From positions 114,049-178,048 of IMG/VR virus record IMGVR_UViG_3300048672_000512: a stretch of 64,000 nt of DNA; one strand, given 5' to 3'. Position 1 is the stretch's first letter, and each line of letters begins with the position of its first letter. Source of the DNA: a virus. Positions 1 to 64,000 of the stretch are shown here, piece after piece. The notes under the pieces are model-generated. The model had not been told where the DNA came from and ran no database searches. It saw nothing but the letters and a program-made list of their open reading frames with translations. The position numbers and the translations under genes were made by a program.

Positions 1-416
1 AGCTTCAGCAATGGAAGCTTTTCGTTTAGAAAAGCCCAGAAGGATGCTGTCATCTTGAACTCGGTTGCGTCCTTCAGAAGGCTTACTTCCGGAACAACAG
101 CAGCTGTAGTTGCACGCAGTTCCACGTTAGACCTTCCTGAGGAAATGACAAGCATGTCATTCTTCAGAGCGTAGGCTACATTTGTTTTCTTGCCAAGAGC
201 AAGTTGCAGAGTATCGTAGGGAACCTGTATGGATTCAGAGCCGGTTAGAAAGGTGACAGGAAAGATGAACTTTGCAGATCCATACAGCGACGACATCGTC
301 ACCATAGTTCCCGACTTGTGACTAGTGAAGATCGCACTTGGAAATGCACCGATTACCTTCTCTACCACCTTGAGGTAGACGTTAAGAGACGGGGCAGAAT
401 CTTTTTTGGTAGCCAT
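1..416 (-). CDS. Putative sliding clamp (DnaN/beta-clamp-like), N-terminal part, runs off the window edge
   Basis: Not in ORF track. Manual translation from ATG 416 (AAGGA RBS): MATKKDSAPSLNVYLKVVEKV...DMLVISSGRSNVELRATTAAVVPEV; the LVISSGRS..L..P pattern resembles beta-clamp domain 1. Confidence 0.4.
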   Translation of the reverse strand, partial: MATKKDSAPSLNVYLKVVEKVIGAFPSAIFTSHKSGTMVTMSSLYGSAKFIFPVTFLTGSESIQVPYDTLQLALGKKTNVAYALKNDMLVISSGRSNVELRATTAAVVPEVSLLKDATEFKMTASFWAFLNEKLPLLK

Positions 417-474
417 TTTTGGTCCTTGCTGGTAAGAAGTGGGTTTACCTATGAACTTCACAGTTTCCACGCGT

Positions 475-513
475 AAAACGAAAACGGCGAACTCCGTTGA
501 AGAAGCTCGCCGT
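475..513 (-). terminator. Rho-independent terminator after topoisomerase IB
   Basis: ACGGCGAGCT...AGTTCGCCGT stem followed by TTTTCGTTTT on - strand. Confidence 0.7.
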
Positions 514-529
514 GTGGTGTTGCTTTGAA

Positions 530-2704
530 TTAAAAGATGGAGTCCAGACCTTCCGTCAGAGCATCCTCCAACAAATGAACATCCAGTTGCGGACCTAGCT
601 CATCCAGGTCTTCATCCGGTATGTATTCATTCTTTGGTTTTTTGCTTTCCTTCTTGACTTCATTCTTGCGCAGATGTGGATTCACTTCTGAAGGAGCATT
701 GTCAGGTTCTTCCTCTGCACTTTCAGACGGATCCTCAGGAGTGGCACCGTCGGGAGTTTCAGGTTGCCTCTTTCCTGCAGGCTTGCGCGGTGCAGTTTCG
801 CTATCCTGTTCCTGACTGTCATCAGTAGGTTCGGCGTCAGCTTCTTCACTGTTGTCATCGGGTTCTTCTGAGCGAACGCGGTCCTTGTTCTTGTCAGAGG
901 AACCTTCAGGTGCTTCATGAGAACGCTCAGTTTCTGTCTGCTTGTCAGGTGGCGTTTCGTGTTCGTCGTCAACAGGATCACCAGTAGGCGCCTCGGCTTC
1001 TGCAAGGACTCTAGAGGACTCGACTCGGTGCTGATTCAGAAGTTTTGCCAGATAGGTTGGCAGCGGCTGTGCGTAGTGTTCAAACACCTTTGCCTGAGCT
1101 TCAGGTGAAATGTAGTTGCTAAGCGCGGTAGCTGGAGTTACTTCCTGACCACCATTGACACGACGCACGTGACCGAGAGTCTTTCCAACTTTCATTGCTG
1201 CAACCTTCACAGCATCAAGCACTTCCGCTGATGTCTTGAAGGTCTTCCTCTTCTCATACAGCTTTTCAACTTCAGCATTGAAAATCTCTGTACCCTTCAG
1301 CGTTCTAACCGAATGGATGGTAAGCGATCCAGCACCGCACTCTCGCCACACTCGATTCACTTCAGACGGAGTAACGTACTTGCGCATTCCGTTTTTCAAC
1401 TGATAAGTGAAAAGATGATCAGCAGGTGCTTTTCCTTCCACCAGAGTACGCAGGCAGCTCATGATGTGCTTTCCTAGCGCGTCTTGTGCTACATATTCGT
1501 GCTTCTGACGAACAGCATCCTTGCCAAGGTAAGATAGAAGGAAGCCGTTTGGTCGCAGCGTCAAGTGTTTTACAAGCAGAGTAGCTAACCCAAAAGTGGG
1601 TTTGCCATCAGCTTCGTTACCCTTTCCACCAATGCGGCAAGAGAACTCATAGACAAGCTCAAGCATCAGCGCTGCTACAGTGTCCTTGTTGCTTTCGTCG
1701 AACCGTTTCAGTAGAGCTAACCAGCGCTGTCTGACTGCTGCAATTCTAGGTGCAAGATCCTGCACCTTTTCAAACTTCTCCTTCTTGTTTTCTGTCTTCT
1801 TCTTGTGCAGATAGAAGTAGCCACCAGCAGTTCCATCCGCCCGGATAGATTGAAAGATCCAGTCACCTCTGTCTGAGTCATTCATGCGAACGGTAGGAAA
1901 CATAGCAGCGCTAGGCACGCCGTCAATCTCGTCACCGTTTGCGTCATACCAGTTAGCAGAGCCGTCAACAAGACCGGTAAAACCTTCTGGCATTGTGTGC
2001 TCGTATCCGGCCTCGTGCAGCTTCTCTACAGCCTCTTCATACGGCATTAGTTTCTGACCGTAGTCGTGAACTATGCTTTGCAGCTTTGCTTTCCAGGAGG
2101 CTGTAAACTCTCGGCGCAGCGCCAGGTACTTTGAATACTCTTCAGGGTTTGCTTTCTTCAGACGTGCAGCCTGCGCTACAGACAGGTTGGATGTCTGCTT
2201 TTTGGTATTCAGATTGCGCGACGCTAGAGCGCTGATGTCCTTGAGGATTTCATCCTGGCTTCTTGTGTCGTTTGCCGTAACAAAAGGCGTTGCTACCCAG
2301 ATAGGAAAAACCTTTGCGGTGCTGTACCTAGAAAGCGTATTCCATGCGGCCTTTGAGTCAGCACGCAAGTACAGACCAAAGGCCGCAAACAGCTGCTCAA
2401 TAGCAGGGTTTCGTTTAGGCCAGGCTTTGTAGGCCTTTACAAAAGCCTTCATTCCGTTGCCCACTGCCGGAGCATCAGACTTCTTGTTTTTTAGAGCTAG
2501 TGCAACTGCGGTTTTCAGGCCTTCAACCTCCTCAAACATAGGTTTGAGCTTGTCAGAAAGCAGTGCGTCCTTTGCTTCAACGTTAAGTTTTACGCCACGA
2601 TTCACGCTTACAACAGCATACAGCGCAAGTGCTAGTGCCTTGAAGTTTGAAGCATTGAGTTCAGCTACTGAAGCAGCTACTCTTCGCTTTGGATAGTCAT
2701 TCAC
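530..2704 (-). CDS. Type IB DNA topoisomerase with N-terminal extension and about 160 aa acidic C-terminal tail
   Basis: Catalytic pentad in TopIB order: CRIG (R), YLGKD (K), HSVRT (R), LGH (H), SNYISP (Y); FGLATL..KH motif. Confidence 0.85.
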   Translation of the reverse strand: MNDYPKRRVAASVAELNASNFKALALALYAVVSVNRGVKLNVEAKDALLSDKLKPMFEEVEGLKTAVALALKNKKSDAPAVGNGMKAFVKAYKAWPKRNPAIEQLFAAFGLYLRADSKAAWNTLSRYSTAKVFPIWVATPFVTANDTRSQDEILKDISALASRNLNTKKQTSNLSVAQAARLKKANPEEYSKYLALRREFTASWKAKLQSIVHDYGQKLMPYEEAVEKLHEAGYEHTMPEGFTGLVDGSANWYDANGDEIDGVPSAAMFPTVRMNDSDRGDWIFQSIRADGTAGGYFYLHKKKTENKKEKFEKVQDLAPRIAAVRQRWLALLKRFDESNKDTVAALMLELVYEFSCRIGGKGNEADGKPTFGLATLLVKHLTLRPNGFLLSYLGKDAVRQKHEYVAQDALGKHIMSCLRTLVEGKAPADHLFTYQLKNGMRKYVTPSEVNRVWRECGAGSLTIHSVRTLKGTEIFNAEVEKLYEKRKTFKTSAEVLDAVKVAAMKVGKTLGHVRRVNGGQEVTPATALSNYISPEAQAKVFEHYAQPLPTYLAKLLNQHRVESSRVLAEAEAPTGDPVDDEHETPPDKQTETERSHEAPEGSSDKNKDRVRSEEPDDNSEEADAEPTDDSQEQDSETAPRKPAGKRQPETPDGATPEDPSESAEEEPDNAPSEVNPHLRKNEVKKESKKPKNEYIPDEDLDELGPQLDVHLLEDALTEGLDSIF

Positions 2705-3077
2705 TTGTATTTCCTTTTCTGTTGAGAGCCTTGAGGCGCAGACGTTCCAATTCAGCCAGCACGTTTACTTCGCCTGTAAATTCTTTGGTTCCAGAAGCAC
2801 CAGAGGGTTTTCGTATCTCAAGGCGCAAACAGGGAAGGTCTAAGGTATAACGAAGAGTAATAGTTCTAGCCGCACTTGGTGAGGACGCACGCATCGATGA
2901 ATCGTGTGCGGTGAACTGGAAACCTAGAGTTTCAGCCGTGTCCAGAAAAGCCTCTCGCAGCTGTGTAGTTGCGTTTGAGTACAGAGGATTCTCTCGATGC
3001 CGCAGGTTGTTTTTCAAGTCCTCTACAACGCATTTAATTTGATAGCGGCAAGTCTTGTAATTGGACTTTTGATGCAT
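2697..3077 (-). CDS. Hypothetical protein
   Basis: 126 aa, tightly packed with neighbours. Confidence 0.6.
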   Translation of the reverse strand: MHQKSNYKTCRYQIKCVVEDLKNNLRHRENPLYSNATTQLREAFLDTAETLGFQFTAHDSSMRASSPSAARTITLRYTLDLPCLRLEIRKPSGASGTKEFTGEVNVLAELERLRLKALNRKGNTSE

Positions 3078-3079
3078 GC

Positions 3080-3667
3080 TCAGTCAAACCCAACTAATTC
3101 AAATTGAAGACGGTTTACCAAGGACGGCCCAAAACGCCTTAGAAACTTGGTGGTCGATCCTATGGTGTACTCCACATCGTATCTATCTCGCTGCTGTCTG
3201 TAATACAGAACGCCAGCCTTTGTGTAGGCAAAGATGACATCGGAGTTCGTTGTGTAGACGTCACGAGAATCGTCTACACAAATGCGACAACTTGTCACGT
3301 CTGGAAAGCTGCGAGTTGCATACGTGAATGTGAGCGTGTCGTAGTAGTAGAGCTGCGCGTCACCACTCGTAAGTTTCCATGCTATAGCTAGGCCCATGTT
3401 GTTATCAAAGGCTAACGACACGGACTGCACGTTAGCTACTGCAAGCGTGAATGCAGTAGCTCCACCAACAGGATTCACAATTATGTTTCCTCCTGTATAT
3501 GTCACTTCCCAATTCTGATACTCTCTGCCAAGAGATGGGTCACTTACAGCAACACCTCCAGGCGCAACGTGATGCAAAGGCGTGTACGCATTGTCATAAG
3601 GAGGTTTGAAGTCAGCCACCTCTGGGGCGACAGTGAACGTATTAGCCGGTATCATCCGCGTGCCCAA
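3080..3667 (-). CDS. Putative tail/baseplate-associated structural protein
   Basis: Beta-rich, T/V/Y-rich, at the distal end of the baseplate operon. Confidence 0.5.
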   Translation of the reverse strand: MGTRMIPANTFTVAPEVADFKPPYDNAYTPLHHVAPGGVAVSDPSLGREYQNWEVTYTGGNIIVNPVGGATAFTLAVANVQSVSLAFDNNMGLAIAWKLTSGDAQLYYYDTLTFTYATRSFPDVTSCRICVDDSRDVYTTNSDVIFAYTKAGVLYYRQQRDRYDVEYTIGSTTKFLRRFGPSLVNRLQFELVGFD

Positions 3668-4566
3668 CTTAGCCGAATGTTGAGCGTAAGAACCTTGGTA
3701 TTATCTTTCGGAATTGGCGTTGGGAACAGGCATTGGAAATTAGTATCTCCAAACTGACCAAAACCAAAACGAAGCGCGCCGATGCCGCCTGCAGTGTTTC
3801 CTTGCGTAGTACTAAACGATAGCGTGTAGTCTCGATAGTAATTACCATTTGTGTAAGCAGTAGCCGACGGAGTACCGGGGACAGTAGATCCTGCAGGCTG
3901 GGACGTTATTGCTCCTAGAGAAGTTGTGGTAGCTGGATACGCAACAAGGTCATAAGTGTTTGAAATAGCAGTGGTATTGAAGATACCAGTTCTAGCTAAA
4001 AAACTACCAACGACACAAGCGCGCATGGTATAGCTGTAACTGGTGCCGCCAAGCGTTACAGAACCAGTACCGTCCGTGATAGGTGGTGCGATGCGAAGAC
4101 GGTAAAAAACAGTAAGCTGATCTATCGATGTCAGTGTAATAGTTGTCGGAGATCCACCTCCATCAACAATCAGAGCACGACTGAACAGTCCACCGGAAGC
4201 CGACTGCCAACCAACACCAACTTCAGAGATATTACCAACGACAGCTCCTTGTGCAAAAGCGAGCGAGAACGTGTGAGTGGTCCTATAGTTTGGTGAGCCT
4301 TCATTTGTATAAGAGCTAGCTCCACTTATGGACGAGGATGTAGAGGCTAGATAGCTGGAAAGAGACGTCTGCGTGTTAGCTGGCGCGGTGGTTCCGGTTC
4401 CAACCTGTGCGTAGTTGATAACCCCAGTAGCTGCGTTACCTATTTTGTCAAGACCTGCGTCCAGAATGAGGTTGTCAAACCAGCCGGTTTCTGACACTTG
4501 TTGCCCATTGCGAGAAACAACCAAGTTGTACTGACCAGAGATAGATAGGTGTGTAGTCAAGCTCAT
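3652..4566 (-). CDS. Putative tail fibre-proximal structural protein
   Basis: NLILDAGLD..G, VGTGTT.P, GNISEVGVG, LTVFYRL motifs typical of phage tail-associated proteins; G/S/T-rich. Confidence 0.6.
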   Translation of the reverse strand: MSLTTHLSISGQYNLVVSRNGQQVSETGWFDNLILDAGLDKIGNAATGVINYAQVGTGTTAPANTQTSLSSYLASTSSSISGASSYTNEGSPNYRTTHTFSLAFAQGAVVGNISEVGVGWQSASGGLFSRALIVDGGGSPTTITLTSIDQLTVFYRLRIAPPITDGTGSVTLGGTSYSYTMRACVVGSFLARTGIFNTTAISNTYDLVAYPATTTSLGAITSQPAGSTVPGTPSATAYTNGNYYRDYTLSFSTTQGNTAGGIGALRFGFGQFGDTNFQCLFPTPIPKDNTKVLTLNIRLSWARG

Positions 4567-5909
4567 ACTAAAGTTCCAGATTGAATTGTGGGAAGGTTAA
4601 CGTGGAAGTCTTCTACCAGTCCGTTGTTGTAATTAACGTAGTTGATGGTAACGTCAAGAGCCCCACTTTGAATTGTGGGAAGGTTAACGTGGAAGTCTTC
4701 TACCAGTCCGTTGTTGTAATTAACGTAGTTGATGGTAACGTCAAGAGCCCCACTTTGAATTGTGGGAAGGTTAACGTGGAAGTCCTCAATAGGTACAGTG
4801 TAGGTTGGCGTTGCTGACGCAACCGTAAGCGTACCGCTGACAATTACTGGCAATGCGATAGTAGCGTCATCTAACGGCAGCCCCCACAGTTGACCCGTCA
4901 GTGCACCGATAGACATTGAGAAGTCATCAATGTACGTGTATGGGTAAATTACCGTGGTGAAATACTGAGAAGTCGGAGCTGGTATCGCTGGGCTTGTTAT
5001 CGTTGGAGAAGCTACGCTTGTATCCGCGTCCACTTCAGTGGCTAAGTAATAGACGTCATGCGTTCCTGAAGAGAGACTGCAGTACGTCAGGGACCATTCG
5101 CCAGTTCCATCAGTCAGTATCGTATCTATCAGCACGTTGTCAACGTAGACACGAATCGTGGTAAACGGCGGTGCTACCTGAGATATGCTCAAACAGGCCT
5201 GAATTTCTGGAGCTACACCAGTGTAGACAACAGAAGCATTTGGAGCACCGTACACCCAAGCTGCAGTTGTGTCTGTTGGCCGAGTACGTAGACTTGTATC
5301 CACATAAACAGAATTCAGAACAACCACATAAGGCGACACTGCTAGAAACAAAGACGTTAGGGCTGTTACTTCATCAGGAGTAAGATCTGAGGGGTAAGCT
5401 ATAGATACATGGGATGTTGGATACCAAGTACCTCCAGAAGAAAAAACCGGCGTGCCAACTTCAGGAGCCTTGTAGCTGTAGAAGTTTGCGTAGTCCTCAG
5501 TCCACAGCGTGTGCACTTCCACATCTGTGTTCAAGACGTAACTCAGGAATCCTTGAATCTTGAAACTTCCCTTTGAATACCAGTAAACTGGCAGGACTTG
5601 GGTCAGCCGCTGAAGCTGCGCGTCCGTGAAGACGGAAGCATTCTCAAGAAGCAAGCCGCTCATTCGCAGCATTTTCAGGTTTGTCTCTCGGTCAAACCAG
5701 TCAACTTCTGAGCTTCGTATCAAGCTTGCATTTTGAACTTTAGCCTCTGCGGCGTCAGTCAATCTGAAGTTGTTACGCAACGCTGCTAGATCGCGTGTTG
5801 GCTTATCTACTGACGCTTGAAAGACAGTGTCTATAACGTCAATAAATTCTAACCAAGCAGGTGACTGCAGATAGTCGGGGAGTATTAGTGAGCGCCCCAT
5901 AAGCGTCAA
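4563..5909 (-). CDS. Baseplate wedge subunit (gpI/gp7-like) with Ig-like region and C-terminal tandem repeats
   Basis: Follows baseplate J gene; YWYSKGS..FLSY motif; C-terminal 29-aa repeats. Confidence 0.6.
   Translation of the reverse strand: MTLMGRSLILPDYLQSPAWLEFIDVIDTVFQASVDKPTRDLAALRNNFRLTDAAEAKVQNASLIRSSEVDWFDRETNLKMLRMSGLLLENASVFTDAQLQRLTQVLPVYWYSKGSFKIQGFLSYVLNTDVEVHTLWTEDYANFYSYKAPEVGTPVFSSGGTWYPTSHVSIAYPSDLTPDEVTALTSLFLAVSPYVVVLNSVYVDTSLRTRPTDTTAAWVYGAPNASVVYTGVAPEIQACLSISQVAPPFTTIRVYVDNVLIDTILTDGTGEWSLTYCSLSSGTHDVYYLATEVDADTSVASPTITSPAIPAPTSQYFTTVIYPYTYIDDFSMSIGALTGQLWGLPLDDATIALPVIVSGTLTVASATPTYTVPIEDFHVNLPTIQSGALDVTINYVNYNNGLVEDFHVNLPTIQSGALDVTINYVNYNNGLVEDFHVNLPTIQSGTLV
4581..4784. 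repeat. Perfect 87-bp tandem repeat, about 2.3 copies, in-frame (29 aa)
   Basis: TTGAATTGTGGGAAGG... starts at 4581, 4668 and 4755; encodes NYVNYNNGLVEDFHVNLPTIQSGALDVTI. Confidence 0.95.
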
Positions 5910-7621
5910 GCCCTGCGTCCAGAACGCGAAGAGTAGTTTACAGCAATGCTTGTTGTTCCTTGAGCTATGTAGGAGACAGTAGTCTGATCCTGAGGCGGAA
6001 TCGGAATGGTCGTTATGGTGGTGCCATCGTCGGTAAACGAAAGCGTGCTGCTATCCAAAACTGCTATGACGTATAGCCCGTCGTTCTCGCTGCGACCGTA
6101 GACAAAGTAATTTGTCGCTCCAGCAACGGGCGTCCAGGATAGTTGAACGCTTGAACCTCCGGTTGCTACCGTCACTTCTGCAAACGAGTGTGCTGTGACA
6201 ATGCCAGCTGTAATAGCAACGCCGATTCCGTAAACGTAGTTACCGGATGCAAGTGAGCCCGATGACAGTACAGTTGCAGTCGGAGCTGCTACAGCCTGAA
6301 TAGAAGTTATGACATTGGTGCTAGGGCTTACTATCTCGAAGTATTCAACGCCAGAATCAGCAGACCGAATAGCGTAAGCAATGTCACTTGTGTACAGGTC
6401 ATAGCCGATCAACCCGCGTCGTGCCACAAACAGGGCAGCAATGTTGTTCTGCACTTTCTGCTGTATGGATGTGAGGTTTGCCCAGGAATAGCAATACACT
6501 TTCAGGTCAATGTTGACGGACACAGGTGCTGCGTCCTCAAGAAAGAAACGAGAAACATAGACCGCACGATCCTGCAGATAGTCAAGAAACGCTTGCTTCT
6601 TGGTTGCGTTCCAAGGCACTGACGTTAGTAGCACAACGCGTATCAGGTTCATCCATGCCAGTGAATGCGGATTGACTTCGCGCTGCGAGTAGAAAGCGGC
6701 GTCTACAACCTCAGGATAAGAAAGAGCTACATCAAGATGCTGTTGCTTCGTTACAGCAGAACTGAACGATCCAAAAGTCGGAGCACTTACGTTCTTGAAA
6801 ACATAGGCCGGCGTTTCGTCTGTTCCACCCGTACATGCACTGGTGAAGGTAGCAGTCGTGTCAGGAAACGAAGTGCATGTAATGATCTTTCCTGCTGTAG
6901 AGACTTCATTACCTGCAGAGCCCAGTGTTACCGTGTACAGAATAGACAGTGAGTCCACAGTGCTAGGGCGCGTGCCAAGAATCGAAGTACCAAATTCTAT
7001 AGCAAGTCTGCCGTCTGGAAGCGTGCGATCCTTGAATCCAGGCTTACCTCGCAGCGTCCAGATACCATCGGTTACCCTTGGAATCTGATTGCCGTTGAGG
7101 TAGACGATTACGTCAGTGTCACTTACAGCAAACGAGTATTCACGAGAAACGAACCTGGCGTAGTCTTCACCAAGACCTGGAGTAACAACAACCAGAACTT
7201 CACCCTCATGAAGGGTAGCGGTAGTCGTCACGCCAGGCTGCAGAAACAGAGACTCACGATTGAAAAACAGATTTCCGTTTGATTCAAATTGCGTGTACGC
7301 AGGGATGACAACTGCAGTCGTCGTAGTGAATGTTGCAACGGCCGAAGCTGGAAGCTTTCGTGGCAAGCGTATGCCTTGATAGTCTGCTAGCGCGTATGCT
7401 GCGTTATCTGAGATAACCGTGTCAGGAAAGCAATCCTGAACCGAACGGAGAATTGCAACGCGGTCTGCAGTTCCAATAGCTGCAAAGATTTCAGCAAAGG
7501 CCTGAGCTGTCGGTGAAGAGAGGCTGCCTTCCCACAAACCACGCGAAGCAAGCTCTGTCTGAATTTGCTCAAGTATCTGATCATGGTCAGGAGCAAGGGA
7601 CGATAGTTCAAGTGTTGCCAT
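5906..7621 (-). CDS. Baseplate wedge protein (P2 gpJ / T4 gp6-like)
   Basis: GRLAIEFG, GGTDET, AVTKQQH..V motifs; C-terminal FN3-like domain. Confidence 0.8.
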   Translation of the reverse strand: MATLELSSLAPDHDQILEQIQTELASRGLWEGSLSSPTAQAFAEIFAAIGTADRVAILRSVQDCFPDTVISDNAAYALADYQGIRLPRKLPASAVATFTTTTAVVIPAYTQFESNGNLFFNRESLFLQPGVTTTATLHEGEVLVVVTPGLGEDYARFVSREYSFAVSDTDVIVYLNGNQIPRVTDGIWTLRGKPGFKDRTLPDGRLAIEFGTSILGTRPSTVDSLSILYTVTLGSAGNEVSTAGKIITCTSFPDTTATFTSACTGGTDETPAYVFKNVSAPTFGSFSSAVTKQQHLDVALSYPEVVDAAFYSQREVNPHSLAWMNLIRVVLLTSVPWNATKKQAFLDYLQDRAVYVSRFFLEDAAPVSVNIDLKVYCYSWANLTSIQQKVQNNIAALFVARRGLIGYDLYTSDIAYAIRSADSGVEYFEIVSPSTNVITSIQAVAAPTATVLSSGSLASGNYVYGIGVAITAGIVTAHSFAEVTVATGGSSVQLSWTPVAGATNYFVYGRSENDGLYVIAVLDSSTLSFTDDGTTITTIPIPPQDQTTVSYIAQGTTSIAVNYSSRSGRRA

Positions 7622-7630
7622 TGTTTACTC

Positions 7631-8740
7631 TCATGATTTATTGAAACCTATTGTAGGACTGAACAGTTCCAACTTTTCATAATAGTTCATGTCGTGGATA
7701 TACACCACGCGTGAAGCTACCCGATAGTTGCCAGAGAAGGCTTCTTGCTTCTTGTTCTTGGAGTCTACAACGACTTCCAGCGTGTCTAGCAGCTTTAGGT
7801 TTGTGTGCATAGGAGTGACAAGCTCCATACGCATGTTGAACAATCCTGTCAGCCTGCGATTCTGATACAGGGCTTTCTCATAAAAGCTGTGTACGTTGCC
7901 AGAGTCCACTGCTGTGAAGTAGACGCGCCCACGAGCTACGCTGCTTACCACAGAATCGTTTACAAGAAGCTTTGTGCTCGCTGGCACAAAAACAGAAACG
8001 TCAGACAACGTCTGTTGCCCTTGAGTGAAGACACTCTGAGCTACTGCGCTTTCCTTATATCCAGAAAAATGGTTCGCGGATCCTGCAGTTGAAGCAGGAA
8101 GAAAATCGCTAGCTAGGTAGTATCCGGGTTTCGGATCACCCACAGAGAAACGCGCAATAGGCTCTGACTTCTCCATGACGTTTGAATACACAAGCGTAGC
8201 TGACAGGTCAAGGCCTAGCTGCATGCAACTATTCGTTGACTTGTACCCACGCTCTGCTAACATACGCGCCCACTCGTGGTTCTGATGATTTCCAGAATAC
8301 CAGACTTGACTATCAGAGGTTGGCGTACCTGAATACTTCAAGCTGCAGGTAGAGGCTAGGTTTTGAAGCGCGTCGTTTGAAGTGCCATGAAACGGCTGCT
8401 TTGTGGTTGCACTCCAGTAAGCAGGTACATCCATGTACGCATCTAGTTCGTACCGGTTACCACCTGGCGAAGACAGTCGATTGAATGAATTTAGACGGAA
8501 CCTATAGGTGTCCGAGGCTTCAGAGGTTCCTACCGTAAGAGCAATCTTGGTTGCGTCTCCAAGAGTCCCCGAGTTTGGAAAGAAGTCCATGTTGTCATAC
8601 AGCACCATGTGCAGCATGGGAACGCCAAGTTTGGTGCTGCATGACATGTGGATGAAGTCAACTGCATTTGCATACTGGAATGGAAATTCCTTGTCGTCAA
8701 AATACAGCTTCAGACTGAGCTGGTTCTTTAACTCATACAT
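7631..8740 (-). CDS. Putative baseplate hub protein (gp27/gp44-like)
   Basis: Size, position, and C-terminal FSGNYRVASRV motif. Confidence 0.55.
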   Translation of the reverse strand: MYELKNQLSLKLYFDDKEFPFQYANAVDFIHMSCSTKLGVPMLHMVLYDNMDFFPNSGTLGDATKIALTVGTSEASDTYRFRLNSFNRLSSPGGNRYELDAYMDVPAYWSATTKQPFHGTSNDALQNLASTCSLKYSGTPTSDSQVWYSGNHQNHEWARMLAERGYKSTNSCMQLGLDLSATLVYSNVMEKSEPIARFSVGDPKPGYYLASDFLPASTAGSANHFSGYKESAVAQSVFTQGQQTLSDVSVFVPASTKLLVNDSVVSSVARGRVYFTAVDSGNVHSFYEKALYQNRRLTGLFNMRMELVTPMHTNLKLLDTLEVVVDSKNKKQEAFSGNYRVASRVVYIHDMNYYEKLELFSPTIGFNKS

Positions 8741-8743
8741 GAA

Positions 8744-9073
8744 TCAACCCAGAGTTACAACAGTACCATCTTGAGTGGAGAAGTTCAGAGCTGCAAGCAG
8801 GTCGCGCCTATCAGGAATGTTCAGAGTAGTGCCAGGGATAATATCAGCAAACGGGTGCAGTGTGTTGTTGTAGAAAAGAATAACCCACCAGAGCGATTGA
8901 TCGCCCAGGTAGGAATTTGCGATAGCAGGAAGGTTAGCTTCCATTGGTGAGGTAACCACCACTTTTCGCACAGTAGGAATGCGCTGCTTCAGGTTCTTGA
9001 AAGTTGAAGCAAAGATGTCAATAGCCAAACCGTCTTGGGTGACAGCTGCAAAGTTTGAAAGGTTGAATCTCAT
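8744..9073 (-). CDS. Baseplate LysM-like protein (gp53/gpX-like)
   Basis: IANSYLGDQSLWWVILFYN..PF..I.PGTTLNIP motif. Confidence 0.75.
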   Translation of the reverse strand: MRFNLSNFAAVTQDGLAIDIFASTFKNLKQRIPTVRKVVVTSPMEANLPAIANSYLGDQSLWWVILFYNNTLHPFADIIPGTTLNIPDRRDLLAALNFSTQDGTVVTLG

Positions 9074-9076
9074 TTG

Positions 9077-10081
9077 TTATCCTTGCTGCGGACCAGTGTT
9101 ACTAGAAGCCCCGATGATGTCGTTGATGTCCTGAGACGTAGGAACGAACATGGTTGAAAACGATACGCTTACCTGAACCTGCGAAGGTGTACCGTCTTCT
9201 GTTGTAAGCATCTTGAATTCTGGATCCACACTAGTAACGACAACGGAAGGGAACCACTGAAAGCGGCCAATGCTTAAGGATATTTGACCATCCAGAGAGT
9301 CGCGTACCGCGTTTGGAAACTGCTTCAAGTCCGTAGTGCTCTTAGCCGTTGCTGCGTTTCCATCACCCGACTTCTGCACTGACTGTAATGCGCTAGAACC
9401 CCAGTTTGCGATTGCAGAGCCCGCTTGATCCGCATTCACATTTGTAAACGGAACCTTGACATTGCTGCCAACGACATTCTTTGTGGTGACGTCTGTAGCC
9501 CTACCCGCACCTTGCAATGCGTTGCTACCGATTGCACCAGCAGAACCGATTGTCTGCTTTGTTGCTGCAGTCAGGTTCTTAGTCAGCTTGTCCCAATTGA
9601 ATTGAGGACCAGGAGCCTGCATAAGGGAACCGGCACTGCTCTCATAGGGAAGAACCAACGTCATCAGTTGGCGCAATGGAATGATGACGTCTTCCATAGG
9701 AGAAGACTCGATGTTGAATATGAGAGGCAGCTGAAAGCTGATGTGACTGGATCCACCCCATATCTGAGCCGTAAGAGACTTAGCCATCAGATCCATACCG
9801 AAGGCGTTAGCTACAGTTCTTCCAGAGACACCCTTTACATTCAAAAAGCTGTCTTGGAGTCCATACAACCCCTGAGATATAGAAGGTTCGTATTTAGTAG
9901 CTACGCTGAAACTGAATGTCTCAGGCAGGTCTGCCATGAGAGTGAATCCTTCTCGCTTATCGTTACCAAAGTGCGTAACCGAAGAAGCAATGATGCACAC
10001 CTTGTAATTCGGATTACCACTACGAACCGAGTGCGAAACCTTTTCAGGTTTGAACCGATATTCCTTGTTGGTCAGCCCCAT
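9077..10081 (-). CDS. Putative tail tube initiator / baseplate protein (gp48-like)
   Basis: Position; VVVTSVDPEF...GTPSQVQVSVSFST tube-fold-like C-terminus. Confidence 0.5.
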   Translation of the reverse strand: MGLTNKEYRFKPEKVSHSVRSGNPNYKVCIIASSVTHFGNDKREGFTLMADLPETFSFSVATKYEPSISQGLYGLQDSFLNVKGVSGRTVANAFGMDLMAKSLTAQIWGGSSHISFQLPLIFNIESSPMEDVIIPLRQLMTLVLPYESSAGSLMQAPGPQFNWDKLTKNLTAATKQTIGSAGAIGSNALQGAGRATDVTTKNVVGSNVKVPFTNVNADQAGSAIANWGSSALQSVQKSGDGNAATAKSTTDLKQFPNAVRDSLDGQISLSIGRFQWFPSVVVTSVDPEFKMLTTEDGTPSQVQVSVSFSTMFVPTSQDINDIIGASSNTGPQQG

Positions 10082-10090
10082 TGTTTACCT

Positions 10091-11182
10091 TTAGTGTATT
10101 GCCACAAGATGACCCGTGGACGTTTGAACTATGTCTTGAGGTTTCTTTTGAACAGAAGTACTTGCCGGCAGTCTGCTGCTTGCAGGTTTACTCGATGCCG
10201 CTGTAGATGCTTGTGTCTTTTCAGAAGGTGCAGGCGTAGTCGGATTGTTGCTAACAAGTGCTGGCTGCGTTGTTGACTTAGCTATAACACTGGAGGCCGG
10301 TGCATAACTAGTCTTTAGTGCTTTACGGTTTGCGTCTATATACTGACCTACAGTTTCCGCCTTGCCGCCTATGTTGACGCTTATCGCGTACTGCGTATCT
10401 GCTGGCAGGTAGGAAATCTTGTAGTTTGAATCCGAGTCATAAGCGCGTATGACGTTCAGCGTATTAGCTGAACCTATCTGATGTGACAGGTAAAGAAACA
10501 CTGGATCGTTGGCATACTTGCTATCCACCCCTTTATTAATCAGGTACTTCTTGTTCTCGACAGCTAAGCGCATGGTAGCGTCAAGATTCTCTTCTGGATC
10601 AAAGCGGTTGCGCAGACCCATCGCTTTTGCTGTTCTAGCCGTGAACTGACCAAGACCAACAGCACCTGTGCTTGATATAGCGTTTGGATTGCCGCCAGAC
10701 TCCACTGCAATTATTCGTAGCATGTCTTCTGGATTCAGACCGTACTGCTTTGCCTTTTCTCTAATACGCGATTCAAGACTTTCTGATATACCACCGCGAC
10801 CAAAAGATCCTACAGTAACACCCGAGCTTTCAACCTGAGAAGCTGCCGCTACTTCCTCAGAAGACAGTCGAACGTTACGCATGCGCACTTTTGATGGCAC
10901 GTAGCTTTGTTCTCTGTTGCCTTTGATAGTTGGTGTTTGCGCTGAAGAGATAACAGGTTCAATTTCATCCAGCAGGGGTTTCGATTCACCTTTGATGCTA
11001 GCTAGTATGTCAGAAAGCTTTATTTTTCTGACTGAATAAAGCAGAAATGCCCCGCCAGCTATTGCTGCAACGAGGCTAAGAAACTGCATCAGGCTGGAAG
11101 TCTTCAGCGGCTGCGAGACTTCCTCTATGTTTGCTACGTCTGCTTTTGACAGAAGTCTAGTTGAAGGTCGGAAGTCTCGCAT
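10091..11182 (-). CDS. Tail-associated lytic transglycosylase (SLT family)
   Basis: IIAVESGGNPNAISSTGAVGLGQF catalytic motif; FDPEENL; N-terminal hydrophobic segment. Confidence 0.85.
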   Translation of the reverse strand: MRDFRPSTRLLSKADVANIEEVSQPLKTSSLMQFLSLVAAIAGGAFLLYSVRKIKLSDILASIKGESKPLLDEIEPVISSAQTPTIKGNREQSYVPSKVRMRNVRLSSEEVAAASQVESSGVTVGSFGRGGISESLESRIREKAKQYGLNPEDMLRIIAVESGGNPNAISSTGAVGLGQFTARTAKAMGLRNRFDPEENLDATMRLAVENKKYLINKGVDSKYANDPVFLYLSHQIGSANTLNVIRAYDSDSNYKISYLPADTQYAISVNIGGKAETVGQYIDANRKALKTSYAPASSVIAKSTTQPALVSNNPTTPAPSEKTQASTAASSKPASSRLPASTSVQKKPQDIVQTSTGHLVAIH

Positions 11183-11189
11183 TGTGGTT

Positions 11190-11588
11190 TCAGTTCACTA
11201 CCGCCAAGTTGAAGTTGAATGTGTCTCGAAACTCAGTATTGACCGCACCGTAGTTGAGTTGAATTCGATACCCAGGAATCGACACATCTGGAGTCACAAC
11301 GATGTCTCCGTTGGTAACTCGAATTCTAGGTTCTTGCGAACGAATGCAACTCAACATGCCAGCTGTAACCTGAAGTGCTGTAACTTCAGAGATTGGTTCA
11401 CCGAGAGCTTCCAGAAGCTGACCACCCCACGTTGGATTGAAGCTTCGGCTTCGACATCCAGCGTAGGATACAAACAGGCACTTCAGGTTTGCTTTTATGG
11501 AATCAATGCCGGATATGGTGTCTGCCTTTCCGTCTTGCATGTAGAAAGGGTTGATATCCTTGAATAGTGTGCTTATGCTTATTGCCAT
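11190..11588 (-). CDS. Baseplate wedge gp25-like protein
   Basis: IKANLKCLF...RSFNPTWG..L..EPRIRV motif. Confidence 0.85.
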   Translation of the reverse strand: MAISISTLFKDINPFYMQDGKADTISGIDSIKANLKCLFVSYAGCRSRSFNPTWGGQLLEALGEPISEVTALQVTAGMLSCIRSQEPRIRVTNGDIVVTPDVSIPGYRIQLNYGAVNTEFRDTFNFNLAVVN

Positions 11589-11591
11589 ATG

Positions 11592-12065
11592 TTAAGATAG
11601 TCCGTGTTTCTTCTTGTACCGAGCTGCCCAGGTAGCGGGGTTTTTGTCTTTTAGAAGCACCTCAGCATACTCGTAGGACTCGTCATCGTCTGCTATAGCT
11701 ATAGTCTCTTCACCTGCTGGAAACCGATCTTTCTTTACATACATAGCATAGTTGAAACAAAAGTTGTCATCGCTAGCTATCAAAGGCTCACCTAGAGGGA
11801 ATGGACGTTTAAGTATTTCGGAAGCATACTTGTATGCGTATTCAGCGTCCTTAGCAATTGCGGCTTCGCCAGCAGGGAAGGGTTTTCTTGAAACACTTGT
11901 AGCATACAAATATGCATAGTAGGTACTGTTAGCCCACAGACTTTCAAGTTTTCTCTTCTCTTCAGGCGTTCTTGCTGCTTCCCAGGCTATCTTTGGTATG
12001 CGCGTTTTGGCAGCTTCGTAACCATCAAGGGTTTCGGGGTGAGTGTGGAATTTGTATAAGTTCAT
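11592..12065 (-). CDS. Helical repeat protein (YAY.YA..V.K..FP.GE..IA repeats)
   Basis: Three to four about 24-aa repeats visible. Confidence 0.65.
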   Translation of the reverse strand: MNLYKFHTHPETLDGYEAAKTRIPKIAWEAARTPEEKRKLESLWANSTYYAYLYATSVSRKPFPAGEAAIAKDAEYAYKYASEILKRPFPLGEPLIASDDNFCFNYAMYVKKDRFPAGEETIAIADDDESYEYAEVLLKDKNPATWAARYKKKHGLS

Positions 12066-12077
12066 ACTATTTGCTGT

Positions 12078-12848
12078 TTAAGGAATCACAGGAGAAGTTG
12101 TACCTGGGCCACCTTGCACTCCACCGTGCGTATGTGTAGAACCGACGTTGACACCTGCCTGCTTCAAGATTCCAGTCACGCTTACGTTTCCGGTAGCAGT
12201 TGTGTTTCCAGTTATAGACACATTAGCGTTAGCGGTAACGTCCTGAGTAACCGTTAGCTTCTTATCTAACAGTGTGTCACCTGTCACTTCAGTGTTTGGC
12301 GTGTCAAGTGTTATCTTTGTGGTAGCTTTCAACTTTATGTTTGGAGCTTCCATGTTTATATCCTTGACCGCCTTCACTTGCACGGTGCCATCCGCAAGTA
12401 TTGTCAGCTCGGTTCCGCTCTTGTGCTTGAAGTAGACAGTCTCGGAGCCTTCTTTGTTGTCCACATAAAAAATGTTCCCGGACGGATCCACAAAGCCACG
12501 TCGGTCCGGATAGTTAGTTGCAAGAGGCTCCGGAACTGCAGTTGTTTCCAAATGCACATAACCTTCAAATACTGGAAAGTGCACGTCACCGCCCTGAAAG
12601 GAAACAAGAAGCTTGCTTCCAATTGCTGGTACAGACACCGTAACGGCACTATCCGTAACGCCAAAGGAGGAAGCTACTCTTGGAAGAATCCAAGGTAGGT
12701 CTTCAGCCTTCTCAGCATCAATCACATTAGGAATTCTAATACGGACACGCTGCTGTTTCTTCTTGTCGTTGTTGTCAACCACAGTTGCAAGAAACAGACC
12801 GTCGTAACTGGACGTCGCTAGCTGCCTTGAATTGTTGAATGCTGCCAT
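12078..12848 (-). CDS. Baseplate central spike (gp5/gpV-like)
   Basis: OB-fold ATVVDNND..RVRIRIP..LPW; VP.IGS..LV.FQGGD..FP; beta-helix repeats; apex HTHGGV. Confidence 0.9.
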   Translation of the reverse strand: MAAFNNSRQLATSSYDGLFLATVVDNNDKKKQQRVRIRIPNVIDAEKAEDLPWILPRVASSFGVTDSAVTVSVPAIGSKLLVSFQGGDVHFPVFEGYVHLETTAVPEPLATNYPDRRGFVDPSGNIFYVDNKEGSETVYFKHKSGTELTILADGTVQVKAVKDINMEAPNIKLKATTKITLDTPNTEVTGDTLLDKKLTVTQDVTANANVSITGNTTATGNVSVTGILKQAGVNVGSTHTHGGVQGGPGTTSPVIP

Positions 12849-15518
12849 TTATCTTGCAAGATGTCCAAGGTTTGCGAAGAAGAAACCACCATCCATCCAG
12901 GAGAAAGTAGGAATGGACAGAACGCTATTTGCCTGACTGCTACCAGCTGGTTGTGACTGTGCTGCGGGTTTGCTTTCCGTCTGCGCTGCTGGTGCAGGCA
13001 CCGCTTTCTGCATACTAGGTGCTTGAGTATTTACAAGCTTCGGTTGCGTTGCCGGAGTTGAGGACTTGCCAAGACCGGAAGCAACACTACTGTTTGACGG
13101 ATACAGAGGCGTTCCGTCTGCATTGGTAACGCGACCACTTGCAGTGCGCTGCGCTTTGCTGTCAATCGGCCTTGTATCTAGTGTGGCGTTGTAGTCAGTG
13201 AGGCGTTCAAGAAGACTACGGGTTGCTGACGGGTAGGACTTGCGTACGTTTGCGTCACGGATTGCGGTCGGAGACGTTCTTACGAATCCACTGTCAGCTA
13301 ACAGTCCAGACTTCTCCATATCGTTTATAGTTGTTGATGGCATGGTTATTGAGTAACCGTCATCACTTATGCTATGTACGTCCGGAGTGTTGAAGCCTAG
13401 ATTCTGTACGTGTGTAAGAAGGTTGGAAAACTTGCTCTTTGTTGTTGGAGCAAGTTTGTCCAGGTTAACGCCAAGAGCTGTTACTTTTCCGCTTTCAGTA
13501 AGCGCTGTAGTTGTTGGCTTAAGATACCTATCAACAGAGTCTAGCGCTTTCTTACTGAAATAGCTTTCTACGCTATCGTAAACCCAAGTTCCTATTTTGG
13601 AAGCCAGCTCAGCAGCCCAGGAAACAAATTGCTTGCCAACTTCAGTGTTTAGCACTTTCACTACTAAAGTTCCCAGGCCGGCAATTCCAGCAGTAAGCTC
13701 TGCTCCGTCTATCAACCCTTTGATAACCGGATTTTCAAGAAGCATATCAAGAAGAGTTCCGAAAGAGTCTCTTGGCCTTCTTGCGTTCTCTGCAATCACG
13801 TGCAAGTCTGCAGTTTGCGACTCACGCATGCGACGGTCTTCAACTTCAGCGACAGCGTTTGCAGCCTGCTGCGTTTCAGAAGTCATACCATAGGAGGGTT
13901 CTATGCGTTGTTGCATAGCCTTCTTGTTTGAAGGAAGAGAAAGCAGCTGCACTATAGACTGAACTAATGGCTTCAACTGTATCTCTTTGAGCGCAGAGTA
14001 CGTGCGACTCATGATGGTGCTGGTGTTCTGTGCTACAGGCTGCACAATCTCAGCAGGCATGTTGCCTACTTTAGACTGCAGAGTTCTTACATCTGCAGTC
14101 AGCACCGTCAGCATCTCAATTATTGTCTTGTAGTTCTTAGCATGCTGAACGCGTTTACTCTGCTCTGCCTTTTCAGGCTTCTTGTTTTTGCGCTCCCACT
14201 CGCCAACAGCGCTGGTGTCAGGAACATCAGAAGTTAATCCTGTGTCTGTTGGAGTTGCAGCTGTCTGCGTTGTGATTGACTCCTGTGCAACCGACTCTTC
14301 TTGAGACTTTGCTAGAAGCCTAGTGTCACGTAAGGATCTGCGAAGCTTGCGGCTGCTAAGAACCGCAGCTTTTCTCAGTGCCCTGCCAACAGCATTCGAG
14401 TCTTTGCTTCGCAGGCTTTTAGCCGCACGTTTCAGAATGCTTGCAGTTGCCTTTGAAGCCGCGTTACCCGCCAACTTACTAGCGGCCTTTGCACCTTGCA
14501 ACGTCTTTCTGCCCGCCCAACCTAAACCCTTTCCTGCTGCGTCTCCAGCACGACGAACAGAATAGGGAAGCGCTTGCGCTGCTAGGTTGTGGATGTCACG
14601 GAGGTTAGACAGCCCCTCACGCAGATAGGATGGAACATTCTGAAGCACTCGCTTTGTGCTACGTCCGACTCGATAAGTGCCTCGAATGAGTCGAAAGGCG
14701 TTGTACAGGTTTACACCCTTTATACCTATGAACTTGCCAACGGAAGCTGACGTCTTGTTGAGTTTGTCAACAGCATTCTGACGCTTCTCTTCAAGGAAGT
14801 CTGCAGCCTGAAACACGTCATCAAGCTGCGCAACAACAGGCTGACTAAGCTCAACGCCACGTGCTGTATGCAGATACTGATAGTTTTCGATTCGACGCTT
14901 CAGAAGCTTGTAAGTCTCAAGCTGACCACGCTCGATAGACGTCAGAAGTTTCTGTACATCTTTGGCTAGAACAAGAAGCAGCTCTTTATCATTGCGTGTC
15001 TGTTCATCATGTCCATACTGAATAGCATACAGACGTTGCACACCCGTGTTGATAAACGAGTACCTGCGCAACAGGCTCGGCATGTCATTCAACAACTCGG
15101 TACGCGTTTCGCGCAGCTGCGATTCTCGATACCGAAGAACCGTTCGGCCAGTAAACGTCTGTCTCTGCTGAAGCGCAGATGTGAGTGCAATTTCCAGGCT
15201 TCGAGTTCTTGCATCGATTGAGCGAAGCGCCTGCAGCGAGTCTGCGTTTTCAGGCGAGCCTTGAAGCGCTTCAAGTTCAGCGTACAGGTCGCTCAGCTGT
15301 GCAATGAAAGAATCGATTGCTAGCTTGTCTGGCAACACCTTTGTTGCTACGTAGTCCAGTTCGATTCGACGCTTCAGAGAAGAGAACATCAGTTCTCCCT
15401 CTGCGTCGCGGTTGAACTTTGGAAAAGACACATTGCTGCGCACGATCGCCTGAGCAGCCTTTGTATCTCTTATTTTCGGAAGTCCTTTTACTTTGTGCAG
15501 AGGCGTCGTGATTGGCAT
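12849..15518 (-). CDS. Putative tape measure-like protein
   Basis: 889 aa, helical and A/K-rich; lies between the chaperone and the spike. Confidence 0.55.
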   Translation of the reverse strand: MPITTPLHKVKGLPKIRDTKAAQAIVRSNVSFPKFNRDAEGELMFSSLKRRIELDYVATKVLPDKLAIDSFIAQLSDLYAELEALQGSPENADSLQALRSIDARTRSLEIALTSALQQRQTFTGRTVLRYRESQLRETRTELLNDMPSLLRRYSFINTGVQRLYAIQYGHDEQTRNDKELLLVLAKDVQKLLTSIERGQLETYKLLKRRIENYQYLHTARGVELSQPVVAQLDDVFQAADFLEEKRQNAVDKLNKTSASVGKFIGIKGVNLYNAFRLIRGTYRVGRSTKRVLQNVPSYLREGLSNLRDIHNLAAQALPYSVRRAGDAAGKGLGWAGRKTLQGAKAASKLAGNAASKATASILKRAAKSLRSKDSNAVGRALRKAAVLSSRKLRRSLRDTRLLAKSQEESVAQESITTQTAATPTDTGLTSDVPDTSAVGEWERKNKKPEKAEQSKRVQHAKNYKTIIEMLTVLTADVRTLQSKVGNMPAEIVQPVAQNTSTIMSRTYSALKEIQLKPLVQSIVQLLSLPSNKKAMQQRIEPSYGMTSETQQAANAVAEVEDRRMRESQTADLHVIAENARRPRDSFGTLLDMLLENPVIKGLIDGAELTAGIAGLGTLVVKVLNTEVGKQFVSWAAELASKIGTWVYDSVESYFSKKALDSVDRYLKPTTTALTESGKVTALGVNLDKLAPTTKSKFSNLLTHVQNLGFNTPDVHSISDDGYSITMPSTTINDMEKSGLLADSGFVRTSPTAIRDANVRKSYPSATRSLLERLTDYNATLDTRPIDSKAQRTASGRVTNADGTPLYPSNSSVASGLGKSSTPATQPKLVNTQAPSMQKAVPAPAAQTESKPAAQSQPAGSSQANSVLSIPTFSWMDGGFFFANLGHLAR

Positions 15519-15519
15519 G

Positions 15520-15714
15520 TTAAGTCTTTTGAGTTCGCTTGTTAAGAGCCGAAGAATTCATGAAAAGCAACTGCTTCAAAGGAACATCAAGGCTCAAGAA
15601 TACTCCGAACTCTTCTGCAATAAGAGCCTGCGCTTCATACAGAAACTGTTCGGAGTAGAAGTTAAAGAAACGAGTGTGCCGCGATGGAGATTTCATTCTC
15701 CACAGCAGCACCAC
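15520..15714 (-). CDS. Probable +1 frameshift extension of the tail assembly chaperone (G/GT-like)
   Basis: Overlaps the chaperone stop at TTT CTT TAA C; no good RBS; ends 2 nt before the tape measure ATG. Confidence 0.5.
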   Translation of the reverse strand: MVLLWRMKSPSRHTRFFNFYSEQFLYEAQALIAEEFGVFLSLDVPLKQLLFMNSSALNKRTQKT

Positions 15715-16612
15715 ACTCCTTGCATGTAAACTTCACTTGTTCGATCACGCCATAGTCTTGAACGTGATCACGATAGTCACACACCGTTTCGAGTTCATCG
15801 ACGGTAAGTGACTGCACCAACTCAATTCGGTCTTTCAACGAAACCTGAACTTGACTTGCATCTTCTCCGTTGTACTTCAGATAGCTAGCAATGTCTGCAA
15901 GGTAGTCGATCTCTCGCGTTATGTCTGGCGAAGTGTCAACGATGTCCTCAAGCTCAAGCAGATCACGAACCGTTGCCGGATGAAAAGCAAAAGGCGTAGA
16001 CTCAAGAGCACTGCCGTTTTGCGCTACAAACTCTGCAACAGGTCCGTAGTCAAATTCGTTTTCTGTCAGTGTCGTTCGATTGATAGTGACAATCGTCTTG
16101 AGCGTTTCTGGCTTGAGTTCTCCAGACTTGATCTTCTTGAGGTGATCAGGGTTGTTGCAGAAACCAACGTGCGTAAGCGGGCTTCGTGTGTAGTGGTTGA
16201 TTCGCAACCAATACAGCAACCAGTAGTAGTCTGGAATCGTCAGGTCAAGCGTGGAAACAGGAAGGCCGTCAGCGGTATGCAGAAGTGTAGAGACAGCTTC
16301 TGCCATGTGACGGTGGTTCTTCTCTGCAGCTGCTCGCGCAAACTTTGCTTGGTGGTAACCAAGAAGCGGAGAAACCGTCAGTGTCTTGAAATCGTAGAAG
16401 TAGAATTTGCTAGGCAGTTGAACGCTGACCACTTTCGGATTGACTGTTGCGGCATCCGAAGTTGCAGCAATATCAGTTCGAGCAACTGTATTGAACTTCG
16501 GGATCTGCACTTGCGCAGGTGCTGTAGTTTCCTGCACCTGAACTGTCGGACGTCGAACTTGAACGCTGACTCGGTTGTTAGAAGAATTTTGCTTTGACAT
16601 AGTCTCTTGCAC
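15662..16612 (-). CDS. Tail/baseplate assembly chaperone (T4 gp26-like); probable start 16600
   Basis: LT..DY..LL..LRI motif, C-terminal C..CG zinc knuckle; upstream of tape measure. Confidence 0.7.
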   Translation of the reverse strand: MQETMSKQNSSNNRVSVQVRRPTVQVQETTAPAQVQIPKFNTVARTDIAATSDAATVNPKVVSVQLPSKFYFYDFKTLTVSPLLGYHQAKFARAAAEKNHRHMAEAVSTLLHTADGLPVSTLDLTIPDYYWLLYWLRINHYTRSPLTHVGFCNNPDHLKKIKSGELKPETLKTIVTINRTTLTENEFDYGPVAEFVAQNGSALESTPFAFHPATVRDLLELEDIVDTSPDITREIDYLADIASYLKYNGEDASQVQVSLKDRIELVQSLTVDELETVCDYRDHVQDYGVIEQVKFTCKECGAAVENEISIAAHSFL

Positions 16613-17564
16613 TTGCTGGCGTGAATGAAGGAATTCCTGATGCTAACAGGGACGTAGGTAGTTTCGGCCCGCTAGGACCGCCCTGATCATTATTCACATT
16701 ATCCAGCATGCCGCTTTCAACTGAAATGTGATCTACAGAAAGCTGCATTGTGGTAGTAAGGGGTTCAGAGGAACTGCCATTCATCGCATAGGAGTCCCAT
16801 GAGACAGGAAAGCAACCTATGAAGGTGAACTTCACCAAGGCATTGCGCCTAGCATCATGCACAATGCAGACAACGTTCCTCTTGTACTGCGACGGCATTC
16901 TATAGTTGCCAGTCTTGCTGTCAAACACTGAGTCAAACCAGGAACTAGCAAACTGAAACGCCTGAGCTGTTGTATCCGTGAAGAAGGTTATTGCAATACC
17001 ATCACACGAAAAAGCACCAGCGTAATTCTTAGCCTTGCCTTCTCGAAACACGGTGTGCACATCGAAGCTAAGGTGTGGCGTTTGTAGCGTCTCAATGTAG
17101 ATTGGATCTATGATTGAATCGTTCTCACTCACCACTGGATTGACAAAGGCAACCCACTCGAATGAAAGCAGCGGATCACCACGAGCCTGCATCTTCTTCT
17201 TGAAGTCTGCTTTCGTTTCCGGTGTTGCGTATGGTCCAAAGGCTGCAGTTTCAAAGGAGTTCAACCCACCCAAGTTTATGCCAAGAGCGGAACCTACATC
17301 CTTGAAAAGGTTTGCAGCTTTCTGCGCAGACACCAGAGCTTTGTTAGCAGAACCCACAACCTGATTGACGCGACCCATTACGCGACCGGCACCTTGCGAA
17401 GCTGTATTAGTGACTCGATCCGCAAAGTTGCTAACCTTGTCTGCTGATACCGTTACGCGATCAACTACCTTGCCTGCAAAGCGAACAGGTTGCTGCGCTT
17501 GTTGTAGCTGAACCTTTGGTTGAAAGATGGATAGGCCTGTGGGTGGTCTTGGAATGAATGCCAT
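16578..17564 (-). CDS. Tail tube-like protein 2 (gp19/gp54 family) with N-terminal extension
   Basis: IETLQTP.LSF, ITFF.D, W...V, F.F.GCFP..W motifs of the T4 gp19 fold. Confidence 0.7.
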   Translation of the reverse strand: MAFIPRPPTGLSIFQPKVQLQQAQQPVRFAGKVVDRVTVSADKVSNFADRVTNTASQGAGRVMGRVNQVVGSANKALVSAQKAANLFKDVGSALGINLGGLNSFETAAFGPYATPETKADFKKKMQARGDPLLSFEWVAFVNPVVSENDSIIDPIYIETLQTPHLSFDVHTVFREGKAKNYAGAFSCDGIAITFFTDTTAQAFQFASSWFDSVFDSKTGNYRMPSQYKRNVVCIVHDARRNALVKFTFIGCFPVSWDSYAMNGSSSEPLTTTMQLSVDHISVESGMLDNVNNDQGGPSGPKLPTSLLASGIPSFTPASARDYVKAKFF

Positions 17565-17825
17565 ATATTGTCCTTATTACCAGCACCCACAAGATGGCTG
17601 CTGTTCGAGCGCGATGGCTCCGGTTCAAATACTGTGAACGAGCGATAGCGAGTTAGGTGTTACCCCACCCCACCCTACGATACCTCCCCTGAGAGATTAA
17701 CCTAACATACGTAATTAACCTGACGAGCGCAAGCGAGGAAAGGTTGGATCGTCTACCGAAGCGAAGCGTAGGTAGCGAGCCCACAGGAATGCAGACACAG
17801 CCCCTTCCGTGAGATTGCCAAGCGG

Positions 17826-17880
17826 AAAAACAAAACCCCCGGAGACAGCACGTTTCCGGGGGTTTTTCGCTTCTGCACCC
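17826..17880 (+). terminator. Hairpin with conserved tail GGGGTTTTTCGCTTCTGCACCC
   Basis: AAACCCCCGGA...TCCGGGGGTTTTT; A-tracts/T-tracts on both sides, so possibly bidirectional. Confidence 0.7.
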
Positions 17881-17908
17881 GAAACTACGGTAGGGCAGGG
17901 AAACTGCA

Positions 17909-17980
17909 GTTTCCGATCGTTTTCGTAATGAAAAAACAGCAGGAAACAGTGGTTTCCGTGCCGAGACGTGTATCTGGGTG
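17909..17980 (-). repeat. 72-bp non-coding box, copy A (inverted relative to copy B at 43711-43782)
   Basis: 62/72 identical by manual alignment, including exact 20- and 25-nt blocks. Confidence 0.9.
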
Positions 17981-18011
17981 TGTGGTCAGAAAACACGTAA
18001 AAACCACTGTT

Positions 18012-18809
18012 TTAGCCTTCGCTGTAATCGAAGCTGAACTGAATGCTGTAGCGCACGATGTCGCCAGTTTGATCCAGCTGCACGTCATCGATAGACGTCG
18101 GAAACACACCAAACAGTTTGATCTCACGAACTACTTGCGGCAGATCGTCATAAAGCTCAAGACTCACAGTGGTTGAGTAGATAGACTTGTAGCTACCGGC
18201 ATTTGCTTTCCAGCTACGTGCAAGTTCTTGCCAAGCTAGAAAGGCGTCACGCGTAGACGAGTCTCGCGTTTCCACCAGCGTCACATTCCAGGTTCCATCC
18301 CACTGACGGCGACCTGCAAAGTTCAGCTTGATGCCATGAGCTTCAAGTCCAACTTGCTCCAGCTTTGAACCCGGAATAGAAGTGCTCAGCGCCTTGTAGC
18401 TGACCTCTCGTGAAAGACTGGATCCGGGAATGTTTGGAATCGTCAAATTCCAGTTCCACATTTGTAACGGCGTTTTGTTATCGCTTTGGCATTTAACCAA
18501 AGCCTCTTTATCTTTCGATAAAGACCAGACTATATCATCGGTCTAACGTGACCGTCGCGCGCTCGTGGGTGGAGTATTGTTTCCTCACCACCTAGTCGTT
18601 GAACCCACTCTCTTCTCTCGCTTTACGCTACTTAAGAGGCTTGGCTGCTGATTGTCCAATGCTTGATGTTTTTAGCGTTCACGTTCACTCTCACGAGTCT
18701 CGTTGTAGCCATCAAGCCTCTAAGGATGTTCCAGCAATTCACGCGATTTACCCTGGACCTGAAGTTAATCCAGCACACTCATCATTTCTTGAAGACCAGG
18801 ACGTGCCAT
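18012..18809 (-). CDS. Major tail tube protein (T4 gp19-like), two exons: 18809-18768 and 18470-18012; 166 aa spliced
   Basis: Exon 1 MARPGLQEMMSVLD (AGGA RBS, right after the sheath) joins in frame to PLQMWNWNLTIP...; gp19-like motifs RRQW..TW.VT..E, LFGVFP..I. Confidence 0.85.
18471..18767 (-). ncRNA. Group I self-splicing intron, 297 nt, no ORF
   Basis: 5' site after U, terminal G; P1 CUGGAU/GUCCAG with U.G; P AAUUGCUGG, Q AAUCAGCAG, R UUCAACGACUA, S GAUAUAGUC; P3 UCGCGU/GCGCGA; P8 CGGUC/GACCG; P9 CUUUAUC-GAAA-GAUAAAG. Confidence 0.93.
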
Positions 18810-18820
18810 GTCTGTTTCCT

Positions 18821-20758
18821 TTAAGCAGACGCAATGGTCTGTTCATCAACGGTAAGACCTTGCTTGGAAATGAACAGCGTAAGCTGAACTTCACGAACGG
18901 CAAGGATCGGAGTGATAACAATAGACACTGCAAGAATGCCACTGTTCACAAGAGCAGCAGTGTTGTTGGTGTCGTCAATAACAACTCGATACGAGCTGAT
19001 ACCGCGACCTGCCTGAACACTTGTCAGATACTCTTCAAGAGCAAACTGCACCTGCTTGCGCAGAATGTCATCGTTCGGTTCTTGCAGTTGATAGATCAGG
19101 TAGTTGTAGCAACTACGCTTGATGATGTTGCAGAGAACACGAATGTTGATGAACTGCAACGCGCTGTTGGCACTGTACAGTGTGTTCTGTTCCCAAAACA
19201 CAATACCGCGTCCAACGAACTTGCGAATGTAGCTGATGTTTGAAGTAGTGACCAGCGTAGCTTCGCTATCCGTGTACGTGTTGCGAACGTCAACAACGTT
19301 GCCAAGAATCTGACCGCGATTCAAACCAGCAGTAGAGAACCACGGTTGGAACGCCCGGAAGGTGCGAGCAAGCAGACCTGCAATAACACCAGACGGCGGA
19401 ACGTACAGAAGCTTGCCATTGATCGGATCGGTTTCACGAACGTCCTGAGCAATCAGAGCTGCATACGAAGAGTTGACATTCAACGTCAGATTCTTGAAGT
19501 CAACGACGCTCTGTGCTGTTTGATTACTCGACGGTGCGTCAAGGTAGGCAATACAGTCAGAGCGATTTTCCGCAAGCGTTGTCATGTGCTGTTGCACAGA
19601 CGCAACCGTGCGGCCAGCGTTGATCAGAACATCAATCGCATACAGTTCACGATTGCTGAACTTGTCCCATGCAGCATTCACGTCTGCCGACGTGGGCGCA
19701 GCACCAGAAGTACCACCTGCAAGCGCCACGTAAGTAGCCGTAGTGGAAAGAACCGGAGTAGTCAGCAGCGAGGTGACGTTCGATTCAACGCGAATGTACT
19801 TAGAGTACGGATTGACGCGTTGCGTGATTTCCATCTGCGAGCCAGTCTCGTCAACCTGCTCAGTGACAGAACAAGTAAACGTTTCAACCGGCGTGACGCT
19901 AGAAAACGTCAGGTCAAAGACTTGCAACTTGAAAACAGGGCTTGGAGTGTTCGTGCCTGCAACAAGGATAGGCTGCGCACCTGCATCCGGAACAATGGAG
20001 CCGGTATCAATGTACGAAACAGCGGAGCCACCAACCTGAGCAATCAGACCGAGGCTTCCAGAAACACGACCGTAGATACGATAGCCAATTGCGTTCTCTA
20101 CTTTGTTCCACGAGAGGTTGACAGAGTTTGTCGTAGTGACAGAACCAATGACAACCGTGAAAGTAGCAGAGGCAACCGTCTCTGTGCCATCCTTTGCAAT
20201 AGATGCAATCTGGTACGTGTAAGTAGCCGGACTGAGCGAGCCACCCGTCGTTGACGAACCTGCTGCAGTGTTCGACGGAGCAGCAATGTTGTCAGAAATG
20301 ATGCGAACAGCAAGGTTGTTTCCGTAGGAACCAGGACCACGATTACTCGTGATCTGATAAACGGCTGTCTCTCCGCCACTGACGTTAACACCAAAGTCAG
20401 GAGACGTAGGAACAGCAACACCCGAAGAGATACCTTGAATTACAGTGGCACCGGAACCATCGATCTTTACCGATGCGCCGGAGCGCTTGTGACCAGTGCC
20501 AGGAGCACGCACGGCCCACAGGCTGTTGCCCTCAAGAAGAAAGTCAAGAGCGCAGTAGTGATCAAAAGAAACCGAAGCCTTCGGATCGCCGTAGTGAAAA
20601 CGGAAGTTGTCAGCAGAGCTGAAGAAGCGAGGAGTGTCATCGCCTTGCGAGCCAACGACCACAATAGCTGCCGTGCAGCCGCTCACTCCAGTAAGCGAGC
20701 TAGACAGGTCAACTTCAGAAATGCGTACGTCAGAAGCACGCTTGGAAAGATTAGCCAT
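18821..20758 (-). CDS. Contractile tail sheath protein with FN3-like insertion
   Basis: V.I.E.DLS N-terminus; YVPPSG..AG, AGLNRG, INIRVL..IK, ITP..A.REV motifs. Confidence 0.92.
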   Translation of the reverse strand: MANLSKRASDVRISEVDLSSSLTGVSGCTAAIVVVGSQGDDTPRFFSSADNFRFHYGDPKASVSFDHYCALDFLLEGNSLWAVRAPGTGHKRSGASVKIDGSGATVIQGISSGVAVPTSPDFGVNVSGGETAVYQITSNRGPGSYGNNLAVRIISDNIAAPSNTAAGSSTTGGSLSPATYTYQIASIAKDGTETVASATFTVVIGSVTTTNSVNLSWNKVENAIGYRIYGRVSGSLGLIAQVGGSAVSYIDTGSIVPDAGAQPILVAGTNTPSPVFKLQVFDLTFSSVTPVETFTCSVTEQVDETGSQMEITQRVNPYSKYIRVESNVTSLLTTPVLSTTATYVALAGGTSGAAPTSADVNAAWDKFSNRELYAIDVLINAGRTVASVQQHMTTLAENRSDCIAYLDAPSSNQTAQSVVDFKNLTLNVNSSYAALIAQDVRETDPINGKLLYVPPSGVIAGLLARTFRAFQPWFSTAGLNRGQILGNVVDVRNTYTDSEATLVTTSNISYIRKFVGRGIVFWEQNTLYSANSALQFINIRVLCNIIKRSCYNYLIYQLQEPNDDILRKQVQFALEEYLTSVQAGRGISSYRVVIDDTNNTAALVNSGILAVSIVITPILAVREVQLTLFISKQGLTVDEQTIASA

Positions 20759-20775
20759 ACGCAGCTTCTCCTATA

Positions 20776-20964
20776 TCAGTTTTGCAGAGTGTGCGACTTG
20801 ACGCTAGGATTCTGAGCAGACCACTGTGTGTCCATTTCAAATCCTGCGGGAAGCTTGGCACGACTTTTCGGTTGAATGAAGACTTCAGTGCGTTGACCCG
20901 TTTCCGCATTCACGATAGTAGGCTGCACTTGAACGTCTGAGGTGTTGACAAGTAGAATTTCCAT
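20776..20964 (-). CDS. Small hypothetical virion protein
   Basis: 62 aa, packed in the operon. Confidence 0.6.
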   Translation of the reverse strand: MEILLVNTSDVQVQPTIVNAETGQRTEVFIQPKSRAKLPAGFEMDTQWSAQNPSVKSHTLQN

Positions 20965-20972
20965 TTTCTGTT

Positions 20973-21341
20973 TCAGGCTTGAATAATGAGAACTTGAACT
21001 ATCTGAGAAACACTAGGATTGGTTATCACTACCTGTGACACAGATCGATCTACAAGATGCATCTTTTGCACAACCAGTTCATAACTGAGAGTTCCATCGT
21101 TGAACGTGAAGCTACAGTCAAGGTTGCCAGTTGTGTTTATCAGTGTAACTGCAGAAGGATTCAAGGACGACGGTGTGGTCCAAGTTTGTGTTTCACCTGG
21201 GTTGATAGTGAGGTAGCTATTTACCTGACCAGCAGTTGCCGAGGTATAGTTCAGGGACAACGTAGCGATGTTACGTCGAATGTTGTTGTCAGCTAAAAAG
21301 CAGCCGACATTGAATATCACAGCTTTTGTAGCTGACGGCAT
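20973..21341 (-). CDS. Hypothetical structural protein
   Basis: Beta-rich, GGAG RBS. Confidence 0.6.
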   Translation of the reverse strand: MPSATKAVIFNVGCFLADNNIRRNIATLSLNYTSATAGQVNSYLTINPGETQTWTTPSSLNPSAVTLINTTGNLDCSFTFNDGTLSYELVVQKMHLVDRSVSQVVITNPSVSQIVQVLIIQA

Positions 21342-21368
21342 CGTTCTCTCCTAATTAAAAATGAAGAA

Positions 21369-21941
21369 TCACTTCATCGAATACGTTCCAGCTGCACCGA
21401 CGCCAAGAGTGATCTGAATTACAACGTCAGTACTTTGCAGCATCCAAGTGTTTTCAGTAGTAACGGCTTCAACAAGTGTCAGGCTACCAACCGAAGGACC
21501 GGAGTAGACGCTTACGGTTCCTGCAGTAGGTTTGACAGTAAGCTGCGTCAGGCCGGTGTTCGTGGTGTCAATAGTGACACCAGAAGTGATTGCAGTGCGA
21601 ACAATAGCAATTGCCGGAATTGCACCCTGACTTGACAGAACGCTCTGCTGCGTAGTAAGGCCACCAGCACCAGCACCCGGATCAACGAGCTGTTCGTTTA
21701 CAACGATAGCGCCGTAAACTGCGTCGTAAACGGTAATCGTGTAAGTGCGATCATCAGCAAGATAAACAGAAAGCGAACCCGTGCTGTCAAGATTGACTTC
21801 ACCTGTTGCAGAGAAAACAGCAGTGCCTTGCGCATTTGCGTAAACACGCGCACGGTTACCAGCCGTATCCTTGATGACGCAGTGACCGAGAGGGTAAGAA
21901 GAATAGCTTCGAGCGACAAGGGAAAGAGCCATTTGTATCAC
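21369..21941 (-). CDS. Hypothetical structural protein
   Basis: Beta-rich, T/V/G-rich; overlaps the upstream gene. Confidence 0.6.
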   Translation of the reverse strand: MIQMALSLVARSYSSYPLGHCVIKDTAGNRARVYANAQGTAVFSATGEVNLDSTGSLSVYLADDRTYTITVYDAVYGAIVVNEQLVDPGAGAGGLTTQQSVLSSQGAIPAIAIVRTAITSGVTIDTTNTGLTQLTVKPTAGTVSVYSGPSVGSLTLVEAVTTENTWMLQSTDVVIQITLGVGAAGTYSMK

Positions 21942-22666
21942 CTTTGAGAAGATGGGAAGTTTGGAGAAGCAACCGTACTCACGGGAAATGAGTCGGCACT
22001 ATTGAAAGACCAGAACACCTGACCTGAGCTTGTAGAACCCAGATCATTAAGAGTTGAGTCAACTTGTATCGAGTCCGCTACCTGACCTTCAAGTAGCGTA
22101 GCCTTTGACAAGAAGCCGTACAGCGTAAGCGTTGTTTCCAGCGTGTATTCCTGAACGTTGTCCAGATCGGCTTCTCGAAGGGGCAGATCGACGTGGTCTT
22201 CCAACAGTGTGCCTATTGAAAATGCCGTCTTGCCGTAGTCAATATCAAACTTCAGAGCACCATCTTGACCTGAGAACATCCAGGTATTTGCAAACGTCAG
22301 AAGGTCTGTGTGTTTGTTGGTAACGTAGGTTACCCCTATGACAATGTCAACAGGCAGATACACAACTCGAAAGGTTCGCTTCTCGTCTGTTGTCACTATA
22401 GACACTCGGCCGCGAGAAGAGGACGCTTTGTTCGAGCCACGGTCTGTTGACTTCGTATAGCTTTGTAGCGATAGAACAGCATACGGGTATTCAACTGTAC
22501 CGCTGAATAGCTGTTGAATAGCTCGCACCTTATCGGTAGATGTAGTCCAGGCAACAGGACATCGAAACATGCGCTGAAAGTTTGTCTCCAGACCGTTGAA
22601 TATGAAGTACTCAACTGGCTTCAGCTTCAAGTTCAGGCCGCTTGCTTGACCGTTAGTAGCCGCCAT
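21938..22666 (-). CDS. Putative neck / tail completion protein (gp15-like)
   Basis: Position between head genes and sheath; YP..VLSL.S...D and P..I...V motifs. Confidence 0.5.
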   Translation of the reverse strand: MAATNGQASGLNLKLKPVEYFIFNGLETNFQRMFRCPVAWTTSTDKVRAIQQLFSGTVEYPYAVLSLQSYTKSTDRGSNKASSSRGRVSIVTTDEKRTFRVVYLPVDIVIGVTYVTNKHTDLLTFANTWMFSGQDGALKFDIDYGKTAFSIGTLLEDHVDLPLREADLDNVQEYTLETTLTLYGFLSKATLLEGQVADSIQVDSTLNDLGSTSSGQVFWSFNSADSFPVSTVASPNFPSSQR

Positions 22667-22667
22667 A

Positions 22668-23399
22668 TCAGTATATCCTTTCTACATAAGCATGGAGTGG
22701 CTTCATGTCTTCATGGTACACGATCACTTCATACTCTTGTTCAAAAGGAGCTACCATCAAGCTGTGAGTCGCCCATAAGAGATGCTGCCTTTGCATTTCT
22801 AGTCTATCTTCAACTTCATGGAAGTCGTGCAATTCCATAGGGCTGGAAACACCTATGACTTTCAGCACCTCTTTGAAGTCTTCCCGCATTGCCGCGCCAG
22901 TCTTGTAAGTCCAGACAACATCCTTCGGATTCGGCTTTATGCTGAAAAGAATGTCGCAGTGCCCTGCGTCACGTGCTGGTATTTTTATCGTTCGCAAGTC
23001 TGTGTATGACAAGCATGACTTGTGTGGAGTAACCGCTATGGTATCGCCTACTTCCAAACCCTCTGGACGCTCTCGTATGTCATGAACACGGTACACAACT
23101 TTGGGTGTATATAACTCTTTTCTATACAAAACTCTACCAAAGTAAGCAAGCAGGTTCATGCCACGTTGATAGCTCTTGTTTGAACCTAGGTGCGCTGCTA
23201 GGTCTATCTGAGCGTCTAACACCGTTTCTGCTCCCATGTAGACAGAGCCAAACCAGTGTGTTGCTGCAGTAAACGTGTTTACGTAAGTAAGAAGCTCGTT
23301 GGGATTATCGGAGGCAAGGAGCTTTGAAAGAAAGGCGCCGAACCGATTAACTTTTGCAATGGATGCTATTCCAGCATTCCAGTCGATAGGTTGCGTCAT
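22668..23399 (-). CDS. ADP-ribosyltransferase-like protein (paralogue 2)
   Basis: VYR...KSCLSYT...EQEYEVIV fits an R-S-E ART layout; paralogous to 23396-24283. Confidence 0.5.
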   Translation of the reverse strand: MTQPIDWNAGIASIAKVNRFGAFLSKLLASDNPNELLTYVNTFTAATHWFGSVYMGAETVLDAQIDLAAHLGSNKSYQRGMNLLAYFGRVLYRKELYTPKVVYRVHDIRERPEGLEVGDTIAVTPHKSCLSYTDLRTIKIPARDAGHCDILFSIKPNPKDVVWTYKTGAAMREDFKEVLKVIGVSSPMELHDFHEVEDRLEMQRQHLLWATHSLMVAPFEQEYEVIVYHEDMKPLHAYVERIY

Positions 23400-24283
23400 G
23401 AGCCTTCCTCTTCGTCCTCTTCCCTTTTCATTATGGAAGACAGCTTAGCTTCAAACGGTTTCATTCCGGTGTGCACTATGACTTCAGCCTCTTCAAAGAG
23501 TGGCATATAGCTTAGCTTTGTAAGCAGGTTAGCTACAATGTAGAACAGTGCTAGATTGGTTTTGAAACCGTATCGAATGCTTTGTAGATCGCAAGTGCGT
23601 TCTAAGTTATAGACGCTACTGTAGCTAGCTACCGATGGGTCTTCTAAAGCTCTAGTGTTGCCCAACTTTGCAGCATACTCGTCATACAGTCTGTTTTCTT
23701 TTGTCAGAAAGTTTACGCAGTCAGTGTTCCACAGGATAGCGGCGGCTGCAAAGCCGGATTCAAGAACAACATCAAAATTGCCTTCTGTCCTACCGGGTAC
23801 TTCTTTGATGTTGCGCTTGGAAAACGAGAGGCATGACTTGTGTGGCTTCACGGAAACCATGTCACCTACTCTAGGCTGAAATCTGGACCCTTCAAGAGCA
23901 AGATCGTGCAGTCGATATAGCTTAGGTTCGTCCTTGATAACTGGGTGTAGCTGCAGCTTTTTCAGCGTTGCAAACATGGAAACCGAATCTTTGTAGTTCC
24001 ACATGCTAGATTCAAGAACCACTGGATCCGCTGAGTAGTCTTCGCTTCCACTGTACAGCTCGCCAAACCATTCTTTTGCAGCGTACAGGGCTAGCAACCA
24101 TCTCTTAGGATCACGCCGGCAAGCCTTATAGAATTTGCCTGCAGTTGAAACTTGCAGCTTTTCAGGAAGATTCTCATGAAAAGCTAGTATCTCTTCTTCT
24201 GAAGGTAACATGACTGTAGCGTTTTCAACGGGACAAAGAAAAACGGGGAGCTGGATTAGCTCCATCTCCCCGTGTGCGTACAT
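23396..24283 (-). CDS. ADP-ribosyltransferase-like protein (paralogue 1)
   Basis: LYR...KSCLSFS...EEAEVIV. Confidence 0.5.
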   Translation of the reverse strand: MYAHGEMELIQLPVFLCPVENATVMLPSEEEILAFHENLPEKLQVSTAGKFYKACRRDPKRWLLALYAAKEWFGELYSGSEDYSADPVVLESSMWNYKDSVSMFATLKKLQLHPVIKDEPKLYRLHDLALEGSRFQPRVGDMVSVKPHKSCLSFSKRNIKEVPGRTEGNFDVVLESGFAAAAILWNTDCVNFLTKENRLYDEYAAKLGNTRALEDPSVASYSSVYNLERTCDLQSIRYGFKTNLALFYIVANLLTKLSYMPLFEEAEVIVHTGMKPFEAKLSSIMKREEDEEEGS

Positions 24284-24314
24284 AGCTGCGATATACGAAA
24301 GTGCATAGCAAGCG

Positions 24315-24764
24315 TTAACGCTTGCGGTTAGCAGCTTGAATGTTAGCCAGTGCCTTGCTAAGAGTCGAAACTCTAGCCGCTGCTATTTCCTCTTGCTGCT
24401 TATTGAGGCTGACGTCTACCGGAGCAGCACCATCCTCATACATGTCTTCCTCTGCTATACCGCCAACGTCTTCATCGTTAGCATCTGCCTTGATTGGAAG
24501 TTTGCTGAATCGAAGTTGGGACGCCTGCAGTTGTTTCATGAAGTCAGCCTTTGTAGCTTTCTTCCGATTAACTTTAGGTTCCGTGTCTGTCTTTTCAACA
24601 GGGGCTTTCAAACGAGCAGCTGACGGCTTCAAGATACCCGGAGACGCAGCTGTTACGGTTAGCGCCTCGCTGGCAAGCTCAGCAAAAAGCGCGGCTGCTT
24701 CTACTGTCTTGTTAGCGTGGTACAGTGCAATCGCTGCCTCTACTTTTCGATAATTAACTTTCAT
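24315..24764 (-). CDS. Putative internal head protein
   Basis: Directly after the capsid gene; several [VIL]xA motifs; GAGGTAGG RBS. Confidence 0.5.
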   Translation of the reverse strand: MKVNYRKVEAAIALYHANKTVEAAALFAELASEALTVTAASPGILKPSAARLKAPVEKTDTEPKVNRKKATKADFMKQLQASQLRFSKLPIKADANDEDVGGIAEEDMYEDGAAPVDVSLNKQQEEIAAARVSTLSKALANIQAANRKR

Positions 24765-24783
24765 CGCCTACCTCGAAAGTAGA

Positions 24784-24805
24784 GGGGCGGGATCATCCCG
24801 CCCCC
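24784..24805. terminator. GC-rich hairpin just after the capsid stop (weak terminator or 3' stabiliser)
   Basis: GGGGCGGGA-TCA-TCCCGCCCC; poor U-tract. Confidence 0.5.
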
Positions 24806-24809
24806 TGTA

Positions 24810-25880
24810 TTAGACGCGCTTACCAGCAGCAACCGTGCGAGTGTTGCAAACGCTCATTGCAAGCGATTCGCTAAGCAGCCAGCCGCGACCGATCATCTTT
24901 TCAGTGGTGCCGTCAATCGGTTGACTGTCAACACCGCCACGATCAGCATAGGCGCCGTGGAAAGCCGGATCGCTCAGAACGAAGAATTCGCCAGCGTTCA
25001 TGACCTTGTGTTCCGGGTGACGATACGATTCCGAAACCAGAGTCATACCGTACAGCACGCCGAGTTCACCAGTCATGATAAGTTCATGCTTAGCAACCGG
25101 TTCAATGGCTTGAATGAACGAAGCGTCACCGACGATGTCAACAAACAGATCCGAAGCCATCAGGCAGTACATAGCCTTCATGCCCCACTGAACAACGTTC
25201 TGACGAACGGCCATCAGCGTCGAAGGCGACATCGTGCCGCTGATCAGCGACAGGTTGTTGTCAACACCGATTGCGTTGCGCAACAGGTTGGTGTACATGC
25301 GGTCTTCAGTGACCATCACACCTTCCAGAGCTTCAACGTGCTTTTCTTCCAGCACATCGGTGTTGCTTTGGTTGATTTCGTTCTGCGGAACGAAGATGCG
25401 ACTCACAACCTGAAATTCCGGCGGAGTGAACCACTTGTCAGTCAGGACTTGAGTTTCAACCTTCGTCGGGCCAGTAACGGTAATAGCCGAAGCGTTCTTG
25501 CGACGAACCGGGAAGCGAGCGATGTCACCTTGACGCAGGTCGATCCGATTAAGGAAACGACGCATGTAACCCTTACGGTTTGCAGTCATGTAGACTTCAT
25601 TCGCCATCTTTTCACCGAGAATGCGGTGAGCAGTCGGATCATCAAAAGCAGCTTGAATCAGAACGCGGTTGCGTGCAGAAATCTCAGCAGCTTCTTCGGC
25701 TTGACTTGCGGTGATGACGCCGCCATCGGCAGCAGCGGTCATGAGCTGCATAGCGTTAGCAAGCAGATCTTTCTTGGACGAAGCATTGACTTCGCCGTTA
25801 TTACCGATAGCGCGTTCGCTACGGCCACTAAAGCGCAGATCGGTTGCAACAACGGGTTGCTTCGAGGACTTGATAGTCAT
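24810..25880 (-). CDS. Major capsid protein (HK97 fold)
   Basis: 356 aa, biased high-expression codon usage, follows scaffold and decoration genes; GELGVLYGMTLVSE P-domain-like motif. Confidence 0.8.
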   Translation of the reverse strand: MTIKSSKQPVVATDLRFSGRSERAIGNNGEVNASSKKDLLANAMQLMTAAADGGVITASQAEEAAEISARNRVLIQAAFDDPTAHRILGEKMANEVYMTANRKGYMRRFLNRIDLRQGDIARFPVRRKNASAITVTGPTKVETQVLTDKWFTPPEFQVVSRIFVPQNEINQSNTDVLEEKHVEALEGVMVTEDRMYTNLLRNAIGVDNNLSLISGTMSPSTLMAVRQNVVQWGMKAMYCLMASDLFVDIVGDASFIQAIEPVAKHELIMTGELGVLYGMTLVSESYRHPEHKVMNAGEFFVLSDPAFHGAYADRGGVDSQPIDGTTEKMIGRGWLLSESLAMSVCNTRTVAAGKRV

Positions 25881-25911
25881 ACTTTTCTCTTTAATGGGTT
25901 GTGTTCAAAGA

Positions 25912-26589
25912 TTAGGCGGCAGCGTTAAAGCTGATGCCCAGGTACGGATAGTCGGCCGACGGAGCTTGCACGATGGTTCCAGGAATTGCGGAACCCGAGC
26001 CAGCCTGATTGGTGATTTGACCGTTAGCTGCAAGCTTCAGACCAGTTGCGGTGAACCAGTTAACCGAAGAATCAAACTGATCAGTGAACACAATGCCGGT
26101 TTGCACAACCGAAACCGAACCAAAGATGTTGCCAGTGAAACCACCGGGTTGCACGTTACCAGCAATCGACTGTGCGTCCGAGACGCTCAGCGTGGTGCGG
26201 TAGTAAACGGTGACAGTGAGGCCAACTGCAGTGGTCAGCGTGACGGCGTTACCTGTGGTGCTTGCAATAACAATCGAACTGTTGTCAGCGTTATTGACAG
26301 CGACCAGCGTACCAGTGACCGGAGTCTTGGCAAGAGTAACGACGTTACCGGCCGGCACAACAAAAGTTTCTGCTTTGACCGTCGTGGTCGGCAGGAACGG
26401 TGCAGCCGAAGTTTGAACAAAGCTGATACCAGCAAAGACTTCAGTACCCGAACCGGTAGCCGGCTTGACGGTACGAACGCCGTTGGTGGTGGTAGCAACC
26501 ATTGCCTGACCGTCAGCGGTCAGGACAGTACCGGTAGCCAGCAGAATTTCGGTGGCACGGTTGAAATTGGAAAAAGGACCGTAGATCAT
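25912..26589 (-). CDS. Putative capsid decoration/cement protein
   Basis: G/T/A-rich; immediately upstream of MCP; same codon bias. Confidence 0.65.
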   Translation of the reverse strand: MIYGPFSNFNRATEILLATGTVLTADGQAMVATTTNGVRTVKPATGSGTEVFAGISFVQTSAAPFLPTTTVKAETFVVPAGNVVTLAKTPVTGTLVAVNNADNSSIVIASTTGNAVTLTTAVGLTVTVYYRTTLSVSDAQSIAGNVQPGGFTGNIFGSVSVVQTGIVFTDQFDSSVNWFTATGLKLAANGQITNQAGSGSAIPGTIVQAPSADYPYLGISFNAAA

Positions 26590-26624
26590 TTGTTACCTTT
26601 GAAGGTGAATTGATTCTGAGAGAA

Positions 26625-28673
26625 TTACATGCTGCTGCTGAAACGCAGCGGAGCATTGCCTGCAAGAATAGCTTGTGCAGCTTCAACAGCGGAGCTAGTC
26701 TTTGCAGCTGCAGTAACCATACGACCAGAGATGCCACGTTGAGGGCGCAGCAAAGCAGGCGTAGCCGAAGCTGTTGTCATCAGTCGAGACTCAACAGACT
26801 GAAGTTCATCCGAGATGCCATCCGAGCTTTCGTCGGAATCAAAGTCAGATTCAATCTCTTCAGGTTCTTGAGTCATGTCAAGAGAAGCGCGCATATCCTC
26901 ACGGGTCTGCACACTCATTGCTTGCAACTTGGCAGCAACTTCAACGAGGTTACGCGTGTACTCAACACTGCTCTTTTCAAACAAAGCAGCAGCAACGCGT
27001 TGAGGATTCCGAACGCCAACACGTGCAAGTTCCGTTTCAACGGAAGCACGCAGCGGATTCTTATAACCCTTCCAGAAGTCACGAGCAAGACCCGCAGCAG
27101 ACAGAGCAAGACTTTCGGCGAGGATTCGCTTATTAGCCTTTTCCTGCATAGAAGCTTCGAGCTTGATTTCGCGTGCCTTCTTGTTAACAGCAGCCTGAGT
27201 GACAACCGGAACCGTAAGCATACGGAAGCCAAGTTGATTCAAGCCCTTGCGCATACCAGACTTTGCAACCACGCGAGAGGCAGCACGCTGATAAGCACCG
27301 CTTTCAAAGTCAAGATCAGACGAAGCCTGAATCTTGTTGGTAAGCACAGCAATGCTGTTGCAACCCTTGAAAGCAACGATCTTGTTAGCAATGACAGCAA
27401 AAGTAAGATCTTCTTCGCTGTCATCCATGTCCATTGCGTCTGCAATGGTGTCATGCGTCGAATCTTCGTCTTCGATGGTTTCTTCGACCTTTTCGTTTTC
27501 GCTTTCCGGCTCAGAGCTTTCGTCCGAGTCATCAAGGCAAATATCGTCGCCAGAAACAGCATCAGAATTCGATGCAAGATTCACGTCATCATCGTCATCG
27601 GAAATACCAGAAGCGCCGTCAGCGTCTTCAAGTTCACGAGCAACTTCGTCATCAGAGACATCGTCAGATTCAGACGATTCATCGTCATCTTCAACGCCAG
27701 CTTCGATTTCTTCCATTCCTTCAGGAAGGGCGAAAATAAAGTCGTCGTCCGCAGCCGCTTCGATTTCTTCGTTTTCAGTTTCTTCGTCGCAGTCTACGGA
27801 GGCTTCAATATCCTCCATACCTTCCGGCAAAGCAAAAATGAACGAGTCTTCAGCGGCTTCAATGGCATAGCTGCTAATTTGCTTTTGCAGCTGATCGCGT
27901 TCTTGAGCTTGCTTGCGCTCAAGAGCGTGCATCTTGTTCAGGTGTTCTTGATCTTCGTGCTGGTGCTGTTCAAGGTTCTCACCATCTTCGACGCCAGCCT
28001 CAATCTCTTCCATTCCTTCAGGAAGAGCAAAGATGAAGTCATCATCAGCAGCCGCTTCAATCTCTTCGTTTTCAGTTTCGGTTGCGTCTGCGGTGGTGTC
28101 AAACGGCCAGTCAAAGTCACTAGTAGCTTGGACTTTCATCGGGTTCTCACTTTCTACGGTTGCTTGGACATTGTCCAGCAGATCAGTGTCTGCGTTAAGC
28201 GGTTCGACTGAAATGTCGCTGCTATCAAACATATTGCGTCCAGCTGTGATAACCGGAAGCTTTAGTTCGGATCCGCAAACAGAACAGTGGAGTTCACTGG
28301 AAGCTTTAACGTAGCTCTTGTCGATTGTGTTGTGAGAATCACAACTTGAACAATGAACTGCGATAAGCGATGCGTCTGTTACGGACGGAAGTGGCAGGTG
28401 TTGTTCTGTATTTGTTTCTACGTCAGCTGAACCGCAGGTCACGCAAAACGGAGATGAATCCGCAGATGCTGTGATGTGCGTTCCGCAGGAATTGCATTGA
28501 AAGGCGTCTAGCGGGTGGGCCAGAATCGCTTTCGCAGCGTTTTCCTGCTTCAGGAACGACGGGTCACTTGATGCAAAAACAAAGACTGGACTTCCCACCG
28601 ACTTCTCCGCAGCAGCACGAATGCGCAAAGCCTTTTGGCTATTGCTATTCGATTTCCTTGCAGAAAAAGGCAT
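26625..28673 (-). CDS. Putative prohead scaffold/core protein with two C4 Zn-ribbons and acidic repeats
   Basis: Start ATG 28673 (GGAG RBS); CxxC x4; long D/E tract; 3x EAAxDxFIFALPEGMExIEA; coiled-coil C-terminus. Confidence 0.6.
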   Translation of the reverse strand: MPFSARKSNSNSQKALRIRAAAEKSVGSPVFVFASSDPSFLKQENAAKAILAHPLDAFQCNSCGTHITASADSSPFCVTCGSADVETNTEQHLPLPSVTDASLIAVHCSSCDSHNTIDKSYVKASSELHCSVCGSELKLPVITAGRNMFDSSDISVEPLNADTDLLDNVQATVESENPMKVQATSDFDWPFDTTADATETENEEIEAAADDDFIFALPEGMEEIEAGVEDGENLEQHQHEDQEHLNKMHALERKQAQERDQLQKQISSYAIEAAEDSFIFALPEGMEDIEASVDCDEETENEEIEAAADDDFIFALPEGMEEIEAGVEDDDESSESDDVSDDEVARELEDADGASGISDDDDDVNLASNSDAVSGDDICLDDSDESSEPESENEKVEETIEDEDSTHDTIADAMDMDDSEEDLTFAVIANKIVAFKGCNSIAVLTNKIQASSDLDFESGAYQRAASRVVAKSGMRKGLNQLGFRMLTVPVVTQAAVNKKAREIKLEASMQEKANKRILAESLALSAAGLARDFWKGYKNPLRASVETELARVGVRNPQRVAAALFEKSSVEYTRNLVEVAAKLQAMSVQTREDMRASLDMTQEPEEIESDFDSDESSDGISDELQSVESRLMTTASATPALLRPQRGISGRMVTAAAKTSSAVEAAQAILAGNAPLRFSSSM

Positions 28674-28709
28674 GAAACAATTCTCCAGCAATAAGCGTTT
28701 TGAAACAAA

Positions 28710-28739
28710 GGAACCCAGTTAGCTGTCTAACTGGGTTCC
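28710..28739. promoter_or_regulatory. Perfect 13-bp inverted repeat at the divergence point of the two arms
   Basis: GGAACCCAGTTAG-CTGT-CTAACTGGGTTCC. Confidence 0.6.
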
Positions 28740-28822
28740 GTATGAAAAATGAAGTGCCCACAAACAATGTGAAAGTCACTAGTGTGGACACTAAAGTCAA
28801 CGCAACTACTGGAGATATTGAT

Positions 28823-29257
28823 ATGACTGTTATTGCATGGGACGGAGAAACACTAGCGGCAGACAGAATGGCACTAGTTGGTAACGTCGGAATGCCGACT
28901 TGCAAAATTGAAGTGTTTCAAGGTGACCTACTTGCTATCACCGGTGACATAGCTTATTGCAATTCAGTAAAACGCTGGTACAAAAGCGATGGTGCGATAT
29001 CTGACTACCCAAGACCGGTAGATGCAGATTCCACAGGGAGACTTATAGTGATACGTAAGGAAGGAGTCTATGAGTATGAGTCAGGACCAGATCCAACCGT
29101 CTTGCGTACTTCTAGATATGCTAGAGGCTCTGGCAGAGACTTTGCACTTACGGCAATGCACCTCGGTAAAAGCGCAGAAGATGCTGTGCGTATAACTTGC
29201 GAACTGTGTACCGACTGTGGTCTGGGTGTGGACTCTATCCGCGCTCCGTGGCTCTGA
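28823..29257 (+). CDS. HslV/proteasome-beta-like Ntn hydrolase
   Basis: Start ATG 28823 with GGAG; MTVIAWDG..LAAD, K, GSG..FA..AM..G.SA..AV motifs. Confidence 0.75.
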   Translation: MTVIAWDGETLAADRMALVGNVGMPTCKIEVFQGDLLAITGDIAYCNSVKRWYKSDGAISDYPRPVDADSTGRLIVIRKEGVYEYESGPDPTVLRTSRYARGSGRDFALTAMHLGKSAEDAVRITCELCTDCGLGVDSIRAPWL

Positions 29258-29287
29258 TTTTTTACTTAAACTACTGGAGATATTGAA

Positions 29288-29857
29288 ATGGAATTTGTCA
29301 GCAACGCAGCACGTACCCCACGAGTCTTTCGCATTCATCAGCGTACGAAAGAAAACAGCGCCATGTGTGTAGAAGTTGTCTACAACAAGGGTGAAGAACG
29401 TCAGGTTGACCGGCTGGTGGAAAGCAGAGAAGCCCCGACCTTGGAAGAAGTTCTGGAATGGGCGGTGCAGCAACGCGCAATTCTTGTCGGCCGTTCTGCA
29501 AAGACACCGTCTCAAGTTCGAGAACTTGAGTTTCAGTTGCCGATTGGCAAGTATCCGTTCTCTCTTGAGCGAACTTCTCACTATGTGACAGCTGCAATTC
29601 AGAACTTCTATCCTCACGTTTTTGAGCAGCGTCAGTATCGAATTCGCATTCGACTTCAAGCGTCAAAAGATTCCAACGGACCTGCTACCGTGCTTTTCAA
29701 TCATGACAACTATCAGGAGCAACTGGAGGCCGAAGTTACAGGTGTAACAAAACCTCTTGGGCGTCGCTATCGTGATGCTGCAAAGTACGTGGAGGAACGC
29801 ACGTTGTGGGGCGTTCCTGTATCGGTTTGCACTCTAGATACTGGAAGCCTCAAGTAA
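29288..29857 (+). CDS. Hypothetical protein
   Basis: GGAG RBS. Confidence 0.7.
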   Translation: MEFVSNAARTPRVFRIHQRTKENSAMCVEVVYNKGEERQVDRLVESREAPTLEEVLEWAVQQRAILVGRSAKTPSQVRELEFQLPIGKYPFSLERTSHYVTAAIQNFYPHVFEQRQYRIRIRLQASKDSNGPATVLFNHDNYQEQLEAEVTGVTKPLGRRYRDAAKYVEERTLWGVPVSVCTLDTGSLK

Positions 29858-29880
29858 GAAACGCACCCATGCTACGGTCA

Positions 29881-29955
29881 CAACCCCCTGAATAGGGGGT
29901 TGTTCGGTTATGTGTAACATGGGTAAACTGAAGGTGCGGGTAGCAAACTACCCGG
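29881..29955 (+). promoter_or_regulatory. Terminator hairpin plus variant repeated promoter
   Basis: CAACCCCC/GGGGGTTG hairpin; TTGTTC-N18-TAAACT GAAGGTG with TGTAAC box and GGGTAG/CTACCC 5' hairpin. Confidence 0.55.
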
Positions 29956-30017
29956 CACACGAAGCCCCAAACAGAACTTGCTGGTTTGCGGGCTGCTCTT
30001 ACCAAGTAAAGCGAGTG

Positions 30018-30056
30018 CATCGCCTGAGGGTTTCAGAAAAGGAACCCTTTGCGATG
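30018..30056 (+). other. Conserved intergenic RNA stem-loop, copy 1
   Basis: CATCGC-CTG-AGGGTTTC-N6-GGAACCCT-TT-GCGATG. Confidence 0.65.
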
Positions 30057-30097
30057 TGTTTGATAGCACATCCTTTGTAGTTTAATCGGGGATTTTC

Positions 30098-30808
30098 ATG
30101 AAGACTCTTTTCGTCTCTAGCGTTGTTCTTTTTGCGGCTTCGGTTTCGGCTGCACCGACGATGAATGGAAATGCAGTGAACAAGGCTTACGTCAGCGGTA
30201 ATTCTTCTGCACACGCAGCAACTAGCGGACCTAGCGGTTTCAGCTACAGCCTTGCGGAAGGCAGGAACGCAGCAACCGCAAACGGAAGTCTTGCCGTTTC
30301 AGAAGTTGGCGGTGTCGGTGGTATCGACTTTTCTGGAAACGTCAAAACCAGCAGCAGCGGTTACGCATTCAACATCGCATCGGAGGGAAGCACAGGTAGT
30401 GCATCACTGACCGGATTGTCAACCGGCTACGTGAAGCTCGGAACTGAATACTATGGTGATGGTCAATGGGTGATCGGCGGTGGATCTGCGGATGCTGGCT
30501 ACTACAGCAACACGAAAGGTGCAACGGTCAACATTGCTGCACAGATGAATAGTGGAGGTCAAGCAAGCGCAGAAGGAGAATTCAAATTCTCAGGTACGGG
30601 TCGCGTAGCTGGAAACTACACAAACCCGACGGGAACAAACCTGACTTCTCAAGTGACAGGAACAGTTGACACTTCGCACAGCTCAGCTGCTACCGTGAAC
30701 ACCGGAACGGTTACGGTTGACAGCAAGCAGCTGACAGCTGCGCAAACGCTGACATCGGTAAGCGACGGGGTTGCACAGGCATGGGCTGAACTGGACGATC
30801 CGCGCTAA
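30098..30808 (+). CDS. Secreted G/S/A/T-rich beta-structured protein
   Basis: Sec signal peptide MKTLFVSSVVLFAASVSA; low-complexity beta repeats. Confidence 0.7.
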   Translation: MKTLFVSSVVLFAASVSAAPTMNGNAVNKAYVSGNSSAHAATSGPSGFSYSLAEGRNAATANGSLAVSEVGGVGGIDFSGNVKTSSSGYAFNIASEGSTGSASLTGLSTGYVKLGTEYYGDGQWVIGGGSADAGYYSNTKGATVNIAAQMNSGGQASAEGEFKFSGTGRVAGNYTNPTGTNLTSQVTGTVDTSHSSAATVNTGTVTVDSKQLTAAQTLTSVSDGVAQAWAELDDPR

Positions 30809-30826
30809 GACATAGCTTAGCAAGTT

Positions 30827-30885
30827 GTTACAAACTGTTACACTTTAGTTCTTGACAGAACGGGTGTAACAGTTTTAGACTGAAA
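30827..30885 (+). promoter_or_regulatory. Repeated sigma70-like promoter with tandem GTTACA boxes
   Basis: GTTACAAACTGTTACACTTTAGTTC-TTGACA-N18-TAGACT. Confidence 0.85.
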
Positions 30886-30940
30886 TCGCGGGTAGCGCGA
30901 TTCGCTACCAAAACGCTTAAAGCGCCTTGAGGTAATATCC

Positions 30941-31870
30941 ATGAACTCGAAGATCATTGCAGCGGCTGTCCTTTCTCTGTTTGCGGTTTCTGCTTATGCT
31001 GCAGATACGCTTTCCAACGGGACAGCTGTTGACAGTAAGGGTGAAGCAACCGCGAACAACACCGGAGTTGAGAACGGTCTGACGCAGAATTCACGTTCAA
31101 CCACCAACATGTTCAACTTTCCGCAAGCTGTGCAACCTGGCATGGTTGCAGGAAACACGCGATGCACAAATCATGGAGTCAATTCGTACGGGATTTTGTG
31201 GAATCTGGTTTCCTTTTCCAACCCGGAACACTTGAAGGACGCGGACTGCGATGTCGGCGAAGATATCAAGTACCTGACTATCACCTGCCAATTCAAGACA
31301 GCTGCAGACCTGTTGACGCTGCACCTCAACAAGAAGTATCCAGACTTGCATGCAGTGACTGCAGACGGTTCTACAAACCTGAAGTTGGAAGACTGCTTCA
31401 AGAAACAGGTTGCAGTACCGCAAGCGCCGATCACGGTCGCGCCGCAACCAGAAGCAAAGATTGAAGTTCGCAAGGAAACGGTGGTGGAGCGCATTGTTTC
31501 CAAGACAATAATGCTGGATGCTGGTGCGATGTTTCATTCGGCCAAAGACACGCTACAACCTGAAGCTGTGTCATATCTGAAAAGCAAGCTTGCCGTTCTT
31601 GCAAACTTGAAGAATGTGAAGGTTGTACGTATTCATGGGCATACCGACGATGTCGGTTCTCTGCAATACAATCAGAAACTCTCGGAGCGTCGAGCGCAAA
31701 CGGCCGCTGCAATTCTTCGCAGCCTGGGTTTTGAAGTGTCACCCGAAGTAGTTGTCGGCTACGGAAAAACGCGTCCAGTCGTCACCAACGACTCTGAAAC
31801 GGGTCGCGCAATGAATCGGCGTGTCGAGATAGAAGTGACTGGTTCCGAAACGGTGTCGGAAACCAAGTAA
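30941..31870 (+). CDS. Exported OmpA C-like (peptidoglycan-binding) protein
   Basis: Signal peptide; IHGHTDDVG..YNQKLSERRA, GYGKTRP, RAMNRRVEI. Confidence 0.9.
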   Translation: MNSKIIAAAVLSLFAVSAYAADTLSNGTAVDSKGEATANNTGVENGLTQNSRSTTNMFNFPQAVQPGMVAGNTRCTNHGVNSYGILWNLVSFSNPEHLKDADCDVGEDIKYLTITCQFKTAADLLTLHLNKKYPDLHAVTADGSTNLKLEDCFKKQVAVPQAPITVAPQPEAKIEVRKETVVERIVSKTIMLDAGAMFHSAKDTLQPEAVSYLKSKLAVLANLKNVKVVRIHGHTDDVGSLQYNQKLSERRAQTAAAILRSLGFEVSPEVVVGYGKTRPVVTNDSETGRAMNRRVEIEVTGSETVSETK

Positions 31871-31877
31871 GGAAACC

Positions 31878-31910
31878 AACGGGGACTCTAGAGTCCCCGT
31901 TCTCTTTAGG
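31878..31910 (+). terminator. Terminator after the OmpA-like gene
   Basis: AACGGGGAC-TCTAGA-GTCCCCGTT-CTCTTT. Confidence 0.65.
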
Positions 31911-31917
31911 AGTACAA

Positions 31918-32133
31918 ATGGCAAAGCAACAAGAGCTTCCCGGTGATATTGAAATCAGTATCAAGCTTACCGGCAACCTTTCTGCCTTCAACTACATTCG
32001 TGATGCCTTAGCTGAGCGCCCGTATAGAGAAGTAAAGCTTCTGGTGGCAGCGCTTGAAGCCTCCATTCAGGAGGGAATTGCAAAAGCAACGTCCAAGACA
32101 GCAGATCAAATCTTTGGTGAAGGTGCACAATGA
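31918..32133 (+). CDS. Hypothetical protein
   Basis: AGGAG RBS. Confidence 0.65.
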   Translation: MAKQQELPGDIEISIKLTGNLSAFNYIRDALAERPYREVKLLVAALEASIQEGIAKATSKTADQIFGEGAQ

Positions 32134-32324
32134 AAGCTTCAGTCAGCATCAGCATTGAATTCCGCGAACTTCCAATGGAAAAGGAAAGGGCTGCCGAGAT
32201 CATCATGCGTACCCTGCAGCAACTAGCAGGAGGTGTGAACTCGCAAAACGAACACCTGAAGATTCGTTCTCTTTCTCGCATTGAAGTCTTGCGCCAATTG
32301 GAGCTGCACGGCAAGGGCGACTGA
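32130..32324 (+). CDS. Hypothetical protein
   Basis: ATGA overlap with the previous gene. Confidence 0.6.
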   Translation: MKASVSISIEFRELPMEKERAAEIIMRTLQQLAGGVNSQNEHLKIRSLSRIEVLRQLELHGKGD

Positions 32325-32367
32325 CACGGTGTCAGCAAGTTAGCAGAGCAACCTGAGGAAATACATC

Positions 32368-32937
32368 ATGAAGATTATTGAGAACTGCAAGCTTCCGTCA
32401 CTGAAGCGACTGCAGAAGGGTGCAATGTTTCAGGAAATCAATGCTGCGTTCAAGGAAGATCCTGTTTGGAAGACTCATGGAGCTGCAGGTCACATAGCAG
32501 TCACAAGACGCAAGGATCCATTGGTTGCCAAGATACTTGCACGCTTGCCTTCTTGGTGTCATGACGTTACGTGCATGCTGGTTGCGGACTTTGCCTGGCC
32601 GCATACAGACCTCTTCTGGAAAGACAAGTATATCTTTACACTGGTGCTTGAAGGAAACCACCAATTCATTGATGCGAAGTACAACCTTGCAGAGAGTAAA
32701 GGTACGCAGCCGAGTGTATGGGCAAACGGCTGCAGCACAGACAGGGGCTCTATCTTTGTTGTAGACCCAAGAGTCATGCATTGGCTAAAGCCGATAGACT
32801 CTATGGTAGACGACATCTTTGTGTCTCTGCAGTGGGAGGTTGACAGAAAGAATGCAGCGGAGTTTGCACGCAACCTATTGCAGGCTTGTGGTGGAACACA
32901 CTGCGAGAACTCACGGTATTCAAAGTGGTTTGAGTAA
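32368..32937 (+). CDS. Putative 2OG-Fe(II) oxygenase / cupin-like protein
   Basis: PHTD (HxD), then beta-strands FTLVL, GSIFVVD, and distal MHW. Confidence 0.55.
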   Translation: MKIIENCKLPSLKRLQKGAMFQEINAAFKEDPVWKTHGAAGHIAVTRRKDPLVAKILARLPSWCHDVTCMLVADFAWPHTDLFWKDKYIFTLVLEGNHQFIDAKYNLAESKGTQPSVWANGCSTDRGSIFVVDPRVMHWLKPIDSMVDDIFVSLQWEVDRKNAAEFARNLLQACGGTHCENSRYSKWFE

Positions 32938-32948
32938 AGGAGAAAGCT

Positions 32949-33200
32949 ATGAAAGCGAAGAGAAGGACAGACGACGCGCAACGGCTGGAAGCACCAATTC
33001 TAAAACCGATTCCGGTAATGCGACCGTATCGAGTTGTTGTCTACATGAAGCATGAAGACAAACAACGTGTTGAGCTTATGCACTGTCACCCGACAGTGTT
33101 TTATTCAAAGCTTGAAATGAGCCTTGTAGCTATCGGCTATACCAAGCAAATGGCAGCTGAAGCTTACGAGAAAATCTCTGAAGAACTTGTTGGAGATTGA
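32949..33200 (+). CDS. Hypothetical protein
   Basis: AAGGAG RBS. Confidence 0.65.
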   Translation: MKAKRRTDDAQRLEAPILKPIPVMRPYRVVVYMKHEDKQRVELMHCHPTVFYSKLEMSLVAIGYTKQMAAEAYEKISEELVGD

Positions 33201-33201
33201 A

Positions 33202-33474
33202 ATGTCTTTCCTACGCCTGATCGAACTTGCAGAACGCAACATTGAAGAGCTGGAGTCTCACGCTATTGCACACATGCCCACCATGAAGGCTGGTGTCAGC
33301 CATAGCGTGCTTATCAGCAATCAGAAGCAAATTCTGCAAGAGTTGAAGCAAAAGCTGACGGCTCTTGTTGACAGTGCAGAAGTAGCAACCGTCGCTACGC
33401 AACAGGAACCGAAAGTTGATCAGCAGAACTTCGAGCTTATTGATGAACAACTCACAGAAGAAGTCCACCCGTAA
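33202..33474 (+). CDS. Hypothetical coiled-coil protein
   Basis: ATG 33202 with GGAG. Confidence 0.6.
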   Translation: MSFLRLIELAERNIEELESHAIAHMPTMKAGVSHSVLISNQKQILQELKQKLTALVDSAEVATVATQQEPKVDQQNFELIDEQLTEEVHP

Positions 33475-33645
33475 GCGTTCAAAGATTCCAGAGTACATCA
33501 TGCCATTCGACAAGCGTGTGTTCTACTTCGGAGTCTTTGAATCGCAAATTGTACAGCGGCGTGTTGACGCGTCTGACAAGTCGGTTCCTCAATTGCACAA
33601 CCATGTGCGTGCGCCGAACTCGGTGTTTGACCAAGAAAGAATGAC

Positions 33646-33918
33646 ATGCGTGTAAACCAAGCAGAAGGTATTGCAACCGACACAAACTTTCAATACCTGA
33701 ATCCACTTACGCATACACCGCCGCTCGGCGTCAAGATAAACATTCTGACAATCGGCGGCGTGAACATTCAGGGGATGTGGCCTTCAGCATGGAAGGAAGC
33801 CACATCCCCTGAAATCGCTTGGGCGCCTCTTCTTTCTACACCAGCGTGGGCAAAGAAGAAGATATATGATCGTTATGTCAACAGCGAGAAGAAATCATGT
33901 CAGTCTCAATGCGAGTAG
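33646..33918 (+). CDS. Small phage protein (TPP.G.K..LT.GG..G.W..AWAPL type)
   Basis: Motif resembles DUF551-like phage domains. Confidence 0.55.
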   Translation: MRVNQAEGIATDTNFQYLNPLTHTPPLGVKINILTIGGVNIQGMWPSAWKEATSPEIAWAPLLSTPAWAKKKIYDRYVNSEKKSCQSQCE

Positions 33919-34547
33919 GTATCGACTTCAACTGCAACCTGTACATGAATCTGGCGGGTGACGACTCTAGTATTAGTCTTGTTGGCTACCAGTTTCCGCT
34001 TCCTTTTGCAGTGCAAGAGGCTATTCTGTGCTATAAAGACCTTTCGACGATTGTTGTGTCAAGGGTACTTGATATTCTCAAGGAGGACATGGGTATCGTA
34101 AGCGCGGACAGTGACCACAAAGCAGACGAACCTGAGGCTGCCGGTTTTGAACTAGGCGAGTGGTTGAAGCTAAATAGAGAGGAACTTCTTTTCTGTGCCA
34201 AGGAACTCAGTAGCATTGCTGTTGACGGAAAGCTGGAAACTGCAGCGCTTGAGTCGGAATGCGATTCATGCTGTTCTGAAGTGATGCAGGACATACGAAC
34301 GCTTAGTTCCCATGTTCGCAACAATGACGGCAGTCCTAATGTTGTCTTTCCGAACGCGGTAGCAGAGTACCAGCGGCTACTAAACAGGCTCAACCGCTGG
34401 CAAGAACTTGTAATGGAGCTTGGTAAGTTGGAGGGTAAAGTTCATCAAGACAATCGCGCCTTTCAAATCAGACTACTAAGTGTAGCTAGTGACAGGCTTA
34501 TCGAACTTCGCTCAATCATGCGTATTACAGAAGGAGAAACAAAATGA
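33897..34547 (+). CDS. Hypothetical protein
   Basis: Packed ORF. Confidence 0.6.
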   Translation: MSVSMRVGIDFNCNLYMNLAGDDSSISLVGYQFPLPFAVQEAILCYKDLSTIVVSRVLDILKEDMGIVSADSDHKADEPEAAGFELGEWLKLNREELLFCAKELSSIAVDGKLETAALESECDSCCSEVMQDIRTLSSHVRNNDGSPNVVFPNAVAEYQRLLNRLNRWQELVMELGKLEGKVHQDNRAFQIRLLSVASDRLIELRSIMRITEGETK

Positions 34548-34771
34548 CACCAGAAGAGCGTATGCAACTCATTGATCAGTTGAATCGATCTTTTGAGGCT
34601 GCCCCGCAGTGGGTTAAGGTAGCTGCAAAACATGCAATCGGTTACCCAGAGGCGAACCCGGAAACCGGGAAGCCATTCGGAAGCTTCAAAGAAGTTCTTG
34701 AAGCTGCTGCGGATAGCACACTAGAAATGCTGCGTGACGACTTTGACGACAATGGTGACTTGATTTACTAG
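34544..34771 (+). CDS. Hypothetical protein
   Basis: AAGGAG RBS, ATGA overlap. Confidence 0.65.
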   Translation: MTPEERMQLIDQLNRSFEAAPQWVKVAAKHAIGYPEANPETGKPFGSFKEVLEAAADSTLEMLRDDFDDNGDLIY

Positions 34772-34778
34772 TCAGTAC

Positions 34779-34825
34779 AAACCCCACTATCTACTTGCTA
34801 GGTACGTGGGGTTTGTCGCTTCTGC
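34779..34825 (+). terminator. Hairpin with GGGGTTTGTCGCTTCTGC tail
   Basis: AAACCCCAC...GTGGGGTTT; same tail as 17860 and 43696. Confidence 0.65.
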
Positions 34826-34888
34826 GTTACAAACTGTTACACTTTAGTTCTTGACAGAGAGTTTGTAACAGGAGTAAACTGAAGGTGT
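34826..34888 (+). promoter_or_regulatory. Repeated promoter
   Basis: GTTACAAACTGTTACACTTTAGTTC-TTGACA-N18-TAAACT GAAGGTG. Confidence 0.88.
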
Positions 34889-34921
34889 GGACACTGTTGT
34901 CCGAACGAACTGGAGATAGAC

Positions 34922-35152
34922 ATGACACGCGACGTTGACACTTTCGTTGCTCAGAACGTTAGCAACTTCCAAGCTAACGAAGACTTTGACGGCGCCGGCA
35001 TTCTTGAGTTTGAAGAGTTTGCGGGGTCTTCAATAAATGTGGACTACGCAGATAACATCGGCGGCATGCTTATCTATTACTCTGGTCAAAACGGCGAACT
35101 GGTTGCTTGGTACGACTACGAAAACGGCGACGGGTTTGCTCCTGTGAAGTAA
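34922..35152 (+). CDS. Hypothetical acidic protein
   Basis: GGAG RBS, first gene after the promoter. Confidence 0.7.
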   Translation: MTRDVDTFVAQNVSNFQANEDFDGAGILEFEEFAGSSINVDYADNIGGMLIYYSGQNGELVAWYDYENGDGFAPVK

Positions 35153-35157
35153 GAATC

Positions 35158-35196
35158 TACAGCCTGAGGGTTTCTTTTCAGGAACCCTTTGCTGTA
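35158..35196 (+). other. Conserved intergenic RNA stem-loop, copy 2
   Basis: TACAGC-CTG-AGGGTTTC-N6-GGAACCCT-TT-GCTGTA; outer helix covaries with copy 1. Confidence 0.65.
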
Positions 35197-35218
35197 TGTT
35201 CCAGCGAGTGAGGATGCA

Positions 35219-35572
35219 ATGCTGAAGACTGTTGTTCAAACCAGTCACGTTTCAACCGTGAATCTTGTCGTCAAGACGACGCTTTCTAGCCGTGAGATTG
35301 AAGGTTGCTTTCTTCTGTACTTTGATCGCGCCGAAGAAGCGCGTTTGCTGCGTCAGAACAGCTCTTCTGATCACTGGCCGGAAATCAACAAGTCAATGGT
35401 GAAGTATGTCACCACGTGGGCGCTGTTCAACTTTGGAATTCTGGAAATTCAAAGCGCAGCAAGCGTAAACACCGTGCACAAGGTTGTGTCTAGCGACACG
35501 CTGCTTTCTCGTCAGGAAATCCTGCGTTGGGTTTCCAAGTTTGTCAAAACTGAAGCAAGGAGATTCAAATGA
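35219..35572 (+). CDS. Hypothetical protein
   Basis: GAGGA RBS. Confidence 0.6.
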   Translation: MLKTVVQTSHVSTVNLVVKTTLSSREIEGCFLLYFDRAEEARLLRQNSSSDHWPEINKSMVKYVTTWALFNFGILEIQSAASVNTVHKVVSSDTLLSRQEILRWVSKFVKTEARRFK

Positions 35573-35856
35573 GTAACAAGTACGCAAACCGCGACTTCAC
35601 TCCGATGTGGCTGTACCATCTTCCTTTCCATACGTACCTGTCCTTCTGCGCTGCTGACTACATCACGGACGACTTCGGACGCTCTGTCGAAAGCAACTCG
35701 GCTGTCTACGGGATTGAAGACGACGATGCAGTCAACAGTTTTGTTGAAGAGGCTTACGGCCACATTCTCTATCCTGAGTATCGTGTTGTTGACAAGCCTG
35801 AGGTTATGAGCTGCACTGAGCATACGCAGTACCCTGAATACCGCGTGATTCGTTAA
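35569..35856 (+). CDS. Hypothetical protein
   Basis: AAGGAG RBS. Confidence 0.65.
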   Translation: MSNKYANRDFTPMWLYHLPFHTYLSFCAADYITDDFGRSVESNSAVYGIEDDDAVNSFVEEAYGHILYPEYRVVDKPEVMSCTEHTQYPEYRVIR

Positions 35857-35916
35857 TCGTGTTTCTGCGTGGTTGCTAAACCAGCAACCACGCACCTTTC
35901 CATCAAGGAGAAAATC

Positions 35917-36252
35917 ATGTCGTATTTCATCATCACAGTCACACGCAAGGAAAACGGTTTTGATGTGACGCAGTATCTTGAAAAAGGAGAGTGGACTGAG
36001 TTTGACTGGTCTAGCTCTATCAAGAACGCATTAGAGTTCTCAACTCAAAGCGAAGCGCGGGAAACTTTGAACTTGGTATTAGGTCAAAGTCGTGAGTTCG
36101 ACGGAAGATACCCGTCAAGTCTTATACACAGCGGCTTGGGGCTTAACCGCGCAAAGCCTACTGGCAAAGCTACATTCAAAATCCTTCTGTGCACAGATCC
36201 TGTCGAAGTACACGCACAAGAGCATGCTGATGTAATCCACTTTGATGTATAA
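35917..36252 (+). CDS. Hypothetical protein
   Basis: AAGGAG RBS; preceded by a perfect 12-bp hairpin at 35866-35894. Confidence 0.65.
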   Translation: MSYFIITVTRKENGFDVTQYLEKGEWTEFDWSSSIKNALEFSTQSEARETLNLVLGQSREFDGRYPSSLIHSGLGLNRAKPTGKATFKILLCTDPVEVHAQEHADVIHFDV

Positions 36253-36263
36253 AGGAATGCATC

Positions 36264-36500
36264 ATGAAGATGATAACTGAACACTTTGAGTACCTGAAGC
36301 AGGCTGTTGAAGGCCTTGACACTGAAAATACTCGTGCCAGGTACATCGCCTCAGGGCTGACAACAAAGCGTTATCAATGGGACATTGTCCGAGAGGCTAA
36401 CTTGACTCCGTGGGTCTGCAAAGTTTTGTATGTGTACCTTGACGACACGCACATACAAACAGCACTAGACCGCGTCATTCCACCGCTTCAAGCCTCCTGA
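36264..36500 (+). CDS. Hypothetical protein
   Basis: AAGGA RBS. Confidence 0.65.
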   Translation: MKMITEHFEYLKQAVEGLDTENTRARYIASGLTTKRYQWDIVREANLTPWVCKVLYVYLDDTHIQTALDRVIPPLQAS

Positions 36501-36517
36501 GCCAAAAGGTACGAATC

Positions 36518-36817
36518 ATGAAAACAGAAAACTCCCTTCAGTATGCTTTTCGCAAGGTTGGGCTTGCAAGTTCAGAGAAGGCGACTGAAACGCAGCAACC
36601 TAAAAAGAAGGTAGCTAGGCAGTACAGGTACAGAAACCTGCCATGTTCTATTCGACCCGACAACCAGCTGTGGTGCGTTAGCGGCTACGATACCAAGTCT
36701 GGAGCTAGCGGGATTCTGGAATGGTGCTACGACGAAATCGACGCAAACTTTGTAATGAACACCATGTTGACGTGCGGTCACTTTGCAGACCTCAAAGCAG
36801 AAAAGTATGCATCATGA
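36518..36817 (+). CDS. Hypothetical protein
   Basis: AAGGT RBS. Confidence 0.6.
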   Translation: MKTENSLQYAFRKVGLASSEKATETQQPKKKVARQYRYRNLPCSIRPDNQLWCVSGYDTKSGASGILEWCYDEIDANFVMNTMLTCGHFADLKAEKYAS

Positions 36818-36826
36818 AAGACTAGG

Positions 36827-37012
36827 ATGCACTGGATACGAAAACGCGGAAGCCGGAGTCGGCTTCTACGCAGAACCAACAAAACGAGCATTCTAGTGCG
36901 AGGTAGCTTTGCAGCACCAATAAAGCGCGCAGGCGAACACAAAGGTGGAATGCGTTTGCTGACGCATTACCGAATACAACCCTGGGAAACATGGAAGTCT
37001 GACAAGGAATAA
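36827..37012 (+). CDS. Hypothetical basic protein
   Basis: Fills the gap between packed genes. Confidence 0.4.
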   Translation: MHWIRKRGSRSRLLRRTNKTSILVRGSFAAPIKRAGEHKGGMRLLTHYRIQPWETWKSDKE

Positions 37013-37015
37013 ATC

Positions 37016-37600
37016 ATGAACTACGCAACGATTGAAATGCCGAGACACAAGGACCATCCTCCTGTCTTCGAGCAAGAAGTAGAACCGTCCTATAACCAAG
37101 TAGCTTCTCAGATTGGCAATCCGATTCAGGTAGCGCTGTGGTCGGCAAACCGATTCGAGTTCACAAGCAGCGTTCAGCGCAGCTTCTACTTTTCGTTGCG
37201 TAGTTGTCTGCCTCTGTTCTATCTGCTTGGCTTTCTTCTGAGCCTGTACATTCTAGCCTCGACCACCAAGGAATCGCTGGCGCTTCTGTTTGCTGCAATA
37301 CGCGGTTTCTGGTTAGCCTGCTGGATGAACTTTGACCCCAGCTGGCAGGAGTGGTTTGTTTCTGCCTGCGGTGCTGTCGCTAGGTTCTTCTTTGGTGTCA
37401 TCGGCTCGATTGCAATTGTGCTGTTCATGGTTGCAATGATGGGTCTACTTTGTTGGGGTGTGAGCGTAATGACGGGTCAGGCAATCTTTGTGCTGCTCAC
37501 AACGGCAACAAGCCTTGCATGCACACTTGCAGACAATCTGCTAGCTCTGCTGCGCTGGATGCTACGCAAGAGTTACAAACTGTTACACTTTAGTTCTTGA
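37016..37600 (+). CDS. Multi-pass membrane protein
   Basis: About 4 hydrophobic segments; AAGGA RBS. Confidence 0.65.
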   Translation: MNYATIEMPRHKDHPPVFEQEVEPSYNQVASQIGNPIQVALWSANRFEFTSSVQRSFYFSLRSCLPLFYLLGFLLSLYILASTTKESLALLFAAIRGFWLACWMNFDPSWQEWFVSACGAVARFFFGVIGSIAIVLFMVAMMGLLCWGVSVMTGQAIFVLLTTATSLACTLADNLLALLRWMLRKSYKLLHFSS

Positions 37601-37655
37601 CAACCGGTTTGTAACAGAGGTAAACTGAAGGTGCGGGTAGCGAAAACCTACCGTA
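37572..37655 (+). promoter_or_regulatory. Repeated promoter with 5' hairpin
   Basis: GTTACAAACTGTTACACTTTAGTTC-TTGACA-N18-TAAACT GAAGGTG, then GGTAG/CTACC. Confidence 0.88.
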
Positions 37656-37808
37656 ACCAAAGGAGTTGATCATGAGGGTCTGGACTTCCAAAGAAAGAAA
37701 AGCGAAGTTCTCAAACTGCAGAATGTCAACGCATATAATGCAAGATCTTGCATGGGCTATCGTTCTTGTTTTACTCGCAGCTGGAACGGCTGTCTTCTGG
37801 AGATAAGA

Positions 37809-38027
37809 ATGCAAAAGAAGTTTGCCCGCAACGCTTCTGTCATTGTGCTGCTGACGATTTTTATTGTCACGGGGCAGACAGCAGAGAACAGCAACAGTGA
37901 AGAGGCGCGAGTTACAGAACGCGAAGCACAAATCGGATACCTGATGGAAGTGGCCCGCGAAACCACAGACCCGTCCACGCGCATGCAAATTCAGGCAATG
38001 GTGCGCGATCTTGAAGCCCAACGTTAA
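37809..38027 (+). CDS. Small membrane-anchored protein
   Basis: N-terminal hydrophobic helix from ATG 37809. Confidence 0.5.
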   Translation: MQKKFARNASVIVLLTIFIVTGQTAENSNSEEARVTEREAQIGYLMEVARETTDPSTRMQIQAMVRDLEAQR

Positions 38028-38037
38028 GGAGAATGAA

Positions 38038-38202
38038 ATGAGCAAAAACACGGTTTTGGTAGATTGCACAAAGCGCATCCTTGAACTAGAAGTCAAGGTT
38101 GACAAGCTATATAACTACTACTGCGCAGTAGACGCAAAGGAGTCAGACGTTTGTGATGAAGAGTATGAAGATGCCGAAGGAGAATGTAATGAGCAACCAT
38201 GA
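38038..38202 (+). CDS. Hypothetical protein
   Basis: AAGGAG RBS. Confidence 0.55.
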   Translation: MSKNTVLVDCTKRILELEVKVDKLYNYYCAVDAKESDVCDEEYEDAEGECNEQP

Positions 38203-38656
38203 AACGTCAGTTAAGACCAGCATCAAGCTGGAAGTTGGAAAGACGTATAAAGACGTCAACGGCAATGTCTTTGAAGTCAAGGAAAAGCGCGGTACAGATA
38301 TGTCATTCTTCTGTACCGGACATGTTCGCGATGTTTGGTTCAATGAAGATGGAACCTCGTTTGATGGAATTCCTCCACTGATTGAAGAAGTAGGAGTCTT
38401 CGACCCACGCAAACCTGCAGCAACGTTCGATGGCAGGCTTGCAAAGATCGTTGCGCATCGACCGGAGCTAGCACCGAATGAAACGATAGTTGCGGTGGTG
38501 GACGGGAAGTTTCTGTTTTTCTTTGAAAACGGAAGGTATAACAAGGACAGCGTGTGCAGCACTGATCTTGTCAACATTGATGAAGTTCCTGTGAGCATAC
38601 GCGGGGTTACCTACCTTGTGACACTGGAACCGAAATTGAGTATTCGCAAGATGTAG
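38189..38656 (+). CDS. Hypothetical protein
   Basis: AAGGAG RBS; KLEVGKTYKD..G motif common in phage small proteins. Confidence 0.65.
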   Translation: MSNHETSVKTSIKLEVGKTYKDVNGNVFEVKEKRGTDMSFFCTGHVRDVWFNEDGTSFDGIPPLIEEVGVFDPRKPAATFDGRLAKIVAHRPELAPNETIVAVVDGKFLFFFENGRYNKDSVCSTDLVNIDEVPVSIRGVTYLVTLEPKLSIRKM

Positions 38657-38767
38657 TTTTGCAAAAGGTTCATTGATTTTGGGCGTAGCTGAAAACTGCG
38701 CCCAAAGGCGATGCAACCCGCATCGAGCGGACACGCATGTTCCGCGCTAACCAATGAAAGTCATGCC

Positions 38768-39199
38768 ATGAAGACTCAAGTCAACACCGTCAATCTGCCT
38801 ACTTCCAAGACGCTTCCGCGTTCCTCGTGGGTTGCTTACCAGCTGATTGCTGCTGAGCTGACCTCGGTTGTCAAGCAGTGTCAAGCTTCTGAAGATCAGT
38901 TCAAGACTCGCCATGGTTGCACTAAGGCCGGCGCAATTGCAGACTGCACCCTTGTGCTTACCCTGATCCTGAATGATGCCGTGGAAGTCGAACCTTCAAC
39001 ACACTTCGGTGGGTACGACCACAAACCCGCCTTTGAACTCCTGGAAGCTTGGATTGAAGTCCGTAAGCCTGAAGTTGCTGCAGAGCAAAAGCGCATCAAG
39101 GAAGCAAAGCGCGAAGCGGCTATCCGCAGGCAGCACCATGAAATGTATGGCCTGGGGGCGCGTCTTCACATGCCGAACGGCAGTCCTGCCAAGCTGTGA
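38768..39199 (+). CDS. Hypothetical protein
   Basis: High-expression codon bias. Confidence 0.65.
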   Translation: MKTQVNTVNLPTSKTLPRSSWVAYQLIAAELTSVVKQCQASEDQFKTRHGCTKAGAIADCTLVLTLILNDAVEVEPSTHFGGYDHKPAFELLEAWIEVRKPEVAAEQKRIKEAKREAAIRRQHHEMYGLGARLHMPNGSPAKL

Positions 39200-39552
39200 T
39201 CCAAAAACAAATTGGAAGCGTTAGCTTGTACGTGCTCAGGGATCGAACTTGGCAACTGTACAAACGCTTCCAGATTGAAGTAAGAAAGAACCACGGGTTT
39301 GTTGTGGAAGATCTGATTCCACTTGATGCTCGTGGTTCTCGTCCTCTGTGCGACCTGTTGATTTCCATGTTCGTCAAGTCTGAAAAGCCGATGACGCTGC
39401 AAGAAAAGATTGCGTCTGGAGCTTCAAAGCTGAAGGTAGAGCTGGAGATTGACGGGCGCCCCGTACCGTCAAACATCACGCCAAAGAATTTGCAGAACAT
39501 TCTGCTTGGTGTGTATCGAAGCTTTAACGAAACTGGAGTAACCGAATCCTGA
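39196..39552 (+). CDS. Hypothetical protein
   Basis: GTGA overlap. Confidence 0.55.
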   Translation: MIQKQIGSVSLYVLRDRTWQLYKRFQIEVRKNHGFVVEDLIPLDARGSRPLCDLLISMFVKSEKPMTLQEKIASGASKLKVELEIDGRPVPSNITPKNLQNILLGVYRSFNETGVTES

Positions 39553-39566
39553 CAACGTACACAATC

Positions 39567-39983
39567 GTGTGGCAGGCTCAAGGTGAATACGTCTATCAAG
39601 AATGCGACAGTGGCTCCTGCACTGTTGGTTACATTCGCGGTGACCTGGAAATCGAGTATTTCAAGGACGCGGACTATAACGGCAACGCCCGAGAGGAAGC
39701 GCTCTTGCGCTTTGCTAATCTCGGTTATGAAGGAGACGCAAAAGCGACGCTGACCCTTCTCATTGACGGTCGGGATCACTGGGACACAAACCAAGCTGAT
39801 GCTATTGAGGCAGACCTCTTACCTATACGAGTTGCTGCAAAGAAGGCAAAAGAACAGCGTCTAGCAGAAGAGCGTGAAGCTGCTGCTAACGCTGCTCTTG
39901 CAAAGGCTAAGCGTATTGCTGACCGGATGCGCAGAGAAAAGGAACAGCAGTTTGAGGTGCTGCGCCAAGAGCTTGGAAAGTAA
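39567..39983 (+). CDS. Hypothetical protein, C-terminal coiled coil
   Basis: Packed ORF. Confidence 0.55.
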   Translation: MWQAQGEYVYQECDSGSCTVGYIRGDLEIEYFKDADYNGNAREEALLRFANLGYEGDAKATLTLLIDGRDHWDTNQADAIEADLLPIRVAAKKAKEQRLAEEREAAANAALAKAKRIADRMRREKEQQFEVLRQELGK

Positions 39984-40008
39984 CTCTTTACATACTTGGA
40001 GAACGAAA

Positions 40009-40275
40009 GTGACATCACTGCAGGATAACAGCATCGAAACTGACAAACGCTGGCTAGTGGAGATTCACCTCAAGGACTGGGTTCCGGACTTAAAATCTGG
40101 TGGCAGGACGTTGACCTATGTTGAAGTCCTAGCTAGTAGCAACGTGACTGCTAGGTTTGCTGGATACGACGAATTTGTTAAGTTGACAAAATACGTTCCG
40201 GCTTTCAAGAAAATGCTTGAAAGCAACGGGTTGACGCTGCAAGAAATTTGCGCACCTGACGCAGTTGACCTTTAA
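40009..40275 (+). CDS. Hypothetical protein
   Basis: GTG 40009 with GGAG. Confidence 0.55.
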   Translation: MTSLQDNSIETDKRWLVEIHLKDWVPDLKSGGRTLTYVEVLASSNVTARFAGYDEFVKLTKYVPAFKKMLESNGLTLQEICAPDAVDL

Positions 40276-40292
40276 CGCCTAGAGAAATCCAA

Positions 40293-40574
40293 ATGGAAAC
40301 TAGCAAGGTTGGTCGCCTCTGCGATGGTGATGTTGGTCTTCAATACTTTGATTGCGGCGTAGGCTACTACGATCGTAGTATGTATGTTTACGTCACTGAT
40401 GACTTTGGCAATTCAACTCTTCTTAGCTTTGAAGCAGAAGAAAGTCTTGTGCACTACGTAGGAGTGTTCCGAAACGCTACTAGATTAGTAATACCGTACG
40501 TTGACGGTTGGGGTTCTAGGTACGAAAACTTTCAGCATGCAATTGAAAGTCCAACCTCTTACCTCTGGCATTGA
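40293..40574 (+). CDS. Hypothetical protein
   Basis: Packed ORF. Confidence 0.55.
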   Translation: METSKVGRLCDGDVGLQYFDCGVGYYDRSMYVYVTDDFGNSTLLSFEAEESLVHYVGVFRNATRLVIPYVDGWGSRYENFQHAIESPTSYLWH

Positions 40575-40587
40575 CTTGGGGATAACC

Positions 40588-40809
40588 ATGTTTTCTGACG
40601 ATGTTGATCTTGACACTCGCGACGTCTACCAACCAGACGAGTTTATTGAAGGTACAAACGACTACGGCTACCCTCAGGTGTTCCAATATACAGGGCAGGG
40701 TTACATGCCAGTGTGTGCGCAGTGCAATGCCGCCGTAACGCCGAATCGAGGTGGTGGAATGCTATGTGATACGTGTGAATTTGATGATGAATACAATGAT
40801 GACTACTGA
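40588..40809 (+). CDS. Small acidic Zn-ribbon protein
   Basis: CAQC...CDTC. Confidence 0.55.
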   Translation: MFSDDVDLDTRDVYQPDEFIEGTNDYGYPQVFQYTGQGYMPVCAQCNAAVTPNRGGGMLCDTCEFDDEYNDDY

Positions 40810-40822
40810 CAGGAGCATGTAA

Positions 40823-41014
40823 ATGGCAAACCACATCCTTGTTAGCATTGAGAGCTTTCCGCAAGACTGCAAGGCAAGCGCAGAGTTGATTGCTGACGTG
40901 GTCAGCAAGATGCTTGAATTGCTAGGAGCAGAGTTTACGGTTGAGTTGCTGACCGACTCTGACATGCTAGGTTTGCTTGAACCTGGTTCTGATTGCAATA
41001 CACTTGACCTGTAA
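40823..41014 (+). CDS. Hypothetical protein
   Basis: AGGAG RBS. Confidence 0.6.
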   Translation: MANHILVSIESFPQDCKASAELIADVVSKMLELLGAEFTVELLTDSDMLGLLEPGSDCNTLDL

Positions 41015-41024
41015 GGAGTTCTCC

Positions 41025-41162
41025 ATGATCAACGATACCTTTGTTTTTTTCGGCCTTCTGGCAACAACCCTTTTCTCAGGGTTTGCTATGGGCTATATCT
41101 ATAAGTCAATAGAAGACATAAAGAACGCGGCGCGTAGTAACCAACGCCAATCAGGAGAATGA
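41025..41162 (+). CDS. Small membrane protein
   Basis: AAGGAG RBS; one transmembrane segment. Confidence 0.55.
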   Translation: MINDTFVFFGLLATTLFSGFAMGYIYKSIEDIKNAARSNQRQSGE

Positions 41163-41163
41163 A

Positions 41164-41532
41164 ATGAGCATCGAAACTGCAGTCAAGGCAATTGACGAGT
41201 ATTACCAGTCAGCAAACGAAGTGCCGGTTACCGTTGCCCGTATTCCGGTGGAACTTTGGAGTGCACTGAAGAGTGAGATTGAGAAGCAGCATACGGCAAG
41301 CCGCGCTTCTCTTCTTGACTACTACATGAAGCGCTCCGGTCAGCGTGCACACATGACGCTTGCCAACTGGTTCTGCGCAGCTACAGGTCACAAGGATGCC
41401 GTTCTGCAGAACATTGTCAATGCACGAACCGCTATCGATTACATTCTGAGCAACCACCTGACGTTTGATAGCTTGCAATTGCAGAGCTACAACGTCTCCG
41501 AGTCTCGTAACCCCAACTTCAGCCGCAGCTAA
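41164..41532 (+). CDS. Hypothetical protein
   Basis: AGGAG RBS. Confidence 0.65.
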   Translation: MSIETAVKAIDEYYQSANEVPVTVARIPVELWSALKSEIEKQHTASRASLLDYYMKRSGQRAHMTLANWFCAATGHKDAVLQNIVNARTAIDYILSNHLTFDSLQLQSYNVSESRNPNFSRS

Positions 41533-41547
41533 TTTCAGGAGAAAATC

Positions 41548-41973
41548 ATGCACATCTATCTAGTTCAACGCGGTGCCGTCAAGTCTAAAGTAGCTAAAAA
41601 CAAGATCAGCGATTCCATAGACCTTGACTACATGGGAAGTGCGGAGTTTGAGTTTGGCGCTTTGCCGAAGTCACTTCGCGCAATTGAAGCTATCGGCGTT
41701 GATAAACACGTCAAGACCAGCTTTGTGCACAAGAACGAAGTTTTCTATGCAGTTGGCTGGTGCTCACCTGAAGAACTCACTACCTACACTGAAAAGTTCA
41801 CGCAGGCTCTGGACGGAAAAATCCGCCTGAAGGAAGGCATTCGTAGGAAAAATACTGACTTCTGGTGGGACATACAGAATCACGTCTTTGTGACTACGGA
41901 CGCAATGACAGCAAAGCGCACTCCGTTGTGGATTGCGAACAGCCTCAAGTTCATGAACAGTATCGAGGATTAA
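41548..41973 (+). CDS. Hypothetical phage protein (LDYMGSAEFEFGALP motif)
   Basis: AGGAG RBS; conserved-looking motif. Confidence 0.7.
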   Translation: MHIYLVQRGAVKSKVAKNKISDSIDLDYMGSAEFEFGALPKSLRAIEAIGVDKHVKTSFVHKNEVFYAVGWCSPEELTTYTEKFTQALDGKIRLKEGIRRKNTDFWWDIQNHVFVTTDAMTAKRTPLWIANSLKFMNSIED

Positions 41974-41975
41974 TC

Positions 41976-42416
41976 ATGATCGTCGTTCCCGACTTCAATG
42001 CACCTCGCGCTGTCAGCTTCCTAACTGGCTTCAATCCTAGCAAGCAGTCTTGGAAGGTCAACAGTTCTCGCTTCTGCGAGTATGCAGAAGCAACCGCAAG
42101 AAGTGAAATGCCTTGTTTCAAACTGTTTGAATACATTCACTTTGATGGAGAAGACCCAGACCCAGACCTGGACACGGATCCGTTCCTTGAAGTGCCAGCG
42201 CGACTGGTACAAAGTATTGTCAACGACTACATTGAGTTGGTGAACTCACCAACTCGGTACTTTGCCGTGTTTGTTTTCCCCTCCTTAACAGGTGGAGGCC
42301 TACCTGCAGAGGTAGGCGAGGTATTTCACGCTACGGTGCTTGAACTGGCAGAGTCTGAAGTTGACGACTTTGAAAATCAGGTTCTTGCTCTGAACAGCAA
42401 CAAGTTCGAGAACTGA
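41976..42416 (+). CDS. Hypothetical protein
   Basis: GAGGA RBS before ATG 41976. Confidence 0.6.
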   Translation: MIVVPDFNAPRAVSFLTGFNPSKQSWKVNSSRFCEYAEATARSEMPCFKLFEYIHFDGEDPDPDLDTDPFLEVPARLVQSIVNDYIELVNSPTRYFAVFVFPSLTGGGLPAEVGEVFHATVLELAESEVDDFENQVLALNSNKFEN

Positions 42417-42704
42417 GTGTCCACAGAGTTCAAGTTGCTAGAGTCGCAAAGCGACGAAGTGGTTCTTGTTGAAAGTTCCTGCTTGTTTTCGCTATTGGTT
42501 ACTAGCAACAGTAAACCAGAAGAGGTGGATGCAGATCGGACCATGCTTGATACTGAGCGATTTACACCAGAGCAAATTGCAATGGCTGGGATACGCATGA
42601 TACAGGCAGCAGCGTACAACATGGAAGACGCTGAAGGTTTCTATCGAACCACTCTCAAACCAAAGCTGGCAGCAGCCCTCGGCGTGCGGGTGGAAATCCT
42701 TTGA
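42417..42704 (+). CDS. Hypothetical protein
   Basis: Abuts the previous gene. Confidence 0.5.
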   Translation: MSTEFKLLESQSDEVVLVESSCLFSLLVTSNSKPEEVDADRTMLDTERFTPEQIAMAGIRMIQAAAYNMEDAEGFYRTTLKPKLAAALGVRVEIL

Positions 42705-42809
42705 CACCGGCATCATTGGTGTGCGAGACATTGCTTTGCATGTGCACTCTGCAAACCCAGTGGGTGCTAAAAACATGCAGCAACTTTGGGCTAACTTTCT
42801 AAGGTACAC

Positions 42810-43205
42810 ATGAAGTCACTGTTTCCGATATATCTGAATGCACAGGAGGTGACAACGGAGGTGCTGCGGGACTTCCGTGTTCACAACCCTAGGCTTGCGA
42901 CAATGGTCTGGGGGCGCGTTAGACCACCAAACCTTACTTGGTATGCTCTGAATTGCACTGTCTCAAACGTTCGGTGCATTACCATTCGGGTGTATGACAT
43001 GGATCACGGAATGCGTTATGGCGCCGTAGGAAAGAAAATACACACTGTTACTGTGACAGAGTTCACCGAGGATGAAGAAAAGCTTCTCGATGAAGCCATT
43101 GAAAGTCATGCGTCTGAACTAGCAGCAGAAGAAGTTGCGCGTCTGGAAAGAGCAGACTACCATGCAAAGATTCTTGCCAAGCGCAAGGAAATGTTCAACC
43201 TTTGA
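42810..43205 (+). CDS. Hypothetical protein
   Basis: AAGGT RBS. Confidence 0.6.
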   Translation: MKSLFPIYLNAQEVTTEVLRDFRVHNPRLATMVWGRVRPPNLTWYALNCTVSNVRCITIRVYDMDHGMRYGAVGKKIHTVTVTEFTEDEEKLLDEAIESHASELAAEEVARLERADYHAKILAKRKEMFNL

Positions 43206-43648
43206 ACTTGGAGATCAAAATGCTGTTTGATTTTGCAAAGTACGTTTACCGTGAAGCACGTCCGCACCCGAGTGAATACAACACGGTTTACTACTATCGC
43301 CAAGGTGTGGTTGTAGCTAAGAGTGTGGGTAGCGGTGATATTGAGTACTTTACCCATGCGCACCCAACCACCACCGGCTGCGTAACCGACCGGTCTTTAG
43401 ATCAGTTAGCTTTGCAGCTGGCACGAAAAGAGTGGGAGGCGAAACGCAATGAACTGAAACAGCTCTTTATTCAAGACCTTCTTGAAGATCTGAACATTGC
43501 AGATCACCTTAAGAAGAAACGCTTTCTGGATACAGTAGAAGCTCTTGTAAGCGAGGAACTTGAAGACGGCTCAGAGGCCTACTACAGGGACTTCTACCGG
43601 ATTGCAGAAAAGATGGTTGATTTTGGCTGGATGGGTCTGAATACATGA
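43202..43648 (+). CDS. Hypothetical protein
   Basis: Overlap with the previous gene. Confidence 0.6.
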   Translation: MNLEIKMLFDFAKYVYREARPHPSEYNTVYYYRQGVVVAKSVGSGDIEYFTHAHPTTTGCVTDRSLDQLALQLARKEWEAKRNELKQLFIQDLLEDLNIADHLKKKRFLDTVEALVSEELEDGSEAYYRDFYRIAEKMVDFGWMGLNT

Positions 43649-43667
43649 CGGAAACAGACCACTAAAC

Positions 43668-43715
43668 AAACCCCTGAAAACACGCAGTTTTCAGGGGTTT
43701 TTCGCTTCTGCACCC
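43668..43715 (+). terminator. Hairpin with GGGGTTTTTCGCTTCTGCACCC tail
   Basis: AAACCCCTGAAAAC-ACGCA-GTTTTCAGGGGTTTTT. Confidence 0.8.
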
Positions 43716-43782
43716 AGATACACGTCTCGGGCTACAAACCCCTGTTTCCTGCTGTTTTTTCATTACAGAATCGACCGGAAAC
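43711..43782 (+). repeat. 72-bp non-coding box, copy B
   Basis: 62/72 identical to the reverse complement of 17909-17980; flanked by CTGCACC/GGTGCAG. Confidence 0.9.
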
Positions 43783-44103
43783 ATGGTGCAGTCGAAGACT
43801 GAGAAAGGTTCGGTTTCCGCCGGTTTCTGACGTGACTAGCACGCAGCTGACGTAGGGGAGTGCGTAGACAGGAGCAAAACCCCTAATAACCATATAGCAA
43901 CTGTAACCAGTACACCACCCAACACAGCAGGCATGATGCAGACAGAAGATACGCGCTTAAGAGCCCCAGCAACCAGGTGGGTAAAAATTGTAGTCCCATA
44001 CAATTTTTACCCACCTGTAGTACCCACCCCCCATACGAGTGCAGACTGTGAAGTAGCAGCACAGGAGCACTGCTCCATTAGGCTAAACACACAGAAAGGT
44101 GCT

Positions 44104-45606
44104 ATGGCATCGATAGTAGACAACAAGGCAATGCCGATCATCGACTACGCAATGTCCTCTGCAGAACTACAGTTCGGTAACGAGGATTCTTCCATAGCTT
44201 TGGATCTATCTGGAAAAGAGTACAAGCATGCATACACAACGCTGCTGAAGCTTAGCAGGAAGTACGCTACTGGATTCAGAGGAAAATTCACTGGTGGTGT
44301 AGTGTGTTATGAAAATCGAGCTTCTGCAGACTACCTTGAGATTGATCTATGGCGGTTTATGGAAAACGAAAAACCGCTAGGTAAAGCACGCTTCTACCTG
44401 AACCATTCAGGAGAAAAGTTCTACCTGAACTACGCTGGAAATCCAACGAAGTTTGCACTGTTGCCTAGCATGCCGGAAATGCAAGGACAGAACGTGCGTG
44501 CTATATCCTGCAGAAGCAAGCGCACGTCATCAGTAATCATAAGTGTCTTTCAAGCGCTGCATGCTGGAATTCTGAAGGATATCGGAGTAGCGATATTCTC
44601 TGCGGCTACCATAGAGAGAATAAGCCGTGGAGATCTGCGTATTCAGAAGCTGGATCTAGCATACTGGCTCTTTCCAAAAGTAAACTCTGCGCCGAAAGTG
44701 CGACTGTTCATGGATCATGTAAGAGCAATGTACGGGTCTGTTCGCTATTCGTCAGGAGCTAGACTTTCACTAGCTGAACTGGTTGGTGTTCGCTTCAAGG
44801 ATCTTGGAAGCGAAGGTAAGGGTTTCAGCTTGGTTAGGCTGACAACAAGAAAGAACAACAGGCCAGACGAAAAGTTTCGAGTAACATTCTACGACAAGGA
44901 ATCTGAAGTCAAGGAAACCAAGTCTCAACCAGTAGCAGCTGAAGACGTAGACACATGCGGTGTTAGGTGGGATCTGAGAATAGATGGAAAGCAGTTGCTT
45001 TCCAAGTCAAAGCAGATTCTCTCTGAAATGTCAGGAGAGTTCAAGGTGTGTTCTCTCGACGTGCTGTTTCCATCGGATGTTTCCGTAACGCTAGATGCTT
45101 GCCGAAAGCTGACCGAGCTGATTCTGGAAGACCTAGCCTGGGACTTCATTGCTACTCCTATGAGTGTAGAAACTGTAGACAGTAGAGTAAGCCTTGACGA
45201 AACTGGTGTGCTGAAAAAGTGGAAGGATGAAAGCGCAGATGCAGACTACTGGCTAGATAAGTATAGCAGCGTGAACAGCTGGTGGTATGGGCTGATTGAT
45301 GCAAGAAAAAGTCACATACCAAGACACGTCAGCAGAATAAAGAAACAGCACGGAATAGACATTCGCTATCCATATTGCGCATACATAGCTTTGTGGCTAG
45401 CGTTTACAGACAACATGAAGTCGTTAGCCGACAAACTGACTCTTGAAAGTTTCATGTATCGTCTGCCGGCAATGAATGAAAAGGAATTCATGCAAGAGTT
45501 CAAGCACCTGAAGACAATAGCACGAAATCTGCAAGTGAGTGAAAGAGAGAAGCTGAGCTTTCTAAAAGCTCTATCTTTGGAAAACGCAACCTACGTAGAG
45601 GAGTGA
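44104..45606 (+). CDS. Putative Rep_trans / gpII-like rolling-circle-type nicking protein
   Basis: Start ATG 44104 (GAAAGGT); motif order QKLDLAY, VTFYDKESE, VRWDLRI mirrors RxDLAxD, YxKxxE, WRxE of Rep_trans. Confidence 0.45.
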   Translation: MASIVDNKAMPIIDYAMSSAELQFGNEDSSIALDLSGKEYKHAYTTLLKLSRKYATGFRGKFTGGVVCYENRASADYLEIDLWRFMENEKPLGKARFYLNHSGEKFYLNYAGNPTKFALLPSMPEMQGQNVRAISCRSKRTSSVIISVFQALHAGILKDIGVAIFSAATIERISRGDLRIQKLDLAYWLFPKVNSAPKVRLFMDHVRAMYGSVRYSSGARLSLAELVGVRFKDLGSEGKGFSLVRLTTRKNNRPDEKFRVTFYDKESEVKETKSQPVAAEDVDTCGVRWDLRIDGKQLLSKSKQILSEMSGEFKVCSLDVLFPSDVSVTLDACRKLTELILEDLAWDFIATPMSVETVDSRVSLDETGVLKKWKDESADADYWLDKYSSVNSWWYGLIDARKSHIPRHVSRIKKQHGIDIRYPYCAYIALWLAFTDNMKSLADKLTLESFMYRLPAMNEKEFMQEFKHLKTIARNLQVSEREKLSFLKALSLENATYVEE

Positions 45607-45609
45607 ATC

Positions 45610-45756
45610 ATGAGTGTGGAAATCAACTATTGGATATTTGCATTACGTGTGTTAATTCTTTTGCTACCCGCTATTGTCTTGTGGATTCTGGATCTCGCAG
45701 CAGCCGCGCATAGTGTAGTTTACCGATTCATGGGTTGGCTTGCTGACAACGACTAA
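45610..45756 (+). CDS. 48-aa membrane peptide (not in ORF track)
   Basis: MSVEINYWIFALRVLILLLPAIVLWILD...; 3 nt after the upstream stop. Confidence 0.45.
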   Translation: MSVEINYWIFALRVLILLLPAIVLWILDLAAAAHSVVYRFMGWLADND

Positions 45757-45775
45757 TTTAACATGAAGGTCCACT

Positions 45776-46084
45776 GTGAGTAAGGATAAAACCATGCCAA
45801 ATTCCTGTCATGACTACAGGTTTGTTTACGCAAATGGTAGCGGTAGCAAACAGAAGACTTCAAGGCTGAAGTCTGGTGACATGTTCAAAAGCCCGAACAA
45901 CGAGGTTCGCCTCAAGGTGATAGTGCCGTCCTGTGACGATGAATATGGACTTGTAAAGGTAACCAAGGCACCAAAGGGTTTTGTTCTGACAACAGAGAGC
46001 CGACGTCGGCTTCTATGTGACGGGTGTTCACCTGATAAACAATCCGCAGTGGGTGAAAGCCTGACGCCTTGGCGAATTTCATAA
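45776..46084 (+). CDS. Hypothetical protein
   Basis: Packed ORF. Confidence 0.55.
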   Translation: MSKDKTMPNSCHDYRFVYANGSGSKQKTSRLKSGDMFKSPNNEVRLKVIVPSCDDEYGLVKVTKAPKGFVLTTESRRRLLCDGCSPDKQSAVGESLTPWRIS

Positions 46085-46121
46085 ACAATGTGAATGCCTG
46101 TAGCAAACAAGGAGAACTGAA

Positions 46122-46382
46122 ATGAAGATGCGCGTACTACTGAAAGCAGGTGAAATTCTACTAGGTTCAACGGTAACCAAGCGTACAGGAGAACAGGAGT
46201 TCACGTTACGCGACTCAATAACCATCTACACAGAACCAAAGCAGGTTATAAAGGCATTAGCCTATGCGCGCTTTCTTGTAAGCTCTAAAGGAGACATAAG
46301 CGTGGTAGCTATGGAGACAGAATTGCTGTGGGTAGCTTCTGATCATGAGCTACTAGAATTTCTTGAAGGAAAACCTAAGTAA
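46122..46382 (+). CDS. Hypothetical protein
   Basis: AAGGAG RBS within a 26-nt leader repeat. Confidence 0.7.
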   Translation: MKMRVLLKAGEILLGSTVTKRTGEQEFTLRDSITIYTEPKQVIKALAYARFLVSSKGDISVVAMETELLWVASDHELLEFLEGKPK

Positions 46383-46397
46383 ACAAGGAGAACTGAA

Positions 46398-46751
46398 ATG
46401 AAGATGAAGCTAACCGATGGTGCACGCCGACTGCTTGAGTTTGTTCTTGAAAAAGAAAGCGTGTATGCACTAGCGGACGGGGACACTAGCAACCTATATG
46501 ACTGCCGAGACGCGTGTCAGGTAATAAATGCCTGTAGAGACGCAGTCTACGTTGACTCTGGACGAACGGACATTGACCGTGAGACTAGATTGAATATCCG
46601 AACTGTTCTTGAAAACACTATAAGCTGCAGAAACGTGCATCTTGTTAACGAGCTGCTAAAAGCTGGCGTCTTACTCCTAGAAGCAGCTGACCTAGCGGCT
46701 ATGGATTATCGAGAAGAGAACGGCGTCTCCTATCTGAAAATCACTACCTGA
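46398..46751 (+). CDS. Hypothetical protein
   Basis: Identical 26-nt leader repeat. Confidence 0.7.
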   Translation: MKMKLTDGARRLLEFVLEKESVYALADGDTSNLYDCRDACQVINACRDAVYVDSGRTDIDRETRLNIRTVLENTISCRNVHLVNELLKAGVLLLEAADLAAMDYREENGVSYLKITT

Positions 46752-46766
46752 GCAAGGAGAATTGAA

Positions 46767-47087
46767 ATGACTGAAGTCGAGCATCTTCAAGTAGAAGGTA
46801 ACGAGCATCTGATTCCTGCAGGTTGCAAACCGTGGTCATATCCGGGGTTTACGCTTTATAGCGGATATAACACGCAGATTGCAAACCTTGCAGAGGGTGA
46901 TGCCGTCTACGTCGATGCTGTGAAAAAGATCAATTCACCTTACTTGGTGCTGTGTCCGTTTTCTTCATATTGTGGCAGGTGGATAGATCAAAGCGATAAC
47001 CTAGCAGGATCTGTTCATTACACCGGTCCGGAAAAACTTCGAGGTGAGGTTGTGAGTCAGTTCTGGAATGCTAGATGGGGTGACTAA
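46767..47087 (+). CDS. Hypothetical protein
   Basis: AAGGAG RBS. Confidence 0.7.
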   Translation: MTEVEHLQVEGNEHLIPAGCKPWSYPGFTLYSGYNTQIANLAEGDAVYVDAVKKINSPYLVLCPFSSYCGRWIDQSDNLAGSVHYTGPEKLRGEVVSQFWNARWGD

Positions 47088-47108
47088 GTTCAAACAAGGA
47101 AGCATAGT

Positions 47109-47417
47109 GTGAAAAGAAGTCATGTCGCAAGAGAGTACAGTCTCCACGAAGAGGAACGCCTTCCTGTTGTAGAATACTGGAATCGAGTAAGCGCAAGGTG
47201 CGACTTGCGGTTCTTCTTCAACGGAAGCAAGTCCAAGTGGCAAGTGAATCGATTGAACGCTGAAGACAAGAATATCATTGAAGAAACGTGGTTGATTTCA
47301 AGTCTGGAAGTCATGACGTTTACGTATTCAACGGTGGACGAAAAGCACAGGCACTGCCTAGGCGCTTTTGGTACAATGCATTTGGGAATGAACGGTGAAG
47401 GAAAGATCAATGTATGA
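47109..47417 (+). CDS. Hypothetical protein
   Basis: AAGGA RBS, GTG start. Confidence 0.6.
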   Translation: MKRSHVAREYSLHEEERLPVVEYWNRVSARCDLRFFFNGSKSKWQVNRLNAEDKNIIEETWLISSLEVMTFTYSTVDEKHRHCLGAFGTMHLGMNGEGKINV

Positions 47418-47868
47418 CGCCGCAGGAGAACCTGTTTTTGTTTTCAACTTTCCTGTCAGCGAAGACCTGCTAGCTAGGCTTGCAGAGGACGCTAACGGAA
47501 AACGGTGGTTGATCAATAAGCTGCGTAGCTTGCTGTTTCTAAACTACACACTGAAGGAAGTAGTTGACGGTACGTATCACATTCTAGGTAGTGCACTTGA
47601 GTACCTTGTACAGCAGCCAAGATCTGAATGGTCCCTAGCTGACTTTCAAGCTGAGCTGGAAAACTCGCTTCTGTCTACCCGCGAGTCTTTTGTTTCGCAT
47701 CGAGTCTACGGCAATGACGCGGTAGCAAGGTTCTCCGCTAAGAATCTCTACCTGCTGTCTGTGTTCTTCTCAACCTGGATCACATCGAATAGCAAAGACG
47801 TAATGCTTCTGTGCGGATACCTGACCTGCACGCCAACAAAAGTCAAGTACGTAGCATACAAGATCTAA
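47395..47868 (+). CDS. Hypothetical protein
   Basis: Overlap; probable start MYDAAG. Confidence 0.6.
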   Translation: MKERSMYDAAGEPVFVFNFPVSEDLLARLAEDANGKRWLINKLRSLLFLNYTLKEVVDGTYHILGSALEYLVQQPRSEWSLADFQAELENSLLSTRESFVSHRVYGNDAVARFSAKNLYLLSVFFSTWITSNSKDVMLLCGYLTCTPTKVKYVAYKI

Positions 47869-47895
47869 TCAGTCAACACGTCAAAGGAACCAACC

Positions 47896-48246
47896 ATGAA
47901 CACCACTGCTACCAACTCAAAGGCTTCGGAACAAACCGCTCTGGAGATTCTGCAGAAGGCAACGCCTTCAAACGTTTCGTCTTCTCCTAATGGCGATCAG
48001 ACGCTTCGCGTCTATGACACCAAGAAAAGCTTCACTGCAATTCTGGTCAACAACGAAGTTCCGTACTCAAAGAAGAAGCACGTTGTAGCTTTCGTTCAAG
48101 CCAAGTACGAGAAGAAAGACGGAATGCAAATTGTCAAAGCTGTCTTTACTACAAAGAATGAAGAGTACAAGGCAGCAGCGCTAAAGGTCGTTGAAGCACA
48201 TGCTGCGTACCGTAACAAGAAGCTTGATGCCGGTGTTATGGTCTAG
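47896..48246 (+). CDS. Hypothetical protein
   Basis: AAGGA RBS. Confidence 0.7.
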   Translation: MNTTATNSKASEQTALEILQKATPSNVSSSPNGDQTLRVYDTKKSFTAILVNNEVPYSKKKHVVAFVQAKYEKKDGMQIVKAVFTTKNEEYKAAALKVVEAHAAYRNKKLDAGVMV

Positions 48247-48288
48247 TTGTAAAGCCAGCAACATCTAACCTGAAAAGGAAACGCGGCA

Positions 48289-48585
48289 ATGAAACTAAGT
48301 AATTGGAGTTGGCCTAAGTCCGCTATCGGTCCACTTTGCCGCGTGCCCAACCTGTTTGTTGGACCCGGAGTGCATGGTTTGAACTTGATTGTGTGGGTCA
48401 ACATTCACGAGGTTACCAAGTCAGGAAGCGTTAGATTGATGGAGAATCCGCCAGAAACAATATCTAGCAGTGAAGAACTGGAAGCTCTGAAGTCTGCAGA
48501 CGGTTGGAAGATCTGTTCTGTGCAGGAGCTGGACCCTGCTATAGGTGTCTCGCTGCGTGGCTACCTTACAGGATGCGGTTACTAA
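48289..48585 (+). CDS. Hypothetical protein
   Basis: AAGGA RBS. Confidence 0.6.
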   Translation: MKLSNWSWPKSAIGPLCRVPNLFVGPGVHGLNLIVWVNIHEVTKSGSVRLMENPPETISSSEELEALKSADGWKICSVQELDPAIGVSLRGYLTGCGY

Positions 48586-48662
48586 CTGTTACACTTTAGT
48601 TCTTGACCGCGTCTTGAACCTGTGGTAAACTGAAAGTGCAGGTAGTGAAAGCCTACCAAGCA
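48578..48662 (+). promoter_or_regulatory. Repeated promoter (variant) with 5' hairpin
   Basis: GTTACTAACTGTTACACTTTAGTTC-TTGACC-N17-TAAACT GAAAGTG; GGTAG/CTACC. Confidence 0.8.
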
Positions 48663-48689
48663 ACCCGAAACAACCCTGAAGGAATAGCA

Positions 48690-48968
48690 ATGAGCACCCA
48701 GACCACTCAACAGAATTTTGCTAGCTATGTGTTTAATGCAGACTACGTCTACAGTGGAAACAAGATTCTTGCTGTGTACGCTACGGAAGAAGACATGAAA
48801 ACAAATGAATACGCTATCTGTGTAAAACCTGTTGTCAACGGTAAGGTTGACATGGATGCGGATGAGGTTGAAATTCAACTTGCTGACGTGGTTGCGGTAT
48901 GGGGTGGAAAACGCGCACCTTTGAACTTTGATGAAACCTCCAAGCTTTGGATTGTCAGGTCCAAGTAA
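48690..48968 (+). CDS. Hypothetical protein
   Basis: AAGGA RBS. Confidence 0.65.
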   Translation: MSTQTTQQNFASYVFNADYVYSGNKILAVYATEEDMKTNEYAICVKPVVNGKVDMDADEVEIQLADVVAVWGGKRAPLNFDETSKLWIVRSK

Positions 48969-48988
48969 CATCAAAGCTAGTACTCTAG

Positions 48989-49020
48989 AAAGGCTCCTAA
49001 ATACAGGAGCCTTTTGTTGC
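48989..49020 (+). terminator. Terminator
   Basis: AAAGGCTCCT-AAATAC-AGGAGCCTTTT. Confidence 0.7.
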
Positions 49021-49046
49021 TACAAACCAAACTGAAGGAATAGAGC

Positions 49047-49565
49047 ATGAGCACGCAAGTTAGCAATGAAGTGTTTGACACGCTACTGGAAAACAGCGTA
49101 GACAGATACGTTGTGCTGGATTCTCAGACTATTGGAAAGGTATCTCGCTGTGACGCCTCGCACGTGGAAACAAAACACGCAAACGGTGTAACCGAAACTA
49201 GATTGCATGAATACGTGACTGCAATCTGGAAGGGGAAGTACAAGCCAATGCGCTTCAACGAGGCAAACGAAAACTGGATCATGCGCAACAAGCCGGCTGA
49301 AGTCATCGAAGTAGCAACCGAAAAGGCGCCGAAAAAGAAGAGGAATAAAGCAAAGCATGCGCGTGTCAATCGTGACAACTGGGATGGTGATGCAGTTATT
49401 CGTTTCCTGAAGAAACGCACAGGCGCAGACACCGTTTCAGAAACTGAAGTCGAAGCGCTTCGACTGCTGGAAGAAGCAAACAATGTGATTTACCGACTCA
49501 CTGAAAAGCTGCAAAGTGTAGACTACATCCTGGGAGCAGCGCGGAAAGTCTGCAAGTCAAAATAA
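49047..49565 (+). CDS. Hypothetical protein
   Basis: AAGGA RBS. Confidence 0.7.
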   Translation: MSTQVSNEVFDTLLENSVDRYVVLDSQTIGKVSRCDASHVETKHANGVTETRLHEYVTAIWKGKYKPMRFNEANENWIMRNKPAEVIEVATEKAPKKKRNKAKHARVNRDNWDGDAVIRFLKKRTGADTVSETEVEALRLLEEANNVIYRLTEKLQSVDYILGAARKVCKSK

Positions 49566-49637
49566 GAGCCTATTGGTCAAGCGCACTTGGTTCCCTGCTG
49601 AGTGCGCTTTTCAATACGTTTTTAGTCTTCAACCGGA

Positions 49638-50219
49638 GTGACAATCATGTCTGCTGCATCAAAGCTGAATCTGTCTTTCGTCAGCCTTTGCGAACGTACT
49701 CGCAAGATCACGATTCGCTGCACACGTGAATTCGCAGAAGCCCTGCGTTCTCGCTATCAAGGCGACGACTTCTTCTTTGGCGTTGAAGCGCTCGGTCAAG
49801 GTCAGGGCTACTATCACCTGTACCCGCGTTCTTGGGATCTTCAAACCAAGAATCCTATTTCCAGACTTGCCATTCTGTGCCTGCTGCACAATGCGATGCG
49901 CGAGCTTGAAAAGCTTTGGGCTCGCATGCAAAAGGCTGACTTTACTGAAATTCCTGTGAAGGTTGTCGGAGAAAAGCAGCAACTGCATAACGGCCCTGTT
50001 GAAATGGTTGTCACTGGACGCCTCAGCACCGCACAACACAACTCGCAACCGATGCAGGTAACTGTTAGCAAGAGCACCACTTCAGCAGCTGCCGACGCCG
50101 CAACTGTAAATCAGCGTGTTGTTAACCGTTCGCATCGGCCCGTGATAACCATTCCGAAAAAGCCGGCATCTAACATTCTGTTGAGTGCTTTGATGCAGAA
50201 GTTTTCAACCTATAGATAG
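49638..50219 (+). CDS. Hypothetical protein
   Basis: Packed ORF. Confidence 0.65.
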   Translation: MTIMSAASKLNLSFVSLCERTRKITIRCTREFAEALRSRYQGDDFFFGVEALGQGQGYYHLYPRSWDLQTKNPISRLAILCLLHNAMRELEKLWARMQKADFTEIPVKVVGEKQQLHNGPVEMVVTGRLSTAQHNSQPMQVTVSKSTTSAAADAATVNQRVVNRSHRPVITIPKKPASNILLSALMQKFSTYR

Positions 50220-50227
50220 GCGGCATA

Positions 50228-50664
50228 ATGTACGCACGCATTCTTGAAGAGAGCTACGCTTGCACCAAAACGTTTGAAGGGGAAATAAGTAGGTTAAGCT
50301 ACTTGAGTCGCCACATCTTCAATTTTACTACCTACGATGACACGATGTTTTCTTTGCCAAGAAGGCTTTGGAAGTATGTAGCTGCATTACAAGTGGTACT
50401 ACCTTTCGCTACATAGATACTGAAGAGAACTATCTTTGGTATCTAACTATGGTTAATATGCCTTTCTTTGCACAAAGGCTGAACTGGGGCAGTTCCGTGC
50501 GTGGTGCTTGGTGGGAAGCACATAATGGAATTATTCAGTTGTCTAGCGGATGTCTATGGCAGGATGGCACTCAGGTGTGCTGCATGGAGTTTACAAAAGA
50601 TCAGTGGTCTGACTTTATAACCGCCGTAGTACTGTTTGGTGCTAAAGACGACTCTAAAACATGA
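50228..50664 (+). pseudogene. Probably one gene broken by a frameshift near 50341-50367
   Basis: Frame 1 ...HIFNFTTYDDTM; the -1 frame reads FFAKKALEVCSCITSG...NWGSSVRGAWW and lacks its own RBS. Confidence 0.45.
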
Positions 50665-50954
50665 CTGGCAACCAGAAGTTTCTTGTTGTGCTAAGGAGGA
50701 GAATTCAGGCGCGTATTCTTAACGAGCCTACAGAAGGTCTGCTTGCAGTTCAACTCTGTGAACTACACAAAAGCAGTTCAACACACATGTCAAGGAGCGT
50801 CCTGTCTCGTGCAGTGCGAGACGCATTTAATATGCACTGGAAGACCCGCGCTCTAAAAGGCAATTCACTGAAAGGAGTTTGGCCCATAGACGAAGAACAC
50901 GCAATGCAGAAACTTGTGAATGATATATGCAAGGAGATTGACGCAAAGGAATAG
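50661..50954 (+). CDS. Hypothetical protein
   Basis: ATGA overlap. Confidence 0.6.
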   Translation: MTGNQKFLVVLRRRIQARILNEPTEGLLAVQLCELHKSSSTHMSRSVLSRAVRDAFNMHWKTRALKGNSLKGVWPIDEEHAMQKLVNDICKEIDAKE

Positions 50955-51006
50955 CAATAAAGGTTGCTCAATTTTGGTAAGTTCACTTTAATCGAAAGAA
51001 CATAGT

Positions 51007-51684
51007 ATGGCACTCAAACCCTCTGCTACTACAAAGCCGGTTGCAAAGCCTGCATCAAAGAAGCCGGTAGCCGCTGCACCAGCACAGTCAAAAGCGGTTC
51101 AAGCGATGGCTGCTGCGCGAGCAGCAAAAGCTACAGGAAAACCTGCTGTCAAGAAAACAACAGCAGCGACACCTGCAACTACGCGAGTTCAGGCACCGAA
51201 AGCAATTGCGCCGGCAGACTTCAAGCCTTTCTTTTTGGAAGTGAAATTTGAAGTCAGCGGTGACGGTCTGCTGGATCCGAGCAAGTTCAATGCCTTTCGA
51301 GTGAAAGGCCGGTGGGACAATCCGGACAATCGTCGGTACGATCTTCGTGAATACGATGTTGACTCTTTGCTTGGCATCGCAGCTCGCATTTCCTCGGCAA
51401 CGTACGCTCCGAACTTTGAACGTCGGCTGCCTGCAGGTTCGCAATGGATTCTGATCTTCCGCGTTGCCAAGTCATCGGTTGACGGTACGCTGCGCGCAGC
51501 TCTCAAAGTCATCACTGTGAAGTTAGCAGGCAAGCGGTCGCGGCTTCTTGGTGAAGACAAGACAGACTTGCTGTATCGAAAGATTCGCAAAGTGAATCGA
51601 ATTGCCGGATCTGCATTTGTCAATGTGCAACTTCCTCCGGCTGGACGCCGACCGAAGCAGGCAGCAGAAGAAGACGCAGACTGA
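51007..51684 (+). CDS. Protein with an A/K/P-rich N-terminal tail
   Basis: Histone H1-like low-complexity N-terminus plus a globular domain. Confidence 0.7.
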   Translation: MALKPSATTKPVAKPASKKPVAAAPAQSKAVQAMAAARAAKATGKPAVKKTTAATPATTRVQAPKAIAPADFKPFFLEVKFEVSGDGLLDPSKFNAFRVKGRWDNPDNRRYDLREYDVDSLLGIAARISSATYAPNFERRLPAGSQWILIFRVAKSSVDGTLRAALKVITVKLAGKRSRLLGEDKTDLLYRKIRKVNRIAGSAFVNVQLPPAGRRPKQAAEEDAD

Positions 51685-51791
51685 TAGCATTTACTGGCCG
51701 CAAAACGCAATACTGTGAATGCATTGTGAGAAGCTAGACACGTAACTAGCCTCACGTAAACAAGCCCTACCAATCAGACAAGGACTGTCAA

Positions 51792-52517
51792 ATGACCTAC
51801 ATCGTTCAAATCATCGCTCAGAACTCGGTTCGTGTTGTCGAAGCTCCGACAAAGCCGGAAGACGCAGCTACCAATGACCTTCGTATCAGCGGCACTGCAA
51901 TGGTTCCGAAGGACCAAGTGATTCTTACTGACTCCACCGGCATGGCGATGATTGCTGGTCCGTTCACTACCGTGCTGCGCGCTTCTGAAGTCACGCTTTC
52001 GCCGAAGGGCTACTACACGGTAGTTTCTGAAGATGGCGTTCAATCGAAGCTGTATCCGAATCCGAACATCATCATCACAGTGACTGACGAGTCGGAATTC
52101 CTGCCTCAAGCGGAAGAAGCGGAAGAAGCTGAGGAGGAAGAAGAGGAAATTGAAGAAAAGCCGGCCAAGCGCACCAAGAAGGTTGTCGAACCGGATCCGG
52201 AAGAAGAGGAAGAAGAGGATTTCGTTCCGCCGAAGCGCAAGGCAAAACCGGCAGCTAGCAAGAAGAAGGTTGTCGAGCCGGATCCGGAAGAAGATGAAGA
52301 TGACGAGGAAGAAGAGGAATTTATTCCTCCGAAGCGCAATGCAAAGGCCGCTGCAAAACCGGCAGCTAGCAAGAAGAAGGTTGTAGAACCTGACGAAGAC
52401 GACGACGAAGAAGACGAAGAGGAAGATGATGAACTTCCGGTGCGTGCAAAGCCGGCAGCCAAGTCTGCTCGCAAGCCGGTACGCACCGCTTCGATCGACT
52501 TTGACGACGAAGACTGA
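51792..52517 (+). CDS. Protein with a beta N-domain and alternating acidic/basic repeat tail
   Basis: 3x KKVVEPD-(E/D)n-..PxRxAK.PAA; AAGGA RBS. Confidence 0.75.
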   Translation: MTYIVQIIAQNSVRVVEAPTKPEDAATNDLRISGTAMVPKDQVILTDSTGMAMIAGPFTTVLRASEVTLSPKGYYTVVSEDGVQSKLYPNPNIIITVTDESEFLPQAEEAEEAEEEEEEIEEKPAKRTKKVVEPDPEEEEEEDFVPPKRKAKPAASKKKVVEPDPEEDEDDEEEEEFIPPKRNAKAAAKPAASKKKVVEPDEDDDEEDEEEDDELPVRAKPAAKSARKPVRTASIDFDDED

Positions 52518-52578
52518 TTCGCTGAAGACATAAACCGAAGGGTGGCAATCATGTCACCTTTCTCCACTGGAGAAAATC

Positions 52579-53007
52579 ATGCACATCGAAAACTCGCAAA
52601 ATCCGTTTGAGCCTGAAATCGTGCAAGAGGTAGCCGACGAACTGCAAGGTGCAAGCGAAGAATCTCGCAGCTTCACCTTGCCGTCTATCGTCGATATCGA
52701 TGGCAATGACAAGCTCGTCATTCATATCTACGCAGAAGGTTGCCTGTCCTGCGGGCACCTTTTTCCGTCGCTTCCGGAAGATGACTACCCGAAGAACTCT
52801 CGTTGCCACTTCACTGCTGGTAACGAATTCTGCCCGGCAAAGAGTCTCAGTTTCATTCCTACGGGTCACCTTCGTCAGACGGCTTCGCGCCTCGCAAAAG
52901 CGCGAGCCGATGCCGACACTGCAAAGCTGATCAGTCTCATGAAGAAGCTGGAAGACCTCACAGAAAGCGAACGACAATTTGTTCTCAGCCAATCTGGTCT
53001 GATCTGA
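52579..53007 (+). CDS. Putative Zn-binding protein
   Basis: CLSCG...CHF...FCP. Confidence 0.65.
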   Translation: MHIENSQNPFEPEIVQEVADELQGASEESRSFTLPSIVDIDGNDKLVIHIYAEGCLSCGHLFPSLPEDDYPKNSRCHFTAGNEFCPAKSLSFIPTGHLRQTASRLAKARADADTAKLISLMKKLEDLTESERQFVLSQSGLI

Positions 53008-53083
53008 CACAAGTAAATACCCTGGTAGTGTAAATGCTATCGGGGTATTTACGCTTTGGAACTAGCTTTTTGAAGGTACAACC

Positions 53084-53803
53084 ATGTCTGCAGCTGCTAC
53101 AAAACGCGCAACAATAACATTGGTGTCTTACAAGGGTGAATACTTCCCGTTCAAGATCGCTGACCTTGCTACGCTGAAGCAGAAGTATGTGTTTGTTTTT
53201 CGGATAAAGCAATCGCTTCTTGACACTCTCAGGCCTACTCTTTTGAAGGGTGTCAATATAGAAGTCATTGACTGGCAGGATCTTTATCCTAGCGTGCTTG
53301 CCGCTTTTCTATCTTCCATTGAAAACACAGCAGAATACTCCGAGGTTGGCAACAAGGTTGACATGCGCTATGCCTCTGACGAAGAATCAGTGCGCGAGAT
53401 CAACGCAAGAATTGACAAGTTCGTAAATCATCTTGGGCGTTGGGGGTTCAAGGTACGCAGAGAGAACAAGCCCGAACAGAAGTCTGGTGGTGCACGACTG
53501 CTGACACGCCTGACAATTCTTGCAGACGAGAACATCAATCCGTCATACTTCTTTGGTAGCACGCTTAGTGCAGACACCAAGCCAAAGATTTCAGCTATTC
53601 ATCTTTCCAGCTCGGCAAAACTTGAACTGGAAGTGTCGGCGTCAACAATGCGCGCTGGTGCTACGATTCTTTCTATTCGGTTCTGCGACAAGGTCGGTGA
53701 CGACTGGGTTCCATCGTTGCAACGCGCCTTTGATACGTCTTCCGTGAAAGAAGATGATCTGATGAACACCGTCAAGCTGCTGCTTGCTTTAATACCTCAA
53801 TAA
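53084..53803 (+). CDS. Hypothetical protein, first gene of the topoisomerase operon
   Basis: 4-nt gap to gyrB. Confidence 0.7.
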   Translation: MSAAATKRATITLVSYKGEYFPFKIADLATLKQKYVFVFRIKQSLLDTLRPTLLKGVNIEVIDWQDLYPSVLAAFLSSIENTAEYSEVGNKVDMRYASDEESVREINARIDKFVNHLGRWGFKVRRENKPEQKSGGARLLTRLTILADENINPSYFFGSTLSADTKPKISAIHLSSSAKLELEVSASTMRAGATILSIRFCDKVGDDWVPSLQRAFDTSSVKEDDLMNTVKLLLALIPQ

Positions 53804-53807
53804 CATC

Positions 53808-56800
53808 ATGGCAACAAAGAAACTGAAAGATTACGACGCAAGTGCAATTCAGCATCTTGACTACGTTGATTCTGTGCGCAAGAAGCCGCAAATGTACATC
53901 GGACCTACCGATGGGGCCGGCATCTTCACGATTCTGCGTGAGGTCATGGACAACGCACGCGATGAATCGCTAGCTGGTTTCTGCTCTTCAGTTGAAACGT
54001 ACATCGATGACGATGGGTCTTACTGGGTTCTGGACGACGGGCGCGGAATGCCAGTGCAGCCGAAGAAGATCAAAGATCCTGTTTCTGGTAGTGAGCATTC
54101 CATGCCGGCTATTCAGGCCATTACTTCTCTTCTTCATGCAGGTGGAAAGTTTTCAAAGGAAGGTTCCTACAACAACACGGTTGGTTGCTTTACTGGAGAT
54201 ACAAGAATTCGACTGCTGGATGGTCGCGTTCTTTCTATGGAGGAACTGCATGCACATTGGACAAAGACAGGAAAGAACCTTCCAGTTCTTTCTTACAGCA
54301 CGCGCAAGCAGCGACTTGAGCCGTCTGAGATTTCGTTTTCACAACTGACCAAGAAAACGCGAGACTTGGTTGAAGTAACACTGGATAACGGCAACACGCT
54401 TCGCTGTACACCAGAGCATCCGTTTTACGTAAGGAGAGGTGGCTCCATAAAGCGAGTGCAAGCGCAGTATCTGCGGTTTGAAGACTCTCTAGTTACCACC
54501 TATTACTACAGCGATCGGCACGCTAGGGCTAACGATACTGAACACGGACCTCACGACTACTACAGTGTAACTGACAACGGCGTAGGTAAACCACTGCATC
54601 GACTTGTAGGCTCCTTTGATACAGAGAAGCGTGTGTTTGATGATCTGCGCGGACAGTCGATTGACATTCATCATAAGAACAAAAAAGTTCAGGATAACCG
54701 CCAGGATAACCTTGAACGCTTGTTCATGTCGGACCACCATCGTGAGCATGCAGAAGACCGGTCCGCGTTAGCCAGAGACAAGATTCTTGAAACTCAGGCT
54801 GACCTTAGAGCAGAAAACTCTAGTCGGTTTACGCGTCAGAACACACAAGAATGGCATAAGATTCAGTCGGGTCAGAAAAAAGCTCTAAAGATAGCGGCCC
54901 GAGCAATAGAAACCTACGGCGTATTCAACGCAGTCACTTACAGCGAATCTCGTAGAGGAACTGACGCAAAGTATTCAGTTGCAGTTTCCTACTTTGAATC
55001 GGAAGCAGATTTCGCTAAGGAAGCTAATAAGTTCTATAAAGACCTTGTCCAGAGAGTTGGCCGATCCTACCTTGCAGAGGACACTCTGTCTGGGTCTAAC
55101 GCTTCGCAAAAGACGCTGCAAGAAGTTGCAAAGGAAAAGAGCGACCTTGCTAGGTTTGACCTGTGGAAAAAGAAGCTTCTGAGCTTCAAGAACCCAAACA
55201 CCGTTACGCCTCAAGAGTGGAACGCACGTCGCTCTAGCGACTATAAGATGGGAACATCTGCCTATGCTTTACTTGCTAGTGTTACGACACTAGCTGCTCT
55301 GAAGCGCCATGTTCTGAATGGTGAAGCTCTGGTATGCTATGAGGACATGTCAGAAGAAGCAGTGACAATGCGCCGAGCAATTGCGGAGTATCGGGTTGCT
55401 ACTGAGCAGAAGCGCTACAGTTTTCTGAACTACAGCATTAGGCGACTCAGGTCTTCTCTTGGCGAGCGTTCTTACAGTACTGACCTGCATAGAAGCCTTC
55501 TTCGCAAGAGCCGCAACCTTCCTGACGAGATGATGTTCAAGATGTTTGCTTCCAAGCATCTGGGCCTTGAATTTGAAGACTGTACTGATGACGAAATTGA
55601 CACATTGATTCAATCATGGAACCATACTGTACTTGGCGTCAGAAAGTTGAAGCTACAGAATGCGGTTCCAGTGTATGACATAACTGTTGACCACACGCAC
55701 ACCTTCTTTGTTGAAGCTGGTGTTGGTGTTCATAAACCAAAGAACGGGAAACCTGACATTGACTGCTTCGCTTCAGGTGTTTTGGTTTCGAATAGCCACG
55801 GAGTTGGCATCAAGGCGACAAACTTTCTAAGTGAGTACTTTGAAGTCTACACTTTCAACGCTGGAGCATGGTGGTTTCTTGACTATGAATTTGGTCGCCT
55901 GTCAACTCCACTGAAGAAGGTCAAGGCACCGCTCAAGCCTGGAAGCAATTCAACGCTCAAGAAAGGTACGCTTGTACACTTCAAGCCAGACCTGTCGATT
56001 TTTAGCGAACCTGTGTTTCCGTCGATTCTTCTTACCGACTGGTCGCGCATTGCTTCGTACTTCACCCCAGGTTTCAAGATCACTCTTTCGCATCACTCTG
56101 GAAAGGTGCGAGAGTTTCAAGCTGACGGCCCTGCTCAGTATGTGGTGGACCGTCTAGCAAAGCTGCAAGCTACGCCATTGATTGACGTTGAACCCTTCAA
56201 CTTTGAATCTGGTTTGGTGTCTTGCGTGCTGCAGTTCACCGGTCACGATGGTTGTGACTTTGCACCATTCACCAATGGTCTGTACAACGCTGAAAAGGGT
56301 GTTCACTTCAATGCTTTCTTTCAAGCACTGATTGCAGCGTTGCAGCCTTTTGTGAAACGCAAGCAGGAGTTTTCAGCAACTGAACTTCGAGAAGGCATAG
56401 TTGGCCTGCTTAACGTCAAGCTTGAGGCTCCAAAGTTCTCAAGTCAGACCAAGGAAAAGCTGGTTGACGATCGTGCTGCTGAACCAGTCAAGGAATTGAT
56501 TCTTGAAGCCCTGACAGCATTCTTCAAGAAGAACAGGGCTCTAGCTGAAGCTGTGTGCGAACGCGCAGCAAAGCTCAAGGAACTGCGCAATCAGTTCACT
56601 GCTAGCAAGGCCGTGCTATCTACGCTTCGCAAGATTGCAAAGAAGGGGCTGCCCCTGAAAGCATGCACTGCCTACGACTGCAAACCTGAGGATAGAGAAC
56701 TGTATCTTGTTGAAGGGGACTCCGCAGCTGGCTGTTTTCTTGGTGACACAAAGGTTCGACTTATAAATGGTGTTTCGATGTCGTTTGAAGAAATGGTGCG

Positions 56801-57701
56801 TCAAAGCGAAGCTGGTAAGAAGCTGTACGGTTACGCCTACAACTTGAAAGAGTCTTGCACAGAAGTTATTGAATTTGACACACCGAGAATAACGAAGCAC
56901 GTAACTTCGTACGTTGAAGTAGAACTTTCAAACGGGGAAATTCTGCGTTGCACAGAGAATCATCCGTTCTTGTTGCGGTCAGGGGTCTATAAGGCAGCAG
57001 AGAAACTGGAACCTGGCGACTCGTTGATGACGCACGCAGAAGAGATACATGCAAAAGTAAGCGGTTTTAGCTCCGGAATAAAGCGCAGAGTAGCTATAGC
57101 ACCTGGAAAGAAGAATGGTGTTGGCACTATGGTGTATAAGAAAGCTGTTCTTCTTAACCGGAAAGAACGTCGCAAGCTAGCTACTGGAATGCACATACAT
57201 CATAAGGATAACGACAGCTTGAACGACGATCCAAGCAACCTTGAAGTATTGACGCAAGAAGACCATGTAAGAGAGCACTCAAATTCACCGGGTGCAGTTG
57301 TAGCTAGAGCTAACTTCGGTAAGTTGCATGCGGAAAGAATGAAGACAGACTTCTCTTATAAAGAAAAGTCTATTAAGAATACAACAGAAGTATTTCAGGA
57401 ATACTGGAGCGACGCATCCAACCGGAAACTGCAATCAAAAGCAGTAACCTACTACTTTAAGAATCTAGAAAATAGAAAGAAAACGGCAGAGGCTACTCGC
57501 ATAGGCATGCGCAAGTTGTGGCTCAGCATAGCTAGTCACGCTGTAGCAATCAAACTGGATCCTTTTACCGATGCCGGATTCGACGCGGCAAAGCAAAGAC
57601 TTGATTGCAAAACACCGATGAAGGCAAAGTCCTGGCAGAAGTTCTTTGATACAAAGAGCGCTGCTGTGAAGAGCGTAAAATCCTGGAAGGAAGTCAAATG
57701 A
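53808..57701 (+). CDS. gyrB: Type IIA topoisomerase B subunit, N-fragment (ATPase, transducer, intein 1, split intein N-half)
   Basis: VRKKPQMYIG, LREVMDNARDE, DDGRGMP, HAGGKF, HGVG, SQTKEKL, LYLVEGDSAAG. Confidence 0.93.
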   Translation: MATKKLKDYDASAIQHLDYVDSVRKKPQMYIGPTDGAGIFTILREVMDNARDESLAGFCSSVETYIDDDGSYWVLDDGRGMPVQPKKIKDPVSGSEHSMPAIQAITSLLHAGGKFSKEGSYNNTVGCFTGDTRIRLLDGRVLSMEELHAHWTKTGKNLPVLSYSTRKQRLEPSEISFSQLTKKTRDLVEVTLDNGNTLRCTPEHPFYVRRGGSIKRVQAQYLRFEDSLVTTYYYSDRHARANDTEHGPHDYYSVTDNGVGKPLHRLVGSFDTEKRVFDDLRGQSIDIHHKNKKVQDNRQDNLERLFMSDHHREHAEDRSALARDKILETQADLRAENSSRFTRQNTQEWHKIQSGQKKALKIAARAIETYGVFNAVTYSESRRGTDAKYSVAVSYFESEADFAKEANKFYKDLVQRVGRSYLAEDTLSGSNASQKTLQEVAKEKSDLARFDLWKKKLLSFKNPNTVTPQEWNARRSSDYKMGTSAYALLASVTTLAALKRHVLNGEALVCYEDMSEEAVTMRRAIAEYRVATEQKRYSFLNYSIRRLRSSLGERSYSTDLHRSLLRKSRNLPDEMMFKMFASKHLGLEFEDCTDDEIDTLIQSWNHTVLGVRKLKLQNAVPVYDITVDHTHTFFVEAGVGVHKPKNGKPDIDCFASGVLVSNSHGVGIKATNFLSEYFEVYTFNAGAWWFLDYEFGRLSTPLKKVKAPLKPGSNSTLKKGTLVHFKPDLSIFSEPVFPSILLTDWSRIASYFTPGFKITLSHHSGKVREFQADGPAQYVVDRLAKLQATPLIDVEPFNFESGLVSCVLQFTGHDGCDFAPFTNGLYNAEKGVHFNAFFQALIAALQPFVKRKQEFSATELREGIVGLLNVKLEAPKFSSQTKEKLVDDRAAEPVKELILEALTAFFKKNRALAEAVCERAAKLKELRNQFTASKAVLSTLRKIAKKGLPLKACTAYDCKPEDRELYLVEGDSAAGCFLGDTKVRLINGVSMSFEEMVRQSEAGKKLYGYAYNLKESCTEVIEFDTPRITKHVTSYVEVELSNGEILRCTENHPFLLRSGVYKAAEKLEPGDSLMTHAEEIHAKVSGFSSGIKRRVAIAPGKKNGVGTMVYKKAVLLNRKERRKLATGMHIHHKDNDSLNDDPSNLEVLTQEDHVREHSNSPGAVVARANFGKLHAERMKTDFSYKEKSIKNTTEVFQEYWSDASNRKLQSKAVTYYFKNLENRKKTAEATRIGMRKLWLSIASHAVAIKLDPFTDAGFDAAKQRLDCKTPMKAKSWQKFFDTKSAAVKSVKSWKEVK
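54186..55793 (+). mobile_element. Intein 1 (class 1, 536 aa, HNH) in the GyrB ATP lid
   Basis: NNTVG|CFTGDT...CTPEHPF...HHKNK..DN..NL...VYDITV...VLVSN|SHGVG. Confidence 0.92.
56733..57698 (+). mobile_element. Split intein, N-half (322 aa, carries HNH)
   Basis: EGDSAAG|CFLGDT...CTENHPF...AEKLEPGD...HHKDNDSLND.PSNL; ORF stops without blocks F/G. Confidence 0.88.
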
Positions 57702-57931
57702 AAAAGTCGTCGTGTGAAAAGCTCACACTGTCTAAGGAAGACAGGCTGCGCCTTAAGAATTCAAAGGCTACAGGGAAGAGAACTAGGCGTTCTTTGCATC
57801 AGGGTGTTGTTACTAATACTATTACAGTAAAGTCTGTGAGGAAGGTCACATGCGATCCTATTCCAGTTTATGACGCTACGGTTCCGAAGTACCACAACTA
57901 TGCATTAGACGCTGGCATCTTTGTTCACAAC
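57698..57931 (+). mobile_element. Split intein, C-half (78 aa, strongly basic)
   Basis: M...VYDATVPKYHNYALDAGIFVHN|TAK; AAGGAAG RBS and ATGA overlap. Confidence 0.88.
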
Positions 57932-59872
57932 ACGGCAAAAGGCGCTAGAGACAAGCGATATCAAGAACTGCTTCCATTGCGAGGCAAGTTCCTGAACGCA
58001 TACAAAGCACCGATAGAAAAGCTTCTTGCGTCAGAAGAGGTTCTGAACATCCTTGCAACAATGGGTTTCGATCCTAAGGCAGAAGATCCTTACAAGAGTC
58101 TGCGAGTGAATCGACTGATCGCATTGGCTGATGCCGATGTTGACGGACCCTTGGGCCGTCATACTCCTGTAAAGCTTTGCGATGGAACCACCAAGACAAT
58201 GGAGCAATTAGCTTCCATGTGGGAGGAGGCTCCAGACGCACCTATTTGGGTATGGGGTGTTAACAAAAAACGCGAGCTAGTACCAGCTAGGGCTTACATG
58301 CCATCAGTGACAACTACCAGTAGTAGTTATATGAAAATCACTTTTGATGATGGCTCTGTAATAAGGTGTACAAACGGGCATGCGTGGCCGGTTAATAATC
58401 TGGAACGTAGCCGCACTAAAAAGACACATAAAGGGTTCAATTACTGTCTTGCAAAGAATCTGGTAGTTGGTGACTCGATACCCGACGTAACTTTCACCTT
58501 TAAGAATCACGACAACTACGATGGGTACAAGTCTTATATAGCACCTGATGGTAGCTACCGTCTTCTGCATAGAACCGTAATGCAAAACGTGAAATCAAAA
58601 CAGTATGCAAAGTACGCTGCAGCAAACACTGGTGTACACGGTGGCGCGATACACGTCCACCATAAAGACGAAAACAAGCTCAACAATTCACCCGAGAATC
58701 TAGAGTTTTTATCTCGCTATGAGCACTCCAGGTTGCATATTTCTGCATACGCAAAGGAGTACAACGGATCTGAGCGGCATATACAAGACTTGAATCGGTT
58801 CTGGGAAAACAACCCACAGGCTCGCGTCAAGGCTGCAGACAGAATCACGGCGTATAACAAGTCAGAAGCGCATCGTAAAGTTGTTTCTAGTATGAATGCT
58901 GACCCTGAAGTTAAGAGGAAGCAGGCCTTGGGGTCGCTGGCGCGGTTTTTTTTGGGACTTAAGGATGCAGGTGTTTCATTCAGTAAGCATGCAGGGTATC
59001 GGTTTGTCACTGGTAACTCGTATCGCGGAGCTGAACCCTCAATGAGCAAGTTTGATATCTCCATAGCGGATGTGACTGCGTTTATCAAAGAGCGGGGACT
59101 GAAACTTTCTGACGGGTACAAAGTACTACCTGTTTCTCAGACCGCAGGTAAACCCTATGCTAAGACTAAGCCTTCGCAGGAGGCCGCTCTTAAGAAGTTC
59201 CTCATACACTGCAAAAGAACAAGTTTGAAGTATGGCGTCCTCAATGAGGAGAAATATGAAGAGTACAGGATCGGAAGGTTTAGTAGATACCCGCGCTGGA
59301 ACTTAGGAAAAGATATTTTCAAGCAGGAGTATGGTTCTTTTTCAACGAGTCTACTGAAGAAAAAATTCCAGGCTGTCAATCACACAGTTGTTGCTGTAGA
59401 GCAAGTCACAAGTAAGACACCCCGAGACTTCTACTGCATGGCGGTTCCAGATACAGGAAACTTTCTGATAGAGGACAAAGATGGAAATGGGATTGTTACA
59501 GGTAACTGCCATATTAACATCCTGATTCTTTCACTGCTTCAAAAGCTGCTTCCGGACTTGTTTGCGCAGAAGCGTGTTTACTATGTAAAAGCGCCGGAGT
59601 ACTATGCAACCACAAAGTCCGGAGCGGTGTACGGATATACTAAGGAAGAAGTTCAAGCGCAGCTTGTTGCGCTCAAGGCTACGTCTGCTCAGATAAGCCA
59701 CATCAAGGGGTGGGGTGAAATCAATGCCGACATGTTGAAAGAACTAGCATTCAATCCTGAAACGCGCCGACTGGTTCTGATTGACTCTGACATGAGTGGA
59801 ACTGAAGAAGAGGCACTGTCTTTTCTGATGTCCAAGGACGTTTCTGCACGCAAGCAACTTCTGGGGATATAA
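57698..59872 (+). CDS. gyrB: Type IIA topoisomerase B subunit, C-fragment (split intein C-half, TOPRIM, class 3 intein)
   Basis: TAKGARD, LPLRGKFLN, DADVDG..CHI, HIKGWGEIN, TRRL. Confidence 0.92.
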   Translation: MKKSSCEKLTLSKEDRLRLKNSKATGKRTRRSLHQGVVTNTITVKSVRKVTCDPIPVYDATVPKYHNYALDAGIFVHNTAKGARDKRYQELLPLRGKFLNAYKAPIEKLLASEEVLNILATMGFDPKAEDPYKSLRVNRLIALADADVDGPLGRHTPVKLCDGTTKTMEQLASMWEEAPDAPIWVWGVNKKRELVPARAYMPSVTTTSSSYMKITFDDGSVIRCTNGHAWPVNNLERSRTKKTHKGFNYCLAKNLVVGDSIPDVTFTFKNHDNYDGYKSYIAPDGSYRLLHRTVMQNVKSKQYAKYAAANTGVHGGAIHVHHKDENKLNNSPENLEFLSRYEHSRLHISAYAKEYNGSERHIQDLNRFWENNPQARVKAADRITAYNKSEAHRKVVSSMNADPEVKRKQALGSLARFFLGLKDAGVSFSKHAGYRFVTGNSYRGAEPSMSKFDISIADVTAFIKERGLKLSDGYKVLPVSQTAGKPYAKTKPSQEAALKKFLIHCKRTSLKYGVLNEEKYEEYRIGRFSRYPRWNLGKDIFKQEYGSFSTSLLKKKFQAVNHTVVAVEQVTSKTPRDFYCMAVPDTGNFLIEDKDGNGIVTGNCHINILILSLLQKLLPDLFAQKRVYYVKAPEYYATTKSGAVYGYTKEEVQAQLVALKATSAQISHIKGWGEINADMLKELAFNPETRRLVLIDSDMSGTEEEALSFLMSKDVSARKQLLGI
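58148..59506 (+). mobile_element. Class 3 intein (Pro1, WCT triplet, 453 aa, HNH) in the TOPRIM DxDxDG motif
   Basis: DADVDG|PLGRHTPV; block B CTNGHAW; block F FYCMAV; block G IVTGN|CHI. Confidence 0.9.
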
Positions 59873-60415
59873 GTGGAAAACCAAAATCTTTTCAGTATGG
59901 ATTGTCTGACAGCATTCTATCAAACAACTCTGCAGTTGATAGAAACGCAGAACGCACTACGCCAGTCTTCGGGCTTTAAGCAAGTGTCAGGGCTCTTCAA
60001 TGCAGACCTGATTCCAAACGAATTGCATTACGTGGAGTATGAATGTAGAAACAAGACTCTGCGCTCAAGGCGAGCTACGCCGGTTCAGACATACGGTGTC
60101 ATAAACGATGTTGTGACTCTGACAATAGAAGCACCTGACGCTGCACTGCGTCTGACGCTATCTGCAAATTCAGTGCTGAATGTTGTCACTCTTGGAAATG
60201 GCCCGACAGACTACGGAGTACCAAAGCAAAAGAGTATTAGAGCTGCAAAGCTTCGAGCCGGAGACATGCTGCCAACTGTCAATCCAAACATTAATGCAAA
60301 AATTGTGAAGGTGGAACACAAGAAAGAAGACACGCAAGTGTTTGCTTTTCCTCTTGATCTTAACAACGTGGTCAGCTACTACGGCGGTGTCATTATAAAC
60401 AGTGGATTCGACTAA
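59873..60415 (+). CDS. Stand-alone degenerate Hint (intein-like) domain protein
   Basis: DCLT..; LRLTLSANSVLNV (block B without His); IRAAKLRAGDML; KIVKVE...VFAF...GGVIINS. Confidence 0.6.
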   Translation: MENQNLFSMDCLTAFYQTTLQLIETQNALRQSSGFKQVSGLFNADLIPNELHYVEYECRNKTLRSRRATPVQTYGVINDVVTLTIEAPDAALRLTLSANSVLNVVTLGNGPTDYGVPKQKSIRAAKLRAGDMLPTVNPNINAKIVKVEHKKEDTQVFAFPLDLNNVVSYYGGVIINSGFD

Positions 60416-63226
60416 ATGGCGACACGAAGAAAGCAAGCTGTAAACGCTGCTGACGTAGCACCTATTGCCACGCAGCAGTTGATACCTAGCGTAAAGACCT
60501 GGTTAACTCAGTACGGACAAGAAGTTAACGAAGAGCGCTCCATTCCAGACTTTAGAGACGGTCTGAAGCCTGTGCATCGTCGTTCTCTGTGGGCAATGCA
60601 GCAAGTTGTCACTTCTCAGAATAGGCTTATCAAGTCTGCTCGCGTAGTTGGCAATACTATTGGTCAGCTGCATCCGCACGGAGACACTGCGTGTCTCCGA
60701 GGAAACACACTGGTACCATTGCTTAGCGGAACCAATGTAACTATAAAGGAACTAGCTGACAAGAAGTCCGGACCTAAGTGGGTTCTTTCTTACGATGAAG
60801 AAACAAAGTCACTGGTACCGGCACTAGCGCATTCTTGGCGCAAGGCAAAGGTTACTAGGAAGATGTTGCGTATTCACCTGACGTCAGGTGAAGTTATTGA
60901 AGTTACACCTGAACATAAGCTGATAAGTAGCGACCGAGGTTGGCAAGAAGCAAAAGACCTATCAATTGGAGACACCCTAATTGGTGGGGCGCTGATAGAC
61001 ACGGACGGCTACAAAGAAGTGACTCTCAATACCAAGTTCCGTAAAAAGGTGCACATGCTAGTTGGTGACGCCAAGTACGGAGGCAGAGAGGATGACGAGG
61101 TATATCATCATATCGATGAAAATACGCAAAACAATCGCCCTTCTAATCTGCAACTACTTTCAAGAGCAGAGCACGCAATAGCGCATGAAGATAACTACTT
61201 AGACGGGTTGAGCCTAGGTAGAAAACGCATGTTTGCTGAAGACTCATCACTGCGTACTGCAATCCGAAAAAAGAATAGCACTCTCACTAAGGAGGTTAGT
61301 GCGCACCATGGCATACTGATAGCTCTTAAGGCTATTCGCACCCTGCAAGCTAGTAACATTGAGGTAACAGAGGATAATTACGAAAAGCTGCGCCCATGCG
61401 TCTATAATCTTACAAGGCTAGAGACGCTGTATAAAAAAGGTCATAGCTTCGACGAACTATGCTCTCTTGCAAAGGACTTCAAGCTTGACACTAATAAGGC
61501 TAAAGGTTTCACCTCAAAAATAAAAAAAGCACGGAAAGGCACTAGAGTACAAGTGCCTTCTAAGAGCAAGGATCCAAATGGTTTACTGTACGCTAGGCTT
61601 GGTAGCGTGCTGGGAAAACTTCTTGCTATTCACGGAAGTCTGAACTCTGTTGACTGGGATACTTATACAGCGTATGTTAGACGTGAGCCTAGCATGAGCG
61701 CAAACTTTAATAGAGTAGCTTACTCAAAACCGGAAAGGCTTAAGTCGCTTTTTAGTATCAATACAGTTGCAGAGTTAGCTGCTAAGATACCGACATGGTG
61801 TCTAAATGCCGTGGCTAGATTGGAGTATGTTACTCTAGAAGCTAAAGAGACATTCTACGACTTTACCGTTGACAACTATGAAAACATGATTGTGTTTTCA
61901 TCAAACGGTCAAAAGTCTGGAAACTTCTTAGTGGTTCACAACTGCTATAACGCCATAGTTACACTCACTACCTCGTTTGCACCCGTTATTCAAGGTGAAG
62001 GTAACTGGGGTACGCAGATAGACAGCGCAGCCGCCTACCGATATACAAACTGCAACCTCACTGAGCTTGGAAAGCTAAACTTTCACCATTACTTTCTTCC
62101 GTGCGCAGATCTGATTCCTAACTTTGACGGTTCTTCAAAGGAACCGTTAGTGCTTCCTGCTCTGCTACCGCAGTTGCTTTTCAACGGAAGCTCAGGTATC
62201 GGTGTTGGTGTGACAACGTCTATTCCAAGCTTTGAGCCAGCATCCGTTTTGAAAATAATGATTCGACTGCTCAACGGCGAGTCATTATCAACAGAGGACT
62301 ACGCAAAGGGTCTGAAGTTTCAAGAAGTGTATGGTGGTCAACCTATCAAGTCGAAAGAGAATGCAGAAGCGATTCGTGCTTTCTTTGAGGGTCACAAAGG
62401 CTACGTTGACTGGAACAGCGAAATAGAGATAGACAGGGACAGCAAGACAGTGACCATCCTTGCATTCGCGCCAGGTATCTCGCCGCTGAACTTTCTTGAA
62501 AACAAAGTAAAGCCCAGAGACGAAGTGCAGAATGTGTCAGCAGGCGACGTTGGAATGTCATTTGTTATTCGCTGCAAGAAAACGCTGAACTACAATGACT
62601 TTGACAAGTTCGTTCTCTTTCTCAAGAAAGGACTGACCTGCAGAAATCACTACGAAGTGTACGTGACGGAACGTCTTCTAGACGAAGGGTCCGGCGACAA
62701 CTATCACGTCAACTTCTTTGCTATCTCTATACCGAACTTGATAGTTCGTTGGTTGAAGTGGCGATGCAAGCTGGAAGCGCGCTCGCTAGACTTCCGAATC
62801 GAGAAAACGCAAAGTCAGATCGCGTTCACTGAACTGATGATCCTAGCTTGCGACAACCTGCAGATCATCATGGATGCTTTGCGACGCGAAGACACTGCAG
62901 ACTACATTGCAAAGAAGTTGAAGATCAGCATTGAACAGGCAAACGTGATCCTTGATCGAAAGGTTCGCAACCTGTCAAAGCTTGACAACAGCAAGTTGAG
63001 GCTCAGAGTCAAAGAGTTGAAGTCTCTGTTAGCTAGCCTGAAGACGAAGCGCAAGAAGCCCTCGATTGAAGTCAAAGCTTTCCTAGAGTCAACGATTGAC
63101 CGGTTCAAACTTGCCGAAAAGTGGATCGGTACTAGACAGTACAGGCTGCAAGCCGGAACTGCTAACGTCGTGTACACGGACCCCTTACTAGATAGTCAAC
63201 CGTCAGACTTAGAGGCAGCACCCTGA
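60416..63226 (+). CDS. gyrA: Type IIA topoisomerase A subunit (519 aa mature, no beta-pinwheel CTD) with intein
   Basis: IPDFRDGLKPVHRR, KSARVVG, HPHGD, GEGNWG, AAAYRYT (catalytic Tyr), PNFDG, LLFNGSSGIGVG. Confidence 0.93.
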   Translation: MATRRKQAVNAADVAPIATQQLIPSVKTWLTQYGQEVNEERSIPDFRDGLKPVHRRSLWAMQQVVTSQNRLIKSARVVGNTIGQLHPHGDTACLRGNTLVPLLSGTNVTIKELADKKSGPKWVLSYDEETKSLVPALAHSWRKAKVTRKMLRIHLTSGEVIEVTPEHKLISSDRGWQEAKDLSIGDTLIGGALIDTDGYKEVTLNTKFRKKVHMLVGDAKYGGREDDEVYHHIDENTQNNRPSNLQLLSRAEHAIAHEDNYLDGLSLGRKRMFAEDSSLRTAIRKKNSTLTKEVSAHHGILIALKAIRTLQASNIEVTEDNYEKLRPCVYNLTRLETLYKKGHSFDELCSLAKDFKLDTNKAKGFTSKIKKARKGTRVQVPSKSKDPNGLLYARLGSVLGKLLAIHGSLNSVDWDTYTAYVRREPSMSANFNRVAYSKPERLKSLFSINTVAELAAKIPTWCLNAVARLEYVTLEAKETFYDFTVDNYENMIVFSSNGQKSGNFLVVHNCYNAIVTLTTSFAPVIQGEGNWGTQIDSAAAYRYTNCNLTELGKLNFHHYFLPCADLIPNFDGSSKEPLVLPALLPQLLFNGSSGIGVGVTTSIPSFEPASVLKIMIRLLNGESLSTEDYAKGLKFQEVYGGQPIKSKENAEAIRAFFEGHKGYVDWNSEIEIDRDSKTVTILAFAPGISPLNFLENKVKPRDEVQNVSAGDVGMSFVIRCKKTLNYNDFDKFVLFLKKGLTCRNHYEVYVTERLLDEGSGDNYHVNFFAISIPNLIVRWLKWRCKLEARSLDFRIEKTQSQIAFTELMILACDNLQIIMDALRREDTADYIAKKLKISIEQANVILDRKVRNLSKLDNSKLRLRVKELKSLLASLKTKRKKPSIEVKAFLESTIDRFKLAEKWIGTRQYRLQAGTANVVYTDPLLDSQPSDLEAAP
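60692..61942 (+). mobile_element. Intein 4 (class 1, 417 aa, HNH) in GyrA helix alpha4
   Basis: HPHGDTA|CLRGNT...VTPEHKL...HHIDEN..NNRPSNL...FYDFTV...VVHN|CYN. Confidence 0.92.
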
Positions 63227-63228
63227 CG

Positions 63229-63295
63229 GTTGCAAACTGTTACAACTTTCTTTCGCTAACCCTATTGCATTCCGCCGAAAACGGTGTACAATGGG
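63229..63295 (+). promoter_or_regulatory. Promoter with a variant GTTGCAAACTGTTACA box
   Basis: Tandem box, then ATTGCA-N17-TACAAT. Confidence 0.65.
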
Positions 63296-63382
63296 AACCA
63301 TGGGCAGGCTAGAAAGCGGACCAAGACAGCCTGACCACTAAACACCCCGGTCCTAAACCCTGACACTCTGGAGATTCACACC

Positions 63383-63886
63383 ATGGCTACCTCTAAGCAA
63401 GTTACCCGCACCGCCCTGAAGCTTGCCGACGCCGCTGCAAACATCGCTACCCTCGCCGCGTCGCTGGTGTCGATGCTGAACGAAGGTGCTGCCGAAGCCC
63501 CTGCAGCTGCCCCGAAGGCTACCCGTACCCCGAAGGCTGCCCCGGCCGCTCCGGTCAAGACTGCAAAGCGCGCTACCGTCAAGCCGGACGCCGACGAGCC
63601 CGAAGTTCGTACGCTTTCCAAGAAGGCCTACCTCGAACTCAAGGCACGCCGTGGTCGCAAGTCTGCAGTGGACAAGGCTGCAATGGAAGCCTACGAAGCA
63701 GCGCACGGCATCGGCGAAGCCCCTGCAGCTGCCCCGGTCAAGGCTACCCGTGCCACGAAGGTGAACGCAGCTGCAGCCGCACCGAAGGCAGGCAAGAAGG
63801 CAGCAGCTCCGGCCCCGGCTGCAAAGAAGGCCGGCAAGAAGGTGGACACGAAGGGCTTCAGCTTCGACGATGGTGATGACCGCTGA
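63383..63886 (+). CDS. Histone H1-like A/K/P-rich DNA-binding protein
   Basis: PAAAPKA/PAAKK repeats; GGAG RBS; high-expression codons. Confidence 0.7.
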   Translation: MATSKQVTRTALKLADAAANIATLAASLVSMLNEGAAEAPAAAPKATRTPKAAPAAPVKTAKRATVKPDADEPEVRTLSKKAYLELKARRGRKSAVDKAAMEAYEAAHGIGEAPAAAPVKATRATKVNAAAAAPKAGKKAAAPAPAAKKAGKKVDTKGFSFDDGDDR

Positions 63887-63935
63887 TCCCAAATGACATG
63901 TAGAAAAGTGCACGGCTTGTCCGTGCAAAACCAAA

Positions 63936-63978
63936 GAAACCCGAATTAGGAAACTAACTCGGGTTTCTGCGTTTCTGG
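63936..63978 (+). terminator. Terminator
   Basis: GAAACCCGA...TCGGGTTTCTGCGTTTCTG. Confidence 0.7.
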
Positions 63979-64000
63979 GGGGGGGGTCTTTTTCCCGGGA

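Follow-up and report, generated by a model that had tools for sequence, protein, structure and literature searches.

[quoted passage not shown]

Results

The DNA that we analyzed, hereafter the window, comprises 64,000 nt (positions 114,049-178,048) of the IMG/VR record IMGVR_UViG_3300048672_000512, which derives from a large uncultured phage. ORF calls and Pfam matches reveal that a GyrB-like topoisomerase subunit is encoded here by two overlapping open reading frames, ORF1 (53808-57701, 1297 amino acids) and ORF2 (57698-59872), and that the break between them falls within an intein; all features described below lie on the plus strand. This is the only gyrB found in the 178-kb record, and a blastn comparison of the region with 50,697 GenBank phage records returned no match. 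The N-extein (53808-56732) contains the GyrB-like ATPase and transducer, with Pfam matches to HATPase_c, DNA_gyraseB and Intein_splicing, and harbors a cis HNH intein at 54186-55796. The C-extein (57932-59872), whose first residue is the +1 Thr, provides the Toprim and C-terminal part of GyrB and contains, at 58148-59506, a third intein.

The N-intein half (IntN; 56733-57698, 322 amino acids) starts at Cys976 of ORF1, directly after the sequence EGDSAAG, and consists of a Hint N-lobe with Cys1 and the block B TxxH motif, an HNH endonuclease domain and a helical tail. Block B (LRCTENHPF, 56943-56969) contributes Thr74 and His77 of the intein. The HNH motif (57192-57278) matches Pfam HNH_3 with 30.3 bits against a cut-off of 24.8, and its catalytic motif is intact. 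Neither block F nor block G is present in ORF1 ahead of its TGA stop codon (57699-57701). An earlier sequence-only reading of this DNA had described ORF1 as ending in an N-intein with Cys1, TxxH and HNH but without the C-terminal blocks, and both the coordinates and the Pfam matches agree with that description. In sequence, the solved structure to which the Hint N-lobe comes closest is that of the NrdJ-1 split intein (8ubs, E 8e-9). The lobe is acidic, with a net charge of -5 as against +10 for the C-intein half.

That C-intein half (IntC) occupies residues 1-78 of ORF2 and ends in VHN/T at 57931/57932. Its description as a basic C-intein of 78 residues ending HN/T thus holds, as the isoelectric point is 10.1, the net charge is that given above, and positions 122-155 of the 155-position Pfam Intein_splicing model match ORF2 residues 43-78. 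The Hint C-lobe (57812-57931) contains blocks F and G in the order ...VYD...HNY...VHN/T, and in profile comparison it matches solved inteins at their C-terminal ends, among them the DnaE IntC chains 4lx3_B and 4qfq_B. It is preceded by a basic leader of 38 amino acids (57698-57811) that is common only to one relative, L033. Of the roughly 40 residues that had been regarded as new, only some 25-30 are peculiar to the present lineage and L033; in the other split members, too, 13-18 residues precede the first Hint-C strand. Predicted ligation of the two exteins restores EGDSAAG-TAKGAR...LPLRGK, as found in an intact GyrB (P0010).

At the junction, the start codon of ORF2 and the stop codon of ORF1 share the sequence ATGA (57698-57701), so that ORF2 lies in the -1 frame. 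A Shine-Dalgarno-like AAGGAAG (57687-57693) stands 4 nt upstream of the start codon; overlap and ribosome-binding site are both where the sequence-only reading had seen them. In most relatives, too, a purine-rich stretch precedes the ORF2 start, as judged by eye. No single frame joins the two ORFs: ORF1 is shut by its TGA, and the frame of ORF2 is stopped about 16 codons upstream of its ATG. Between ORF1 and ORF2 we found neither a promoter-like nor a terminator-like site on the plus strand.

We searched 1.84 billion cluster representatives with an HMM built from the N-half. Seven N-halves were found to end at the protein C-terminus at the same alignment position (P0002/P0003, P0004, P0014, P0017, P0019 and P0029), and every one has an ORF that adjoins or overlaps it on the downstream side. 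In five cases (L033, L034, L035, L036 and L038) this downstream ORF was read and begins with a C-intein; the one following P0029 matches Pfam Intein_splicing and GyrB_C, and the one following P0002 is 240 residues long. With two further ORFs that open with a C-intein, P0160 and P0161, seven such ORFs were read in all, and at the locus of P0160 (L040) the stop codon of the ORF upstream is visible as well. The break is kept in at least nine divergent phage lineages besides the present one. Scans of IMG/VR with single sequences yielded HNH-motif matches only, or nothing, and scans of IMG/VR and GTDB with the alignment yielded contiguous and mini inteins and other genes, with no further split member; one locus, L106, is masked by N.

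The geometry of the junction varies among the split loci, with overlaps of 4, 8, 4, 11, 11 and 1 nt, gaps of 1 and 2 nt, and both +1 and +2 frames, but a start codon for the ORF2 equivalent, ATG or GTG, is always present. This variation bears on whether a programmed frameshift or read-through at the ATGA might yield one contiguous precursor that splices in cis. The 4-nt overlap, the -1 frame of ORF2 and the openness of that frame over the 16 or so codons upstream of the ATG would all suit such recoding. However, no slippery heptamer of the form X XXY YYZ is visible by eye at the ORF1/ORF2 junction, and the relatives would require +1 or -1 shifts, or have 11-nt overlaps or 1-2-nt gaps with a stop between the ORFs, such that no single mechanism is conserved. 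We consider recoding very improbable, and programmed frameshifting was rejected on account of the differing junctions.

The same comparison addresses the possibility that an indel or a fresh inactivating mutation has struck an ordinary contiguous HNH intein, producing an artefact or a recent pseudogene. The present phage is known from a single metagenomic assembly, and a contiguous relative, P0025, does exist. Yet deeply diverged lineages retain both the break and intact catalytic residues, and the same break is seen in independent samples processed by different assemblers (Logan, ENA and JGI), with P0017 represented on four contigs and P0019 on five. An artefact or recent pseudogene is accordingly the least probable of all the explanations that we weighed, and sequencing error was rejected because the same break recurs in other lineages. 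That the break evolved and is not a one-base error, as had been proposed from the single locus, is borne out by its recurrence with differing junction geometry.

Six loci share, without exception, Cys1, Thr and His of block B, Asp and His-Asn of block F, and the His-Asn at the intein end; likewise, none of six split relatives departs from HH, D, N, D-P, N-L, H and H at the HNH positions. The +1 residue across six loci is Thr, Ser or Cys, although Ser or Thr at this position also belongs to a conserved GyrB motif and its conservation is hence not independent evidence of splicing, except for the Cys in L038. The N-halves are 33-48% identical among split loci, compared with 26-44% for the adjoining exteins. 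IntN measures 316-322 amino acids, and IntC is short in most members (50-55 amino acids). The sequence-only reading had stated that HNH stays on the N-half with no gene intervening, and this is true not only here but in all relatives, which keep HNH in frame in the N-half and have no free-standing ORF between the halves. Judged from the retention of the break in divergent lineages, the two-polypeptide state is that of a real split intein of undescribed layout, whose halves would be joined by trans-splicing.

Contiguous inteins occupy the same site in phage-type GyrB proteins (P0025, P0015, P0044, P0056 and P0100), and contiguous HNH inteins do so in bacterial-type GyrB (P0006, P0009 and P0010). 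The EGDSAxG insertion site named by the sequence-only reading is indeed that of the three bacterial inteins; we take the contiguous GyrB inteins at EGDSAGG/S to represent the Ssp GyrB intein family. P0006, P0009, P0010 and P0025 align across the whole intein with identical flanks, and split ORF1s stop 0-8 residues ahead of the point where the Hint-C strand of the contiguous relatives starts. The alignment thus places the break at the endonuclease/Hint-C boundary, where it had been assumed to lie. The likeness of SWKEVK to SWNHTV, to which the sequence-only reading had appealed, is unnecessary for this placement, which the alignment provides independently. In an AlphaFold2 model of the intein of a contiguous relative, L039 (13-row alignment; mean pLDDT 68.5), the break maps after the last helix (residues 322-331 of the model) in low-confidence coil; the Hint C-lobe of this model is unfolded (pLDDT about 40-58) and uninformative on docking.

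A phylogenetic tree of these inteins needs one change between the contiguous and split states (support 71/88; 74% of bootstrap trees), which allows, with moderate support, a single origin of the split. Rooting on the bacterial outgroup makes the contiguous state ancestral. Most likely, a contiguous HNH intein at this site would have been broken a single time, when its reading frame was lost at the endonuclease/Hint-C linker and a coupled start codon was acquired. A different origin with the same function can also be envisaged, namely in-frame fusion of the N-intein with the once free-standing HNH gene of a 'fractured gene', which would represent a half-completed step IIIa in the model of Dassa et al. 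Those authors propose that a free-standing endonuclease gene can come into frame by losing its flanks, and the 6-69 bp overlaps they describe between the 3' end of the endonuclease gene and the C-intein gene resemble the present junctions (PMC2677866). However, contiguous inteins at this site, those of the bacterial outgroup among them, can be aligned with the N-half over its whole length, HNH and helical tail included, which makes such a fusion unlikely.

One pair of loci offers a view of how the element may spread. Between L034 and L040, the flanking DNA is 82-92% identical, whereas the split-intein alleles are only 50-72% identical, with sharp boundaries: on entering the intein, nucleotide identity in this pair drops from 0.87 to 0.63, and it recovers where the intein ends. 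The rise in divergence extends to synonymous sites: the N-exteins are 94% identical with pS of 0.47, as against 57-83% identity and pS of 0.80-0.88 for the intein halves. This contrast suggests that both halves move together as a single cassette, although it could partly reflect faster evolution of the intein instead of allele replacement. The halves are contiguous in the DNA (about 1.2 kb), which allows them to move as a unit and to take the gene break with them.

Discussion

Our analysis identifies the element, with good though not complete confidence, as a naturally split, bifunctional class-1 intein in a phage GyrB-like gene, in which association of the halves, trans-splicing, nuclease activity and homing are the predicted functions. 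ORF1 and ORF2 would be co-transcribed and are probably translationally coupled. Their products would be GyrB-N fused to IntN, composed of the Hint N-lobe, HNH and the helical tail, and IntC fused to GyrB-C. The Hint lobes would then dock non-covalently and trans-splice ...EGDSAAG to TAKGAR..., restoring the Toprim motif. Splicing would set free an IntN-HNH/IntC complex whose nuclease might still be able to drive homing.

Phage topoisomerases tolerate a multi-subunit state, as exemplified by T4 genes 39, 52 and 60, and covalent joining of GyrB is therefore not logically required. The intein halves might merely dock and hold GyrB-N and GyrB-C together as a non-covalent clasp, their splicing chemistry being lost or unneeded. 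There is a precedent in Aeh1 NrdA, a fragmented phage enzyme that is assembled through tails derived from a mobile endonuclease without splicing (PMC3045599). A module serving only for docking could, however, freely lose its splicing residues, whereas Cys1, the block B Thr/His, the block F Asp, the terminal His-Asn and a nucleophilic +1 residue, that is, all class-1 splicing residues, are invariant at only 33-48% identity. We regard docking without splicing as improbable and favor a trans-splicing intein.

Whether this putative trans-splicing intein also homes actively is, in our estimation, an evenly balanced question. If it does, HNH in the N-half would cut a phage gyrB that is intein-free or differently occupied, and repair would copy the whole cassette of IntN-HNH, stop-start and IntC, so that each homing event would turn a gyrB consisting of one gene into one of two genes whose products are trans-spliced. 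Gene fission itself would then be horizontally transmissible and rescued at the protein level; put differently, a mobile element could disseminate a gene break along with the means of mending its product. The sampled series of contiguous HNH intein, mini-intein and split HNH intein at one insertion site may inform models of split-intein origin. Furthermore, the family supplies some ten natural IntN/IntC pairs, divergent in sequence and with a +1 residue that is Thr, Ser or Cys, which are candidate orthogonal trans-splicing tools after trimming of HNH.

Our search of the literature, in which few subscription journals were covered, found neither a split GyrB intein nor a split intein with an in-frame endonuclease in its N-half; in Dassa et al. 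2009, a gyrB case is absent ('gyr' has 0 occurrences; PMC2677866). The element nevertheless shares features with several known systems. Like the contiguous GyrB HNH inteins, it occupies the same site and has a homologous Hint N-lobe, HNH, helical tail and Hint C-lobe (27-43% identity), but those are single cis-splicing polypeptides, whereas the split clade has a stop and a start at the endonuclease/Hint-C linker. Like the DnaE and Nanoarchaeum Pol split inteins, it comprises two polypeptides with an acidic IntN lobe and a basic IntC, a polarity described for DnaE (PMC2677866), and the IntC profile match includes Npu DnaE IntC chains. The cyanobacterial DnaE and Nanoarchaeum Pol inteins, however, lack an endonuclease, and each is encoded in halves at loci far from one another, whereas here HNH is present and the halves are adjacent. 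Reviews define split inteins as split mini-inteins (PMC4760082); the present IntN contains HNH_3 and an extra module of about 200 amino acids, in contrast to the endonuclease-free state of a split mini-intein.

Also related in organization are 'fractured genes' such as gp41-1, NrdJ-1 and IMPDH-1, in which a free-standing endonuclease gene lies between the intein halves (Dassa et al. 2009, PMC2677866), and the PolB split intein of phage MIJ3, which has a free-standing HNH gene (PMC6892783). As in these systems, a phage-type replication gene exists as two adjacent genes with one intein half each. As in the fractured genes, the break falls at the canonical endonuclease-insertion site, and the 3' end of the nuclease coding sequence overlaps the start of the C-intein gene. 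Yet the fractured genes and MIJ3 PolB consist of three ORFs with a separate endonuclease (GIY-YIG, Vsr-like or HNH), whereas here there are two ORFs with HNH in frame in the N-intein and no ORF between the halves; the contrast that the sequence-only reading had drawn with gp41-1, NrdJ-1 and IMPDH-1 agrees with the published account. Correspondingly, IntN spans 316-322 amino acids here versus about 90-105 in the fractured genes, and a 322-residue IntN with a bulky nuclease is unlike that of any characterized natural split intein. Beside separate-locus split mini-inteins and fractured genes, the element would thus represent a third natural split-intein layout, two ORFs with the endonuclease in frame on the N-half.

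A GyrB gene broken inside an intein

The IMG/VR source record measures 178 kb and is estimated to be 75% complete; the window takes in its final 64 kb. Only one copy of gyrB was found in the record. Its coding sequence is divided between ORF1 (53808-57701, + strand, 1297 aa) and ORF2 (57698-59872, + strand, 724 aa), which overlap by ATGA, ORF2 lying in frame -1 relative to ORF1. An AAGGAAG sequence is present at 57687-57693 (+ strand), and no promoter-like or terminator-like sites were found on the + strand in the interval between the two ORFs. ORF1 shows Pfam matches to HATPase_c, DNA_gyraseB, Intein_splicing, and HNH_3. Directly after EGDSAAG, its intein starts with Cys976 (nt 56733) and proceeds through block B (56943-56969) to the HNH motif (57192-57278), all on the + strand; the F and G blocks are absent from ORF1 ahead of its stop. 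The C-half comprises ORF2 residues 1-78, with the VHN/T boundary at 57931/57932 (+ strand); residues 43-78 represent the last 34 positions of Intein_splicing and are followed by DNA_gyraseB_C. The coordinates, the ATGA overlap, and the Pfam matches confirm the anatomy proposed in the sequence-only reading, namely two GyrB ORFs that each carry one half of a split intein.

By profile, the N-lobe is a match for the NrdJ-1 split intein; for the C-half, the matches are the C-terminal ends of solved inteins, DnaE IntC chains among them. The net charge is +10 for the C-half and -5 for the Hint N-lobe, an acidic/basic polarity like that of the halves of DnaE inteins.

The break recurs in other lineages

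Neither GenBank phages nor IMG/VR contained close relatives of the split region. A word-based search found P0002, P0003, and P0004, proteins 39-44% identical to the N-half over 98% of it, whose C-terminal ends coincide with that of ORF1. An exhaustive HMM search added P0014, P0017, P0019, and P0029, in which the N-half match reaches the protein C-terminus, as well as P0025, which continues past it. On the contigs of the split relatives, which derive from samples in Logan, ENA, and JGI, the N-half ORF is always abutted or overlapped by the next one. When the ORF sequences were read at five loci (L033, L034, L035, L036, L038), this next ORF opened with a C-intein whose last residues, VHN, precede a Thr, Ser, or Cys. 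Next to P0029 it matches Intein_splicing and GyrB_C in Pfam, and next to P0002 it encodes 240 aa. Searching with the C-half gave two further C-intein-first ORFs, P0160 and P0161; at L040, the locus of P0160, the stop of the upstream ORF is also visible.

The junctions differ among lineages: the two ORFs overlap by 4, 8, 4, 11, 11, or 1 nt or are separated by 1 or 2 nt, and the second ORF, offset by +1 or +2 in frame, starts with ATG or GTG. Were the break an assembly error, it should not recur in relatives from Logan, ENA, and JGI samples with varying junctions, and this explanation is ruled out. A frameshift at the junction, by which recoding would yield one precursor, is contradicted by the same variation; the differing junctions therefore exclude a conserved frameshift signal along with assembly error. 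The earlier view that this is an evolved break rather than a one-base error is thus upheld.

Conserved residues and predicted trans-splicing

Although the N-halves are only 33-48% identical pairwise, and the 300 extein residues preceding them 26-44%, Cys1, the block B Thr/His, the HNH residues, the block F Asp and His-Asn, and the terminal His-Asn are invariant in six loci. Most C-halves measure 50-55 aa. At 78 aa, that of the window is longer, as is the 84-aa one of L033, and only these two have a basic leader, which adds about 30 residues and has KKSxC and RRSL motifs in common.

From established intein chemistry, coupled translation would yield GyrB-N-IntN(HNH) and IntC-GyrB-C, the Hint lobes of which would dock, and class-1 trans-splicing would then link EGDSAAG to TAKGAR. 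The resulting junction would have the motif found intact in P0010, a relative with a contiguous intein. The halves might instead act as a clasp that holds the GyrB parts together by docking without splicing, for which Aeh1 NrdA offers a precedent (PMC3045599), but such a role leaves the invariant catalytic residues unexplained.

Beyond trans-splicing, complete GyrB maturation would also require two inteins, 54186-55796 and 58148-59506, to be removed in cis. The first of these (+ strand) is an HNH intein in the ATPase domain (NTVG/C...SN/S), 31% identical to the split N-half; its homolog in P0003 is much shorter and lacks the sequence after the HNH motif. The other (+ strand, ORF2 residues 151-603) begins with Pro1 after DADVDG and ends in TGN/C; its block B His is followed by Trp (TNGHAW), and its block F contains Cys (FYCM). 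Together these features correspond to the class 3 W-C-T signature. At the same site, L033 and L034 have Pro1/block-F-Cys inteins without a recognizable HNH motif, and P0161 has a Cys1...SGN/S intein. GyrA contains a cis HNH intein at 60692-61942 (HGDTA/C...HN/C).

A 180-aa ORF (59873-60415) abuts gyrB-C and gyrA in the window; in L033 and L034 gyrA directly follows gyrB-C with no ORF between them. Upstream, a 241-aa ORF (51792-52517) encodes an extremely acidic, lysine-rich repeat with recurring KKKVVEPDPEE-type units; long serine-run ORFs on the opposite strand are probably its shadows. On the P0019 contig, the split gyrB-N is immediately preceded by a free-standing HNH_3 gene (3073-4008), which overlaps it by 8 nt and comes in addition to the HNH that the intein itself carries in frame. 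L039, the contig of the contiguous P0025, encodes a tubulin-family protein (PF00091; 1456-2610) two genes upstream of gyrB, which suggests that the contig comes from a large phage whose cytoskeleton is tubulin-based.

Probable origin from a contiguous intein

Contiguous HNH inteins occupy the same site in GyrB of the phage type (P0025, P0015, P0044, P0056, P0100) and of the bacterial type (P0006, P0009, P0010), and they align with the entire split N-half. In this alignment the split ORF1s end 0-8 residues ahead of the NH+VV strand with which the Hint C-lobe begins, where the endonuclease insertion has its C-terminal edge. In an AlphaFold2 model of the P0025 intein, the break falls in a low-confidence coil that follows the last helix; the C-lobe of the model was not folded, the alignment being too shallow. 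A maximum-likelihood tree of the N-half columns, rooted with bacterial inteins, needs one contiguous-to-split change (support 71/88, with agreement from 74% of bootstrap trees). Given the N-half alignment and the tree, breakage of a contiguous intein is a more parsimonious origin than fusion of a free-standing HNH gene (step IIIa of Dassa et al. 2009, PMC2677866).

A mini-intein of about 145 aa also occurs in a phage GyrB on L043, an IMG/VR contig of 101 kb (match 3001-3324), at the same site (EGDSAGG/C); its Hint N-lobe shares 41% identity with the split family. Alleles of three kinds, full, mini, and split, therefore coexist at the GyrB site.

Probable mobility of the two-half cassette

The close relatives L034 and L040 have N-exteins that are 94% identical (pS 0.47), whereas identity is 76% in the Hint N-lobe, 76% in the HNH region, 57% in the helical tail, and 83% in IntC, with pS of 0.80-0.88 for the split intein parts. 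In 90-nt windows, DNA identity of 0.82-0.92 in the exteins drops to 0.63 in the first window of the intein, remains at 0.50-0.72 over both halves and the break, and rises again just past the intein end, so that the boundaries of divergence (L034:2766-3880) are sharp at both intein ends. The junction of L040 reads TAA-TT-GTG as opposed to ATGA. The simplest reading of this one pair is that the whole two-half cassette was likely replaced by a divergent allele, which would mean that the split intein homed or recombined as a single unit.

Relation to known split inteins

In conclusion, the split GyrB intein is real and conserved, and it is probably functional and probably mobile. In the literature searched, with subscription journals mostly outside coverage, we found no description of a split GyrB intein or of any conserved clade of split inteins that bear an HNH domain. 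In reviews, split inteins are defined as mini-inteins that are split (PMC4760082), and one preprint makes the general point that a stop codon within the endonuclease can produce a split intein, mentioning one case without detail. The GyrB break corresponds in position to the canonical site of splitting and endonuclease insertion that has been described in gp41-1 and DnaE (10.1101/546465). The fractured genes of Dassa et al. (PMC2677866), among which no gyrB case appears, have only free-standing endonuclease genes of the GIY-YIG or Vsr-like type between the halves, and the HNH gene of the MIJ3 PolB split intein is likewise free-standing (PMC6892783). In contrast to these systems, where the endonuclease is a separate gene, the split GyrB intein carries its HNH domain in frame on the N-half.

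Follow-up and report, generated by a model that had tools for sequence, protein, structure and literature searches.

The gyrB and gyrA genes of a jumbo phage from a freshwater metagenome are separated by a single small gene that, in our preferred reading, encodes a free-standing Hint-fold protein. It would descend from a mini-intein ancestor, would have lost the ability to splice and is found without a surrounding host protein or an endonuclease. We regard this reading as fairly probable; a former genetic parasite would then probably be at work as a non-enzymatic phage protein. The gene, P0001 (59873-60415, plus strand), encodes 180 aa from a GTG start to a TAA stop. It lies in the last 64 kb of a 178-kb IMG/VR record judged 75% complete by CheckV, and this stretch of 64,000 nucleotides is what we call the window. 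GyrA of the window phage is 30-40% identical to that of jumbo phages, e.g. BcepSaruman and phiRSL1.

The upstream neighbour of P0001 is the C-terminal piece of gyrB (57698-59872, plus strand), which comprises the IntC of a split intein, a class-3-like HNH intein and the GyrB C-terminus (..RKQLLGI). Downstream lies gyrA (60416-63226, plus strand), which carries an HNH intein at 60692-61942. The 180-aa ORF had been described as abutting both neighbours, and the sequence indeed reads TAA/GTG at the end of gyrB and TAA/ATG at the start of gyrA, so that the ORF fills the gap exactly. Its translation in the ORF list, its synteny in two related freshwater phages (contigs L004 and L008) and the constraint on its coding sequence argue that it is a real gene with a translated and constrained frame. 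The public gene call, P0005, comprises 172 aa and begins at Met9. The GTG start nevertheless appears to be the better one, because L004 has an ATG at the same place, followed by N-x-N-L-F, and because a Shine-Dalgarno-like GGGGA run lies 7 nt upstream. The end of gyrB (59862-59872, plus strand; GGGGATATAA) contains this GGGGA and the TAA that abuts the GTG. Its letters are identical in L004, which shares ..CTTxTGGGGATATAA directly before its own ORF start. Translational coupling between the gyrB stop and the GTG start is probable. Scanning for promoters and terminators near the ORF junctions returned nothing above shuffle expectation. With a G+C content of 45%, the ORF resembles the inteins (44-46%) more than the exteins (47-50%).

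Because GyrB of relatives ends at the same ..LLGI, P0001 is an insertion that leaves the GyrB end intact and not a severed GyrB tail. For the same reason, we rejected the idea that its leader and trailer represent such a tail. In all carriers of the P0001 family the three frames are continuous except for single TAA codons, which raises the possibility of a recoded polyprotein in which both TAA codons are read through and GyrB-C, Hint and GyrA form one chain. Abutting genes necessarily share a frame, and the shared frame of the three ORFs therefore adds no weight. Moreover, both junctions retain their TAA codon, the second lineage described below has spacers and a TGA stop instead, GyrB of relatives lacking the ORF ends where it does here, and a dead Hint would be unable to excise itself from the chain. 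We consider the polyprotein almost certainly wrong.

The assignment to the Hint fold does not come from standard domain models. Pfam, PHROGs, NCBIfam and PADLOC models gave no match for P0001 or for its homologue P0007 from L004. The Pfam families Intein_splicing (PF14890), Hint (PF01079) and PT-HINT (PF07591) did not match P0001, its core or P0007 at E values up to 10. A genome-wide scan with PF14890 matched 12 intein pieces, P0001 not being among them, and a PDB sequence search with the family profile found no match at E up to 10. BLASTP of P0001 against the neighbouring inteins gave E values of 0.1 or higher, and we discarded the idea that it is a recent derivative of them.

Four other lines of evidence point to a Hint origin. 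ESM Atlas feature matches for P0001 include PT-HINT and Intein_splicing clusters (0.90-0.92), and ten of ten structure rows are Hint-bearing, with TM scores by query of 0.56-0.61, mostly over residues 39-180; the underlying model has a pTM of 0.59 and a pLDDT of 0.59. For profile comparison, the nine inteins of the phage were trimmed to their splicing parts, aligned and compared with the family profile by hhalign. The family aligned to this template in the expected register with P 8.8e-5, a score of 32 and a probability of 60%, whereas P was 0.054 with the template reversed and 0.23-0.89 with twenty column-shuffled versions of it, the control scores being 8-17. The strand order that had been read by eye from the sequence is thus borne out. 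AF2 models of P0001 reached a pLDDT of 31 from the single sequence and of 48 from a two-sequence alignment. With residues 68-180 of the latter model, Foldseek returned only inteins, Hedgehog and BIL structures (E 0.04-0.5, probability up to 0.97). VIA-align, which is independent of Foldseek, was run against 48,161 chains and likewise matched model residues 68/70-180 to inteins, Hedgehog and BIL structures only, aligning 88-98 residues at an rmsd of 3.2-4.0 Å with Z about 5-6.9, values below 8 being in the range that the tool calls common. Other structure rows matched only the N-terminal helices, which the AF2 model draws at low confidence. Finally, a joint alignment with the nine inteins shows the full Hint block order. 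None of these four lines is strong alone, yet taken together they make a Hint origin of P0001 very likely. Because the structure models are of low confidence, they support membership in the Hint (Hedgehog/intein) fold superfamily with moderate strength; the beta part returned only Hint structures in Foldseek, VIA-align and the ESM Atlas, as expected from the original prediction.

The joint alignment allows the protein to be divided into recognizable parts. A block A relic, L6-F-S-M-D-C-L12 (59888-59908, plus strand), carries Leu at intein position 1. The motif L-F-x-x-[DS]-[CF]-L is common to the three known members of the family, with L-F at positions 1-2 (L6-F7) throughout. Thus the position 1 nucleophile is missing: the residue is Leu in the window (L6), in L004 and, as read from contig letters, in the third phage, X3. 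A 'CL' near the N-terminus had been listed among the Hint features, which does not hold, since C11-L12 aligns with block A position 6 and reads F-L in both relatives, position 1 being L6. Residues 13-72 (59909-60088, plus strand) form a variable N-terminal segment that is shortened in X3 (L008) and almost absent in L004. Within it, hhalign aligns residues 54-72 to the intein N2 hairpin, and AF2 puts helices in the segment at low confidence. The conserved core, residues 73-180 (60089-60412, plus strand), corresponds to the Hint fold from about intein residue 35-50 to the end. It is 57-59% identical among the three members and has 48 invariant positions.

Within the core, the residues needed for splicing are replaced. 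At block B, S97-A-N-S100 (60161-60172, plus strand), placed by the hhalign register and the joint alignment and invariant in all three members, stands in for T-x-x-H. The block B His is the most conserved intein residue, and its absence had been correctly noted. The same is true of the block F Asp: profile and joint alignments place V156-F-A-F159 (60338-60349, plus strand) where inteins have V-Y-D-x, and the family reads V-F-A/S-F, with Ala or Ser in the position of the Asp. The block F His position is taken by N165 in the joint alignment (60365-60367, plus strand). The block G relic, G-G-V-I-I-N-S-G-F-D, together with the TAA that abuts the gyrA ATG, occupies 60383-60415 (plus strand), and G-G-V-[IV]-I-N-[SC]-G-F-D is kept at the C-terminus of all three members. 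The MAFFT register and the reading by eye differ by one residue here: N176 is the terminal Asn, followed by Ser/Cys at +1, in one of them and takes the penultimate position in the other. Both registers lack the penultimate His; the joint alignment has Ile there. The C-terminus had been reported as lacking the terminal His-Asn pair, which is too simple, since an Asn followed by Ser or Cys is kept in three of three. The W-C-T triplet of class 3 inteins (block B Trp, block F Cys, block G Thr) is found in none of the three members at the aligned positions, and the phage's own class-3-like intein gyrB_i3 shows it in the same alignment. In all three members, other residues stand in place of the nucleophile, of Thr and His in block B, of Asp and His in block F and of the penultimate His, so that P0001 is predicted to be unable to splice or cleave by any known intein route, be it class 1, 2 or 3.

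Exteins and an endonuclease insert are also missing, as the original prediction had stated and the alignments confirm: nothing flanks the Hint part except a leader of 5 aa and a trailer of 3-4 aa, and GyrB and GyrA keep their normal C-terminal LLGI and N-terminal Met, respectively. These micro-exteins do not mark an intein site elsewhere, as the genome has no N-L-F..[SCT]-G-F-D site. A three-piece split intein was likewise ruled out, since the GyrB and GyrA ends bear no intein tags and blocks A and G are both present within the ORF itself. On the same grounds, P0001 does not look like a fragment of a split intein with an atypically long IntC: it has a block A relic of its own, and neither the GyrB C-terminus nor the GyrA N-terminus carries an intein tag.

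P0001 shares with class 1 mini-inteins (Mtu RecA 2IMZ, Npu DnaE 4KL5, VidaL 6VGV, Cat 6DSL) the succession of blocks (A, N2 hairpin, B, 'A-x-K-L-x-x-G-D', F, G), the fold of residues about 70-180 and the size. Unlike these, it lacks a host protein, has Leu at position 1, Ser where the block B His would be and Ala or Ser where the block F Asp would be, and is without the penultimate His; Pfam Intein_splicing does not score it. Non-classical Hint folds, namely BIL domains (e.g. 2LWY) and the PT-HINT domains of polymorphic toxins, are among its structure and feature matches; these sit inside larger proteins and retain cleavage residues, whereas P0001 stands alone and retains none.

The family is small. 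An exhaustive phmmer search of 1.84 billion representatives turned up neither longer nor fused forms and just one homologue, P0007 (123 aa, E 7e-22). It is encoded on the 989-bp contig L004, which reads ..QLLGI-stop-M-K-N-R-N-L-F..V-V-I-N-C-G-F-D-stop-M-A-T-R-R-K-Q... A third carrier, a phage in run X3, was seen when contigs of three public runs were placed on the locus. Its contig (L008) was retrieved via the GyrA P0008, which is 85% identical, and has an ORF of about 155 aa between gyrB and gyrA. The contig holds this ORF from the eleventh codon on, and the ORF ends G-G-V-V-I-N-C-G-F-D, stop and ATG. The members, of 180, about 155 and 123 aa, have the first twelve and the last 108 residues in common. 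Searches for P0001 and P0067 (see below) by tblastn in 50,697 phage records and by viral and metagenome contig scans gave no match or relative, a viral contig scan with the L004 GyrA fragment gave no match and a word-indexed protein search returned only the query itself.

Most relatives do not have the ORF. In L009, L010, L011, L012, L014, L016 and L017, whose GyrA is 40-51% identical to that of the window phage, as well as in BcepSaruman, BCSR5 and RHph_I42, gyrB adjoins gyrA with nothing in between. The ORF-less L009, L011 and L014 have a GyrB of 834-843 aa (L009:3446-5977, L011:1491-4004, L014:1496-4000), about 200 aa longer than the intein-free form of L017 (634 aa). The longer proteins show at most a faint intein match and may hold undetected mini-inteins or an extension. 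Two cultured jumbo phages have unrelated ORFs in the same gap, phiRSL1 ORF334 (L002:4373-4726, 117 aa) and Peetri_00197 (L007:3444-3659, 71 aa), and the gap seems to tolerate or attract small inserts. ORF334 was considered as a homologue and dismissed as BLASTP gave no match; a 210-aa ORF upstream of gyrA in L015 was dismissed as a Hint for having no Hint motifs.

A second dead Hint ORF occupies the gyrB-gyrA junction in another phage lineage. P0067 (L013:3453-3989) and its near-twin P0069 (L019:1302-1838) are each 178 aa long and lie between gyrB and gyrA; GyrA of L013 is 48% identical to that of the window phage. The ESM Atlas model of P0067, a confident one, is a complete Hint (pTM 0.80, TM 0.72-0.79 over residues 1-178), and hhalign aligns P0067 to the inteins of the window phage with P 4e-5. 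P0067 also lacks a nucleophile: it has Gly/Leu at position 1, S-G-G-C at block B and Asn for the block F Asp, and it ends ..I-T-N. It thus resembles P0001 in junction, size, the missing nucleophile and a Ser at the block B Thr position, and the leaders are similar (..E-N-H-G-L-F-G-D in P0067, E-N-Q-N-L-F-S-M-D in P0001). Unlike P0001, it ends exactly at ..I-T-N without a trailer and is flanked by short spacers (1 nt and 11 nt in L013, with a TGA stop) and not by abutting stops. Sequence kinship between P0067 and P0001 beyond the fold was not detected (hhalign P 0.08; BLOSUM sum about 0), and the two may go back to common descent or to independent capture. In either case, predicted dead Hints recur at the gyrB-gyrA junction. 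In L019, the gyrA frame stays open for at least 602 aa up to the contig end, and an intein absent from L013 probably lies within it.

Is P0001 a working gene or a decaying relic? Read as a relic, it would be a mini-intein copy in the gyrB-gyrA gap that is kept open for ribosomes to read through to gyrA and is constrained only for solubility. The large N-terminal deletions (from 180 aa to about 155 and 123 aa) and a dN that exceeds the gyrA value fourfold do resemble decay more than a fixed subunit and speak against our preferred explanation, and the loss of all catalytic residues, the patchy distribution and the conservation of the ORF ends at the DNA level fit a relic as well. [quoted passage not shown] Set against this is the pattern of substitutions. 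In the core (residues 73-180) of the three known members, dN is 0.31-0.35 and dS 1.1-2.8, which gives an omega of 0.13-0.28, a rough value because dS is saturated. Changes at third codon positions are about twice as frequent as those at first or second positions. In 2000 neutral simulations at equal nucleotide divergence, amino acid identity was at most 0.45, compared with 0.59 observed, and stops arose in 95%. The core of the P0001 family is therefore under purifying selection. P0067 and P0069 differ at 51 nt with five conservative residue changes (dN 0.012, dS 0.49), and their omega of 0.025 is comparable to that of the adjacent gyrB (0.011) and is the kind of constraint expected of an essential gene. 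The original prediction had named dN/dS among homologues as a check, and both lineages pass it. Such constraint, in P0001 maintained over dS > 1, lies far above what staying open and soluble would demand. Many of the invariant residues are charged and of surface type (K118, K120, R123, K126, R128, K146, E148, D153), and phage genomes usually purge useless DNA over such divergence. We therefore consider a mere relic quite unlikely. Arth_1007 and P0001 are alike as intein-derived ORFs with minimal exteins and no block B His; P0001 differs in being syntenic across phages, in being under purifying selection and in that a second lineage has a comparable gene at this junction.

The core is constrained, and at the same time the ORF diverges faster than its surroundings, its protein-level divergence being about four times that of gyrA (gyrA dN about 0.1). 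L004 and L008 are about 96% identical in gyrA (dS 0.12) and about 65% in the ORF (dS 1.1), and identity switches sharply in the block G relic, about 33 nt upstream of the ORF stop. Between the window and X3, identity is 92% from 58121 to the end of the seventh ORF codon and stays below 80% from there to 60302. Allele exchange, diversifying selection or co-conversion around the two flanking HNH inteins may account for this divergence hot spot. To judge from its variable N-terminal third and its mosaic pattern, the cassette is exchanged or remodelled much faster than its flanks.

A hot spot of this kind, with its sharp boundary, would also suit an unrelated moron, that is a Hint scaffold reused for host takeover, anti-defence or phage competition whose position, in a well-expressed operon and at a spot tolerant of insertions, is incidental. 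The unrelated small ORFs in the same gap of phiRSL1 and Peetri would fit, as would a family that is tiny and fast-evolving. Two different dead Hints at the same junction are hard to credit to chance, however, if the site were unrelated to Hint or topoisomerase biology; in the P0067 lineage the ORF has not diverged beyond its flank, PADLOC models do not match and the mosaicism could itself be co-conversion around the two flanking inteins. A moron is, in our estimate, unlikely but still a rival to be taken seriously.

The original prediction offered a pseudo-intein acting in trans as chaperone, decoy or inhibitor of split-intein association, or else a domesticated relic. A domesticated pseudo-intein is the part that the dead Hint fold and the purifying selection support. 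The link to the split GyrB intein fares worse. A real split intein does lie in the same operon, about 1.9 kb upstream of P0001, and the best matches of the P0001 core are long C-fragments from inteins that are split atypically (Cat 6DSL chain B and VidaL 6VGV, Z 6.5-6.9), two top matches that may reflect target length alone. In the carrier L013, gyrB is a single, unsplit gene of 877 aa. In the carrier X3, a contig joint, from which contiguity is inferred, leaves out 873 nt including the HNH domain and the split point, so that its gyrB is probably unsplit too. With its own block A relic, P0001 would moreover be a complete Hint that offers no free half-site for IntN or IntC. A role of P0001 in IntN-IntC association is thus disfavoured, and we think it very unlikely.

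This leaves a domesticated, splicing-dead Hint protein as the reading we prefer, for which we propose the following mechanism. P0001 would be co-produced with the topoisomerase subunits in about equal amounts via stop-start translational coupling and would act without catalysis, as a binding module; non-catalytic binding is its most likely function. Tentatively, it may bind to the topoisomerase II subunits of the phage or to those precursors of them that still carry inteins, a guess that derives from two unrelated-looking dead Hints at exactly this junction in two phage lineages. A bolder version, which we hold to be unlikely, makes dead Hints a recurrent and dedicated third component of the intein-laden phage topoisomerase II, recruited to the gyrB-gyrA junction on at least one occasion and perhaps on two. 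They would serve as an assembly or quality-control factor that recognises GyrB and GyrA termini or unspliced precursors via the former splice-site cleft. If this were true, an intein would have turned from a parasite into a trans-acting partner of the enzyme that it formerly infested.

Inteins are usually viewed as pure parasites. Clear cases of intein domestication are few to our knowledge, the HO endonuclease being the textbook one. Yeast HO is presented as a domesticated degenerate intein in a preprint (bioRxiv 10.1101/2020.01.20.913210). It is like P0001 in being intein-derived, no longer splicing and kept for a function; it differs in that its endonuclease is that function, whereas P0001 has no nuclease domain. 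Inactive inteins with minimal exteins are already on record as pseudogenes (Arth_1007, PMC3196547). New here are the location at a topoisomerase gene junction, the signs of selection and the existence of a second lineage. P0001 and P0067 would provide a tractable model of the Hint fold without its chemistry and would show how intein-rich phages cope with their load. As the proteins are small and the flanking enzymes well understood, their function is directly approachable.

The intein load of this phage is considerable. Nine inteins or more lie in its genome, of which gyrB has three, ribonucleotide reductase two and gyrA one; there is also one each in an SNF2-type helicase (G000:C1:33765-39902, in the numbering of the whole record), the large terminase (G000:C1:101386-105090, minus strand) and the portal (G000:C1:94218-97688, minus strand). 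Of the gyrB inteins, one is complete, one is split at the Toprim EGDSAG/C and one begins with Pro. The split intein spans 56733-57931; its IntN and HNH domain end ORF 53808-57701, and its 78-aa IntC opens ORF 57698-59872, the two ORFs overlapping by ATGA. The X3 contig joins 56995 to 57869, the 873 nt with the HNH domain and the split point being those missing there. As judged from this joint, X3 probably has a contiguous mini-intein at the Toprim site, and the split in the window phage looks derived.

Intein content varies among very close phages. The gyrA HNH intein at 60692-61942 is absent from L004, L008 and X3, and in an X3 contig a stretch of 94 other letters connects 60642 to 61988. The Pro-initial HNH intein (58148-59506) and its right flank, on to 59893, are 92% identical between the window and X3, compared with 80-84% for the exteins. 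The pattern resembles that of a recent lateral transfer whose co-conversion tract reaches as far as codon 7 of the Hint ORF. Outside the window, both ribonucleotide reductase inteins lie in ORF G000:C1:25613-30121, and the second of them (residues 699-944) ends ..L-V-T-G-Q/C, with a C-terminal Gln instead of Asn.
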